Below are positions 1 through 63,933 of a DNA stretch of 63,933 bases, piece by piece. The notes beneath the pieces are model-generated. The model was not told the origin of the DNA. It ran no database searches and saw only the letters and a program-made list of their open reading frames with translations. The DNA is from Carcharhinus longimanus. Taxonomy: Eukaryota. The DNA lies in the NCBI GenBank assembly GCA_030264375.1, contig JASCQW010000061.1:53112888-53176820 (forward strand), read 5' to 3'. The position numbers were made by a program, and so were the translations under genes. Positions within the stretch are counted from its first letter, which is position 1; each line of letters begins with the position of its first letter.

Positions 1-1861
1 AGGGACGGCGATGGTAGGGCAGACTTGTTGGTTAGATCACTGGGTGGGGCACTGCACGATTGCAAGAATGTCCCAAAATGGGTAGGGAAGGGAAAGACAA
101 AAAAGATTAGAATAATTCCTCCTGCAAAAAAGACACTTATCTTGGGTGATGGTTGCAGTGGAGAAGGCTAAACTTTAAATTGTCTTCCAGCTACAAGACA
201 TACAGCCTGGTTGTGAGGAGAGAAGTTACAAACCTTTCTTCATTTGTCTAACTTTCCAGATGTAAATAGGATAGAGTCACATTCTGACAGGCAAAACATC
301 TGAAGATGTGGACGTTTCATAAATCCGTTGTGATTGTGTCAAGTGGCTATCTTCCACTATGTTGCCTACAACTCCTCTTTCTAATGCACAGAATTAAACA
401 ATAGATTCCTCTGTTTACACGCCCATTAGAAAATGCTTACAATTACATTATCAATTATCTTGAGTTGTCTCCTTTTTGATTCCTTTTGGCATTTATGTCA
501 GGTCTTCTCTTAAATGAGATTTGATCAGGAACAATTTCACAGAATTCTGCAGTATCATTTTGAAAAAGTAGAAAGAAAAATAGGAATCTGCAGAAAAGGT
601 AGAAGAGAAGTCTTACAAAATAGAAAATAGAAAAGGCTAGTAATCAAAGCCAACAAAGAGATGGTTGCTGACTCCTCTGTGAAACCCCATAACTTAGGCA
701 TGGGAGTGATGCAATGGCTGTAATATCAAAACAATGGTCACATTGAGCAAGCAGTCATCTTAATGATGTGGCACCTGTACATTGGTCAGTTGGGGGATAG
801 TCTGCTTACCTTGTTCCATCCCTTCTAATACTGCCTGAGGCCCCGCCAACAAGTTACATGCATCTGGACCAGTGGAGGTTGCTGCTTAACTCCTGTGACA
901 GAGGATTTTCACAGTGCATAATTTTCTGAGTCACCACTGCCTCTACATTTAGCTGTTGATTATCCTCTAGCACTGGTCCTGTGTAAGACAGTTAGTCAAC
1001 CGCCTCCACCTCAGCAGATACTTCATCAGAGCACATCTACTGAATCTGATTTCACAATGTCGGAGCTGCTCTAAGGTATGTTTATGGAGCTTTCATTAGA
1101 TCACCCATTCTGTTGAACACCAATCCCACCATTGCCAACTGTCTGCTCTGTAGCCACATGCCTCCTTGTCTGTGGACATCAATATTGCCAGGTCAGCCCT
1201 GCTACCCCTTGAATGGCAATTCTTATGGCCAGTGTGAGATCTTTGCTCCTAAAATACGAGGTTGAAGAGTTCAGCTTTAGTTAACCTTAGCACCTGACCA
1301 TCAGATGTGAAGATCTTGGCATTGCATTCCTTCTAGGGTTACATAAGCATCTTCATAAGCCTGTCCTGCTTTGAGCCTTTTCCTTGGGTGAGAATTGGCA
1401 CTGGACACACATCTCGTCAGTGTTCCCATACACTTCCTATCTTGTGGCCCTTCTGTTTAGAGCTATGCAGTCTTTTTACAAACCGTCCATTGCTCAGCAC
1501 TTAGCTTTGTGTTACTCACCATGCCAATTAAGAGCTGTTTTAAACCTGGTGGTGGGTGATTACACAACTAACAAACCCAGGTGTGTTTGCTTGCAGGCTC
1601 CTGGGGGCTCATGGAGAGGGTGAGAGTAGGAGAGGGAGAGGTGCTTCCCTTGTTCAAAGGCATTGAGTATCTGAGTGAGGGACCTGGCATCAATGTTGCT
1701 GCTTGATCCTTTCAGATCCCAAACTAGACGACAATCCCTGAAGCTCCACATTCAAAACAATGTTCTTTATAAAAGTGCCTTGGGAAAATTTTGACATTCA
1801 GTACATATAAATGGCTATTGCTGTTGAAATGATATATTATAATCAATGTTGTAAAAGTTGA

Positions 1862-2291
1862 TGGGCTGATTTTTGAATAGATTGTAGTCATCATTGTGAA
1901 TTTCCGCAGCTAATTTTTTCTGCATCCTCAATGACTGTCACACTGAAATACTTAATTTGAGAGATCAGCTTTCCAGCACATTAAGAAACAAAGGGCAGTA
2001 ACTAATGATTAGCAGGATTCTTGCATACAATTTGCAATAAGAGTTTCCATTTTTAACACTTAATCTGTGACAGTCAAAATATGAAAGTTTTTCATATTTT
2101 AGTAATTGCTAATTTTAGGGTCAAGATTTTTCAGCAGGTGGTAAGGAATTTTGTTATCAGTTTGAGTAGTAGATGTGTATTCTGTTGTGTTGCTATGACT
2201 ACGATAATTATTTAATTATGTGTGTCAGGATTTAGGACTGATAAAAGCCGAAAATGTACAATCGTAAAATGTTACCTCCAAAATTCACCCT
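1862..2291. mobile_element. Possible old MITE (GGGCTGAATTTT-type termini)
   Basis: Left gggctgattttt and right aaaattcaccc form imperfect inverted termini like those of other MITEs in the window. Confidence 0.35.
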
Positions 2292-3159
2292 GAGAACAAA
2301 ATATCAACAGGCCCTGCAGGAGTTACTGTTCCAAGAAATGTACTCATTGAAAAGAGGAAAATCATACAAATTCAGTATGGGAACCATATCCAGTGCATTT
2401 ATGATGCAGCAGCAGTAGATATGTCCCAAAGCTATCACCAAATCCAACATGATGAGTCCATGAGCAGGTGAAGAATGGCTAATCTGTACTGGGGTTATCT
2501 TCTGCACTGAATAATTGGTAGCAAATGTCAAAATACAAACTAAATGCTGTTTCCCTCTCTTAGAATGTTACATTATACTTCATAACAGGCCTTCCAGTAT
2601 CTGACCATAGAAAATAAGGGGTAAACTAAAGTTGTAATCTGGTTCTTATATACCCATGCTTCACCCGTGTAATTTTAGCCATCCTTCAAATCCTTTATTA
2701 GATTGCAGCCTTGTAACTCAGTCTCACTTAACACCATTAGCACAGTAAGATATTGTAATCTAGCTTCTTAGCTCTAAATGGGCTGATTGATTTCATAATA
2801 ACAGCTAAATATCCAATAGATCTGCTCCCATTCTTTGGTTAGAAATTCTGCCATCTACTTTAGGAATTGGAATATTGGCCAAAGCTCTTTAGGGACAATA
2901 TTCACCTTCACTACTTGATGTTAAATAAGTGCAGCAATTAATTCACCTAATTGCACTCAACTGAATGTGCCCGATTTTTATTTTTGTTCAAACTTAATGG
3001 AATGAAAATCAGGTGTGCCATATAATGAACAAGTGATCAGCTTCATACTTTACCAACCAAGCAACAAAAGTGAAAACAATCCTTTTTAGACTTGGGGCAA
3101 ACATTTGTTATCATAGCACACATTGAAAAATGTCATGTGGACCACCTAAGCTGTCCAGG

Positions 3160-3395
3160 TAATAAAAAGAGAAAATGCTATATAAGCTCGGCAGGTCTGG
3201 CATCTGTGGAGAGAGAAAGAGTTGATGTTTTGATTCCACATGATCCTTCTACAGTAAAATTCTATAAAAGGGTCATGTGGATTCAAAATCTTAACCCTGT
3301 TCCTCTCTGCACAAGTGCTGCCAAACCTGCTGAGTTTATATAACATTTTCTCTTTTTATTTCAAATTCCCAGCATCCCCAGTATTTTATTTTTAT
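3160..3395. mobile_element. Penelope-like inverted pLTR remnant (palindromic)
   Basis: aaaaagagaaaatgct...gcaggtctggcatctgtggagagag is inverted against ctctctgcacaagtgctgccaaacctgctgag...cattttctcttttt. Same family as 49809-50032. Confidence 0.75.
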
Positions 3396-3444
3396 AAGCT
3401 GAATAGGTCATGGGTTACAGTGCTGTCTAACCCCAGGATATCAT

Positions 3445-3700
3445 CAACAACAACAGACATTTATCGAACTCCTTTAATGTAATGTCCCACGGGCTTCACA
3501 GGAGCATTATAAAACAAAGTATGACACCGAGACTCAAAGAGATATTAGGTCAGGTGACCAAACAGGTAGGTTTTAATAAGTATCTTCAAGTTGGAAAGTG
3601 ACAGAGAGAGGTGGAGAGGCACAGGGAGGAAATTCCAGAGCTTGAGGCCTGGGCAACTGAAGGCATGGCCAACCATGCTGCAGCAATTATGATTAGGAGG
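3445..3700 (-). mobile_element. L2-type LINE 3' end
   Basis: Reverse strand reads ...GHAFSCPGLKLWNFLPVPLHLSLSLSNLKILIKTYLF, a typical L2 ORF2 C-terminus, followed by the tail. Confidence 0.75.
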
Positions 3701-4939
3701 TAAATCAACGTCAGCACAGCTTTCATGAATGATTTCCTTCCCCTTAGGCTTGTTAACAGATTGCACAGTAAATCATTACAACATAAAAAGAAGATATACA
3801 AGAATTCTGACAGGGTTTTGTCTTGTATTAAATACTAAATAAAAGTAATTAGAGTTCAAACATATTATACATAGTATTGTTAATGCGTGATCAGAACGTG
3901 CACCAGCTACCATTAACCTCATTGACTTCAACCAAATAATGGGAACAATATTAGCCAGCATTATGACCTGCTTAATAGTTTTGGAGAAAAGTTTCTATTG
4001 AATAATCTCATCTAGTTTAGTTTAAACCTTAGGTAATAATTATCAAACAGCGGCTTATTCCTTTAGTTACAGCACATAACATCCATCTAATTTTTAGATT
4101 TTTCTAATATACAGTACATCAATGTGATGCAGTCTATAAATATTTATTTTTTGAATTTAAAATTGAGTACACCTCAACAAATTATAAATCCAATCCAGTT
4201 ATCTCTAAGGTTAAGCCTGCCTGACATGACCGTACAATACTGGGAATAATTTATTTTAATATTTGCATTTGAGTTAACATCACCTGCTTCAAGTATGATT
4301 TCTTGCTTCTTAAAATCTGGTAAGGCGGATGTTCTACTGAAGGACAAAGGATAGTAACAGTAAAATAATTATTTTTGATGCCTATCACAGAAATTCCAAT
4401 TGATTCAGACTTACACATGCCACCTCATTATTTCCAGCTCTGTAGGTGAGTCACATCAAGCCCAAATAGCTCAGAACTGATCCTGTAAATTGATTTTTAT
4501 TTACTATATCAATAAATGTTATTTTGTATGCTTCAGGTAAACAGGCTGATTCTGTATTGTGGCATTATTGTTGTATTAGTGTAAGAAAATACAAGCTTCT
4601 ACCTTCTGTTAGTTTTGCTTTTGCACTCCCCTGTGGTCTAAACAAAGAAATTCAGAGAGCAGCTGAGCCATACAGACTTAAGTCTGCACTGAGATAGTTT
4701 ATGTATGAGGTCATTATGAATTCGTCAGCTATATTCAGCACAATTAGGTTAGGTCAGGAAAAAAAATCAGCGAGGGTTACTGCTCCCATGTCGAACTTCT
4801 GCTGGAAACAAGTATTAGATAAAACATATAAGGAGAAAAGGCTATTCAAATCTTTACATTTGCTTTGCTATTCTATTAGATCAAGGTTGGTCTTTACTTC
4901 AACAATTCAATTCTACTTAGCTCATTTTTCTCCAGATTC

Positions 4940-5480
4940 TTCAATAAGTTAAGTCGCAAAAATCCTTGGATCTCAGTCTTGAAAAGTTCAGTTGAGCCAG
5001 CCTCTAGTTTTTGGGGGAAGAGCGCTTTGGATTTCCTGTACTTTAGTTCTAATTTTAAAATAATAGCCCCTTGTTCTGGATTCCCCACCAGAGGAATTAT
5101 TATATCTGTATTTGCTGATTAAATCCTTCTTTCACTTTACGGATATCAATTAGATTACCTCTCAATTTTCAAACCAAGGAGTACCAACCAGGTTTTTGCA
5201 ACCTTTTAAGTCCAGGTATTGTTCTACTAACTTTGCACTGTACCTCCTCTGCAACCGATGTATCTTTCTCAAGCTTCAGTACCTAAAACTGAATGATGTA
5301 CTCCATATTGGGTATGACTAACTGAAGTATAATTCCTCAATGTTGTATTCCAGCCCCCTTGAGATGAAGACCAATAGTCCATTAATCTTTTATTATTTCT
5401 GTGGAGTTACATTGGATTTTACATGGTTGGTCATGTACACACCTGTGTTCATGGATAACCAACTCCCTTTGCTACTTATT
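4940..5480 (-). mobile_element. Degraded CR1 LINE 3' fragment
   Basis: Minus-strand similarity to the CR1 ORF2 end (EYxxQFW, xRGHxxKL, FKxExDxFL-like segments) seen in other copies here. Confidence 0.7.
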
Positions 5481-7443
5481 TTAAATAACCTGATGGATTA
5501 TTTTTAATGTAGTTTTTTTTAGATTCTTAATCCAGCACTAAATAATAGCACCCAGATTTGGTATGATTCCCAATAACACAACTTTTGTTCAAAAAGGTCA
5601 TCTTGTCATATCCCCAATTTGATGTCTTTAATGGAATTCAATATTATTGCTTCAATTGCAGATCGTTTGTGCAGATTGGAAATAAGTGTGGCCTTAACAA
5701 AGCTTCTGTGAAATCTGACTTATCCGCCTGAAATCTTTGTCCTCCTTGGTGGGTGGGGTTCTCCAATGTCGCTGAAAATAGGTGGAGTTTTGGCCAGAAC
5801 ACCAAATCCTTTGTTGTCAATTGCAATGGAACTGCCGTGGATAAGATCAAAGAATCCCGCCTGTTATGTCTTTGGTTTATATAGCACCAAATAGCAATAT
5901 AGAACTCATTGTAGCAAGACATGGAATAGAAAGAAGTCAGTCATATAGTTCTTTGGTTAGTAATGAAAACATCTGAAAGGCTGCTACATCAGATGCTTTT
6001 ATCTCAGATGAGAGAATCAATTATTGATAGAATTAGATAAGTGCAGGAATGGTCAGAACATTTAATCATTTTGGGACAGTCATTTCATTTGATGTAGAGT
6101 TCCATCACATTTTGTTAACTTTGTGGGAGAAAAATAGGTCTTTGCTTAACAAATAAAAATGCAACTTTAAATGAATCAATGTTACAGAATCAGATTTTCT
6201 CTTTATAACCACTGCCTCTGGACTCACTACCTCTCTACCTGTCCCACTCAATCACTCACCAGCTCGCCACCTTCCTCCTCCCAATCCTTAGTCAGCATAG
6301 ATTGTGTTTGCTGATTCTCCCTCCTGCTAATCTTCTCTCTCTCTTTGTCCCTTACTCTCGTTGACCCTCACTCTCACCAAATCTTCTTTTTGCTACCTCT
6401 GCCTGCTTGCCGCTTCCCTGTCTCAAACACTCACTTTGAGCAAGGGCTTACAAGGTAAATGGCGAGAGGCCCAAAGAATAGCTTTGAGTTGCGCAGCTGC
6501 AGACATAAGCCACAAGCCAGAGAGTCAGCAAGAGGGAGGATTGGCAGGGCAAATGGTCAGCAGTGACTGTGAGGGTGAGCAAGAGGGGAAGTCAGCAACA
6601 AATGGAAGTGTTGGCAATGTCTGGGAGGTTGAGTGAGAGGGGTGGTTGCCAGAAACTGAGAAGGTCGGTGGAAATAGGGTCTGTGGCAACTTGACAGGTG
6701 CGCGAGAGGGTTTGGCACAGAGTGGGAAGTTGGCAGTGGGAAGGTTAGGGAGCAAGAGAGGCGACTTCAAAATGGTGCCAATCAGTTCACATGACTCTTG
6801 AACCCAGTGAAACAACATTAGGACTAAACTCCTGATGCTAACTACAAATGCAGGCCCTATTAACTGGTGTTAAATTGGAAGACTTAAAACAGAGCAACTT
6901 AAAATGGGAACTTACTGTGTATCATAATGATTCTGGTTGTGTTCATATGCAAATATAAGTGTAGTTCTAATCGCAGTGCTAACCAGTATTAGAACTGTTA
7001 TTTATATTTGGATACCAGAAGCAACATACAGAAGTGGCTCATTGCTCAGGTCTGTAGCAGTCAAATAAAAATGTAACCAGTAATTTCAAAACCCCTACAT
7101 GGTGTTTCTTTGAGACTGAGGAGAACATACATGAGAGACATTTCCCTTTAGAGAAGGAAAGAAAACATTCTTTGGATTAAAAATGCTTCCACTTAATGAC
7201 AATATTCTGCTTAAAGGATGGGCAGGCATTAGTGCAACAACCAGTATTGTAAAAAAAAACAAACAGAAAGGTCTGAATTAAGACAAAACTGATGAAAACC
7301 TAGCAGATAAAGCAGAGTAAAACTGTTATAGTTAATCACAAAAACAGTAATCATGTTCTTAAGGAAAAATGTGATGTGATGAAGAAAAAGGACAGAGTTT
7401 TGTGGCTCAAAGGTTCTTCCTTTAATTTTTATGCAATGAGTAG

Positions 7444-7561
7444 GCACTGAAGCAGCAACAGAAGAGGAGGATTGGAGTTTCTATGATGATGAACAAGGCG
7501 ATTCCTTGTGTCGTGCTGACACCGCTAAAAGTATCAGAAGAGCACTCAGAGTCATTGGCTG
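7444..7561 (+). CDS. ASXL3: Internal coding exon of ASXL3-like Polycomb group protein (118 nt, phase 0 to 1)
   Basis: Flanked by ...tttaatttttatgcaatgagtAG and G|GTAAGT. Translates [39 protein letters not shown], matching remembered human ASXL3 [39 protein letters not shown]. Includes the PxVxL motif. Confidence 0.92.
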
Positions 7562-9277
7562 GTAAGTAACAATTCTGAATAAATCTATTATCATACAATT
7601 GATTTTTCTATGGAAGAAGCTCATTGAATAGGGTTGAGTTGAGATGAAAACCTGGAAATATCCATCAACAATGGCATCCCAATCAAAATGCCAGCCATTT
7701 GAGCTTTCCTGATAGCTGTGTCACCAGAGGTACCATTAAGGTAGGAGTTGACTGCTCAGTCCATATTGGACAGAATGGTTTTCATGCCTTATGCAAAGTC
7801 TTGACAGAATTGGAACTGTAATCTTCTATGCTGTGACATTGCACACAAGATCACTGATGGACTATCCAATGGTATCAATTACTAACACCTTGACAGGATG
7901 TGACTAGTCCATCAAGTGATATTCTCATCTTCAAATAAAGAACCCATAATATTGTATTACCAATCCTTGTTCCGTGATTGGAATGTTCATGTTGAAGATA
8001 ATAATGTAACATGGTGGCAGCATGGTTTAGAAGATTTGACTGAGCAGAATATAAGCCTTAACCCTTCCGCATCCAGCAGAAGAACAAGTTTGCTGGAAGT
8101 GAAACAACTGTAAAGAATTCACTCTGTAGAAGTGATTCTGCAGCTCTGTCGGAATCCAACATACCATACCTTTGTTCTGGGATCATGCCTCGCTCCAAGC
8201 AGCAGGCACCAGTCCCAGTAAGAATGATTGAATTTGGGAGAGCTTAGTTGGTATAACTCTACATGCTGTGTAATTTAAGCAGGAACAGAAATTAAGTAGC
8301 TGACACTGAAAAGTTTAACTTTAAGCTGAATTCACAGACCAGAGAGAGACTCCATTACTTATTGTCCATACAGGGGGTCTGTGGATGATCAAACACAAAA
8401 GGCTGGCTGGAAAGAAGAATCCATCCAGCAACAGCTCCAAGCAGCCAAAAGGAGCCTGTAGGAAAAACTTTTTTCACTGCTCAATTCTTCTTTTGAAGTC
8501 TGCAGTACAAATTAGCAACTAAATCACTGGGCAGTGCTTACCATTAGCCAGCGATAAATCAGAAAGTTCTCAATAGTGTCACTATTGCAGTCAAGCAGCT
8601 ATGACCAGCTAACGTACTGCAACTTAGAACTAAATTAACTTTAGAAGAGCTGTCAGAACAGTCATCTACAGTTCCGGAAGTGTTAACAATCCTGCAAAAA
8701 GCTAAATGATGGCCATACCATTTCCAACATCAAATTGGAAGGCAGCAGACCTCCTGTCTGAGTTTACTTTGTTCCAACAATGTGTTAAACTGTATTTTCT
8801 GGATCTTGATATTTCAGCACCAAATAAACAAGCCATTACTATTATAAATCTCATGATGCGTACATGAGAGCGGGGCGGTGGGGGCATGCTGAAAGGAGAT
8901 TGCACGGGAGGTTGGAGGGGAGAGTTGGTGAGGTTGGTGTGGGAATTGGAGGAATGGAAGGGCATTGGGGGTGGTTGGAGGAATTATAGAGGGAGGTTAG
9001 AGAGAGTTGGGGGAGAATTAGGTAAGGAGTCAAATTGCTTAGTGAATGTTGTGACTTGTTTGTAGCTACTTTCCTAACATTACTTGATTGCTCTGTGATT
9101 AATTATCCAGACAGAATTAGCATTGGTCCTTTAAATTTCATCATTGTTACTGTTACTCTGATTACTCCATGCAGGTGCCATGAAAAAAAGTCAAAACCGA
9201 CATTTGTACGGTCCCTTTCGCTATGTCTTAAATCACTGTACAGCCAATTAAGTACTTTTGAGTTGTATTCACTGGTA

Positions 9278-9528
9278 CGCAGCACGGTTTCATTAAAGGG
9301 AAGTCGTGTCTGACAAATTTACTGGAGTTTTATGAGGATGTGTCTAGGGCGGTNNNNNNNNNNNNNNNNNNNNNNNNNNNNNNNNNNNNNNNNNNNNNNN
9401 NNNNNNNNNNNNNNNNNNNNNNNNNNNNNNNNNNNNNNNNNNNNNNNNNNNNNATGATCTTATTGAATGGCGGGGCAGGCTCGAGGGGCCAGATGGCCTA
9501 CTCCTGCTCCTATTTCTTATGTTCTTAT
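9278..9528 (+). mobile_element. Young CR1 LINE, interior hidden by a 100-N gap
   Basis: QHGFIKGKSCLTNLLEFYEDVSRAV (RT motif) before the gap; 3' UTR ...ggcctactcctgctcctatttcttatgttcttat after it. An older second tail follows at ~9535-9615. Confidence 0.9.
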
Positions 9529-10699
9529 AACAGGTCATGTTATCAAATGACAGAGCAGGCTCGAGGGGCTGAATGGCATTCTCCTGCTCCTAATGCATAT
9601 GTTCATATGTTGTTCTTGGATGGATGAGATGAACTGGGCTAGGTGGCCTTTGTATCCATAATTATGTGAACAGTGGGTAGAATGATAACTCAAGTTTTGT
9701 TTATTTTGTTACTAATGAAAACGGGCTTTGGGAATGGGATTACCAGGGGAAGTGTGCATTGGGCTCTCAGTGAATCAGTAATCTGCTTTACACTGCACAT
9801 GATTCACAAGAGTCATTCCTGTTCACTTCATTCATGTACTTTTGTCAACTTACCTATTATCTCGCTCTATTTCGGTATGTTTGAGTTGTTTTGATCCTGG
9901 AAATATCATGTTGCTTAGTAGATATTGAAAATATATTGTAGTGAGAAGCAGCAATAAACGGAGTCTGCCAATGTACTGATCAAGAAAGCACAGTAACAAT
10001 TGTGAATGATTCAATCTTTGCCCTCTGGCATCTTAAAAGTTGTGTTGCACAGAGATACCTGGGAGTACCAATGCTTCTCACTGACAGTGGAGTTTTATGT
10101 TGTACAATCATTCCACTTTGTTGCTCAGGAATCATTTGATCTTCCTGCCCTGTGAGGTTACTGATCAGTAGAACTCAATTACATCCCTTATATGAAATAA
10201 TTTTCCTGAATAATATCATGCATCCAAGAAGAAGAAACCCACCTTCTGGTTCTGCAGAATGGAAAAAATCTTGTACAGTTTATTTGGGTTCAATCTTTCT
10301 CCAAATATGAAATTACTGTCACCATGTCCATCTGATGCAATGTGCAGAACATTTAGTGTGGGTTGAGACAATTATGGGAATCAATCTTATTGCCTACAGA
10401 GTTATAAACAACTAATGTGATATTTTCCTGTCAAATTAACAGTTCTAAAATTTGTACTTTCTGGTTTGTTTAATAGTTGCAGTGGGATCACCTGTAGGGC
10501 ACTCACAAACTAATACTGCATTAGATGGTTGCTACATTTAATATAATGCTGCGTATAAAATACATTGATATTTGCAACCCAATGCCAACAATGGGTGTCA
10601 TCATTTTACTAGGATCTTTCTGTGATTGTTGAATCTTAAAAGGAGAAAGAATATCACGCATGATTGAAGTGAGACATATTAAATTGCTGGTAGAATGGG

Positions 10700-11870
10700 G
10701 GTGGGGGGGAATAAGGGACCTGGAAATACGAGAATTTCGGGGGCACATAAGTTCTCTTCCCGGCCCTGCTGGAGTGCCTTGGCATGGTGAGGAGTTCCTG
10801 AATGGAATCTCTTTGACCTCAGCTCCAGGAGGCACTGTGGGCATTTGGCAGAGGGAGTAAAGTGTGGCTGCTCACCATCTGAGCACCCTGAGATGAACCG
10901 CAACAAGAGGCATCACTCCTCCTCCCTCTCAGAACACAATGGCACCTCCCTGACTACCTGAGGAGGAGGTGCAGCTGAAGGAAGATCCAGGCACCTTACA
11001 GCCCTCGTGTCTCACTACAGCCCATGACCAGAGGGTGGGATACTAATCCAACTGCATATCAATAGCCACTGACTGCTCTGCTGACCATGGCTCTCTATGA
11101 CCACATCCAACATGTATTCATTTCAACTATGAAGGAAATATAAGACTGTAAGCTTGGGCCTAGATCTATCTAGGCCTCATGGTGTATCTGCTGCATGTTT
11201 CATTCTCCCACCTGCCAAACCTTCCCCTCAGTGAAAGCCTTTCCTTGTTGCTTTGTGAGATCCACATTGATCTAGCCCTACCATTAAACTTAATCTGGTG
11301 ATGCAGAGTAAGTCATTGACCCTCTTCCTGTGTTGGACCCAGGTGGGCCTATGGATCTCACAGCTGCTAACCCCTCTGCAATTGCCATCCTGGCTTCTTG
11401 GAAAGGCAGGAGGATCTCCTGGAAGGAAAGAGCACCCCTTGTTCTTTCTGGGAATCTGGAGGGAGATATCACTGAACTATGAGGTTACTCGTTGTCTGCT
11501 CTGAGCCAATGCTGACTGAGTCTGGAGTTAAAGATGGAGATCCTGGGGTTCTGTGTCAGAGATAAAGTCTGGGTCTGGAGGCGATGGTGATTATTCTGTG
11601 ACAGAGGGAGTCTGGTCTGTGACAATAGTCCTGGGGTTCTGTGACAAACTCTGCAAAGCCAATAGGTATAGGTATTGCTTAAACCTGGAGCTTGGACTTT
11701 CGACCCATCAGCTGATGGCAGATTCAACAACTTCCTGTCCACCCCATGTAATGTAACTTGCTGGGCCCCAGTCCTTCACCGTGTTTATTGGCCAGTTGCT
11801 GCATAATCACAGTCAGTCAGCATTTCCCACTGTTCCACCCACTTCTGAGTCTGCCATTCTGACCGACACA
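10700..11870 (-). mobile_element. PIF/Harbinger-like relic with Myb/SANT-like ORF remnant
   Basis: GC-richer block. Minus strand at ~11290-11400 reads, with a frameshift, MAIAEG..SSCEIHRPTWVQHRKRVNDLLCITR, resembling the NAIF1/Harbinger Myb motif RTWxQCRKRxNDL. Boundaries approximate. Confidence 0.6.
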
Positions 11871-11879
11871 GGATGACTA

Positions 11880-12290
11880 AATTATGTTTGAGAGGGTACA
11901 AAGACAAGCAACAATAATTACTTATCTTGCTGCAATGTCGAACAATTTTGATTTACTGTCTTTGGAAAAGAGTTGTCAAAGTGTGCGAACTGATGTTTTC
12001 AGGGGAATTGTCTGGATTGATCCGGGTACGTTGCTGACCATGGTGATGGATTCGCCTATCAATGAATAGGAGTTAAATTCAGAAGTTAGGAGCAAGAAAA
12101 GTCAGGTGAAAACTTTTGATCTGAAAGGTAATAGAGTTGTGAAGAAGACTGTATACATGATTGAAGAGGCAATTAATTGCACCACTGGAGAGGGAAGTGA
12201 TTGAGCCAGCGGTGAAAAAGCAGGTAGGGAAGCTGATGTATGAAAAAGATTGGGTTTGACAGCCGTTTGCCTTTCTACCATTCCTAAAAA
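11880..12290 (+). mobile_element. Old CR1 3' fragment
   Basis: ORF 11884 begins FERVQRQAT (CR1 LERVQRRAT), followed by a decayed 3' end. Confidence 0.6.
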
Positions 12291-12549
12291 TTTTTTACAT
12301 TTTTTAAATATATTTTGTATGATGCTTTTGATACCATACTAACAATGCAATGAACTTTGTGTTTTGGGATATTGTAAATTGATTTTGACTCGATAACTGT
12401 CAAGTTTGATGAACAAATAAAGGATTATTAGTGTAACCTTTATTTATTTAAATTTATTCTGATTTTAATTACTGTCTCAATTTCTCTCAATTGAGAGTAT
12501 TATTCCATTCATCCACAATGCCCTGCTTCCAGAATCTTCTCCACTGGCT

Positions 12550-13283
12550 GATGAAGCCATTGAGGAGTACAGTGAAAGTAGGAAGGAACTAAAATATGGA
12601 ATTAGGAGGGCTAAAGAGGGCCATGAAATGTCTTTCACCAATAGGATCAAGGAGAATCCCAAGGCTTTTTATGCATATATTAGGAGCAAGAGGGTAGTAA
12701 GAGAAAGAGTAGGCCCACACAAGGACAATGGAGGGAAGTTATGTGTGGAGCCACAGGAAGTGGGTGAGGTCCTTAGTGAGTACTTTTTATCAGTATTCAC
12801 CAAAGGGAAGGACATGACGGATGTTGAGGTCAGGGATATATGTGTTAAATCTCTAGAGAATGTCAATATTGAGTGTTGAGTATCCTAAATTGCATTAAGG
12901 TAGACAAATCCCTGGGGCAGGATGAGATCAATCCCATGTTACTGCGGGAGGGAAGGGGAGAAATAGCCTGGGCCTTTAACAGGTATCTTCACATCCCCTT
13001 TGACCACAAGCGATGTTCCAGAGGAATGGAGAATAGCCAATGTTGTTTAAGAAAGGAAGCAGGGATAATCCAGGAAATCATAGGCCAGTGACCCCGACAT
13101 CAGTGATGGGGAAGATTTTTGGAGAAGATACTGAGGGACAGGATATATATTCACATTTGGAAGAAAACGAACAGTTAGTGACAGGCAGCATGGTTTTGTA
13201 CGGGGGAGGTCATGTCTCACTAACATAATTGATTTTTTTGAAGAGGTGACAAAGTTAATTGATGAAGGAAGGGCTGTAGATAT
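12550..13283 (+). mobile_element. CR1 ORF2 fragment (5' piece of a multiply interrupted copy)
   Basis: IKENPKAFYAYIRSKR, LFKKGSRDNPGNHRPV and QHGF motifs, with frameshifts. Confidence 0.9.
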
Positions 13284-14002
13284 GGACCTGGAGATAGTAG
13301 ATCCATTGGTGTTTATTTTCTAAAATTCTGTGGATTCTGGAATAATTCCTAGAGATTGGAGGGTAGCTAATGTAAGCCTGCTATTCAAAAAGGGGGATAA
13401 AGAGAAAACAGGGAACTATCAGTGAGCCTAACGTCGTATTGGGCAAGTGGCTGGAGTCCATAATGAAAATTTCATAACTCAGCATTTGGAAGGTAGTGGT
13501 ACAACCAGACAAAGTCAGAACAGAGTTACAAAAGGGAAACCAAGCTGGAATTCTTTGAGGGTGTAATTCGTAGAGTTGACTGAGGAGAACCAGTGGATAT
13601 AGTTTATTTGGGCTTTCAAGAGGCTTTCAACAAGGTCTCACATAACAGGCAACTATGTAACGTGAGTTTGCAGGTAATGTCGTCAGATGGATAGAAAGCT
13701 AGTTAACAGATAGGAAGAAAAGAGCTGGCATAAATGATCTTCTTCTGATTTCTAGTCAGTGACTAGTGGGGTTCTGCAGGGATCTGTGCTAGGACCCCAA
13801 ATTTCACATTAGATATCAATGATTTGGAAAAGGGAATTGAACGTATTATCTCCAAATTTGCAGAAGATACGAAGTTGGGTGAGAGGATGAGCTGTGAGGA
13901 GGATGCAGAGATGCTTCAGCATGATTTGGACAAGCTGAGTGTGTGGACATCTGCATGGCAGATGCAGCATAATGCAGATAAATGTGAGCCTATCCACTTT
14001 GG
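13284..14002 (+). mobile_element. Second CR1 RT fragment nested in the first
   Basis: Restarts upstream (DWRVANVSLLFKKG) and runs to ISKFAEDTKLG...KCEPIHFG, ending at the gap. Confidence 0.85.
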
Positions 14003-14327
14003 NNNNNNNNNNNNNNNNNNNNNNNNNNNNNNNNNNNNNNNNNNNNNNNNNNNNNNNNNNNNNNNNNNNNNNNNNNNNNNNNNNNNNNNNNNNNNNNNNN
14101 NNNNNNNNNNNNNNNNNNNNNNNNNNNNNNNNNNNNNNNNNNNNNNNNNNNNNNNNNNNNNNNNNNNNNNNNNNNNNNNNNNNNNNNNNNNNNNNNNNNN
14201 NNNNNNNNNNNNNNNNNNNNNNNNNNNNNNNNNNNNNNNNNNNNNNNNNNNNNNNNNNNNNNNNNNNNNNNNNNNNNNNNNNNNNNNNNNNNNNNNNNNN
14301 NNNNNNNNNNNNNNNNNNNNNNNNNNN

Positions 14328-14412
14328 GAACAGGTCCCACCTACCCCAATACTGATGCCAATGCCCCATAAATTCAAACCCATTCCTCCCACACCAATCC
14401 CTGAACCATCTA
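14328..14412 (-). mobile_element. CR1 ORF1 (SGNH esterase-like) fragment
   Basis: WFRDWCGRNGFEFMGHWHQYWGRWDLF, typical of the esterase domain in CR1 ORF1. Confidence 0.8.
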
Positions 14413-15303
14413 GGGGTGTTCTGCATGGATCAGTGCTGGGAATTCTATTGTTTGTAGTTTATATAAATAATTGGGAGAAAAATATGGATGGTCCAATTAG
14501 TAAGTTTGAGGATGACACAAAGATTGCTGGAGTTGCTGATACTGCTGGGGATTGTCAGAGGATATAACAGAATATAAACAGATTGGTGACTTGGGCACAA
14601 AAATGACTGATAGAGTTTAATCCAGACAAATGCGAAGTGATGCATTTTGGAGGATCAAATTTAGGTTTGAACAATGCTGTAAATGACAGAACCCTTTGGA
14701 ACATTAACATCCAGTTCCCTAAAAGTGGAAACATAGGTGGCCAAGGGAATTAAGAAGGCACATGGCATGCTTGCCTTCATTAGTCGGGGCATTGAGTACA
14801 GGAGTTGGCAGCTATATAAAAGCTTGGTTAGACCACATTTGGCATATTGCAGCAGTTCTGGTCATCACACTACCAGAAGGACATGGAAGATTTGAAGAGA
14901 GCAAAGAAGATTCACTAGGATGTTGCCTGGTCTTGAGGCTGTTGGCTGTGAGGAGAGGTTGAAAAACTCGGATTGTTTTCACTGAAAAGACGGAGGCTGA
15001 GGGGAGAGCTAATTGAGGTCTACAAAATAATGAGAGGCATGGACGGTGGATAGTCAAAGGCTTCTTGACCAAGGGTGGAAGTGTCAGTTACAAGGGGGCG
15101 CAGGTTCAAGGTGAGAGGGGGAAAAAGGGAGATGTGCGGGGGAAGTTTTTCTCGCAGAGACTGGTGGGTGGCTGGAACTTGCTGCCAGAGGATGTGGCAG
15201 CAAATTAGTAACATTTAAGAGGCACCTGGAAGGGTACATGAATAGGGAGGGAATAGAGGGATTAGGACTGAGTAAAAGCAGAAGACATTTTTTTAAGTTT
15301 AGC
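14413..15303 (+). mobile_element. CR1 RT-to-3'UTR piece; its tail resumes at 19923-20022
   Basis: GVLHGSVLG and SKFEDDTKIAG (degenerate FADD), ORF2 end and UTR. The last 30 nt are identical to 19923-19952. Confidence 0.88.
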
Positions 15304-15403
15304 NNNNNNNNNNNNNNNNNNNNNNNNNNNNNNNNNNNNNNNNNNNNNNNNNNNNNNNNNNNNNNNNNNNNNNNNNNNNNNNNNNNNNNNNNNNNNNNNN
15401 NNN

Positions 15404-15567
15404 ATCACGGATTCTAACATTTTTCCTACAACAGACGTTAAACTAACCGGCCTATAATCCCCCGCCTTTTGCCTGCCACCCTTCTTAAACAACGGCATTA
15501 CATTAGCCGTTTTCCAATCTTCCGGCACTTCCCCGGAATCCAGCGACGTTTGGAAAATAATCACCAA
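15404..15567 (-). mobile_element. Young, CpG-rich CR1 fragment running into a gap
   Basis: Uninterrupted IFQTSLDSGEVPEDWKTANVMPLFKKGGRQKAGDYRPVSLTSVVGKMLES. Confidence 0.9.
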
Positions 15568-15569
15568 GG

Positions 15570-16080
15570 TCTCATCCCTTTGTACTGAAGTCCTAGTAGT
15601 GTTTTATTTTGCTCACTCTCAAACATTAGATTGAACTCAATCATTATCTAATCTCTATTAGATAAATGCTCACATTCATTAGCCTGTTAGCTAAATTTGA
15701 CACATTTCTCAGTACTAAATCTAATAAAGCATGCTTCCATTTTGGCTTTCAGACATATTTTTGCAGAAACAATCCCAGAAAACCACCTCAAGAAATTTGC
15801 TGATTTTCCAATGTGTATTAGTCTACTTATGCTAATCCACATGAAATTTTAAATCCCCCCCTTAAATTGATCCTGCTTTTCTGCATGTTTGTTTAATCTT
15901 TGCATTTAACCAATCTACCATTTCAGCTTCTCCTATGGCTCTTTCCATAGTTGTCAATCCTTTTCTATTTATTAATTTTGCCCATAAAATCTCCACTGCC
16001 TTTTTGCCCCTCATTATATCCTGTATAATCATAGAAGTGATTTCATTCTTAAAGGTTACTTACTCCTCCTCTATGCCATT
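15570..16080 (-). mobile_element. Old CR1 AP-endonuclease region remnant
   Basis: Minus-strand gggggatttaaaatttcatgtggatt (GDFN-like) and decayed downstream motifs. Confidence 0.5.
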
Positions 16081-16519
16081 TCCTGACATAGACTCAATGG
16101 ACTGAGCATCCTCCTTCTGTACTGTAATGACTATCTGGTTGGGTTATTCATTGGAATTGCCTTAGAGTGCAGAGAAGGTCACAATATCACATGGGGTGCA
16201 GTTGCATAGATTTCCGATCTCATTAGACCTGGTCCAAACTTACTGGCAAGTCAAATGTGACCAGCGTACATTTTTGGAAAAACGGCAACTTAGAGGGAGC
16301 TAAGGTAATTAAAGTTGTAATTGAATGGTATGTTACAGGCTCATTCAAATGTTCCAGCAAGTGAGTAGTGGCTACAGGGCTAAGAGGTCCAGCAAAAATA
16401 TCAGCGTGGCAATGGGGTAGCAGCTGAAGTAGTTGCTGTACTTGGCAGCTTTGTGTGTTCAGGCAACGTGCCTTCACAAGAAAAATAGTGAAGCATGCCC
16501 AGCATGATTTGTATCTCCT

Positions 16520-17700
16520 TGTTCTACGACCAAAATGAATGATTTCCCATTTCCGTATATTGAATTTCAATTGCCACTTGTCAGTCTATTCCATCAGCCT
16601 GTCCATGGCCCATTGAAGCTTACCACTATCCTCCTCCATTCACAACGCATCTAAGTTTTGTGTCATCCACAAGCATTGAAATTGTCCCCTGTTCGTCCAA
16701 GTCTAGGTCATTAATACATGTCAAGAAAAGTAGGCGTCCAAACGTTGACCCACGGGGAACATCATCATACGTCTTTCTCCATTCTGAAAAACAATTATTT
16801 ACTACTACTCCATTGTTACGGTTGTACAGCGCTCTGGTGAGACCACACCTGGAATACTGTGTACAGTTTTGGTCTCCTTACACAGGAAGGACATTAGAAA
16901 CATTGGCATTAGAAATAATTCAGAAAATGTTCACTTGACTGATTCCTTGGATGAGGGAGTTATCTTATGAGGAAAGGTTGGACAGGTTGGTCCGTGTCCG
17001 TTGGAGTTTAGAAAAGTGAGAGGTGATCTTATAGAAAGAGATAAGATCTTGATGGGACTTGATAAGATGGATGCTGAGAAGATGTTTTCCCTTGTGGGAG
17101 AGATCAAAACTAGAAGATACAGTTTAAAAATAAGAGGTCTCCCATTTAAGACAGCGATGAGGAGATTTTTTTTCTCCAAGAGAGTAACTAAGCTGAGATT
17201 TTCTGCCCTAGATGCAGTGACGGCCGGCTACGTTGGATAAATTTATACATACTAAGGGAATGAAAGGTTACAGGAGATAGATAGGAAAGTAGGGTTGAGG
17301 CCACAATTAGATCAACCATGCTCTTAACAAATGACAGAGCAAGCTACAGCTGCCAAATGGCCTACCCCTACTCATCATTTGTGTTTCTTTTATTCTTTCA
17401 TGAGACATGGGTATCACTGGCAAGGCCAGCATTTGTTGCCCATCTCTAATTGCCCTTGAGAAGGTGGTGGTGAGCTGCCTTCATCAACTGCTGCAGTCCA
17501 TGTATGTTTGTATGTTTCTATCACTCAGTCAATTTCTTATCCGTGCTGCTACTGTCCTTCTTACTCCATGAGCTCTAACTTTGATGTAAACCTGCAGCAT
17601 GTCACTTGATCAAACAGCTTTCTGAAGTCCATATACATTCATCAACCACAATACATTATCAGCCTTTTTCAGAAAACTCAAACAGGGTGGTTCGGCCTGA
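16520..17700 (-). mobile_element. Nested CR1 cluster
   Basis: A minus-strand RT fragment (16520-16810, resuming at ~17510) is split by a plus-strand CR1 3' end (16811-~17510; LYSALVRPHLEYCVQFWSP). The tail of that copy is itself interrupted by another LINE tail at ~17385-17500. Confidence 0.8.
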
Positions 17701-17854
17701 TGAGATTCATTTATAAACAATTCCGGGTGCAAACTTGGGAATTCACTTTTCCAGGCTGACCCTGGCATTCCAAGAACATAGGATAAAATAAATTAATGCT
17801 GACAAAAATCATTTGTCACACAGACAATGGAAAACGTCGTATGGAGGAAAGATG

Positions 17855-18790
17855 ACAGGTAATTCTCCCAAAAAAATTCGAAGTGCTGAATTTGCATAAA
17901 AACTGGAGAAACTCCCATTGGATTGTTTTAGTGGGATTTTCAAAATGAATCTCCCACAGTCTGGGCACTGCAGAGTGCCCTTGGGAGACTCACATTGTAA
18001 ATCTGTGGGCAGGGCCTATTCCCAATGGAGAGGCCAGCACCACAGCGCTGAGCAGGCCGTTATGCATGCGCCGTACTGTCAACACTAAGATTGGTGCATG
18101 CGCACTGGCCCCACACTGCAAGCCTCCTCCAGCAGTCCTGACCACCAACCCCCCCCGCAACCTCCCGGTCCCCCTCCCTCTCCCCCTCCCAGATGGCCAG
18201 CCCCGATCACTCTCTTCCCTCCCTCTGACACTGATCCCTATGCAGAGCTGCAGTGGGATCCCCCACCACCACTGATCGCCCCTGCCATAGTCCCTGCCCC
18301 CTCTGATCCCACCACCTTGGCACTGCCCAAAGCTCTGTATGTTCCCCCTGGGCATTGTCAATTTGCCCCTTGGGCCGTGCCAGGGGCCAAGCTGGCACTG
18401 CCAGCAAGGAAATGTCCCAGGGGCACACCCCCTCACCCTTTAGCCTTGACCTCCTGTGGGGCCTTCACTCCAGTGGGATCAACTGCCTGTTCCCCGATCA
18501 TGGGGAGCAGGAATAAACCCCACTGGAGAGAACCAGTCCTGGTGGCGGGGAAGGGGGTGGTTGGGGTGCAGAAGCTAGTGAGCTTGGAGACTTCAGTCCC
18601 AGGCCTGCTAATCATATGTAAATGCAGATTTAAATATGGAAATCAGCTTGTGCCAATTTCCAGAGTGGAGCTAATGATTCCAAAAAACTTGAAACTGGAG
18701 ATGTGCAGAGGCAGTGGTGCCCAGTGGAGAGCCTGCTAAATGGCCTCCACTGATGTCTGCTGGCCCTGGGCTTGATGAGTCACCCCCTTA
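17855..18790. mobile_element. GC-rich non-autonomous DNA-transposon-like element (Harbinger/MITE type)
   Basis: Abrupt GC/C-rich block starting ggtaattctccc and ending gagtcacccc. Its Pro/Gly-rich ORFs are compositional. Confidence 0.5.
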
Positions 18791-19922
18791 GGTTAGGTGG
18801 AAGTTACAACCTTTTGTAAGCAGTAGCAGCCTCAAAAGCTTGAATGTGTAATGGCTTCTTATGAGGGAGGAAAGAAGGACTTGATCTGTTGTTGGCTTCA
18901 GGTTAGAATTCAATGACATCATCAGCAACTAAAGCATTGGGGGAAGAAGGCAATGGCTCTGGAGTATCACTATTACCTTGGCATCCTACCTGTGTAAAAT
19001 AATTTTGTAATGGCAGGTAATGGTTCAAATGTGTGTTATATATAAAAGTCTGACAGTCTGCCAATTGAAAACAAGGAAATCAAGCTGTTAACGGAACAGC
19101 TTTCACACTGATGTGTTAAAGCAGTGTCTTTATGTAAATTGAATTATATAACTGCGGAATCCCCTGCTGAAGCCTTAAATGGATTGAATCCCACTAGTAG
19201 TTTGAAAATTAGCAATGACAAACCCATTGGTGGATAAAGCTGCTGCGGAAATATTGCTTATGAAATGAAAGATTGAAGTGCATCCTTTCAACACCAAGTT
19301 TTACTTCCTGCACGGTGGCCAACCTTTTCTTGGGGCCCATGAGACAGACTATATTGCCTCAGGCTCTTAGCATTTGTATTCTGCAGACAAGCACATTGTA
19401 TCACTTGGAGTATCCTCTTCATCGACACATTCCAACCTGCTTTCCTGCCTTAACATGTCTCATGTGCCTGTTGACAGATAAGACTGGAAACTTTTTGGAG
19501 AACACATTTTCAAGTACTGCACCATTTCACACTGTGCTCAATTAAACTAACGGAGTAAAATATTTCTTTAAAATGCGTAACAACCTCTGATATTAATAAA
19601 ATATGGGCTCCAGAACATCACTTTCTTGTCGTAACCTGCCTATTAATACACATCCATGTTTTTGGCTTTGGATATATTTCCCTGTTTCTCTTGTTACTTA
19701 TTGTGCTGGCACACTGTACTTTTCTTAACTCAGTCCAATTTCCTCTCCAAAAGAATAGCTTAACACTTTCGCTTGAGTATGGTTTCCAATGGCAGCCAAT
19801 CTCTCTTTGTTGTTATTCATTTCCAAGACTTGACTGTGAACATTACAAGCCTATCCAACTCTGGAGGATATCTCAACTAATTAGATTATTTTTTATGTTG
19901 TGTCCACATGTGTATTGTGATC

Positions 19923-20022
19923 AAAAGCAGAAGACATTTTTTTAAGTTTAGCTAGGGTATCATGACCAGCACGGGTGTGGAGCAACTGTACATACATTTT
20001 ATTTGTTTATTGTTCTTTGTTC
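19923..20022 (+). mobile_element. CR1 3' tail, continuation of 14413-15303
   Basis: tagggtatcatgaccagcacgggtgtggag...tgttctttgttc, followed by an L2-like tail to ~20200. Confidence 0.75.
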
Positions 20023-21374
20023 ATTGCCACTTCCAACGTTACTACCCTTTTTATTATAAAAAGGCTCCTTAAGACCCTGCTTTATGATCAAACCTTTACA
20101 ATCCTTCAACCCTCATTTCTCATTCCAAGGATGTCTACTCTTTGTCCACTGTGCTGTAAAGCATTTAGAGATTGCTATGCGTACGAGGAACATTTCAAGT
20201 GTACAAATGATTATGCTGGATTCTTAATATGTACAGAAGGGAATGCAAGGTGACTTGCTTTATTGACAATGATTCATATTCGTGCTACACTTGTTCAACC
20301 TTGGTTCAATGATAGCCGTCCCACTCATAAGTCCACTGTCATCAAAATTATGCCTGGCCCACAAGTAACATGAAGAACAAACTTTATATTGATTTTGTGA
20401 AGGTAATTTATTTACAAATTGAGAAAATGTTCCATGCACCCATTAGTATAGACAAAGGAAGCAGGTTTAATGAGTGGTAATCTTTAATGGAATGCAGTCA
20501 ATTAAGGGTAAAGTCTGAATAATAGAGTGCGGTTTCTCAAACCTTTCGAGCCACTGAGTCCCGTTACTTCCCAAGTTCATCGGGAAACCCCAAGCATTCC
20601 CATAACGTCAGTGTCCTTTTTTTGCCATAAAATAAGTGTGAACACTGAAATCAAATGTAAACAACTCTTTCCTAGCAATATCTATGTGTAAATTAGGAAT
20701 TGGCACACAATCACAAATATATTCACCAGCTACATGGCCCCCTCACATTAACCCCTACCCAAGCTCCTCTCCCATGCCCCTCAACATTAACCCCTGGAAG
20801 TAGTATCCACTTTGGGAGTAGGTAATCTGTTAATAATTTAAAAGTTTGCATATTAAAAAATACTTCATTCTTATCTTTAGACATTGTTAATGGGAGGAAT
20901 GATGTTGGAAAGTGGATTGTCATATTGGACATATGCACCTCTTTCCCTCACACACAAATGTACGCACACACGTCACTTCCGCACACATTCACCTCATTCC
21001 CTCACATAAACACTCATGTCTTTCTCTCACGTTCACACATACACCTCTCACACACACTTACTTAACTCCTCTCTCTCACACACAACCTGAATGTTTCCAA
21101 GAAATTAACCTAGCTGCATGATGCATTCTCACTTGCTAACAACCAGGATGGTTCAATGGTTGGCCAATGGATGCTCCTGTACCATTAGCTCTCAGGTATT
21201 ATTTGCTCCCATTTGTCCTTGTTCTACTTCAAGTGCTTCACTTCCAGTCTGCTTTCAAGTGACTGTGCACGCAAAAGGATGTTTGAAAAATGCTTGCTGT
21301 AGGAGGTAAATAAAAATTGGTTTTCCCAAAAATTATTCCATATGTACATTATTGATAAAAATTTCAGGCATAGT

Positions 21375-21740
21375 ACTTTAATCTAGAATGCACTGACTGA
21401 ACGTGTGATGGAAGCAGATTCAATAGTAATTTTCAAAAGGGAGTAGGATAAACATTTGATAAGGTAACATGCAGGCTGTGCCAAACAAGCTTGGCAGTGA
21501 GACTAATTGCATAGCTCTTTCAATGGTCTGCATTGTGCTGCATGATTCTATGAAACATTTTTGCAGGCCTTCCACACACCATACTACCTCCCTACATTAC
21601 TTTCCTTCTTTAAAAGATCTTCTGAAAGCCTTGCTCTTTAAATAAATCTTTGGCCATCTGATCAATGACATTCTTCACTTTAAAATGTCATGTGCCATGC
21701 CTTGAGATGTCTCATTATGTTAAAGGCACTATATAAGTTA
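21375..21740 (+). mobile_element. Degraded CR1 tail followed by L2-like tail
   Basis: ...gtgatggaagcagattcaatagtaattttcaaaaggg...catgattctatga, then ...aaaggcactatataag. Confidence 0.6.
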
Positions 21741-22875
21741 TTATGCAGCTGAACTATTAATGAAATTATTGCTGAAGCACTCTAGATTACAACATGCAGT
21801 TAATCAGAAAATTGCAGGCAGAAGGATTGTCTAATCTCCACAATGCCCACTGAAGGCACAAACCAGTCGGCCTTTTGGAATATTAATCAGATTTTGCTTT
21901 GTTAATCAATTGAATGATTCATTCACTTTTCTGTGGCACCACAGCAAACACAATATTTTTATTTCAGTATTTGTCATGCTGATTTATCTTAAGGTTCTGA
22001 GCACAATTTATTCCACTTGCGTACTGGGTTAAATTGCTACAACAGAAAAAGATTTCATGCAATGATGTTCATACAATTTGTGATGGAATGAATATTGTAT
22101 GTACAGTTGCTCCTTAGCCAGAGTCTTGTCATGACTGATTCATTTTATCATAATCATACAGAAGGTTTAAGATGGACCTAAAATCTTTGAGGATGGGTGA
22201 TGGTGGTTATGGACTATAACCTTATATCCACAAATGCTTTCCGAAGCATGTCAGCCAGTAGCATAATAGCCGTCAGTGCACTGAAGATGTACTTCAGATG
22301 CCTGCATTGAACCACAAGAGCATTACTGTGCAATTCTCAAATGGTGTGGCAGATTTTTGTGACATCCTGTGCATTGCAAATGTTATTACTTACTGGATTG
22401 CAGTATGCTTTTTAAAAAGACAGTCCAAAATTTAGACACAAATGGCTTCAAAGTTTGATAGGTATGATATTATTCATTATCCCCTTGACAATAAAAAGGT
22501 CATTATTGTTGTTACATTTAGACATTCCACATAAATTTAGCATTAATGACCATTCTTTTATGAAGACCTCATTTTCTCAACAATGCAGAGCATGGGGTGA
22601 ATTTCCTTGCCACTCTTGAGATAAACAGGGCAAGAACATTTTTGTGACAGCAAAGTCGAGCATGAGCTGTTTCTGCCTGTTGTCCACCATTAAATAGCTT
22701 CCCCCGAGATACCTTGTGCTTTTTAGCTCTATCTGCAATCTGAATGCCATTCCTTGGTCTCAAATTCCAAGTGTCCATATGTTACTGAATGGCAATGAAG
22801 GGGAACAATGTTGCAGCTCCAAGTTTCCTGCTTTTACATTTGTAATGCACTTACTATAGCTTAGACTGAGTCTTA

Positions 22876-23190
22876 GGGCAGCACGGTGGCACAGTGGTTA
22901 GAACACTGTTGTTTCATGGTGCCAGGGACCCGTATTCAATTCTGGCCTCGGGTCATTATCTGTTTGTACATTCTTCCCGTGTCTGCATGAGTTTACTCTG
23001 GGTGTTCAGTTTCCTCCCACAGTCCAAAAATGTGCAGGTTACGTTGATTGGCCATGCTAAATTGCCCCTTAGTGTCAGAAGTATTAGGAGGGTAAATATG
23101 TGGGATTACAGGAATAGAACCTGGGTGGGATTGTTGTCGGTCAGGCTTGATGGGCCAAATGGCTTCCTTCTGCACTGTAGATTCTATGAT
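22876..23190 (+). mobile_element. HE1-type V-SINE, near full length
   Basis: tRNA-like head (ggcagcacggtggcacagtggttag, B-box-like region), V-core (ttcctcccacagtccaaa...ggccatgctaaattgcccct) and CR1/HER1-like tail ending attctatgat. Confidence 0.9.
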
Positions 23191-25574
23191 ACTACATGGT
23201 GCCACATTTGCTAAGACAGGCGAAATAAAGAGATTCTGGGCCTAAATAACCTTAAGGATTTGACTAGGGTTGCTGCAGCTGGGAAATATATATTCTGTTA
23301 TTCCAACAAATGAAATCTGGACTTGCTGTGCAGTCCCTCTGTCAAGGTCAGATAACCAGTAGATTTTTTTGCCCATGCTCACCAATCAGCACAAATAGCT
23401 TCTAAGAATAGATATGTCTTTCGCTATGGGTACACCATTATCATGAACAGGAACAGTACAGAATTGAGAAATACTGTTATACAGTATTGTTATAATATTC
23501 ATATAAAGAAGTAGGAATTAATTTTTATGGGGATTTAGCTCCAGGCTGCCATATTTACTACTTCGCTACTGTCAAGTGCTGAGCAACAATGTATCAATCC
23601 ATTAGCCATATGTAGAGCAGCAAGAAATATACTCCGTGAAGCTCCAGCATTTTAAAATGTCATTACTTCTAACTTATGAAAACCGGAAGACGCAACATGG
23701 TGGCTGTAGTGATCTGTGAGCAAAGAAAGCACAAACATTTTAAACATATTTAATGCTGAAATAGATTGAAAAATCAACCCAATTAGTAGAGAGAGAGAAA
23801 AAAATCTGAGGGAACCATGCAAAAATGAAATGACCACCACAGCAATAAACAAACATAGATCCAGCCTGTGGTGGATTGGAAAGCTGGTGATGTTGAAGAG
23901 ATATTTGAGAAGTTTTAGCTAAAATGAGGACTCATATTCAGTAAATTTCTAAAAGACGCTAGTTAAGAGGAAAGGACAGTACATTCAATTGTGAGGAGAA
24001 AAGGATTACATTTGTTTACTAGCTGGGAGCTGAGCGACAAGTGCAAAAACTCAGACAAAATTTTGAAAAGTTCAGCACACTTTCCCAGCCAAAGTCAGAT
24101 CATCAGATCCACCAACTTCAAGGCCTGAGACAGGAATCAGGGAAGCCTGTTGGCAAGTTCATAATAAGCTTGAAAAATGCAATCAGAACATGTAAATTAG
24201 GGCTGTGAGATCAGCTCATTTGGGGCTTTGCACATCCTGAAGTATAAAGCAAATTGATCCAGTTTTAGTTTCGCTTTTGCTTTGAGCAGAGCACACACAC
24301 ACTGCTCTAATGTCTTCAAGTTTTATACTTATGTATAATGGTTCTCTTGTGCCTAGTCTTAATAAATTAACCCACGTCACGTTTACCAAAACCCTTATGA
24401 GTGATTGGTGACTTGTGACTTGTAGAGTAAATAAGTCCCAGGTATTGTATTAGAACACGATATATTTGAGTTCACAGCCAGAAGGAAATGTCCCAAATTA
24501 TTTTTCCCATGTGCATAAATATTTTGCTGTTGAATAAATTTCAAAATAAGATGATGTCTGAAAACAGGAAAACCATTGAGACGTTTTATTTTTTAAAAAT
24601 TACAGCTGTATGTGAGAAAGGACAGACTTCAATGGATGCAGCAAAATATAGTTATTGATGTGACATATCCCATCTACAAGGAGCTTTATTGATGGGATGG
24701 TAACAGATAGAGATAACCAGCGACTGCCCTATTAAGTTCCCACCTAAAAATAGCACGTTGATCTGGTGAGCTCCACATTTCAAAGGTGCATCTTGAACGA
24801 GAAGTCTGTCACAAATAAACAGCGGTCAATTTTCTGTGGATGGTCTCATGAACAATGAATGTATTTCCTGATTTTGGACATTTTATTTTTAATGAATATG
24901 TTGATGAGAGGATTTTTCAAAATACCAACGCCAATTTCCTTTGTGCTGGAATATGGCCCAAATAAGTTTGGAAAATTTATCTGAAATGGAACCCTTGAAG
25001 TTTAATATATTGTATAATGTTAGTACAAAGTAGAAAGATCATATTTCATTACACACTCCATGTGGCGCATGGATCACGAGGGACTGCCACTTGGTAAAAG
25101 TGGGTTGCCAGAATAAAGGTTTGAAAGACACTACATTACTTTGAACCTAAAACACATATAACTTGTGCTGCCTGTAAGTTCTATGAGAACAAGTTGTATG
25201 TGTTGTGGTAACAAAGTAATATCTAACAGGCTGCCTGTCTGTTCTGTGAGGACATTATTGAGGATATATTAGTGGATGCAGTTCATTAAATAAATAATGC
25301 TCCATCACCTACTGCATAAGGACCTGTAGCTCCAATCGTCTCCTTACACTGTTCTCTCAGTAGCTATGAAGATCACAGAAGGTGCATTCATAATGTGGCT
25401 GAACAATTAATTATCAACCTGTAAATACTCTCAATACGCCGAACAGTTTCCCAGTCAGCCAGAACCGTGCAGTAGCTGCAGCACCTTATTGAAATTTTAG
25501 TAACAACACTGAAAGCATTTGTTTTGTTTTTAGAAGCAAAAGTATAGAACCACATTTTGTTATGTTCTAACACA

Positions 25575-25712
25575 TTGGCTAGAATATTATGGCCGTTCAT
25601 GCCGATGGGATTTTCCCATCCTGCTGCAGTGAATGGAGATTTGGCTGGATGCCAAATTCTCCGACTTCACCACAGCAGGAATATGGCACAAACAGCTGGA
25701 AGATTGCATCCA
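25575..25712. mobile_element. Short MITE (~135 bp family)
   Basis: Shares gctgcagtgaatggagatttggctg core and termini with 60153-60287; related copies near 5730-5861, 32050-32173 and 63158-63286. Confidence 0.6.
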
Positions 25713-25740
25713 TTTTCCTTACTATTCTGAAAAGATATTT

Positions 25741-25991
25741 AGAATCATAGAACCCTACAGTGCAGAAAGAGGCCCTTCGGCCCATCGAGTCTGCACTGAA
25801 CACAATCTCACCCAGGCCCTACCCCCATATCCTGACATATTATGCCCACTAATCCTCTAACCTACGCATCCCCACGCAGACACGAGGAGAACGTGCAAAC
25901 GCCACACAGACAGTGAACTGAGCCGGGAATCAAACCCAGGACCCTGGGGCTGTGAAGAAGCAGTGCTAACCACTGTGCTACCATGCCGTCC
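25741..25991 (-). mobile_element. HE1-type V-SINE with internal deletion
   Basis: Reverse complement of the head (gcagtgctaaccactgtgctaccatgccgtcc) and tail (agaatcatagaaccctacagtgcagaa). Confidence 0.88.
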
Positions 25992-27348
25992 TGAAGAGAG
26001 ACAGAAAAGAAAGGACTATTATAAGATTGCCAGCCTCTGATAGGTTGTTTGTTTGATCAATTATGATGTAGAATTTACATTAAACAAATGGGGAGCAAGT
26101 TTGTTAGTAATTATAATTTGGTGTTTTAAGTACTTTGTAGTTTTAAAGGTACATGTAATTAATCCATCGATATAAGTATATCGTCTATACATTTTTAAAA
26201 GTTAAACAAATTTTGTTTAACATGGTGAACAGTTACGAAATGCCCTGTGATACTAAACATGAGCTAAATACATTCCTTTAATGTATCCAACTGTTGGAAT
26301 TACAAGGCCATAAAGGAGACTAATTGCCCTGCCAGACACCTGATCATAAACGACTGATACAAGGGCAAGTTTTAATGAGGCTGCCTTCACAGTTTCTAAT
26401 CAAAACAGAGTCAGAAAGACATTAATGTCACAGCTAACACAGGAGTTATTGTAGGGAACTTAGTGGGAATTGACAAGGACTAATGATAACATGCTGGCAT
26501 CCCTTGAAGCATCATTAATTGTAGGGAGAAGTAAAATGCCCAGTCATTGGATTGATAAGCAATGTATACACGTGTTTTGTTGTTGTTGGCAATAAACAAA
26601 CTTATCAGGGCTGTAATCAGGGAATATCCTGAAGGCAAGTTGATTTGACCACATTCCTTAGAAATTCAGTTAACTTCACTGACAAGACCATAAAATACTA
26701 ATGGCTTTAGTAGCCCCCCTTTATCAATTAAAAGATACCCATGTGAGATTGTTTTAGTGAAGATGCTTTGTGAGGCTGCTAACACAATAGAGACATTATG
26801 CCTGACTAAGAGACTTGAGGACAGTTCACAAGGCTTGGTGATGATATATTGGGGTATCCCACGAGGTGCCGTGATTCCATGGCTCAGAGTTGTTCAGAAT
26901 TTCATTCTATTGGATCAATATGTAATTATGTCATTTGTAACCGTTTTGATTGGATTGTACCCAACTGACTGCAAGTTGTAGAATTGTATAAACCATGCTG
27001 ATTTACTTTGTCTGGTGGAGTGATGTTTTGACTCTTCGCGTCAAGATCCCTCCTCTTGCAGGCAAGTAAAGACAATCTGTCGATTAAGTATCTTGTGTTA
27101 ATGTGTGTTTGTGTTAAAGTCAAAGTCAGAAGTTGAGATTTCAACTGTTCCTGGCATGGTGAGGTAGCAGTGTACCACCGTGCCGCCCTCCACATTGCTG
27201 TAGATCTGATGGCACATGTACCCAGATCAGGTAAAGACGACAGATTTCNNNNNNNNNNNNNNNNNNNNNNNNNNNNNNNNNNNNNNNNNNNNNNNNNNNN
27301 NNNNNNNNNNNNNNNNNNNNNNNNNNNNNNNNNNNNNNNNNNNNNNNN

Positions 27349-27429
27349 CAGTGACCCGAGCCAGGAATCGAACACAGGACCCTGGAGCTGTGAAGCAGCA
27401 GTGCTAACCACTGTGCTACCGTGCCACCA
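27349..27429 (-). mobile_element. HE1-type SINE head, rest in gap
   Basis: cagtgacccgagccaggaatcgaac...gtgctaaccactgtgctaccgtgcc. Confidence 0.85.
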
Positions 27430-27895
27430 TTTGATTGTGATTACTTCACATATCACTTAACCATGTGTCGCTTTGGAGAAACAATGATGCAAGCACCAAT
27501 TTATTGTAAATGTGACCCATTACTTGTTAATGGATGTGTTCGCAGACTACACGTTAAAGGTTTGGTGCACAAAAAGATGAACAATTTTACCAAGTATTGT
27601 ACTCACAGCAGAATGAGTAATCTGAATTTACAGTCTGACAACTGTGACCAGCAAAGAAAATGTTTGGTATTACCCTGTGTATGCCACGTTATTGTAACAA
27701 AATCAAAGATACCTTTAGCGTATCTATCTAACACTTCCTGAACCCTATTTGTCCCTGCAGTATTGTTCTAGCAAAAACAAATTAATTAAGGTCACTGGAA
27801 AGACAAGGCAAAGCTTTGTTAGTAAGTACAGTCTATTGCAACGCGGCACCCAATGATTTCTTATTTGTCAGATCTTAATTTTTCCGGAGAATTGG

Positions 27896-28064
27896 TGTGA
27901 TATATTTGTCCCTTGTGGCTCACCATAGAGCCCTGCTGTAGTAATGTATGCAAAGAAATTATGCAATGTGATGTAGAAGCAGCAGGTATGACAGAGAACA
28001 CACCACAATAAAGCTACGTTCATTTATTGAGTGTTCCTGAATGTCATTTTCCAAATACACAACA
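27896..28064 (+). repeat. 5' LTR
   Basis: Direct repeat of 31123-31309; contains aataaa. Confidence 0.88.
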
Positions 28065-28517
28065 AATCTGGCGATAAGGATGAGATAACAGAGGTGCACG
28101 TGCTAAACCACTCAGAAGAAGTAGTTTAAGCAAATAAAAGTCAGAGAAAAAGAAACTTTTCACAAGTGTGGCTAGTATGGGCATAAGTTAAAAAAAATCT
28201 GAAATCAGATTCTAGAGCTGGCTGTAGTAAATGACAGACTGAAGCTCAAATTAATGCCTTGTGTAAATAAGAAAACGAGGTAGCTACTGGAAGTTGGTTG
28301 CAAAATACGCATATGGGAAACCTGCATGAGTATAAATGGCAGGGGTTTACAGCATCATTGGAGCTTTGGATGAAATGTGAAGCGGCGGAGCTCTTGTAAT
28401 GATCATTTTGATTATTCTGCACTGGTGAACAAAATAGATGACTTCCAGTTAGCTTGTGATGCATCTCTTGATGGTGTTCTCCCACATTATGCCAGCGAGT
28501 GGTGGTCTCCCACATCA

Positions 28518-28546
28518 TGATGTGGGTATGCCGGCATTGGACTGGC
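28518..28546 (-). mobile_element. Penelope-like element 3' terminus running into a gap
   Basis: tgatgtgggtatgccggcattggactggc, near-identical to 32981-33009. Confidence 0.75.
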
Positions 28547-28959
28547 NNNNNNNNNNNNNNNNNNNNNNNNNNNNNNNNNNNNNNNNNNNNNNNNNNNNNN
28601 NNNNNNNNNNNNNNNNNNNNNNNNNNNNNNNNNNNNNNNNNNNNNNCCTTCGGCCCACGAGTTGCGCCGATCACATCTACACCTACCAATCTATAGACCT
28701 ATCTATAACCCCCAATCCCATTAGACCCCATATACTCATCCAGAAGTCGTTTAAAAGACCCCAGCGAGTTCGCCTCCAATAGATTGGTACTTGATGGCTA
28801 GCAGAGACACAACAGGCTAAAGAGTCACTTTCTGTGCTGTAAAACCATATCATTCCATAACTATAACTGGCTCAAGGTGACTTCATTAAAGTTTTAAAGA
28901 TTATGATGAGAATTTACCTAAATTGTTCATGTAAACAGAGGCTCAAACACACAATAACA

Positions 28960-29440
28960 CAAGAAATAGGAGGAGGAGTAGACCACTCAGCCCATTGAGC
29001 TCATTCCACCATTCAATATGATCTTGGGCTTCAACTCCAATTTCCTGCCTGTTCCCAGTCTCCCTTAATTCCCTGAGAACACAAATAATGTGTGTGTCCC
29101 AACCTTAAATGTGTCCAATGATGGAGCATTTGTAATCCTCTGGAGTGAGAATTCCAAAGATTCACAACCCTTTGAGTGAAGAATTTTCTCCTTGTCTCAG
29201 TCCTAAATGATCGGCCCCTTATCTGAAACACTCCTGCGTTTTAGATTCCCCAACCAATGGAAACAATCTCTCAGCAGCCACTCTATCAAGCCCCATCAGA
29301 ATCTTGTTAGTTTCAATGAGATCACATCTCACTCTTCAAAACTCCAGAGAAAATAGCCTCAATTTGCTCAGCCTCTCATCACAGGCCAACCCCCTCATCT
29401 CTGGCATCATTTAGTGAACCTTTGCTGTACCACCTCCAGC
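28960..29440 (-). mobile_element. CR1 3' fragment
   Basis: ORF 29031..29231 QIRGRSFRTETRRKFFTQRVVNLWNS plus UTR. Confidence 0.88.
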
Positions 29441-29489
29441 CATAACAGGGTTTTTACCTGCATCGGGAGTGGGCTGGAAAATTGCCCCC

Positions 29490-29719
29490 TTAGTGTTCAA
29501 CCATACAAACCACCGGAATCCCTGTGAGACACCAAACAACTCTTGGCTGTCCCTCTGTCTTCTCAAAGATCAGTAATCTCTAAACTGCCTGTGCTTTATA
29601 TGCTCTGTCTGAGGCCAGAACTCTCCATTCACCTGACGAAGGGTCTAACCCGAAAGCTAGTGAGTATATTATCAAATAAATAGGTTGGACTAAAACCTGG
29701 TGTTGTCAGACTTTTTACT
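29490..29719 (+). mobile_element. Penelope-like pLTR
   Basis: cacctgacgaagg...cgaaagctagtg...caaataaa...ttggactaaaacctggtgttgtcagactttttact, the pattern of vertebrate Penelope-like termini. The 5' boundary is approximate. Confidence 0.75.
29627..29665 (+). ncRNA. Minimal type I hammerhead ribozyme motif (PLE-associated)
   Basis: Helix I AUUCAC/GUGAGU; core CUGACGA (29633-39); helix II GGGU/ACCC; GAAA (29652-55); palindromic AGCU in place of helix III; predicted cleavage after CUA (A29659). Confidence 0.7.
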
Positions 29720-31122
29720 TTGCTCCCACATCATGCCAGTGGATGAAGAAAGATCCATTGTTTTTGCTTCTCAAACCTTAAGCAATGCTGAAAGCAGTTA
29801 TGCCCAGATTGAACAGAGAGAGAGCGCGCTGGGGATCATCTTTGGCATCAAGAAATTGCATCAGTTTATGCATATGAGAAAGTTTACATTACTGATGGAC
29901 CACTGCCCACTCACCATCATTTTTGGATCACACATGAGAATTCTGTCACTCATTGCAAAGATGGGCATTGTTCCTGTCTGCACATACTTACACGATTAAA
30001 TACCACCATTCTAGTTTACATTATTATGCAGATGGATTATCAAGATCTCCACTACCTGTTGGTTCTACAGACTGCTCAAGGGGGAATATTTTCTACTTTA
30101 AGCTTGTATACAACACACCAGTTACCTCCATGCAAATGAGAAAATACACTCGGAATGACTCTGTGCTGTCAGAACTGATAAACACAGTTTTACAAGTAAA
30201 GACTTCGGGACTAATACCTAGCCTGAAATCCAACTACTCCAACAGAAAGAAGCTGTCAGTTCAATCAGGGCATCTTTTATGGGCTCAGAGTGACTGTTCA
30301 CCACCATTGGGAAAGTGAGTGTTAGAGAAGCTACACGAAGACCACTGTGAAATTGTTCGCATGAAAGAATTAGAAGAAGTTATTTCCCCTGGCCTGGACT
30401 TAATGCTAAGATCAAAGAAAAAGCAAGAATATGTTCTTCCTGTGCAAAGGTAAGAAACCTGCCACCCTTGCAGCAGTGGGAATGACCTGAAGAGGCTTAG
30501 CAATGTGTGCATATGGATTTTTCAGGATTTTTCAAAGAACACATGTTTTTATTAACTGTTGATGCTTATACAAATGGCCAGAGGTTGCTGTAATAACATC
30601 TATCTTATCTGAGAAGTGTTTAGTAGTTTCAGATTTGCAAACTGGGAGAAGTGTTTAGTAGTTTTGGATTTGCAGAACAGCTGGTAAGTGACAATGGACC
30701 TCAATTTATCTTATAGGAATTTGAGAACTTCCTACAAGAAAACAGCATTCAACACATTACATCTGCTCCATATCGCCCTGCCACTAATGGATTAGCAGAA
30801 CACTTTGCCCATGCTTTGAACACAACCGACAAACAAGGTTCATTTACCCAGTGCCTTAACAAATTTTTATCTAAAACCTCATAAAATCCAAGAAGATTGT
30901 GTGACAACAACAAGCATAAGTGGAATGGCATGAACATAGGGCAAAGCAGAGTTTTTCACCAGGAACAAGGAGTCTTAGCTTGAAATGTTGGTGTTGTTCC
31001 ATAACACAAACCAACCGTACAGCCAACTGAGCTAACCCCAAATTTATAGCAATAACTAGCCTATTGACTGTTGTTCATGTTGAACTTGTTTTGGGGATGT
31101 TCAAATTAAGTGGGGGAGGAAA

Positions 31123-31309
31123 TGTTATCCATTTGTCCTATTTGGCTCACCATGGAGCCCTGTTTAATAACATATGCAAGGAAGTGATGTAATGCGATAT
31201 AGAGCAGCAGGTATGAGAGAGACCGCATCACAACAAACTCACGTCCTTTTATCAAGTGTTCCTGAGTTCCTAAACTTTAAAACTGAGTGTCACTCTCCAA
31301 ATAACAACA
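31123..31309 (+). repeat. 3' LTR
   Basis: Follows the PPT; carries ~20 nt absent from the 5' LTR between ctga microhomologies. Confidence 0.88.
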
Positions 31310-32859
31310 ACTGGGGAATAAAATTAATTTACTGTTCTTTTAAATAAACACTCAAATTAGTGTGGTAATAACTATCTGCTTCTATTTCTCGACCTGCCAC
31401 AATATTCCATCAAAGAAAGGCAAAGTAATGTGTGAAAAAAAACATACAATTGTAATTACTTACAATGGGCTTACTCCCAGCAAGAGGCCATCTAGTGTTT
31501 AGAAACAGTATGATCATATCATACATATTACTTACCATCAGATATTCTGTTTTTCAGTTGATCCTTTTGTCAATGATTGTGTATGAGCTTAGCCCCAAAT
31601 ATCAGGTTTGTAAATTATGGATGGATTGATCTGTATAGCTCAATCATGTGTGGCTGCAAACCTTCAAATGATACTCAGGCAGACTCACAAACAGAAAGAA
31701 AAACTGTTTTGACAAAGAAAATGGAGACAAGTTATATGGATGGACAAAAGAGGTCACAAGATAGTGGACAGGCTGTGGGAAGTCAGAAGGTGAGTTATTC
31801 ACCGCAGGAATCCTAGCCTCTAATAACGTGCTGGCAATAGGCAGTCACATCCTGATGAGTTTAATAGTTGTCTGTTGACTTAAACAAATCCAGCTTCATT
31901 TATTTCAATAAATTCCCAAACTATCTTTCAATTAACGAAGAGCAAGACCTGGGATGTTAAAGGCAGATGTGAAACATTGTTATTGTTGTGATGTATCAAG
32001 CAACACTCAACACGGAGATGTTAAAGTTTCAAACAAGACAAAGACTTTCGCTGGAATTCCACTGGCCCACCCGCCACAGAGTCAGAGCAAGCGAGGAGCA
32101 GACATTGGAAATGTCTGTTGACCTCGAGCAGGAATTTCCGGTCTTGCTCGAGTGAGGCCATAAAATTCCACCCTTTATTCCACTAGTATATATATGGGGA
32201 ATACAGCTTGAGAGAGACTGTTAATGAACAAAGTTTGCTGTGCATATTTATACACTTTACAATTGTTCTTGTTGCTCTGGTATCCAGTTGTCACATGACC
32301 ACAAACAATACTAGAAAATTACAGAATCAACGTCTCATCAGAAGATTAGACCAGTCTCTGACTGAAATAAACACTTCCTTTGTAAAGCTAATCAAGCTCC
32401 TGTACTATAGTGATCCATTTCATATCAATGTAAACAGGTTCCCATTTGCAGCAATTATCTCTCTGTTACTCTAAACGAGGTTGAAGTTTACCTATGTTAT
32501 CATAATTCTGTAGCTAAACTACTCTCTGGGTCTTAGCAGAGTTTGGATTAATTTTTTTAAACTTCTGAAATCCTCAATCTTGTTTCAACCTTAGACTAAG
32601 CTCCAGCCTGCTATGCACCTGTATACCCTTCCATATATCTGCCTAATTGTCTAATTAACTTCTGTACTTATGTCCTCCTACAATACATGTACTCCCAAGA
32701 TGCCTGTGCTTTTTGCGGCCTTGTGAAATCCATCGACCGTGGATAAATAAATTGTTACAGACTGCACCCCCTGTATAGTTTCCTTAAAAGTCTGTTATTT
32801 CAATTTTGTTTGCACTTTAGTTCCATCCTCTTGATCCAAGGGCATCCAGTGCAAAGTTT

Positions 32860-32925
32860 CTTAAGTCTATTTATTAGTGTCACAAGTAGGCTTATGTTAA
32901 CACTGCAATGAAGTTACTGTGAAGG
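32860..32925 (-). mobile_element. SINE tail of the alternative-tail V-SINE family
   Basis: Reverse complement of the tail at 55335-55445 (ttcacagtaa.ttcattgcagtgttaa..taagcctacttgtga). Confidence 0.7.
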
Positions 32926-32980
32926 GGGCAGGGAGGGAGTAGGACCTCCTCATGAACCTGCTCCTGGGTCTGGTCAAACT

Positions 32981-33052
32981 TGATGTGGGTATGCCGGCGT
33001 TGGACTGGCGTAAACACAGTAAAAAGTCTGACAACACCAGGTTTTAGTCCAA
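32981..33052 (-). mobile_element. Young Penelope-like 3' terminus running into a gap
   Basis: Its reverse complement matches 29685-29719 exactly and extends 37 nt further. Confidence 0.8.
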
Positions 33053-33706
33053 NNNNNNNNNNNNNNNNNNNNNNNNNNNNNNNNNNNNNNNNNNNNNNNN
33101 NNNNNNNNNNNNNNNNNNNNNNNNNNNNNNNNNNNNNNNNNNNNNNNNNNNNNNNNNNNNNNNNNNNNNNNNNNNNNNNNNNNNNNNNNNNNNNNNNNNN
33201 NNNNNNNNNNNNNNNNNNNNNNNNNNNNNNNNNNNNNNNNNNNNNNNNNNNNNNNNNNNNNNNNNNNNNNNNNNNNNNNNNNNNNNNNNNNNNNNNNNNN
33301 NNNNNNNNNNNNNNNNNNNNNNNNNNNNNNNNNNNNNNNNNNNNNNNNNNNNNNNNNNNNNNNNNNNNNNNNNNNNNNNNNNNNNNNNNNNNNNNNNNNN
33401 NNNNNNNNNNNNNNNNNNNNNNNNNNNNNNNNNNNNNNNNNNNNNNNNNNNNNNNNNNNNNNNNNNNNNNNNNNNNNNNNNNNNNNNNNNNNNNNNNNNN
33501 NNNNNNNNNNNNNNNNNNNNNNNNNNNNNNNNNNNNNNNNNNNNNNNNNNNNNNNNNNNNNNNNNNNNNNNNNNNNNNNNNNNNNNNNNNNNNNNNNNNN
33601 NNNNNNNNNNNNNNNNNNNNNNNNNNNNNNNNNNNNNNNNNNNNNNNNNNNNNNNNNNNNNNNNNNNNNNNNNNNNNNNNNNNNNNNNNNNNNNNNNNNN
33701 NNNNNN

Positions 33707-34182
33707 TATTATTAAACTAGAAAGAGTGCAGAAGAGATTTACTAGGATGCTACTGGGACTTGATGGACTGAGTTATAAAGAGAGGCTGGATTGACTGGGA
33801 CTTTTTTCTCTGGAGCGTAGGAGGCTGAGGGGTGACCTTATAGAGGTCTAGACAAGGTAAATAGTCAATATCTTTTCCCAAAGGTAGGAGGGTCTAAAAC
33901 TAGAGGCCACAGGTTTAAGGTGAGAGGGGAGAGATACAGAAGTGTCCAGAGGGGCAATTTTTTCACACAGAAGGTGATGAGTGTCTAGAACAAGCTGTCT
34001 GAGGTAGTAGTAGAGGCAGGTACAATTTTGTATTTAGATAGTTACATGGCTTCAATGGGTATAGAGGGATATGGGCAGGCAATTGGGATTAGCTTAAGGT
34101 TTTTTTAAAAAAGGGCGGCATTGTCAAGTTGGGCCGAAGGGTCTGTTTCCATGCTGTAAACATCTATGACTCTATGACTCTA
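33707..34182 (+). mobile_element. CR1 3' fragment
   Basis: LERVQKRFTRML, SLERRRLRGDL and TRGHRFKV motifs; (CTATGACT)n tail. Confidence 0.9.
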
Positions 34183-34347
34183 ATCACATTTTGATTTAAT
34201 GTTTTAAATTTCCTTTGCCATTTGCTTATGTTTGATGTCACAACCCTTTAAGGGGCTGCCCCTTTAACTTGTCCTTCAGTTTGTTTAATTGATTAAACCC
34301 AAAATAGTACAATATATAACACAGAATCCATTCTGTATATTTTTCAG

Positions 34348-34476
34348 GACCTGAATCAAACAATATTGGTGAGTTGAATGGTTGTGATAAAGAATTAAGA
34401 GAAGGTGCAAGATCCTCATCAAGTCCCATTAAAGCACCAGATCAACATCTGAAAAGATTGAAAAGATCCAGCTCAG
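34348..34476 (+). CDS. ASXL3: Next coding exon of ASXL3-like gene (129 nt, phase 1 to 1)
   Basis: Acceptor tatatttttcAG and donor CAG|GTATAC; phase compatible with the previous exon. Reads (G)PESNNIGELNGCDKELREGARSSSSPIKAPDQHLKRLKRSSS(G), similar to remembered human [41 protein letters not shown]. Overlaps ORF 34374..34556. Confidence 0.85.
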
Positions 34477-34844
34477 GTATACTTCACAGAGGTCTTCAGG
34501 TCACAGCAAGTTTATTAACTGTTGCTTTGACCTGTCAGTTACAAGACATAAAGTAAAAATTTAAACCATCCTTTTATTAAAAAGTATTGGGACAAATTTT
34601 GCCATAAACAACACTCATTCATCTTACATTTGTCTATAGATTTTCTGAGGGCTGTTGCATGGCAATTTGTTGCAACCAAACAACTAAAGAATGCAACACC
34701 TTGACAGGAAAAGTGGGATTTGTATCAACAGGGTAACTAACTTTTGTGATGATAGTAGTACAATTGATATATGTATGTATATATATAGAATATATATATA
34801 TATTTAATGTTTAAGGGGAATTTTTTTAAAAATCAGCTGTATTC

Positions 34845-35168
34845 TCCAGAACTAGGGGTCACAGTCTAAGAAAAAGTGGTAAGTCATTCAGGACTGAGAT
34901 GAGAGAAAACTTATTCACTCAGAGAATTGTGAAACTGTAGAATTCTCTACCACAGAAAGCTGTTGGGTCCAGTTCATTAGATATGTTCAAGAGGAAGCTG
35001 GACATGGTCCTTGTGGCTAAAGAGGTCAGGGGGTATGGAGAGAAAGCAGGTGTGAGATACTGAAAGTACATGATCAGTCATGATCATATGGAATGGTGGT
35101 ACAGGCTCAAAAGGCTGAATGGCCTACTCCTATTTTTACCTATTTTCTATGTTTCTATGTTTTTCTAT
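34845..35168 (+). mobile_element. CR1 3' end
   Basis: agaactaggggtcacagtctaag to a (TTTCTATG)n tail. Confidence 0.88.
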
Positions 35169-35949
35169 ATTTCCTGGTAGTAATGCAATTCAGATTTTGA
35201 AACAGCAGGATAATTACTCATTTCAAGTGGTAAGTGGTTATGTTAAGTAGAGCTAATGGATTTTTATTTACTGAAGTTCCCTGGGATATCTGATTAGTGT
35301 GATTCAACCTGGAGAGAAATATCCTCTATTCACATTTATGCTGATTCACTTGTTAGAAGAATATTTAAACTGTGTTACTAAGTAAAGTTTGTTTCACTGG
35401 AAAAGATTCCTATTTTATTAGTGGATTCAATCAGGAGAGAAATATCCTCTACTCACATTTATGCCAAAAAGAAATTGTTGAAATCTAGTCTGGCTTCCTA
35501 ATGGAACTTGGGGTTCTGGTCTGGGACTCTAACATTGTGTAATTCTTTAACCAACCTAATTGAAAAACCGATAATGATCATGTGATGATGTGGTTATTAT
35601 ACAGTCCTGTGTCTGTAGCAGAGAGGGAAAAAAAAAGCTTTTTCATAAAACAATCAGTTGCAGCTGATGTTAAAAAGATTTTTCAAGTTTCTGGACCTCT
35701 ATTCTCTCTCTGAAAGCTCCAAGACTATAATCAAATGTTAATGCAAGTATGCCTGGATTTGCTAACTGTATTTATTTAAAAATAGGTTTGATCTATGCAT
35801 GAATGTAGCTGATTTGAAACAGTCATAAAGAGGTAATGCATTTCTAGGAAGGCCTGAATGTCCTTGTTCATGTGTCATAAAAGATAGCATAGAGGTGCAG
35901 CAAGCAATTAGGAAGGCAAATGGTATGTTGGTCTTCATCGCAAGAGGAC

Positions 35950-36565
35950 GGATTTGATTTGATTTATTGTTGTCACATTTAGTAGTATATAGTGAAAAAT
36001 ATTACTTCTTGTGCACTAAACAGACAAAGCATACAATTCATAGCGTACGTAGGGGAGAAGAAAAGGACAGAGTGCAGAATATAGTGTTACAGTTATTGCT
36101 AGGGTGTGGAGAAAGATCAACTTGATGTGAGGTAGGTCCATTCGAAAGTCTGATAGCAGGGAAGAAGCTGTTCTTGAGTAGGTTGATACGTGATCTCCGA
36201 CTTTTGTATCTTTTTCCTGACAGAAAAAAATGGAAGAGAGTATGTCCTGGGTGGGTGGAGTCCTTAATTGTGCTGGCCGCGTTTCCGAGGCAGCGGGAAG
36301 TGTTGACAGTGTCACTGGGTAGCAGGTTGGTTTGAGTGATGGGCTGAGCTTTATTTACAACCCTTTGTAGTTTCTTGTGGTCTTGGAGAGAGCAGAAGCC
36401 ATATCAAGCTGTGATACAACCAGAAAGAATATTTTCTATGGTACATCTGTAAAGGTTGGTGAGAATACCAAATTTCCTTATTCTTCTGAGAGAGTAGAAG
36501 TGTTGGTGGGCTTTCTTAGCAATAGCATCGGCATGGAGGAAGCAGGACAGGTAGTTAGTGATCAA
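35950..36565 (-). mobile_element. Rex1/Babar-like LINE 3' end
   Basis: (atttg)n tail; minus strand SRCLGNAASTIKDSTHPGHTLFH...KNSFFP-like C-terminus. Same family as 62290-62680. Confidence 0.8.
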
Positions 36566-36659
36566 ATCAAACCAGGAATGATCAAACCGAATTGTTGGAC
36601 TGAAAAGCCTACTCGTGTTCTTAAAGAGGATATTTGACCATTTTAGTCAAAGGATGCAA

Positions 36660-37715
36660 CCAAAACACCTCTAAACTGCTGCCACCCAAATTCACCTCCC
36701 AGCCTCTGTGTTAGCTAATGTTGTTAATACTTCTGTCTTTTCAGGTATTGTCCCTCTCTTCTTTAAACCTGTTGTCTTTCCCCTCCCATCAAACAACACA
36801 ATTCATTACCTCACCATCCCTTTCAACTTCAATCCCATCTCCCACCACCTTTTCCTCTCAAGTCCCGGGAGGTGCTACTGCCCATCAAATCCATGCCCAT
36901 CTTTTCTGGAGTTCCCACATGTGAATACTTCAATTCGGTTTCCATCTTGATTGCAGTAACAAAATATCTATTCTCAAAGTAACAATGACATCCTAAGTGA
37001 CTATAACAAAGGTAAACTAACTTTCTTTATCATCTCAACCTGTTTCAAGCCTTTGACATGATTCATGACACCATTCTCCTTGAATGCCACTCCACTGTTG
37101 TCCTGCTGGGTAGGATTGCACTCATTTGAATTCTTTCTTATATATCTAATCATAACCAGAGAATCATTTATAATGGGTTATGTTCCTGCCTCCTTTTGTA
37201 CTGTAACTTTTTTATGATTTTATAGTTCTAATTCCAAAATATAATCTTGTGCACCTCATAATTGTAATAATGTGTGCTGGTAAACACAACTCGACCTCAT
37301 CACCACCTTGCTCAACGATTCCACTGTCACTAAATTTTCAAAGTGTTTGACTGACATCTGGTACAGGTTGAACAGGAATTTCCTCCAATTAAATAATGGG
37401 AAGATAGAACATACTTCCTTCGAGCCCCACCGGAACCTCCTTTCACTAGCCACTGACCCTAACTGTCTACCTTGCAATTGTCTGAGATGAAATTAGACTA
37501 TTCAGAATCTTGGTGTCATTTTTAACCCCAAGATCAGCTGCCAACCACATATTTGCTCTATCACTACCACTGCCTACTTTCTCTCCGTAACAGTGCCTCA
37601 CTTTGCCCCTCCCACAACTCATCTGCTAGTGAAATCCTCATCCACGCTTTCATTACTTTTAGGTTTAGCTATTCCAACTCACTTTTGACCGGCCTTTCAC
37701 ATCCTATTTTCCACA
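36660..37715 (+). mobile_element. L2 LINE RT remnant
   Basis: LxxAFDxIxHxILL-like segment, NFLQLNNGKIE and LIHAFITFRFSYSNSLLTGL. Confidence 0.8.
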
Positions 37716-39012
37716 TGCAGCACAGAAAAGGCCCTTCGGAACATTGTATATATGTTGATCGAAGACAAACCACCCATCTATCCTAATCCCATTTCCAGCA
37801 CTTGGAATCGCAAGTGCACTGTTACGAAAGCCTTTGCCCCCACCACTCTTCCAGGCAGTGAATTACGGACTCCCAACACCCCCTTAGTGAAAAAGGTTTT
37901 CCTCACATCCCCTCTAAACCTCCTGCTCCTTACCTTGAATCTATGCCCCCTGGTCATTGATCCTTCCACCAAGGGAAAAAGTTTCTTCCAGTTAACTCTA
38001 TCAATGCCCCTCATAGTTTTATACATTTCAATCATGTCCCTCCCAGTCTCTTAGAGTCATAGAGGTTTACAGCATGGAAGCAGGCCCTTTGGCCCAACTT
38101 GTCCATGCCACCCTTTTTTTAAACCCCTAAGCTAATCCCAATGGCCCAGATCCCTCTATACCCATCTTATCCATGTAACAATCTAAATGCTTTTTGAAAG
38201 ACAAAATTGTACCCAGCTCCACTACTACCTCTGGCAGCTTGTTACAGATACTCACTACCCTCTGTGTGAAAAAAATTGTCCCTCTGGACACTTTTGCATC
38301 TCACACCTTAAACCTATGCCCTCTAGTTTTAGATTCCCCTACCTTTGGGAAAAGGTATTGACTATCTACCTTATCTATGCCCCTCATTATGTTATAGACC
38401 TCTATAAGGTCACCCCTCAGCCTCCTACACTTCAGAGAAAAAAGTCCCAGTCTATCCAGCCTCTCCTTCAAACCATCCTAATTCAAACCATCAATCCCAG
38501 TAGCATCCTAGTAAATCTTTTCTGCACTCTTTCTTGTTTAATAATATACTTTCTATAATAGGGTGACCAGAACTGCACACAGTATTCCAAGTGTGGTCTT
38601 ACCAATGTCTTGTACAACTTCAACAACACGTCCCAACTCCTATATTCAATGTTTTGACTGATGAAACCAAGTATGCCTATTGCCTTCTTCACCACTGTGT
38701 CTACCTGTGACTTCACTTTCAAGGAGTTATGAACATGTACTCCTAGATCGCTTTGTTCTGTAACTCTCCTCAACGCCCTACCATTAGCTGAGTAAGTCCT
38801 GCCCTGGTTTAATCTACCAAAATGCATCACCTCAAATTTATCAAAATTAAAATCCCACCTGCCATTTGTCAGCCCACTGGCCCAATTGATCAAAATCCCT
38901 TTGCAATTGGAGATAACTTTCTTCACTGTCCACTATGCCACCAATTGGTGTCATCTGCAAACTTACTAACCATGCCTCCGATATTCTCATCTAAATCATT
39001 AATATAAATGAC
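37716..39012 (-). mobile_element. Two adjacent CR1 3' fragments (37716-38050 and 38053-39012)
   Basis: ORF 37778..38035 (TRGHRFKV) and ORF 38483..38926 (LYKTLVRPHLEYCVQFWSP); tail agagtcatagag. Confidence 0.9.
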
Positions 39013-39014
39013 CG

Positions 39015-40460
39015 TAGATAGTCAGTAGAGATGCAGTGGTGATACTTGAGGAGATATTTCATAGCACTAGTAAAAATAAAGTAAGAAAGACTAGCGAAAA
39101 GTTGTACCGTGATAGATAACAAAGGAAGGAAAAGATAGTATTAAATTGAAAGAGAAAACATCTAATTCTGCGAAGATTAGTGGAAAGAAGATTGGACAAA
39201 ATATAAAGAGGAAAAAATGACTGAAAGACGAATAAGGAAAAATTAGAGTAATGATAGAAAGCTAGCTAGAAATTTAAAAACCAATAGTAAGAGTTTCTAC
39301 AGAAAAATAGTAAGTACACTGAGCATTGGTTCTCTAGAGAGTGAGTCAGGGAATTAAGAATGGAAAATAAGGAAATGGTGGATAAAATTAATGGATATTT
39401 TGCATTTGCCTTCACAGCAAATACAATTAATATGTCAAAAATAATTTGTGGTATCACAATAATTTGTGGAATCAAGTGGTAGAAAGAATGGAGCAACTTA
39501 AAAATAATTATAATCACCAGAAAAAAGATACTGAGAAAACTATTAAACTAGAAGTTGACAAGACCTCAGATACTGATGGATTTTCATCTTTTGGTCTTAA
39601 AAGTGGCTGTTGAGATAGTGGATGTATTGGTTTTGATTTTCCAAATTCCCTCGATTCTGGAAAGGTCCCATCAGATCCCATTGGAAAATAATGAATGTAA
39701 CTCCTCTTTTCAAGAATGGAGGGAGACAAAAAGCAGGAAACCGCAGACTATTTAGCCTAACATTTGTAATATGGAAATTGCTAGAATCCATTATTTTGAA
39801 GTTATAGCAGGCTACTTAGAAAATCATAATTTATTCAGGCACAGACAGCATAGTTTGTATCTAACTAATTAAAGGATTTGGAGAGCAAGCAAGTTGGATA
39901 AAGGGGACCCTGTAGATGTGGTGTACTTGAACATGCAGAAGGCATTTGACAGAGTGCAATATCAAAGATTACAACACAAGATTATATTGTGTAAGGGGTA
40001 GTGTAATATCATGGATTGGTTAGCTAACAGGAAGCAGAGAATAAAGATAAATGGGTCTTTTTCCAGTTGGTAACCTGTAACTAGTGGACTTGTTGGACTT
40101 TAACCTGATGTTGTGAGTCTTCTTACTAGTGGAGTACCACAGGCATTAGTGCTGGGGCTTAACTATTTACAATCTACATCAATGATTTGGATGAAGTGAC
40201 AATGTGTGGAAGCTAAATTTGCCAATGACACCAAGATAGGTAAGCAATTAAGATGGAAAGAAGAGGTAGAGAGTCTGCAAGGAAATAGAGATAAGTTGTG
40301 AATGGACAAAAATTCAGCAGATGGAGTATGATGTGGTATAATGTAAACTTGTCCACTTTGACTGGAAAAATAGTATTCTATTTAACTAGGAGAGAGATTG
40401 AAGAACTCAGTGGTACAGAGGAATCTAGATATCCTGGTACATGAATCTCAAAACATTGGT
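39015..40460 (+). mobile_element. Degraded CR1 ORF2 fragment
   Basis: Decayed LFKxGxRQKAGN, YLxMQKAFD, GVPQxLVLG and KFANDTK motifs. Confidence 0.8.
40089..40128 (+). mobile_element. Tiny 5'-truncated Penelope-like insertion
   Basis: ttgttggactttaacctgatgttgtgagtcttctt, flanked by duplicated actagtgga inside the CR1 VTSGVPQG codons. Confidence 0.7.
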
Positions 40461-40464
40461 CTTC

Positions 40465-41205
40465 AACTACAAGCAAAACAACCCCTGTCTATCCAATCTC
40501 TTTTCATAACTAAAACTCTCCAGACTAGGCAACATTCTGATAAATCTCCTTTGCACTCTTTACAGTGCAATCACATCACTCCTACAATGTGGATTCCAGA
40601 TCTGCATACAATGGTCTGGCTGTGGCCTAACCAGCTTTTAATATGATTCCAGCATAACCTCCCTCTTTTTAAACCCTGTGCCTCGGTTAATAAAGGCAAG
40701 TATACCATATGCCTTCTTAACCACTTTATCCACCTGTCCTACTATCTTAAAGGACCGGTGCATATGTACACCCAGGTCTCTTTGATTCTTGATGCTTCTC
40801 AGGTCCTGCCTTTCATTATATATTCCCTTGCCTTGTTTGTCCTGCCCATGTGCATCACCTCACACTTATCCAGATTGTATTCCATTTGCCACTGATCAGC
40901 CCATCTATATCATCCTTGCTCTTTAAAACCCCACCAATTTTCATATCATCTACGAACTTACTGATCACCCTCTTGCATTCAGGTCTAACCAATTATATAA
41001 ACCACAAACATCAAGGGTCCAACACTGATCCCTATGGGACTCCACTGGACACAATCTTCCAGTCTGAAAATCACCCCACGACCATCACCCTCTGCTTCTT
41101 GCCACAGCCAATTCTAGATCCAATTTGCCACATTTCCTTGGATCCCATGCCTCTTAACTTTGCTATCAGTCTCCCATGTGTAACCTTAGCAAAAGCCTCG
41201 CTGAA
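40465..41205 (-). mobile_element. CR1 RT fragment
   Basis: Minus-strand SGVPxGSVL, KFVDDMKIG and CxxxWNP motifs. Confidence 0.8.
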
Positions 41206-41206
41206 A

Positions 41207-41415
41207 CAGCGGCACGGTGACACAGTGGTTAGCGCTACGGCCTCACAGCGCCAGGGACCCGGTTTGATTCCTGGCTTGAGTCACTGTCTGTGCAGAGCCT
41301 GCACATTCTCCCTGTGTCTGTGTTGATTTCCTCTTGGTGCTCCCGTTTTCCTCCCACAGGTGTGCTGGTTAGGTGCGTTGGCCATGTTAAATTCTCCCTC
41401 AGTTTACCTGAACGG
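41207..41415 (+). mobile_element. V-SINE head and core with alternative tail start
   Basis: cggcacggtgacacagtggttagc...ttcctcccaca...aaattctccctcagtttacctgaac. Confidence 0.85.
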
Positions 41416-41734
41416 TACACTGAGGAACATATGTTGAAATAAAAGATTTGAAAAATGTATGTTACGCAAATATTTAGGCAAGCAATGATCCAAATGAATG
41501 TGTCAACATACAGTATTTGTGAGCAGCATAGTTGGAAAAGTTACCATAGGACCAAACAATAGTCCAAGCACAAATTGCACTCAACATTGAGTTCATTGGG
41601 GTAAATTCTTTTCCACTTGGGGTGTGTTCTGTTCCATTAAAATATGTTCCTTGATATGTCTAAGCATACTAACTAGCTGCAGTTCGTTAATTCAGCTGAG
41701 AAATGTATTTTCATAAAAATATATTTTTAATTAG

Positions 41735-42220
41735 TGTCTTATTCCTTATTTAAGGAAGAATGTAAATGCAGTTGAAGCAGTTCAGGGAAGGTTCACTTAA
41801 TTAATATCGGGCATGGGCAGGTTATCTCATGAAAAAAGACTGGACAGGCTAGGCTTGTATTATTGGAGTTTGGAAGAGTAAGAGGCGTCTTGACTGGAAC
41901 ACATAAGATCCTGAGGCATCTTGACAGGGTGGATGTGCAGAAGATGTTTCTCCTGTGGCGCATCTAGAACTAAGTCGCTGTTTAAAAAGCAAGGGGCCAC
42001 CCAATTAAGACAGAGATGAAAGAATTGTTTTTCTGTCAGGGTAATGAGTCTTTGTAACACCCTTGCTTGAAAAGCAGTGGAAGCAGGATCATTGAGTGTT
42101 TTCAAGGTAGAGGTAGATAGATTCTTTATAAACAACAGGGGGCTGAAAGGTTACCGGGGTAGATAGGTGGTTACAGCCAGATCAGTAGAGCAGGCTTAAA
42201 GGGCCAAGTGGCCCTTTTCA
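41735..42220 (+). mobile_element. CR1 3' fragment
   Basis: EAVQGRFT-like and LEFGRVRG-like segments with a decayed UTR. Confidence 0.8.
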
Positions 42221-42259
42221 CTTTTACTTTTAAAAACTATATACAACCATTCATTAGTT

Positions 42260-43332
42260 ACAAAAACAGAAAATGCTGGAGGTCTGGCAGCATCTGTGGA
42301 GAGAACACAACACCGTCTGGATGACTCTTCATCAGAGCTGAAGACAACAGAAAATAGGATAAGATTTATCCTGTTGTGGTGACGAGACTGTGGAGACTGG
42401 ATAGATGGCCAGAAGCTGGTGGAGATGGGAGAGATTGACAAAAATGTCACAGACAAAAAGACAAAGGGAATGTAAATGCTGGTGATCATGGCTAAGAAGT
42501 GTGCTGATAGTGGAATATTAAGAGATAGAATGTGTCAGTGGCGGAACAAAGATAAACAGTGTGACAAAAGACAACCTGAAACAGGGAACAGATGGTCCTC
42601 GTGGGGTGGGGGAGGGAAAACAGTGGTAAGGGAATAAAAATGGAAATCATTAAAAAATTGAAAAATAAAACACTGAGAGAAATGAAAATAAATTTATCAA
42701 TTAAATAAATTGATGGAAGTGGGGTGAAGAGAGGGGAGAGTTCATGGCCTAAAGTTGTTGTACTCATTGTTAAGTCCAGAAAGCTGTAAAGAGTCTAATT
42801 GGAAGGTCAGGTGCTGTTCCTCCAATTTGCATTTGGGTTCACTGGAGCACCAGTGAAGGACGAGCATGTGGACGTGAGAGCAGAATGTTGTGTTAGAATG
42901 GTAAGCGACAAGAAGGCCTGGGTCATGCCTGTGAATGGATCAAGGGTGTTCTGCAAATCGGTAACCTAGTTTGCATTTGGTCTCTCCGGTGTAGAGTAGA
43001 CCACATTGGAAGCANNNNNNNNNNNNNNNNNNNNNNNNNNNNNNNNNNNNNNNNNNNNNNNNNNNNNNNNNNNNNNNNNNNNNNNNNNNNNNNNNNNNNN
43101 NNNNNNNNNNNNNNNNNNNNNNNNNNNNNNNNNNNNNNNNNNNNNNNNNNNNNNNNNNNNNNNNNNNNNNNNNNNNNNNNNTCTTATTGAATGGCGGGGC
43201 AGGCTCGAAGGGCTAGATGGCCTACTCCTGCTCCTATTTCTTATGTTCTTATGTCAGTCCTGCTGAGATTTTGTAGCATTTTCTATTTTTGTTTCATATT
43301 CCAGCATCTTCAGTATTTTGCTTTTACCTTAG
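42260..43332 (-). mobile_element. Penelope-like element with GIY-YIG remnant and inverted termini, interrupted by a young CR1
   Basis: Minus strand 42900-43014 reads CFQCGLLYTGETKCKLGYRFAEH. Inverted arms at both ends; TSD tcattagtt (42251-59, 43333-41); CR1 tail at 43182-43252. Confidence 0.85.
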
Positions 43333-44388
43333 TCATTAGTTGCATTGGTCTAAAGTAGTCAGTTCTTTAGTAAATAGAAAAAATACATGACAGTTTTTAA
43401 TGCATGCCTATCAATACTCTTGTGTGTTTAAAGAAAAATTAATTTTAAGAACTCTTTGGTTGCAATAAGCAAAATCTTGCAATGGTGTTTAATTTGATAT
43501 AGGAGTGTTTTCAGGGTGATAATTTTAAACTAACACAAAAGACTGCAAAAATGTGTTTGTCCCAATTGTGATTTGCTTTGAAAACTCTGCCTTCTTTTGC
43601 ATTGGTTAAACCAAATTGCACTGAAAAAAGCACAACCTAGTGGAAACTCCTGCCACATTTTATTGGTCAAACAAGGCCAATGATTGACATTAATGATGGA
43701 TACATTAATGCATTTGTAAATTAGACCAGTTGGAGTGATGGGCATTCCCTCTCCCTGAAAAATACTGCAATTCTACGGTGCCATTAAATACCTTTTAAGG
43801 CAATATGGTTAAAATATGCAAAGAATGAACGTACTTACCTTGGAATTCTTGCACGGCCCAGCAATTTTCTTTTTCATCCAGGTTGCTGTGTCAGTACTCT
43901 TGACTGGAGAGTACCAATTGTTCTAATCACTCCTCGCAGTACGATCCCCTGCAATAACAGCTCAAAAGCATCATGCAGTTCTGCTTTTGTGCCTTGCTTT
44001 TGTCAATCTGTAACTTCAGAGACATTTCCCTGCTAAGCATGGCCTGGAGCATTTTAATAGCAATTACCACTGGATAATGTGCCTCTGCATGCTCCCTGCA
44101 TATCGATAGCACCATGTTTCTATAATAATACCCTGGCCTCACCTTCTTTTGTAAGGTCAGTTCATAGGCATGTACGATGCCTAAGGAGCAATACCACACT
44201 ACATTGGAATCACATTTTCAGCCTCATCACACCATTTAATTTAAACAAATTTAAACAATATGGAAGTGAATTGATAAATGTGAAAGAAAATGCTAACGGA
44301 CTCAAAAATCCTCAAACCTAATGTGTCATCTTAAATGTTGCTGACCTCTACAACATTCCTGCTGGAGTATTTGGGATCCAGGTGGCGT

Positions 44389-44672
44389 CATAAGAACATA
44401 AGAACATAAGAAATAGGGCAGGAGTAGGCCATCTAGCCCTTCGAGCCTGCCCCGCCATTCAATAAGACCATGGCTGATCTGAAGTGGCTCAGTTNNNNNN
44501 NNNNNNNNNNNNNNNNNNNNNNNNNNNNNNNNNNNNNNNNNNNNNNNNNNNNNNNNNNNNNNNNNNNNNNNNNNNNNNNNNNNNNNNNNNNNNNCTTGCG
44601 TAAGTGCGGCGACCAAAACTGCACACAGTACTCCAGCTGCAGCCTCACCAGTGCCCTGTACAGTTGCAGCAT
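44389..44672 (-). mobile_element. Young CR1 3' end spanning a gap
   Basis: MLQLYRALVRLQLEYCVQFWSPHLRK; (cataagaa)n tail. Confidence 0.9.
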
Positions 44673-45599
44673 CTACTTTAAATATTTACAATAGGCACTC
44701 TTGTTATTGGTGGGCCTTAGGTACCCACCAAGGAAAATCAGGAATGTGGAAATATCTTCTCCAAAAGAAAGAGCAACAGTGCTGATTCGTTCCTTTTGTA
44801 AGGTATTAAATAATGGATATTAATTCCAGCATCTTCTGAGGCAATATACCCCTGATTCCCAGACTCGCAAAACTGGAGACCGTGATGGTTTTCAGTTCCA
44901 TCCCTACACATGTTTTAATCCTAGTTTCTTTCTCACCTCCAGATCACTGCCTGAAAAGAAGGCAGAAGCTTGGAAAATCCAGTAGGGAAGTGCTTCTGTG
45001 CTCTCATGATCTTGTTGTTTCATAGCCTTTATCCAGAGAAGATGAGACATTTGCTATCTTTAGGACAAGCTCAGACTATTCATAGCTCCACTTCTATGTG
45101 GAGACTTGGCATTTTAATATCCCACCTGTATTTCCACACTATCAAGTATCTTGCATTTGCTTCCCTAATTCCACTGTTATACCTCAAGTACACAAGTATA
45201 TTTGAGAAGATTTATTTTATATAATTTTAGCAAATGTTTAAATCACTGTTTTTAAGATTTAGAGTTTTATTATTTTTTCACTTTATTGAGTTTTTCCTAT
45301 TAATTTTTTGGTTTTGAAACACTGCAGTAGCACATGTCCTATCTGCCTTGCTATAGTTATGTCTCTGTCATGAGGCAATCTCTTTGTAGGCTGCCATTTT
45401 AGATCAATAAGCAAAGGCACTAAGAAGCACTGCTTTCTTTGAATTCAAAACATGGAGTGGAATTAAGATTTTTAAATCCCAGAAAATGCTGCAGAGAAGC
45501 CACAGCTCAGAAAGGCACAAAGAAATGTTCAAATCTACCAAATTCTGGTGAAAAAAACAAGAAAAAGTGAACGCAAACCAAAGACTTCAAGTGAAATAC

Positions 45600-48500
45600 T
45601 GGGTGAATTAACATCATTGTGAACCTTCCACCCCCAAAACCTGTTAAAATGAAAAGTGATGTGTGGCAGAACTGGCAGATTTTTCACTTGCAACAGCAAA
45701 GTTATGAGGTAGCATCACATTTAATTAACAAGCTAGAAGAGATACAAATAGCCACACTTCTAACACTGCTGGGAAGAGGACTCTACAAATTGTATTCCAC
45801 CCTAAATCTATTGGACAACCAAAGGAAATGAACGACAGGGATGTTGAAAACCTTGCATGCATATTTTGAACCTCATGTTATTTATGAAAGATATGTATTC
45901 AACACTAGAGCTCCAAATGCAAACCAGCCCATCGAACAATATGTGAGTGCAGTAACACAGCTTGCAGAATCATGTGAATTCGGACAGCTGAACAATGACC
46001 TGACTAAAGATCCAATCTCCTTAAACCTACAAGACCTCAGGAAAGTAATAGACATGTTTCAAAATGCAGAGGTTGCAAATGTCAATTAGAGCAAATGTAT
46101 GGCAGAGCAAACCATTATACTGAGAAACATTGCAAGCTGTAAAAGCGCAGTTGTTGCAAACAAAGGGCAAGATGCAAGTACTGCAGAAGATATAATACAA
46201 AGGAAAAATGGAATTTCCCGTTGTAGAGAAAACAGTATTTTAATTACAAGAAGTCGAATCGTTTCATATACAAGTGTTTGCTAGAAAAGTGCAAACAAAC
46301 AATTACAGATGGCCACAAAAGAGTCTGATGAAGCACTAAGCATGATACAACAAGTTGGTTCAATCAAGTCTACAGATAATAAATGGTTTGGGAATGTTAA
46401 AATGATGAGCGCAGAGGGAGAGAATCATGCAAACAAGAAGTGTCAAATAGACATACGTATATCGTGCAACATAATAACAGATCTGTGCAAAGTGACTCAA
46501 CATGGCAATCCAAAAATGAACCCCTCGAAAGTAAAGTTGAAGCTATATGATTCAATACAATTCAATACAATAATATATGACACAATACTCTAACCAAGAG
46601 TTCAAATTAGTCTGAGAGCCCAATACAATGGCTAGAAGAGAGATCTAGAGTTCCAGATCATAGATGGGGTACAACAGCCACTTATCTCTGCTGAAGCAAG
46701 TCTAAAGCTTGAACTGGCAACCCTGAACATGCAAACGGCGATTCACAATGTGTCACAGCACACAAAACCATTGAGTGCCAAGATGTGTTGGGATGTCTAC
46801 CAGGAGAATAGCATCTAGATGTAGATGAAAATGTAAGATCCATTCAGCATCTGTCGAGAAAAGTAACAGCTGCCTTCAAGTCAATCCCAAAGGATAAGAG
46901 AGAAGAGCTGGAAAAGAAGGGAGTAATCAAGGAAGCGACAACTGCTGCAGACTGGATTAGCATCATGGTAGCAGTGAAACGACCTGGAAAACTGTGAGCA
47001 TGCTTAGACCCAAAGAATCTAAACAAAACGCTGAAGAGATCTTATTACCCCATGCCAACCATTGATGGAATATTTGCAATGCTCGCCAAGGCAAAGATCT
47101 TTACTATCCCAAATGCAAAGGATGGTAGCTGGCAAGTGAAGCTGGATGAAAGCAGCAGCGTTCTAACTACATTCTGGATACTGTTTGGGAGATATGTTGG
47201 TTGCACATGCCGTTTGGCATTTCCATGGCTCTAGANNNNNNNNNNGATAGTTGGTGACCTCCCCAGAATGGAAGTCAGAGTGGATGATCTGCTTTTCTAT
47301 GGATGTCGAGACACAATGCAACAAGTCATGGCTGACCATGATCAGAATTTAATATGGTTGCTAGCGAGACCTTACCAGATAAGCCTAAAGCTGAATAAGA
47401 AAAGATTGTAATTGAAAATGCCTGAAGTCAAGTACATAGGTCAGATCCTGACAAGGTGAAAGCTGTAACAGCAGACAACATATGCGAAAGCTGCACAATG
47501 ATTTGTTGGATTTGTGAACTTTTTAGCAAAATATTTGCTCGATTTGTGTGAACTCTTAAACAGGCCCACTGCCAAAGAGGTGCAGTGGTACTGGGGCACA
47601 GAACAAGAAGCAGAATTCACGAAAATCAAACAACTAGTGATGGCAGCAATGATGACGCCACCTTGCAGTCTGACACCAGTGAGACGGATCTTGGAGCAAC
47701 CCCGTTGCAGCAAGAACAACCAGTCACATTTACATCCAGGGCACTAACACAAACTGAATAGCACAATTGCTCAGATTGAGAAACAGTGCCTGGCTATTGT
47801 TTTTGCTTTTGAACATTTTCATCAGTACCTGCTTGGGAGAGACAAGGTAACAGTGGAATCCGATCACAAACCACTTCAAAGCATTTTTCTCAAACTGCTA
47901 CTTTCTGCTCAAAACCGTCTGCAAAGAATATAATTTTGTTTACAGAATATCATCTGGATGTCACATACAAGCAGGGGTAAACAGATGCAGATTGCAGACA
48001 TGCTGTCGAGAGCAATGCTCCCCCTGAGTACAGTTGCAGATGCTACAATCGAATGTGAAATCTTCCAGATTCATTGTGAAGCAGCAGCTCAATGTGATCT
48101 AGAAGTCATCAACCCAGCAAAGACATTGAATCTGATAGGAAGTGCATTGCTCAAATTCAACCAAATGCCCAACAAGATGCAACTCTCCAAGTGTGACAAG
48201 AAGTACTGATGAAAGGATGACCTGTGACCATCAGACACACACGTGGACACAACAGCATATTAAGTATACCAACACGAATTGACAGGCCAAGATTGCATCT
48301 TGTACAAAGCAAATAGAGTCATCATCCTGAAGGAGTTGAGAGGAGAAATGCTGAAGTGCATTCATGCAAATCTTTAAGAAATTGAATTGAGCAAAACATA
48401 AGCACATAGGCTAGTGCAATGTTTGTACTGAATACCAAACTAAACAAACTGGAGAACTTTTGATGACACACAAAATCCCAGACAGACCATGGATGAAGCT

Positions 48501-49060
48501 GGGAGTAGACCTTTTCACTCTCGCAGGAACTGTATCTGGTCACTGTAGACTACTATTCTGACAACTATGAGAATGACAACAGGAGAAATAGTAGAATGCC
48601 GATAAGCACACTTCAGTTGTTATGGCATTCCTGACATTGTCATGCGTGAGAATGGCTCTCAGTTCATGAGTGAAGAATTCAGCCATTTAACAAAGGATTG
48701 GGAAATTCAACGCTAAGCATCATTTCCACACTAATCCCAGTTGAATGGAAAGGCTGAAGCGGCAATAACAATTGCCGAAAGAATCTCAAAAAATTGAGCA
48801 AATCCAGCACAGACATGTGCAAGGCAACTCTCAAGTGGAGAGACAAGCTAATTTAAGGAATGGTAAGTGTTCCAATCCAAAGACGAATATCACACCTCAT
48901 CTAAACTACTTTTCAATAGTAAAAAAGACACAGAAACCAGAAATCGTAACAGGCATGGGTGAAAAAAAGGTGAAAAGTCAGAAAGCCAGATTTCATTTTG
49001 ACAAGACTGCCAAACCATTGCCAGAGCTGAGCATTGGAGAGCCAGTCAGAGTAAACTTGA
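45600..49060 (+). mobile_element. Decayed Gypsy gag-pol relic, 3' truncated
   Basis: gag (NLPPPKP...NWQIF; AYFEP..YERYVFN; LAESCEFG), RT (CLDPKNLN, PMPTID, WQVKLDE, TTFW, VDDLL), RNase H (AQIEKQCLAIVF, ESDHKPL, IADMLSRA) and integrase (PWMKLGVDLF, VDYYS, ENGSQF, NGKAE). Many stops and frameshifts. A possible 5' LTR remnant at ~45366-45452 is unconfirmed. Confidence 0.9.
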
Positions 49061-49808
49061 AACAGTTCATACTGCTACAATTGCTGTGTAACTACTTCAA
49101 CAAAAAGCACAAAGCCCCATTTGCAATTTCTCTACAATTCCTAATATTTTCCTCAGGACTGTAGAGAGAGCAAAGTTGAGAGGATCTTAAAAAGGAAATC
49201 CAGAATTAATGGCTTCCTGGATATTCTGCTAAAATAAAGAGGACATCTTTTATATTTTCTCAGTAAGTTTCCCTCCCGACAGGCAACGTGATTGAAGGAG
49301 TGGCCAGCTGCCTATTGGCTCCAAAAGCCTGCGGCACAGGGCAGGATCTGGAATAGAGAGGANNNNNNNNGGGGTTGCAAGAGCATGGAAATTACAGGAG
49401 AAGCAGAGACAGTGAAAGTCGAAGGGAGAAATTACAGGGGCAATGGATGTGGAGACTGAGGTCAGGTTTTGCAGACACAGGTTGAGGTACAATCATAGTC
49501 GATGGGAGATTGTGGAGGATGCCGAGACGGGGAGTAGGTGGGATTGGGGAGATTGACCCTATATGAGTTATTTAAACAAGTTTGTTGATTAAGCCCAGAG
49601 GAAATATTCCTACTCCTTCTGACTCATGAGCAATGCTACAACTGTACTTACCTTGTGGTTCTGGCCCTTCTCAACTCCTTTTACCTGGCAGCTGTCCTGT
49701 GTCCCAGGAAAACCTGCTGACATCAGTTAAAAATCAAACTCATTGCGCAGCCACCTGAGAGCAAATTGATCGCCTGCTCTCTGCTGGCTGCCAAACTGTT
49801 TAAAAAAA

Positions 49809-50032
49809 AAGAGAAAATGCTGGAAAATTTCAGCAGGTCTGGCAGCATCTATAAGGAGAGAAGGGAGCTGACGTTTCAAGTCTGGATAGCCCTTTATCAA
49901 AGCTTTGACGAAGTGCCATCGAAACGTCAGCTCTTTTCTTTCCTTACAGATGCTGGCAGACCTGCTTAGATTTTCCAGCATTTTCTCTTTTGGTTTCAGC
50001 TTCCAGCATCCACAGCAATTTGCTTTTATCCA
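49809..50032. mobile_element. Penelope-like inverted-repeat element with TSD
   Basis: Arms of ~90 bp around the palindrome tcaaagctttga; flanked by duplicated tgtttaaaaaaa. Confidence 0.85.
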
Positions 50033-50759
50033 GTGTTTAAAAAAACAAAAGTGGCCAAGATGGGGTCGGGTTTCGAATTTGTAACATGTTTATTTCTAAT
50101 TCTCATGAATTAAAATTACTCCCTGAACATCCCTGTTGTGAAACAAAAGCTATCGTGTCAGCACTTACAGTTTTATCACTGAGATTTTTTTATTATCCTT
50201 ATTCTATATTGGCCTCCAGCCTCCCCCAACCAGTGAGTCTCTGAGATCCATTTCCACACAGTCCTCTAATTAACAGCCTGCTGGAGAGCCGTTGAAATTA
50301 CCAAATTAGCTATGTTCAGCAATGCGTATTAAATTATACTTTTATGTGCTGCCAAGCAACATTTTAAGGCTCAGTAAGAAGCAGTGTTGTGTGCAGCGCA
50401 TGGCAAAATGCCAACCAGAATGTCCTTTTCATGCATTGACCATGATAGATAAAACTCTCCTGGAGATATTAGAAATACTGTATTTTATATATTGCAGCAG
50501 ACGTTTTCAGACCTCTGGCCATTTGCTCAAATAGTCTTCTGATTAAAAATAGAGTTCAGAGCTCTGTCCTTGATTACAATAGGAAACTAGGTCTTTTGTT
50601 CAGTAAGATGTACATCCATAACTTTGATTCAGTGATTCCATTACCAGATATACTTCCTGAATTGTAATTAGTTAAAAATGTAGAGCACTAATATCAAGCT
50701 ATTCCATCATTTTGGAAACATTAAGAATGGTCTCAAACACAGCCAGAACATACATTGTC

Positions 50760-52500
50760 CTAGCCTTGAGTTAAAACTTTCTGGATCGTCTTGTGGGAAC
50801 AGAGCCAGAAAAAATACCGAGGCTGAGAAATCACTCATGAAATGCTAGTTTGGCCATGTGCTGCTCTGCCTGTGTCCCTGTCCTGCCAGAGACTTCCTGC
50901 ATGGCTCCAGCAATGTTCCGCCAGGGTAAAGACCCACACTCTGCTTGCACTAGAAGGATGTGATACCAGGATGTCAGATGTGGTCAGTGAATATCCAGAC
51001 AATGTCCGCACAACTAACTCGAAAAAAGAAGCACAGAGTTGCTAGATGGACCCTGCAGTGGTGTGATTTAAAAAGCTAAGCACTTTGATTGTAGGTTCAC
51101 AGAATCACAGAATGCTATAGTGCAGGAGAGGTGCTTCGGCCCACTGAGTTTGCACCGACACTCACATCCGACAAATACATGTTTTGAAGTGTCAGATCAA
51201 ACGACAGGACGTAAGAGCAGAAGACAATGAGACGTAGGAGCAGAATTAGGCCACTTGGCCTACTGAGTCTGCTCCACTGTTCAATCATGGTTGATATCTT
51301 TCTCATTCCCATTCTCCTGCCTTTTCCCCATAATCCCTGATCCCCTTATTAATCAAGAACTTATCTACCTCTGTCTTAAAGACACTTAAAGACCTGGCCT
51401 CCAAGGCCTTCTTCTTCAGTGCTGTGTCACTGCTCTCTTTTCTCCTCCTATGGCTCCTGAGGCTAAGCAGGTGAGATTTCTTAGGTGTCCAAAAGTAGAA
51501 ACACAGAAAAGGAAGATTGGTGTGAGAGAGGCAGGGTGAGGTGGAGAAATCCATGCTCTCTCCATCTGCACCTTGGTCATTATACCAGACCTGAGGATAG
51601 GGATATTTTGGCAGTTGAGAAGGGGCTTAAGGCAGGAACATAGCATCATCCTCAATGTTCTCAGTGACTTGGATTCTGCAGGCCCCGACCCACCTGACAA
51701 CATGAAACAGAGAAACATTTCTTCTGTAGAACTCAAGCAATGCAGGCATCCTTTTTAATGCCAGTTCTGCACCAGTCCAATCTATTCTTTGTCACGTTGT
51801 CCTGCAAGTGAGTGAGCAGAATGTCAATGTTTGAGTTGCAGTGAGATTGCATGATTTACCTGCCATAGCCGAATAGCTGGATATATTGAAGGTAGTGAGA
51901 CATGAATGTGAGGTTGGCAGCATTGGTAGGTATATGAAGGTGAAGTTGAGTGTTTGGGTGCTACACAAGATTCCTAAATGTAAGGAACTGCTGCTCGCTG
52001 AATAGTGTGGTCCAACAGTGAGGGAGGTTGGTGTGTGATGAGTTGGCGATGTTCTGTGAAAATACAGGCATTGCAAACTCCGACCATTTGCGTGAAGTCA
52101 TTAGACTGTACATGACAATGCTGCCAGGCTCTGCAGCCTCTGGGGGTTAACTTTACTGGCCACACCCTACCATCCATTCCTGAAAGTGGGTGTTAAGGTT
52201 CTTGGTCCTCCATGGAACCATGGCATCTCTCTGCTCACCTGCACCTTTAATACATTCAGCATGCATCTGACATTGGCTCCCTCTGTTGTCCTAGTGTTCA
52301 CTTTGTAATAATTTACATTGCAGCAATATTTTTTGCAGCTTAAGATGCAGCATACCATTATGAGGTGCCGGCTGTCTATATCACATGGCCAACAAGCAAT
52401 GCTACTGGGCCGTCCTGCTGTATGCAGTGGCTGCAGGCAACCTTCAGGCATAGGTCACAGTGCGGGAGCTACTCAGAGCGACAGTAAAATCATTCAGCTG
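50760..52500 (-). mobile_element. PIF/Harbinger-like relic with Myb/SANT-like remnant
   Basis: Minus strand RAWQHCHVQSNDFTQMV (cf. RTWQQCRKKFNDL) preceded by an APxxSDAxL...RRD-like segment near 52220-52280. Interrupted by SINE/CR1 tails at 51095-51412. Boundaries approximate. Confidence 0.55.
51205..51412 (-). mobile_element. CR1 3' end
   Basis: EARSLSVFKTEVDKFLINKGIRDYGEKAGEW plus UTR. Confidence 0.88.
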
Positions 52501-53326
52501 AAGTGGGTGAACAAAGTTTACATGTTGTTCACCTTGACCTGAACAGGTGAATATAAGTCGNNNNNNNNNNNNNNNNNNNNNNNNNNNNNNNNNNNNNNNN
52601 NNNNNNNNNNNNNNNNNNNNNNNNNNNNNNNNNNNNNNNNNNNNNNNNNNNNNNNNNNNNNNNNNNNNNNNNNNNNNNNNNNNNNNNNNNNNNNNNNNNN
52701 NNNNNNNNNNNNNNNNNNNNNNNNNNNNNNNNNNNNNNNNNNNNNNNNNNNNNNNNNNNNNNNNNNNNNNNNNNNNNNNNNNNNNNNNNNNNNNNNNNNN
52801 NNNNNNNNNNNNNNNNNNNNNNNNNNNNNNNNNNNNNNNNNNNNNNNNNNNNNNNNNNNNNNNNNNNNNNNNNNNNNNNNNNNNNNNNNNNNNNNNNNNN
52901 NNNNNNNNNNNNNNNNNNNNNNNNNNNNNNNNNNNNNNNNNNNNNNNNNNNNNNNNNNNNNNNNNNNNNNNNNNNNNNNNNNNNNNNNNNNNNNNNNNNN
53001 NNNNNNNNNNNNNNNNNNNNNNNNNNNNNNNNNNNNNNNNNNNNNNNNNNNNNNNNNNNNNNNNNNNNNNNNNNNNNNNNNNNNNNNNNNNNNNNNNNNN
53101 NNNNNNNNNNNNNNNNNNNNNNNNNNNNNNNNNNNNNNNNNNNNNNNNNNNNNNNNNNNNNNNNNNNNNNNNNNNNNNNNNNNNNNNNNNNNNNNNNNNN
53201 NNNNNNNNNNNNNNNNNNNNNNNNNNNNNNNNNNNNNNNNNNNNNNNNNNNNNNNNNNNNNNNNNNNNNNNNNNNNNNNNNNNNNNNNNNNNNNNNNNNN
53301 NNNNNNNNNNNNNNNNNNNNNNNNNN

Positions 53327-53387
53327 CAGGCTCGAAGGGCTAGATGGCATACTCCTGCTCCTATTTCTTATGTTCTTATGTTCTTAT
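53327..53387 (+). mobile_element. Young CR1 tail after a 766-N gap
   Basis: caggctcgaagggctagatggc...(ttcttatg)n. Confidence 0.85.
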
Positions 53388-53679
53388 CTGGGAGATTTGT
53401 TTATGGAGCCCAGAAAAAAGATTCATTCAATAATTATCAGCCTATGTCTTCACTGCTTTTGTGCTTTTTTATACTTATTGTCTTTTAGATTTTCAGAAGC
53501 CTTCATTGTAATTCTATTGTGACTGACTTCTTTCCAGCTACTCCAATATCAGTAGATCAGTACATCAGTAGATTTCCCCATGACCATTTCCCTTAGCTTT
53601 GTGCCTTATGAAAAAGGAAGAGAAGGACCAATGGGAGTGACCTTAGGCAGCTACAAAAGTAATTTTCCATTCTTCCTTT

Positions 53680-54700
53680 GATATACAGCAAAGAAACAGG
53701 CTGTTCTACTTAAGTGTTATGTTCCATTTGAGCCTCTTTCCATTCTTTCTCATCTAACTTTGTCAGCAAAACACTTCCCTTCCACATGCTAATCTAACTT
53801 CCCCTTGAATACGTCTATATTACATGCCTGTGGTAGTGAGTTCCATATTCTCATCACTTTCTGGGCAAAGAGGATTTTCTGCATTCTCTTTCTAATTTTT
53901 GGTGACAGTTTTAAATTGATGATCTTCAGCCTTGCTCTTCCCCACAAATGCAAACTCACTCCCTCTATATTCTGCAAAACCTATCATACCTTGAATGACT
54001 TCTACCAGGTCAGAGCAAAGAGACCCAGCCTGTTCATCCTTTTCTAATAGGTATAAATGCAAGCCTCTCTTTATATCCTCATATTTCCAGTATAATCCAT
54101 AAATCATTTCTGCACTCTGCTAAGTGTCTCTATATTCATTTCATAATATGATGACCAGAACAGTACTGCACACGATACTCCAAATATGGTCTGACCAAGA
54201 TTAGATACAAGTGCCTATCTGCTTTTCAATTCTATTCTTCTAGAAAGGACTATATTGCTTTGTTTGCTTTTGACATGGCCCTCTTAACCTGCAGCCCAAC
54301 TGTTAATGATTCATATTTATTCGTACTCCCAGATCCCTTTGTTTCTCTGTTCCATTTATATTCTGATCTTCCAAGTAATATGTGACCTTCTTACTTTTCT
54401 ACCAAAATGTATTAACATTTATTTATTTATATTTCCTACCAAAATATAATCACATTTATCTGTGTTGAAATTAATCTGCCAATTATATCCACATTCTTCA
54501 AGTTTATTGATGTTTCCTTGTAACGTGTGCAGTACTCCTCAGTGTTGCTTATCCTCCCAATTTGGCAATTTAGAAAGTGTCTTTGATGTCAAAATCACAA
54601 TCGTTGATACATGTTGTTAACAATAGTGATACCAGCATGAGTCCTTGTGGAATTTGACTTTCTGCCTCCTACCACTCTGAATAGCTACATTTTGCTCTAC
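53680..54700 (-). mobile_element. Degraded CR1 fragment
   Basis: FAQKVMRIWNSLPQ and LVRPYLEY-like motifs. Confidence 0.75.
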
Positions 54701-55334
54701 TTTACTTCAGTCTTACAGCAAGAACTCTTGGTGGTATCCTCTACACCAGAATTTACAGTCAGGGCCATCCCTCTCTCAATGTCAGAGATGCAATGCCTGC
54801 AGAGGCTGCAATTTACAAAATCGTCTTGATAGTTGTGCTGCATACACTAACCCAATCTGCAGGCAAGCTCTTCTGTCGGCACTGCACTTGCCAGTAGCTG
54901 TCAAGGTCATTATGCCTCTTAAGTTTTATGGTCTGGGATAATTTCAGGCCGTGTAAGCCAATCAACTGTCCGTAAACGTGTAAAAGGAATGACTAATGCT
55001 TTGTTTGCTAGAGCAAGAAATTTTATCTCTTTCCCCATGGACAACCTCCAGTAACTTGAGAGGACTGTGTAGTGTTATAGAGTACCTGGATTCCCAATGG
55101 TCCAGGGGATTGCAAAATGCATCAGTGACACTCTGTTTTGTGCTCCCCCACACAATGTCATGACCTATGTGAATTTCACTCATGTTCCACCTGATTATGC
55201 ATGTCAATGCTGAGTTTCCAGACAGCTGTCAAATGCCTTCATTTTAAGATAGTCCAATGTACTTCCAACATTACACTGACAGACATGTGTCTGGATCACC
55301 AAAACTATTAATTTGAATTCCCACTGCAAACTTT

Positions 55335-55445
55335 CTCCCTCAGTGTACCCAAACAGGAGCTGGAGTGTGGCAGCTGGAGGATTTTCACAGTAATTTCATT
55401 GCAGTGTTAATGTAGGCCTACTTGTGATTAGTAAAAATAAAAGTT
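55335..55445 (+). mobile_element. Alternative-tail V-SINE 3' fragment
   Basis: ctccctcagtgtacccaaacagg...ttcattgcagtgttaatgtaggcctacttgtga; its start overlaps in sequence with the end of 41207-41415. Confidence 0.7.
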
Positions 55446-55619
55446 TGCAACTTTAAAACTGTATGTAGCTGAATCAAATTATTCATGACTACAATGTCAA
55501 ATTTGCTCCTGAGATGAGTTTCCTACCATATATCCACATGATGGACCTCCCTAACATTGCTTAATTTCACCCTTGAATCAGTTGATCCACTGCTGAAACC
55601 CTCTATCCCAACTCACACT

Positions 55620-56500
55620 ATACAGAAGCAAAATACTGCAAATACTGGAATTCTGAAATTCAAAAATAATATACCAAAAATACTCAGCAGGTTCTGTGGG
55701 GACAAAAATAACATCAATGTTTCAAGACTGTGATCTTTCATCACTACTGATAAAGGTTAGAGATGTGGCAGGTTTTAAGCGTGAAGCGGGGAAGGGAAAG
55801 AAGGAGGACTGGAAAGAGTAAATATGAAGGTATATGATAATACCTTGGAAAGTAGGAGAGATTAAAGAGATGATAGCGCAAAGCACCGCTATGAAAACTG
55901 GGAACAGTTTAAGTAGAAGAGGTCAACAGAAGATCTGAGGATGTAAGTGGGATGAGACTAGACAAAGGAAGAAAAAAAAGAGTCCAGATAGGTATAAATC
56001 AGGGCTGTGGAACAGGAGCAAGTTGAAACAATGGGTCAACCAAGTCTGTCCTCTTTCTGGATTTTGGAAGGACAGGGAAATCAGCTCACAGAGTTGGGAG
56101 AACTTCCATGGCCCCAACATTCCTTCCAGATTAAATACTAACCTATTGCTACTTCCTTCCATTTGGTATCCTGAATTCTTTGCTGAAAATGCAGTCTCTT
56201 CTACATCACGGAGACCAATTGCAGATCGGGCGACTGTTCTGTGAAACACAAGAGTGGCTCTGAGCTTCCAGTCACAAGTCATTTTAGTTCTCTACCCACT
56301 CTCACTCCAACTTCTTTGTGTTCAGCCTCCTACATTGTTACAATGGAGCTCACGACAAGTTTGTGGAACAGTGCCTCATCTTGCAATTAGGCAATTTACA
56401 TCCTTCCAGCCTTGACTTTGAGTTTAACAATTTCAGATCTTAACCACTGCTCCCATTTTTTAGACAGCAGCTATTGATTTTGCTACCACCAATTACATCT
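55620..56500. mobile_element. Old Penelope-like element: inverted pLTR plus + strand GIY-YIG remnant
   Basis: aagcaaaatactgca...ctcagcagg arm; 56150-56250 reads ...CSLFYITETNCRSGD...KH. Confidence 0.7.
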
Positions 56501-56559
56501 CCTCTTTTGTTTCCAAACATCATTAGAACTTTTGCCCAAACATGGAGGCAAGTTTAAAC

Positions 56560-56995
56560 TCCAGTGGCTGGAGTCACAAAGGAGGATGATTGTGGTTTTT
56601 TGAGGCAAGACATTTGGACCCTCAGGATATCAGTGCTAGAGTTCCTCAGAATAGTATAAAAAGCCCAACCACTTCCAGCTGCTTCACAATTCCACTGACT
56701 TTGACTGATAGCTGGCAAGACCTCCAACACCTAATAAGGAAAGAACACCAAGAACATGGGAACATCATCACCTCCAAATTACATGGCATCTTGACTTGGA
56801 CATATATCACCATTCCTTCATTGTCTCTAGGTCAAAATGCTCTGTTCCCTATCTAATATCACAGTGGGCATACTTTCACCACATTGACTGCCATGATTGA
56901 AGAAGATGGCTCATGATCAACTTTTCAACGGTGACAATGGATAATAATTGCTGTCCTTGCCAGCAATGCCCACATCCTGAGTATGAATAATAAGG
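56560..56995 (+). mobile_element. CR1-group LINE (second tail family) fragment
   Basis: ARVPQNSI motif; tail ...ccttgccagcaatgcccacatcc, matching the reverse complement of 17385-17500 and 60585-60627. Confidence 0.7.
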
Positions 56996-58269
56996 AAAAT
57001 CTACACTTGTAAGACTATCACACTTCAAAAGAAATCACCTTTTCATTTGAAACAATTAGGAAATGAATATTAAAGGGTTAATTGCACAGTGGGCCAGGAG
57101 CAAAGCTGCTATCATGAGTTCATTGTGAAGCCTAAGCCATTTTAGCTCCTGAATCTTACTGGAATCCAGCAGAGATGTGTCAAGGCCAGCGAACAGGATC
57201 ATACGTAAGGTCAGGAACCTGAGGATGCTATGACATAAGGGAATGTTATGAGCATGGAATTAGTGCCATGGACTGAGTTTGAATGAAGAATCTGAAGCTA
57301 GGAGGAATAAGGCTTGGGCTGGTGATGCCAAATAATCAACATGAGCATCATTCCTCCTGGATTACAGAATTTCACAGATAGTCGTTTAATTATTCATGTC
57401 GAACTCTTTTGGTCATTGCACTAGCTCCTGCCAGTGATGTTGATTTTGGTGCTCTGCCAGCCTCCCAGTGTTTTAACTTAAAATGAGGTCGCAGTGCCAA
57501 TAAGATGATTAGCCTACAATATTTGCATGTGAGCCAAGCCACTGCCTGTCTGGAGTACAGAAATCTGACATGGTTTAAGATGTTGACAGTGACAATGTGT
57601 GGAGAACGTGGAGTGGATCCTGCACCTCCCCCTCCTCCCACACACCCATTCTTGATCTTCAACCATCCTGTTTCCACCAAGTAGGGTTAAAACTGATCTT
57701 TAAGACTTCTGGTTTGTATAACTCACGTTCGGAGCTCAAACAATACTATCTATATAGCTCCTACCCAAAAGATTGCCTCTGCTTTGAACTGAAAATCAAA
57801 TTGTTTTAGCAGCTAAATATGGATTCAAGTGTATATTCAAATAGGTTTGCAGCAGGCCTAAGATTAATTCAGTTGTGTCACTCATAACATGGTTACTGAT
57901 TTGGTTGCTATGCAATTTTACAAAAATCACTGTGCTCTGCATCCTACAATGCCAGGGTTACTGTTGTGATGAAGCTCGCTTGAGGGCACGACAGCTTGGA
58001 TGCAGTCTTCAAACTACTCTTTGTATCCTTAAGCCTGGCAGTAATGCACACTGATGTGAAATGGTGATTTGACAGAGCATGTGATATCAATGGTAATTTT
58101 TCATTCATTTCAAGTGTCAGCATTGTTGTGTTGAGTTACCACTAGTATTGAAACTGTTGACAAATCAGTATTTCCAGACTTGAAATAAAAATTCTACAAT
58201 TATGATTTAACTACCCTGTCACTTTTGGCTTGCACTTGGATTAAACAGACATAAGTGGAAACACTGTGA

Positions 58270-58560
58270 ATATCAAATGAAGTAAAAAGCAAAAAAAAAC
58301 AAATGTTGGCGACCTGAAATATGAATTCAAACTGCTAAATCCACTTAGCAATTCAGAGAGCATATATAGAAACTAAAGATGTGTTAGCATCTAAGGTGTA
58401 GAACATACACTTGACACGACAATTCCCCATCCAACTCCCACTCTGACCTCTGCCTTTTATTGCTGTTTTAGTGAAGCTGAAACAAGAGCCTCATGTCCTT
58501 CTATTAGACATTGTGCAGAGCTAATATTAACTCTAATAACTTCAGAAGTTAACTATATAT
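58270..58560. mobile_element. Highly decayed Penelope-like remnant
   Basis: aaagcaaaa...atgttggcgacctgaaat...cttagca arm and ...gaaacaagagcctcatgtccttctattag tail. Confidence 0.45.
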
Positions 58561-58964
58561 TTAACTAGATCGGTCTCTTTGGTAGGAAATACTACTGATT
58601 TGAGATGTGTATGTTGCTGTTTGCAGGCTGAGTGAGTGGGGTAAGTATGTCTGAGGTGAGGTTCGCTCCATCGGAACTGCATGCTGTTGAAGCTTTGTAT
58701 TGATCTGTGTGTTTATTCTCTTAGGTTCTTGGGTCAATGAGTGCAGTTCCACTTTTCTAATTTTCCATTTCTACCTGCCACATGCTCCACTGCCTCAGCT
58801 ATTCACACGTTCTCTGTATTTCCAAATGTCTTTCATTTCTTCAGTTTCTCTTGGATTATATTATGTTATGATCACTTCTGACCTGGACTTGGGTGTGCAG
58901 ACCCAATTTTAACATTTTCAGGTTGCATAAAGTGCTGTAAGCACAGAGGAAGATGATAACAGAC

Positions 58965-59200
58965 TTCATAGAATCATAACACCCTACAGTATAGAAAAGG
59001 CCATTTGGCCCATTGACTCTGTACCCATCTGACTCTGACAGATTATATTACCCAGGTATTCTCCTCCGCTCCATCTCTGTCACCCCAAACATTCACCATG
59101 CTTAATCCATTTCACCAACACATCTTGAGACACTAAGAGGCAATTTAGCATGGCCAATCCACATAACCTGCTCAACATTGGATGTTGTGGCTGGTGGAAT
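58965..59200 (-). mobile_element. HE1-type SINE 3' half
   Basis: catagaatcataacaccctacagt...gcaatttagcatggccaatcc. Confidence 0.8.
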
Positions 59201-59204
59201 GAGC

Positions 59205-60140
59205 AAATACATAAGAACATAAGAATTAGGAGCAGGAGTAGGCTATCTGACCCCTCGAGCCTGCTCCACCATTCAATGAGTTCATGGCCGACCTTTTCGC
59301 TGCACTTACCTGCCCACTCACCATAACCCTTAATTCCATTACTGTTCAAAAATCTTTCTCTTAAAAACATTCGATGAGGTAGCCTCAACTGCTTCACTGA
59401 GCAAGGAATTTCATAGATTCACAATCCTTTGGGTGGAGAAGTTCCTGCTCAACTCAGTCCTAAATCTGCTTCCCCTTATTTTGAGGCTGTGCCCCCTAGT
59501 TCTAATTTTACGTGCCATTGGAAACAACGTCCCTGCTGTTATCTTATCTATTCCCTTCATAATCTTATGTGTTTCTATAAGATCTCCCCTCATTCTTCTG
59601 AATTCCAATGAGTATAGTCCCAGTCCACTCAGTCTGTCCTCATAAGCCACTCCTCTCAACTCCGGAATCAACCAAGTGAATCCCCTCTGCACCCTCCAGT
59701 GTCAGTGTATCCTTTCTCAAGTAAGGAGACCAAAACTATACACAGTACTCCAGGTGTGGCCTCACCTAGCACCTATACAGCTGCAACATAACCTCCCTGT
59801 TCTTAAACTCCATTCCTCTAGCAATGAAGGACAAATTTTCATTTGTCTTCTTAATTACCTACTGCACCTTCAAACCAACTTTTTGTGATTCATACACAAG
59901 GACACCCAGGTCCCTCTGCACAGCAGCATATTGCAGTTTTGTGACATTTAAATAATAGTCCATGTTGCCATTATTCCTACCAAAATGGATGACCTCACAT
60001 TTACCAACATCGTACTCCACCTGCCAGACCCTTGTCCACTCACTTAGACTATCTGTATTTCTTTACAGACTTTGTGTCCTCTGCACACTTTGCTCTGCCA
60101 TTCATCTTACTTGGTCCCCAACTCCAAATCATCTATGAAA
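59205..60140 (-). mobile_element. CR1 3' fragment
   Basis: ORF 59411..59692 GLYSLEFRRMRGDLIETHKI...RTRGHSLKI; (cataagaa)n tail. Confidence 0.92.
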
Positions 60141-60294
60141 ATTCAAAGATGAGGGGCAGAATTTTCAGACCATTCACAGTGGTGGAATTTTCTGTTTCCG
60201 CTGCTGTGAATGGAGAGTTGGCTGAGCACTAAACTCTCATTCCGGGCTTGTAGCGGCGCTGGAACGTGAACCACCGGAAAATTCCAGATGAGGA

Positions 60295-60520
60295 AGGGAT
60301 TTTTCCTGGTGATGTGACCAAAAATTACCCCTCAACCAACACCACTGAAACAGGTTACTTGATTAGTTATCTGACTGAAGGCCACAGGGCCTGTATGTGC
60401 AAGATAGTTGCCATGTTTGTCTGCATTGCCACAGTGATCACACTTCTCAAGTATCTCATTCGCTGCAATATGCTTTTAGATGTCCTTAGGATATGAGAAG
60501 TATTATGTAAATGTGGGGCT
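60295..60520 (+). mobile_element. DeuSINE/SacSINE1-like fragment with L2-type tail
   Basis: cccctcaaccaacaccactgaaacag...acagtgatcacacttctcaagta...gatgtcctt..gatatgagaag, resembling the remembered Deu-domain SINE 3' part. Confidence 0.6.
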
Positions 60521-60727
60521 TTTCTTAGCAGAAGTTTTTTTATATAATATTTGCTCATGACTCTACATCACTGTCTTTACCAATAACTGGTGCTCATCCT
60601 TGATTGTCCTTAAGAAGGTGATGGTGANNNNNNNNNNNNNNNNNNNNNNNNNNNNNNNNNNNNNNNNNNNNNNNNNNNNNNNNNNNNNNNNNNNNNNNNN
60701 NNNNNNNNNNNNNNNNNNNNNNNNNNN

Positions 60728-61560
60728 CTATTCCCTTCATAATCTTATGTGTTTCTATAAGATCTCCCCTCATTCTCCTGAATTCCAATGAGTATAGTCC
60801 CAGTCTACTTAGTCTCTTCTCATGTCAACCCTCTCAACTCTGGAATCAACCTAGTGAATTTTTTCTGCACCCCCTCCAGTGTCAACACATCCTTTCTCAA
60901 GTAAGGAGACCAAAATTATACTTAGTACTCCAGGTGTGGCCTCACCAGCACCTTCTGCAACAACATAACCTGTTTTAAATTCCATCCATCGAGCAAGAAA
61001 GGACAAAATTTCATTTGCCTTCCTAATTACTTGCTGCACCTGCAAACCAACTTTTTGTGATTCATGCACAAGGACAACAGGTCCATCTGCACAGCAGCAT
61101 TCTTCAATTTTTTACCATTTAAATTGTAGTCTATTTTGCTGTTATTCCTACCAAAATGGATAACCTCACATTTACCAATGTTGTACTCTACCTGCTAGAC
61201 CCTTTCCCACTCACTTAGGCTACCTATATCCCGTTGCAGACTTTCAGTGTCCTCCGCACACTTTATTCTACCACTCATCTTAGTGTCACCAGCGAATTTT
61301 GACACACTACACTTGGTCCCCAACTCCAAAGCATCTATGCAAATTGTAAACAATTGCAGTCCTAACATTGATCCCTGAGACACACCACTAGTCAATGATT
61401 GCCGACTAGAAAAACACCTATTTACCCCCACTCTTTGCTTTCTGTTGGTTAACCAATCCTCTATCCATGCTAATACATTGCTCGTAACACCGTACACCTT
61501 TATCTTATGCAGCAGTCTTTGGTGCGGCACCTTGTCAAATGCCTTCTGAAAATCTTCATC
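60728..61560 (-). mobile_element. CR1 RT fragment, same subfamily as 59205-60140
   Basis: ORF 61195..61575 DFQKAFDKVPH...SGVSQGSMLG...SKFAGDTK. Confidence 0.92.
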
Positions 61561-61599
61561 CATCTCTTTGTTCATTTTTAATTTCTGTTCATCTGTTAC

Positions 61600-61742
61600 A
61601 TTTCCCCCATTTGATGAAGATTTGCACCTGAAATATAATTTAACTGTTCTCTACACCTATGGTGACTGCTTGCTGAACGTTTCCAACATTATCTGTTATT
61701 GTTTCAAATTTTCAGCATTTATATTTTGTTTTTTTTGTTTCA
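61600..61742 (+). mobile_element. Penelope-like pLTR remnant
   Basis: ttgatgaag...ctgaaat...tgctgaacgtttccaacatt.tctgttattgtttcaaatt. Confidence 0.6.
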
Positions 61743-61822
61743 ACTGACAAGAACACACTTGCAGATATAGGCGCATGCATGTATACACACAGGCATGAAA
61801 GGACAGATGAAAAGGTACCCAT

Positions 61823-62855
61823 TGGCTGGGGTTTTACAGAACCTTAGGGTGAGGGCTGGGCGGTAGGTGTCCAAAACAACTCTGGTGGGTGAGAGGAGTT
61901 ATCATTGCCATCAACTCTGGAGTTATCTTCTTGCCATCGCCAGCATTTCATTAGCAATGGGGAAGCCCTCACCACCTGAGGAGAGATCTATCCATGTATA
62001 AAATAGCAGCCACCTTGCAGACTCAGGAGGGGGGACTGATCTAATTGGATGCCTTTGGCCCACAAAGGGTCCCCTCAGAGGGAAGGAATGCCCCCTGACA
62101 ACCCTCTTTACACCCACCATCACCCTTACCTCCTCACAAGGATCTAGCTGAATGGCCTCTACAACTCCGGCCCCACTCACCAGGGTATGTGCCCAAGATG
62201 TCGTTCTGGGCCAGGTGGTCCCAGCAGTGATTCCTGATTCCAGCAGCTCTGCTGGAAGCGCTGCAGGCCCTCCAACTTCGGCAGCTCTTGTTTGATTTGA
62301 TTTGATTTATTATTGTCACATGTAGTAACATACAGTGAAAAGTATTGTTTCTTGCGTGCTATACAGACAAAAACATACCATTCATAGAGAAGAAAACAAG
62401 AGAGTGCAGAATGTAGTGTTACAGCCATAGCTAGGGTGTAGAGAAAGATCAATNNNNNNNNNNNNNNNNNNNNNNNNNNNNNNNNNNNNNNNNNNNNNNN
62501 NNNNNNNNNNNNNNNNNNNNATCTTTTTCCCGAAGCACGAAGGTGGAAGAGAGAATGTCCGGGGTGCATGGGGTCCTTAATTATGCTGGCTGCTTTGCCA
62601 AGGCAGCAGGAAGAGTCAACAGTCAATGGATGGGAGGCTGGTTTGTGTGACGGATTGGGCTACATTCATGATCTTTTGTGGTTCCTGTCTTCTAGACAGC
62701 ATCTCATCCTTTCAAGGGACAGGAATCCCAAGGCCAGGCTGTTAATTGTCCGCTGCTTGTTAAATCCATCAGATTTCCAGAAACAGCTGAGATAGAGTCG
62801 CCCCAACCATCCAAACCAGGGACAGAGAAATTGCCTCCCCATAAAATCCCAGCCA
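61823..62855. mobile_element. TIR-bounded non-autonomous DNA element hosting a Rex1-like insertion
   Basis: tggctggggttttac / ataaaatcccagcca inverted termini. Confidence 0.65.
62290..62680 (-). mobile_element. Rex1/Babar-like LINE 3' end
   Basis: CCLGKAASIIKDPMHPGHSLFHL; (tttga)n tail. Confidence 0.82.
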
Positions 62856-63596
62856 TGTACACAGAATAGTGCTGCTGCTGGTTAATTAATGTTTCTCAAA
62901 TCAAGAGATTAATTAACTTCACAAAAAATTGCCCAAACAGGCTTTTCTGAATTGCGTACAGCACAGAAACAAATTTAATCAATTACAAATCCACTGTATT
63001 TAACTAATTGAAAAGATCAAAATAATCTGAAAAATGTTTTTATTAATTTGAAACACAGAGTGACTTGTTCATTTTTGAGTTATTTTTAAGTTTGAATATT
63101 ACAACAGTGATCACCAGTTATGAAAGATTATTGGTGCAGATGCTGTATGAAAGACAATGGCTAAAACTCTCCCACTTCACCCTCCCTCCCGGAATCAGGG
63201 TGGGTAAGATTCCCAGAGCAGAAATCTCCATTGGCTTCGGGCTGAATTTTACGACCTCGCCCAAGCAAGGCCATAAAATCCAGCCCATTGTGTACTCTCA
63301 AAACAAAAAAAGGCCACATCATTCCACAATTTTAAAAACATTGTTTTAAAAATTTGTGGTATTCTCTGCCTGCAGTGTGCTGATTGTGCTGCCATCTAAC
63401 AGCTTATAATCTATTTGTAGTGCCTGCCATGCCTACCAATAACCCTGGAAATATTCATAACAGTCTTATTCTGTGTCAGTCTTCTGGGGTAAAGGATTAC
63501 AAAGATTCACCATCTTCTGGATGAAGGAACTTCTCATCTGAATCTTTAATATCCTGCCCCTTATTTTGAAATAATGACCCTTGGTTCCAGACTCAC

Positions 63597-63690
63597 CATA
63601 AGAACATAAGAACGTAAGAAATAGGAGCAGGAGTAGGCCATCTAGCCCCTCGAACCTGCCCCGCCATTCAATAAGATCACGGCTGATCTA
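63597..63690 (-). mobile_element. Young CR1 tail
   Basis: Near-identical to 44389-44480; adjoins an older CR1 piece at ~63440-63595. Confidence 0.88.
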
Positions 63691-63933
63691 CAAAGAACGA
63701 AGAACAAAAACAGCCCGGGAAACAGGCCCTTCGGCCCAACGAGCCCGCGCTCCCTTTTTAACATTACCAGTCCCCCCCCCACCCATGACCCTTATCTGTT
63801 GTTTTATGGCATTCCACATTGAGGGAAACTAATTTAGGGACAATTTATTACCTCCAAATCAGCCTAACAGCACATCTTTGGGGTGTGGGAGGAAACCGGA
63901 GCACCCGGAGAAAACCCACGCAAGCACGGGGAG
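63691..63933 (-). mobile_element. V-SINE 3' part, truncated by the window end
   Basis: gtgggaggaaaccggagcacccggagaaaacccacgca core; tail caggcccttcggccc with a (caaagaa)-type end. Confidence 0.85.

Follow-up and report, generated by a model that had tools for sequence, protein, structure and literature searches.

We conclude that the 30-nt "target duplication" in a 63,933-nt window of the Carcharhinus longimanus genome (contig JASCQW010000061.1; the window is the whole stretch of DNA that was analysed) is very probably a product of the assembly. A sequence-only reading had proposed that 4.6 kb of older DNA lies embedded in the 3' UTR of a CR1 element between identical 30-nt repeats. That feature as described is not real, and the remainder may be one ordinary structural variant. 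For the join between the old DNA and the UTR our leading explanation is a heterozygous microhomology rearrangement, in its simplest form a ~5-kb deletion on one chromosome copy, whose chances we judge to be about even.

The shared 30-mer and the parts of the locus

We refer to positions 14328-15303 as A, to the 30-mer as R, to 15404-19922 as B and to the sequence from 19953 onward as C; the initial 15-22 nt of R are called r, and O is the DNA into which B-r continues in other sequencing runs. The labels CR1, ORF1, RT and "shark-like" are putative and come from translations judged by eye.

The first copy of R (15274..15303, + strand) abuts a 100-N gap and is identical to 19923-19952, which confirms the letters of the sequence-only reading. 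Across the genome (2.68 Gb), neither the 30-mer nor its first 21 nt turns up outside these two places, with 0 control matches. Alignment with 29 family copies follows the course of the UTR through A and R and into 19953-20023, bearing out the claim that a CR1 UTR broken at 15303 resumes at 19953; R together with the rest of the 3' UTR and tail of this family, F1 (19923..20023, + strand), is the true continuation of A. Of the first 15 nt of R, five depart from the family majority, and 0 of 29 copies contain this exact 15-mer. Among other copies, 28 of 29 have at most four differences from the majority in this 15-nt core, as against five in the CR1 copy here. Because R is specific to this copy, the two tails are not independent insertions, and the suggestion that the 30-mer equals the subfamily consensus was tested and failed. 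Both 30-mers, then, truly exist in the assembly, recur nowhere else in the genome and differ from the family majority.

To the left, the 5' part of an old CR1-type copy of family F1 (12560..13281, + strand) matches L050 and L056 at 80-82% and L064 at 76%. It is followed by a nested CR1-type piece of another family (13284..14002, + strand) that is cut by a 325-N gap; searches for the 3' part of this nested piece and for a second contig with the 14002 end found neither. Beyond the gap, A opens with E3 (14328..14408, - strand), the 5'-truncated end of a young CR1-type element (ORF1 region) that matches 39 other copies among those listed at 96-100%. These matches overturned an assignment of 14328-14408 to the GC-rich element of B, which had one 70% collinear match. 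The rest of A (14409..15303, + strand) is the 3' part of an old CR1-type F1 copy, aligned at 82-85% to family copies and ending at the gap with R, and A is composed entirely of repeat. From these alignments, 12560-13281 and 14409-20023 are probably the same F1 copy; between 12560-13281 and 14410, 178 nt of family sequence are absent, as measured on L050 and L064.

Right of the 100-N gap (15304..15403), B begins with E' (15404..15569, - strand), a 5'-truncated piece of a young CR1-type element (RT region, by translation) that matches listed copies at 92-97% and belongs to the same young family as E3. The remainder of B (15570..19922) is old resident DNA, single copy and present in 6 of 6 runs compared; its decayed LINE fossils, GC-rich repeat (~17858-18790) and unique sequence were found as the sequence-only reading had described them. 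The end of B had been taken by eye for an LTR-element fossil, for which tblastn gave no match. With 40 of 20662 candidates scored, the only full-length match of B was to itself, so that no donor copy elsewhere in the genome emerged from the search that had been suggested for this interval; its other matches are repeats. One 519-nt stretch of B has a 93% match on contig C1, and its last 445 nt have one match only.

Scaffold gaps and junctions in other sequencing runs

We then considered the two gaps that flank A. There are 19 other E'-like 5'-cut pieces, 17 of them with sequence beyond the gap, and the element's own 3' end is present in 15 of these 17. At our locus an element tail on the far side of the gap, at 15303, was looked for and none was found. 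Among 26 scorable E3-like copies, 14 have their tail on the other side of the gap; at 14002 there is neither an E3 tail nor an E' tail. An E3 body of an estimated ~4 kb plus its tail would not fit the 325-N gap. Judged from these sequence comparisons, both gaps flanking A are bad joins and its two ends are orphans, with 15304..15403 not joining true neighbours.

Of 59 gaps of 100 N spread over 664 kb, six have contigs that overlap end to end, and some others repeat a stretch deeper inside the facing contig. A contig situated ~27 kb to the right of the window shares 47 nt at its end with the adjoining contig, in reverse orientation. The two look-alikes of the deeper kind, one at 60728 and the other right of the window, fall within repeats and might be separate copies.

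Part of the stretch is contained in 21 sequencing runs, X7-X16 having a small share of it; we compared six of the 21 (X1, X4, X5, X6, X17 and X18), from five studies, as Logan contigs. These are assembled from 31-mers seen at least two times and then simplified, according to the available part of the source (PMC12424806), and such contigs prove presence, not absence. In X1 and X18, a single contig comprises 39 letters before 19923, then R, and runs on into C; the 30 printed letters are the end of A. X4 and X5 have contigs equal in length to those of X1 and X18, at 849 nt, with 39-40 unaligned letters before 19923 (letters not printed), and in X6 no contig covers the A-R-C junction. An uninterrupted CR1 is thus present in other animals, as A-R-C in X1 and X18 and, by length, in X4 and X5. 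The placement of B inside the UTR does not survive this comparison: on its left side there is a gap and no supporting sequence, and in public-run contigs 15273 is followed directly by 19923. Since the ends of A are orphans and A-R-C is contiguous in other runs, copy 1 of R is by these comparisons a displaced contig end, a duplicate of 19923-19952, and not a target duplication. The sequence-only reading had also named a local mis-join or mis-ordered contigs as an option; this holds for the gap at 15303/15404, and for the join at 19922/19923 it is only a live rival.

The other side of the supposed insertion differs as well. In X17, X1, X5, X6 and X18 (five of the six runs), the B contig extends along R to 19937-19944 only and then enters O, which is the same DNA across runs (letters printed for four of the five); in X4 the B contig ends at 19891. 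R at the end of B is 21 nt long in X17, 22 nt in X1 and X5 and 15 nt in X6 and X18, so the true homology between the end of B and the UTR is 15-22 nt and not the 30 nt of the shared repeat. Contigs of X1 and X5 cross the E'-B junction (15569/15570) as in the window. A contig bridging B to C was found in 0 of the 6 runs, X17 among them, and none in the runs compared joins A-R to B. O itself gave 0 matches at up to three mismatches in the window and the whole assembly, its longest partial match being 12 nt in 264 kb. Because X1 and X18 differ from the window, at ~1 and ~2 per 100 letters respectively, we take A-R-C and B-r-O to be a shared older state.

X17 is identical to the window in seven of eight listed pieces, the eighth being a paralog, and it may be the assembly's own source and hence not independent. 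In this run the C contig begins exactly at 19923, the B contig continues unbroken into O, and the O extension is 33 nt, compared with 83-94 nt elsewhere. A second way into R would, with 31-mers, break a contig exactly at 19923, as in X17; a random break at exactly that position in the 39-letter path would occur about 1 time in 40. The break suggests that B-R is present in the reads, and the short O extension is as expected for lower depth. X17 contig depth, which is not a copy number, is 9.32 for B and 9.3 for the C1 paralog, an equality that hints weakly against B being duplicated or confined to a single haplotype.

Origin of the join between B and C

To understand how B came to adjoin C, we examined the homology at the join. 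The 21-nt r (19923..19943, + strand) is shared by the natural end of B and the CR1 UTR and would be the crossover zone of the B-C join. A 15-nt core is common to all runs; a T run lengthens it to 21-22 nt in X17, X1 and X5, and X6 and X18 have extra letters at the T-run position. In order-3 resamples of the 17.4-kb region, exact direct repeats of at least 15 nt arose in 49 of 200 and of at least 19 nt in 0 of 200. The 15-nt core is at chance level, and a chance core plus slippage is sufficient. The five changes within the core of this copy may point to a copying event, with the homology not purely chance.

In our leading explanation, the common order would be L(..14002)-E'-B-r-O-E3-A-R-C. Microhomology-mediated joining of r with R would have removed r-O-E3-A from one haplotype, the assembler would have passed from B into C along the deleted haplotype, and the leftover A contig of the other haplotype would have been parked in the gap preceding B. 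The A-R-C and B-r-O junctions in other runs, the absence of O from the assembly, the failure of both gap ends of A to match their scaffold neighbours and the single-copy state of B are direct observations. Under this order O should end at a repeat, and A starts with a tail-less young element. Moreover, the gap (325 N) and the A contig (976 nt) together amount to 1301 nt; the distance from E' to near the tail is ~1200-1300 nt in two of three measurable older copies and 1857 nt in the third, so that 1301 nt is near the missing part of E' and would favor the proposed order.

Against this order, the B-R-C join is in no contig of any run, X17 included. The same absence, together with the unbroken passage of the X17 B contig into O, favors a pure artefact in which B-R-C is a library chimera or a gap-filling merge over the 21-nt overlap and both chromosomes carry B-r-O and A-R-C; the local errors nearby (the six end-to-end gap overlaps and the 47-nt reverse overlap) point the same way. 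However, the join falls within an 11.8-kb contig that has no gaps, O is wholly absent from the assembly, which would be unexpected were it at full depth, and the X17 break at 19923 suggests a B-R path in the reads. We regard a pure artefact as the main rival, though less likely than not.

Further observations weigh against the ~5-kb deletion. An E' tail is missing at 14002, and no continuation of the old LINE broken at 15570 was found across 664 kb. Resamples never gave a repeat of at least 19 nt, and the five core differences contrast with at most four in 28 of 29 copies. F1 continuity, with its 178 nt missing, would argue for L-E3-A adjacency with B elsewhere, and if B is elsewhere, the join is a larger deletion or inversion and not a 5-kb deletion. 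Such a larger heterozygous r/R rearrangement, with B normally elsewhere and the join as an endpoint of an inversion or tens-of-kb deletion, draws on F1 continuity, by which A would follow 14002 with no B between, on the correct order of the block left of A across 9353/9454, and on the partnerless young-element tails at 43200 and 53327. Yet attempts to place B gave no partner flank, X17 did not show the A-r-O junction that an inversion would create as its counterpart, and we consider this reading unlikely.

Two specific inverted placements of B were discarded. One, between 9353 and 9454, is out because the old repeat split at 9274 resumes at 9529, as in most of 29 copies; O has no significant match to the family of this repeat (2 of 29 beat all 100 shuffles). 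The other, before the tail at 53327, is out because its flank scores no higher than those of other tails (23.5 for the flank at 53388, below 6 of 29 other tail flanks).

The sequence-only reading had inferred, for this animal, a move or capture of B into the UTR that left a 30-nt target duplication. The empty A-R-C site in relatives and the copy-specific R would fit such an event. But there is no second copy of B and no element tail after 15303, X17 itself retains B-r-O, and animals that lack the join already have 15-22 nt of R at the end of B. Because of this last point, the R copy at 19923 did not arise as a new duplication, and we regard capture as highly improbable. A further arrangement, which we consider quite improbable, would have all these animals carry B-r-O within the old CR1 copy, between 14002 and 14409 and not in the UTR; B would then be an ancient 4.5-kb insert whose end is a 15-22-nt copy of that LINE's UTR, which in one animal would now have provided the homology for a new deletion.

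Comparison with known systems and meaning

The first copy of R resembles the false duplications at scaffold gaps covered in the available part of a Vertebrate Genomes Project paper (10.1101/2020.05.22.110833): a contig specific to one haplotype is set next to the other haplotype across a gap, and a boundary stretch is duplicated. Here the copy abutting the gap is identical to the other, and independent data contain the sequence once and directly joined. Unlike the cases in that part of the paper, the duplicate here measures just 30 nt, with its partner 4.5 kb into the facing contig.

Microhomology-associated structural variants are defined, in the accessible portion of 10.64898/2026.06.26.733778, by homology of <30 bp across the breakpoint. 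Our candidate shares with those a crossover in 21-22 nt common to both parental junctions, and the homology present at both is below 30 bp in every case (21 nt in X17, 22 nt in X1 and X5, 15 nt in X6 and X18). It differs from the variants in that portion as a candidate allele whose size and orientation are deduced, with homology between a LINE UTR and unrelated DNA and not a target duplication.

Human L1 transductions and templated insertions with target site duplications, as far as the sections of PMC10415145 available describe them, likewise have foreign DNA between direct repeats and an empty site in relatives. The empty site is found here. In contrast to those insertions, our locus has no source copy, no tail and no left junction, hence not both insert junctions, and its right-hand repeat is older than the join instead of arising with an insertion. 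LINE-mediated capture, 5' transduction, templated repair and a circle-mediated move, each with a 30-nt target duplication, had all been offered as explanations; no donor and no left junction were found, and B sits beside other DNA in animals whose CR1 is whole, so we set these aside. A literature search for a description of such a case returned only general papers, and the available part of 10.1101/2021.04.13.439746 added nothing.

As found, the locus is of little significance: it is repeat-rich and non-coding-looking, and a short-read scaffold mixes two paths through it. It serves as a warning that, in this assembly, identical repeats with one copy stopping at a 100-N gap can look like a long target duplication. 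If the deletion allele is real, it would be one ordinary structural variant. Only if old DNA truly sat in the LINE with a templated end would the locus be informative, and then on repair-mediated capture.

A second copy of part of segment B

A 519-nt stretch of the window (15679-16197) recurs with 93% identity at L002:1501-2016, a stretch on a different chromosome-scale contig of the same assembly (G000:C1). The duplicated sequence is a composite, made up of an old LINE fossil and a nested 3' stub. Because the fossil runs on beyond the 519-nt boundary in the window, it is probably C1 that carries the derived copy. The two are both present in X17, a public sequencing run that is possibly the assembly's own source.

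Homology length at the right end of B

The homology at the right end of B, the segment at window 15404-19922, was 15 nt long in runs X6 and X18 and 21-22 nt long in runs X17, X1 and X5, placing its end within window 19937-19944. As this length was not in step with the overall distance of the runs from the window, slippage or an old polymorphism in the T run at this site is suggested.

Contig placement and contig ends

The 1.3-kb contig at window 43182-44494 carries a young CR1 tail at each end, both directed inward, and its flanks, judged by eye, suggest that it is flipped in the scaffold. Approximately 27 kb to the right of the window, the contig at window-based 90501-93268 (in L027, a stretch reaching beyond the window) is reverse-placed, since its right end and the end of the preceding contig share a 47-nt reverse-complement overlap. 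Another contig opens with a 49-nt sequence that also occurs, without any difference, 1.2 kb before it (window 59548 and 60728); these lie in two related minus-strand CR1 copies, and represent either separate copies or two alleles.

Other repeats in the window

Window 9200-9770 is an old composite repeat with a SINE-like head, a CR1-type tail and a further conserved 3' part, interrupted at 9274/9529 by a young CR1; its layout is common to 29 other copies. A decayed, LTR-retrotransposon-like gag-pol fossil, recognized only by eye, occupies approximately 45700-49050 on the plus strand, and an inverted repeat lies at 49802-49996 (76-nt arms, 88% identity, 43-nt spacer).

What the first reader, a model, noticed from the sequence alone, without database searches (positions are those of the whole stretch)
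29627..29665. Sense-strand minimal hammerhead ribozyme in the ASXL3 intron
Seen: complete core (CUGACGA, GAAA, NUH = CUA), 6-bp helix I, 3-4 bp helix II and palindromic AGCU instead of a stable helix III. Established: Penelope-like elements carry such minimal hammerheads, thought to cleave as dimers. Inference: it is transcribed within the host pre-mRNA and could cleave in trans with other copies. Antisense family copies at 28518 and 32981 could pair with the adjoining pLTR.
Basis: partly seen in the sequence, partly recalled or inferred. Interest (0 to 1): 0.7.

Follow-up and report, generated by a model that had tools for sequence, protein, structure and literature searches.

The report
Transposon hammerhead ribozyme in shark intron
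This is a real, tiny self-cutting-RNA motif at the broken end of a very common jumping gene (Penelope-like), drawn by the assembly inside an intron of a gene that is likely ASXL3; such motifs are a known kind, this lone copy likely cuts little or not at all, and its place here may partly be an assembly error.

Summary
The motif is real: a complete minimal type I hammerhead at 29627-29665 (+), the only one my scan found in the window. It sits in a 154-bp pLTR end (29569-29722) of a young Neptune-type Penelope-like element. The genome holds 15,209 exact-core matches. Helix II covaries (G-C/A-U), and the base at the cut site is never G (0 of 60), so the family's ribozyme has been under selection. 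That is the published Penelope min-HHR class.

A role on ASXL3 RNA is unsupported. No second sense copy is visible in the 26.8-kb intron, and published solo min-HHRs did not cleave.

The 28518 'antisense copy' is the inverted left arm of the same insertion (13-bp TSD in a Gypsy RNase H). The 920 bp between the arms is probably the left flank of another copy on contig C119, so this is an assembly chimera (about 0.6) or a true capture (about 0.3). No contig examined bridges the ribozyme itself.

One untested lead: the cut site coincides with a splice-donor-like GUGAGU, 73 nt upstream of a conserved CAG. The scan noted similar elements in other genomes. Ordinary; interest 0.15.

The parts
29627..29665 (+). 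Minimal type I hammerhead motif; predicted cut between 29659 and 29660
   Evidence: family covariation
29569..29722 (+). 5'-truncated 3' part of the pLTR of a young Neptune-type Penelope-like element, without tail; 97.6-100% identical to 29 other copies fetched
   Evidence: linked ORF
29660..29667 (+). Splice-donor-like GTGAGTAT starting exactly at the cut site (9 of 11 U1 pairs); use untested; 24 sites in this intron score as well
29675..29680 (+). AATAAA, present downstream of the cut in 49 of 55 family copies; possible element polyadenylation signal, untested
28507..28519 (+). Left copy of 13-bp target-site duplication CTCCCACATCATG (its last bases overlap the tail)
29723..29735 (+). Right copy of the target-site duplication
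   Evidence: contigs of X2, X5, X7 start to fit exactly at 29723
28518..28546 (-). Inverted 'tail' = left arm of the same insertion, running into an assembly gap (28547-28646)
28647..29568 (.). About 920 bp of unrelated genomic DNA with LINE remnants; probably the left flank of the C119 copy (chimera or capture)
27978..31265 (+). Decayed LTR-retrotransposon (Gypsy-like) remnant that is the insertion target; RNase H interrupted at the TSD; 81% direct repeats at 27978-28040 and 31203-31265
   Evidence: PF17917, E 7.6e-12, 29724-29996
32981..33052 (-). Separate family insertion: inverted pLTR end plus tail, rest in a 654-N gap
7444..7561 (+). Upstream ASXL3-like exon
34348..34476 (+). Downstream ASXL3-like exon; intron 7562-34347

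Best explanation
The motif is the minimal hammerhead of a Penelope-like (Neptune-type) retrotransposon's terminal repeat, carried as a likely passenger on a truncated recent insertion, and as a lone copy it likely cuts the host RNA little or not at all. Shown: the sequence, the family, the linked RT/GIY-YIG ORF, the inverted-arm-plus-tail structure with a 13-bp TSD, helix II covariation. Inferred from published work on relatives: in the element's own tandem transcripts two motifs pair through AGCU to build helix III and cut after CUA, possibly helped by the element's protein. Inferred: in the host pre-mRNA there is no nearby partner, so the intron is spliced out with the motif mostly uncut. 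Inferred: the assembled locus probably joins two different copies through the 154-bp repeat, so the chance that a complete sense ribozyme is physically in this intron is about 0.7.
For: 1,167 + 14,042 exact-core matches genome-wide, reversed-pattern controls 0 and 1; 23,504 exact pLTR ends. Helix II pair 3 is G-C in 19 and A-U in 14 of 36 aligned sequences; covariation score 0.206 vs 0.147 shuffled, 0 of 500. H17 is A 22, U 30, C 8, G 0 of 60. Linked ORF matches an 881-aa RT protein, 49-55% identity in three of four pieces and 30% in one, including the CxxxxCxxC linker. TSD of 10 bp or more in 25 of 53 scorable loci, inverted arm in 17 of 53, a same-strand second motif within about 1.5 kb in only 2 of 53. 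PLE arm absent at this site in contigs of X2, X5, X7. Solo min-HHR inactive in vitro (PMC4209133); Anolis HHR needs the element's protein, is dispensable for insertion in vitro, and no RNA-seq ends were found at its cut site (PMC11167929).
Against: No cleavage assay or RNA data for this copy. Assembly gaps in the intron could hide a second sense copy. The window's subfamily has a longer helix I (6 bp) than older subfamilies. ViennaRNA ignores core tertiary energy, so the dimer figures are weak. Helix I shows no compensatory change in its three inner pairs, whose 5' side my search pattern fixed. Relatedness alone can beat the shuffle control.
Confidence: 0.8

Rival explanations
1. One reading: the motif is transcribed in the host pre-mRNA and is cut in trans by pairing with other family transcripts, lowering or truncating ASXL3 RNA.
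For: Intact core, sense orientation; thousands of potential partners share AGCU; a second sense motif lies in a later intron of the same gene.
Against: Only a 4-bp intermolecular helix (-2.5 kcal/mol) and no predicted gain for the active dimer; helix I probability falls to 0.05-0.35 with 30-100 nt of flank, though it is 0.63-0.74 with 150 nt; dimers cleave poorly in vitro (PMC4209133); the insertion is absent in three other samples, so it is not conserved.
Confidence: 0.07
2. The locus as drawn is an assembly chimera: the left junction and the 920-bp segment belong to the family copy at C119:18.08 Mb, and the ASXL3 insertion is an ordinary short head-to-head stump that may or may not reach the ribozyme. 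Compatible with the best explanation; it concerns location only.
For: In X2, X5, X7 the segment's contigs stop fitting at 29567-29569 and the right flank's start at 29723, each going on with other letters. L178 is a same-subfamily pLTR end behind a gap, followed by the last 10 bases of the segment and with no TSD mate left of its gap. X7's contig goes on for 1,333 letters; C119's unique flank is 1,285 letters before a repeat. No second copy of the segment among the candidates scored (40 of 11,580; 3 of 3). In the 12 other top loci with inverted arms the TSD lies 202-291 bp upstream, not 1,110.
Against: With 23,504 ends a 10-base match can be chance (my estimate about 0.1 before the subfamily and gap conditions); the same search returned one PLE end with its own TSD and three non-PLE hits, 5 in all, control 3. 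X2's 1,610 letters do not fit as simply. The continuing letters themselves were not seen.
Confidence: 0.6
3. True capture: the insertion carried about 1 kb of upstream flank from the C119 copy (or another locus) between its inverted arms, as described for rotifer Penelope elements.
For: Both junctions are supported by X1 contigs with no differences (29247-29605 and 29697-30460; the second has only 26 letters in the repeat); the whole unit is bounded by one 13-bp TSD; host DNA between pLTRs is described in PMC3846280.
Against: X1 segment contigs are not consistently at double depth (5.9, 11.3, 20.8 against 11.8 and 10.3 for flanks; the tool warns depth is no copy number); no second assembled copy found.
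Confidence: 0.3
4. The fragment affects the host not by cleavage but as a cryptic splice donor (29660) or intronic polyadenylation site (AATAAA 29675).
For: GTGAGTAT pairs 9 of 11 with U1; AATAAA lies 15 nt downstream, followed by a GU-rich stretch.
Against: 24 equally good donor-like sites and 28 AATAAA lie in the same intron; no RNA data.
Confidence: 0.06

Closest known systems
Minimal hammerheads (min-HHR) in pLTRs of metazoan Penelope-like elements (Cervera and De la Pena 2014, PMC4209133)
   Same: Type I fold, bulged base before helix II, G10.1-C11.1 pair (60 of 60 here; the G was fixed by my pattern), palindrome in place of helix III, thousands of dispersed solo copies, reported in Neptune/Poseidon/Xena elements of fishes.
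   Different: Shark-type family not named in the parts I read; short 3-4 bp helix II; cut site falls on a donor-like GUGAGU, whereas in D. virilis the intron's 3' end meets the 5' end of helix I.
Neptune clade EN+ PLEs and their inverted-pLTR/tail insertions (Craig et al. 2021, PMC8557442; Arkhipova et al. 2013, PMC3846280)
   Same: RT, CX2-5CxxC linker, C-terminal GIY-YIG; 5' truncation; inverted arm; 30-40 bp tail at one end only; TSD; trouble in short-read assemblies is stated there.
   Different: This copy keeps only 154 bp; clade assignment rests on the linker motif, not on a tree.
Anolis Poseidon PAc HHR (Frangieh et al. 2024, PMC11167929)
   Same: pLTR hammerhead and tail marking reverse-transcription starts.
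   Different: There the ORF starts inside the ribozyme; here the ATG is 96 nt downstream of the cut. Protein dependence is untested here.
Non-LTR retrozymes (bioRxiv 10.64898/2026.07.22.740005)
   Same: PLE-related type I HHR repeats in vertebrates, also found in introns.
   Different: Defined there as tandem arrays of two or more HHR units; this copy is solo.

Membership tests
PLE minimal hammerhead (min-HHR) | Core CUGANGA ... GAAA ... UH | tested here: met
   H17 never G in 60 copies
PLE minimal hammerhead (min-HHR) | Helices I and II, bulge before helix II, G10.1-C11.1 | tested here: met
   helix II covaries, inner helix I pairs are nearly invariant
PLE minimal hammerhead (min-HHR) | Palindrome replacing helix III | tested here: met
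   AGCU 29655-29658; fixed by my pattern in the genome counts
PLE minimal hammerhead (min-HHR) | Located in the pLTR of a PLE | tested here: met
   218 bp after the ORF stop in L058 and 96 nt before the ATG position in L010
PLE minimal hammerhead (min-HHR) | Self-cleavage as a dimer | not testable with these tools
   folding only
Neptune-clade EN+ Penelope-like element | RT ORF with C-terminal GIY-YIG | tested here: met
   family ORF pieces match P0001 (RVT_1); relative P0010 has RVT_1 and GIY-YIG; no complete ORF found in this assembly and Pfam did not hit the fragments
Neptune-clade EN+ Penelope-like element | CX2-5CxxC linker between RT and EN | tested here: met
   present in L114 and P0001
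Neptune-clade EN+ Penelope-like element | Placement in an RT phylogeny | not tested
   no tree built; the linker also occurs in Nematis (PMC8557442 passage, clade names partly recalled)
Neptune-clade EN+ Penelope-like element | Inverted pLTR, one-sided tail, TSD | tested here: met
Non-LTR retrozyme | Tandem units, each with an HHR | tested here: not met
   solo in the window; same-strand neighbour in 2 of 53 loci
Non-LTR retrozyme | Circular RNA monomers | not testable with these tools
   no RNA data examined
Host-domesticated intronic hammerhead (amniote type) | Conserved at the orthologous site across species; stable helix III | tested here: not met
   absent at this site in contigs of X2, X5, X7; no helix III

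The most novel reading that the evidence does not exclude
In this shark Neptune family the ribozyme cut site is also the 5' splice site of a 57-75-nt 5'-UTR intron (donor GUGAGU at the cut; conserved AG 73 nt downstream, 23 nt before the ATG). Helix I would then hide the donor, making cutting and splicing mutually exclusive fates of the element's RNA (mRNA versus retrotransposition template). Sense copies in host introns would bring a donor, a poly(A) signal and a ribozyme as one switchable cassette.
Probability: 0.12. Interest if true: 0.6.

Novelty: new member of a known kind. Interest (0 to 1): 0.15.

Why it matters
As found, little: one of more than 15,000 matching motifs of a published class. 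It warns that single-copy claims about this repeat in a gapped short-read-type assembly can be chimeric. It would matter if the cut site proved to be a used splice donor, which would give PLE hammerheads a concrete job (their function is described as unclear in PMC8557442), or if long reads confirmed capture of about 1 kb of DNA from another chromosome-scale contig by a vertebrate Penelope element.

Tried and rejected
Rfam: no hammerhead hit at gathering score (whole window) or at E<=10 (29500-29800); read as a limit of the models, not as evidence against.
No RNA holder listed among 23 runs; this says nothing about expression.
Search for spliced genomic copies (cut site joined to the acceptor): 0 matches; uninformative because PLEs keep their introns.
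Search for a full-length element: the ORF is gapped or truncated in all loci seen; Pfam and PDB did not hit the fragments; an Atlas look at the ORF fragment got no answer.
Tail-type partner for the segment's junction: 0 matches.
Retrozyme reading rejected (no tandem). Domesticated-ribozyme reading rejected (absent in three other samples).
Literature: 'Penelope' + 'shark genome' + 'hammerhead' found 0 papers; of 7 papers listed for Penelope/hammerhead/splice donor/pLTR only one held 'splice donor', once, and I did not read it; two searches listed the papers used. Lunse et al. 2016 was not held. Supplementary alignments of PMC4209133 were not seen and may already show shark motifs or the donor overlap.

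Full report
1. Observation. The 39 nt at 29627-29665 form a minimal type I hammerhead as described: 6-bp helix I, CUGACGA, bulged A, 3-4-bp helix II, GAAA, palindromic AGCU, cut predicted after A29659. It is the only hit of my descriptor in the window; 200 simulated windows gave 0.065 loose hits each and none this strict (strict filter chosen afterwards). Its folding energy is unremarkable (14 of 200 shuffles as good) and Rfam does not detect it.

2. Host gene. Two in-frame exons on + (7444-7561, 34348-34476) bound a 26.8-kb intron. PF13919 hits 1.4 kb past the window, one of three loci in the genome. Two very large terminal ORFs follow, and the Atlas names 'asxl3' first (0.94, low recognition value). 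The large-two-last-exons layout as an ASXL3 trait is recalled, not from a call. Relatives of the element's protein at about 80% identity come from sharks, so the genome is shark-like.

3. The element. The motif lies in a 154-bp stretch (29569-29722) that is 97.6-100% identical to the 29 other loci fetched out of 1,672 first-look candidates. Walking through other copies links it upstream to an ORF end and downstream, through a tail, to an ATG (outputs of 20 and 32 were cut in the middle). The ORF pieces match an 881-aa RT protein, including a CxxxxCxxC linker. This makes it an EN+ Penelope-like element, Neptune-type by motif; no tree was built. Exact-core counts are 1,167 (9-nt insert) and 14,042 (10-12 nt), with controls 0 and 1; exact pLTR ends number 23,504.

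4. Selection on the ribozyme. In 60 loci (the first 30 of each pattern search, all on contig C1), unpinned positions follow hammerhead rules: H17 is A 22, U 30, C 8, G 0, and N7 varies. I aligned the window copy with 35 of these 60, dropping 25 with gaps in the flank or near-duplicate sequence, picked by eye. Helix II pair 3 is G-C 19 / A-U 14; 85.3% of cells pair; 0 of 500 shuffles reach the covariation score and slid structures score lower. Relatedness can inflate this. The inner helix I pairs are nearly invariant and half fixed by my pattern.

5. The insertion. A 13-bp duplication (28507-28519, 29723-29735) interrupts a Gypsy-like RNase H; 17 of 2,000 random positions have a 12-bp or longer repeat this near. 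The '28518 antisense copy' is the inverted tail at its left end, the layout described in PMC8557442 and PMC3846280 and seen in 17 of 53 scorable loci (7 more had the end in a gap). Its visible part cannot pair with the sense arm; the 32981 piece pairs only downstream of the ribozyme.

6. An anomaly. About 920 bp of unrelated DNA lie between the arms. In 3 of 4 runs laid (X2, X5, X7) contigs fit this segment up to 29567-29569 and the right flank from 29723, each continuing with other letters; the element is absent there and the flanks are not neighbours. In X1 both junctions are present, but no listed contig bridges 29605-29697. A search for element ends followed by the segment's last bases gave 5 hits (control 3): three not PLE, one PLE with its own TSD, and L178 on C119, a same-subfamily end behind a gap, followed by the segment's last 10 bases and lacking a TSD mate. 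X7's 1,333 extra letters fit C119's 1,285 unique letters before a repeat; X2's 1,610 fit less simply. A chance 10-base match has probability about 0.1 by my estimate before the gap and subfamily conditions (that end variant is 2 of 19 ends). I put chimera at 0.6, true capture at 0.3 and other at 0.1. A complete sense ribozyme is then in this intron with probability about 0.7.

7. Mechanism. In element transcripts with tandem pLTRs, two motifs would pair through AGCU and cut after CUA (inferred from PMC4209133 and the review PMC6765202). For this copy no second sense motif is visible in the intron; the next is at window-equivalent 89,325 in a later intron, inside its own inverted insertion. The active dimer scores -16.5 kcal/mol against -16.4 for two open monomers, -20.2 for two best-folded monomers and -24.5 for the best inactive dimer; helix I probability in context ranges from 0.05 to 0.74 with flank length. 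A solo min-HHR did not cleave in PMC4209133; the Anolis one cleaved only with the element's protein (PMC11167929). Passenger with little cleavage: 0.8.

8. A lead. The cut falls exactly before GTGAGTAT (9 of 11 U1 pairs). GT follows the cut in 55 of 59 copies, but helix I demands it. In 23 copies with a tail an AG lies 57-75 nt downstream in 22, and D. virilis Penelope has a 75-bp 5'-UTR intron (PMC8557442). Against: donors are weak in older subfamilies, 24 sites in this intron score as well, no spliced genomic copy was found, and the window copy lacks the acceptor. Probability 0.12.

9. Papers seen. PMC4209133: parts 1-2 of 4 (abstract, results, discussion, start of methods). PMC11167929: parts 1-2 of 4 (main text, part of methods). 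bioRxiv 10.64898/2026.07.22.740005: part 1 of 5 and passages. PMC8557442, PMC3846280, PMC6765202: passages only. Lunse et al. 2016: title in a reference list and the review's summary only. No supplements were seen.

10. Verdict. Real motif, known class, new family member; no evidence for a host role; locus structure probably compromised by assembly. Earlier notes of this scan describe the same kind of element in other genomes. Interest 0.15.

Noticed in passing
window 28479-28495: A third near-copy of the target-site word (one mismatch) 28 bp upstream of the left TSD, inside the Gypsy-like RNase H; perhaps a local templated repair.
   Followed up: no
window 28509-28526: Target site and inverted tail together form a perfect 18-bp palindrome: the target resembles the tail's end, hinting at microhomology at this junction.
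   Followed up: no
L033, window-equivalent 89125-89415: Second head-to-head family insertion with a 13-bp TSD and a sense hammerhead core in a later intron of the same gene; its inverted arm overlaps the ribozyme's 3' strand.
   Followed up: partly
L084, L086-L088, L090-L092, L094, L101, L105-L107, L113: Many insertions end about 85-120 nt into the ORF or jump from there to the pLTR end, like the internal reverse-transcription start at 111-118 nt reported for the Anolis element.
   Followed up: no
window 40088-40136: Older Penelope-family pLTR end fragment on +, without a hammerhead core.
   Followed up: no
window 46285-49164: Decayed ORF pieces that look like a second LTR-retrotransposon remnant (integrase-like words, recalled).
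   Followed up: no
window 49802-49996: 76-nt inverted arms, 88% complementary, 43 nt apart; probably two ends of another short repeat family.
   Followed up: no
L076 flanks (C132:143.18 Mb): A gapped near-full-length element sits between long inverted flanking sequences.
   Followed up: no
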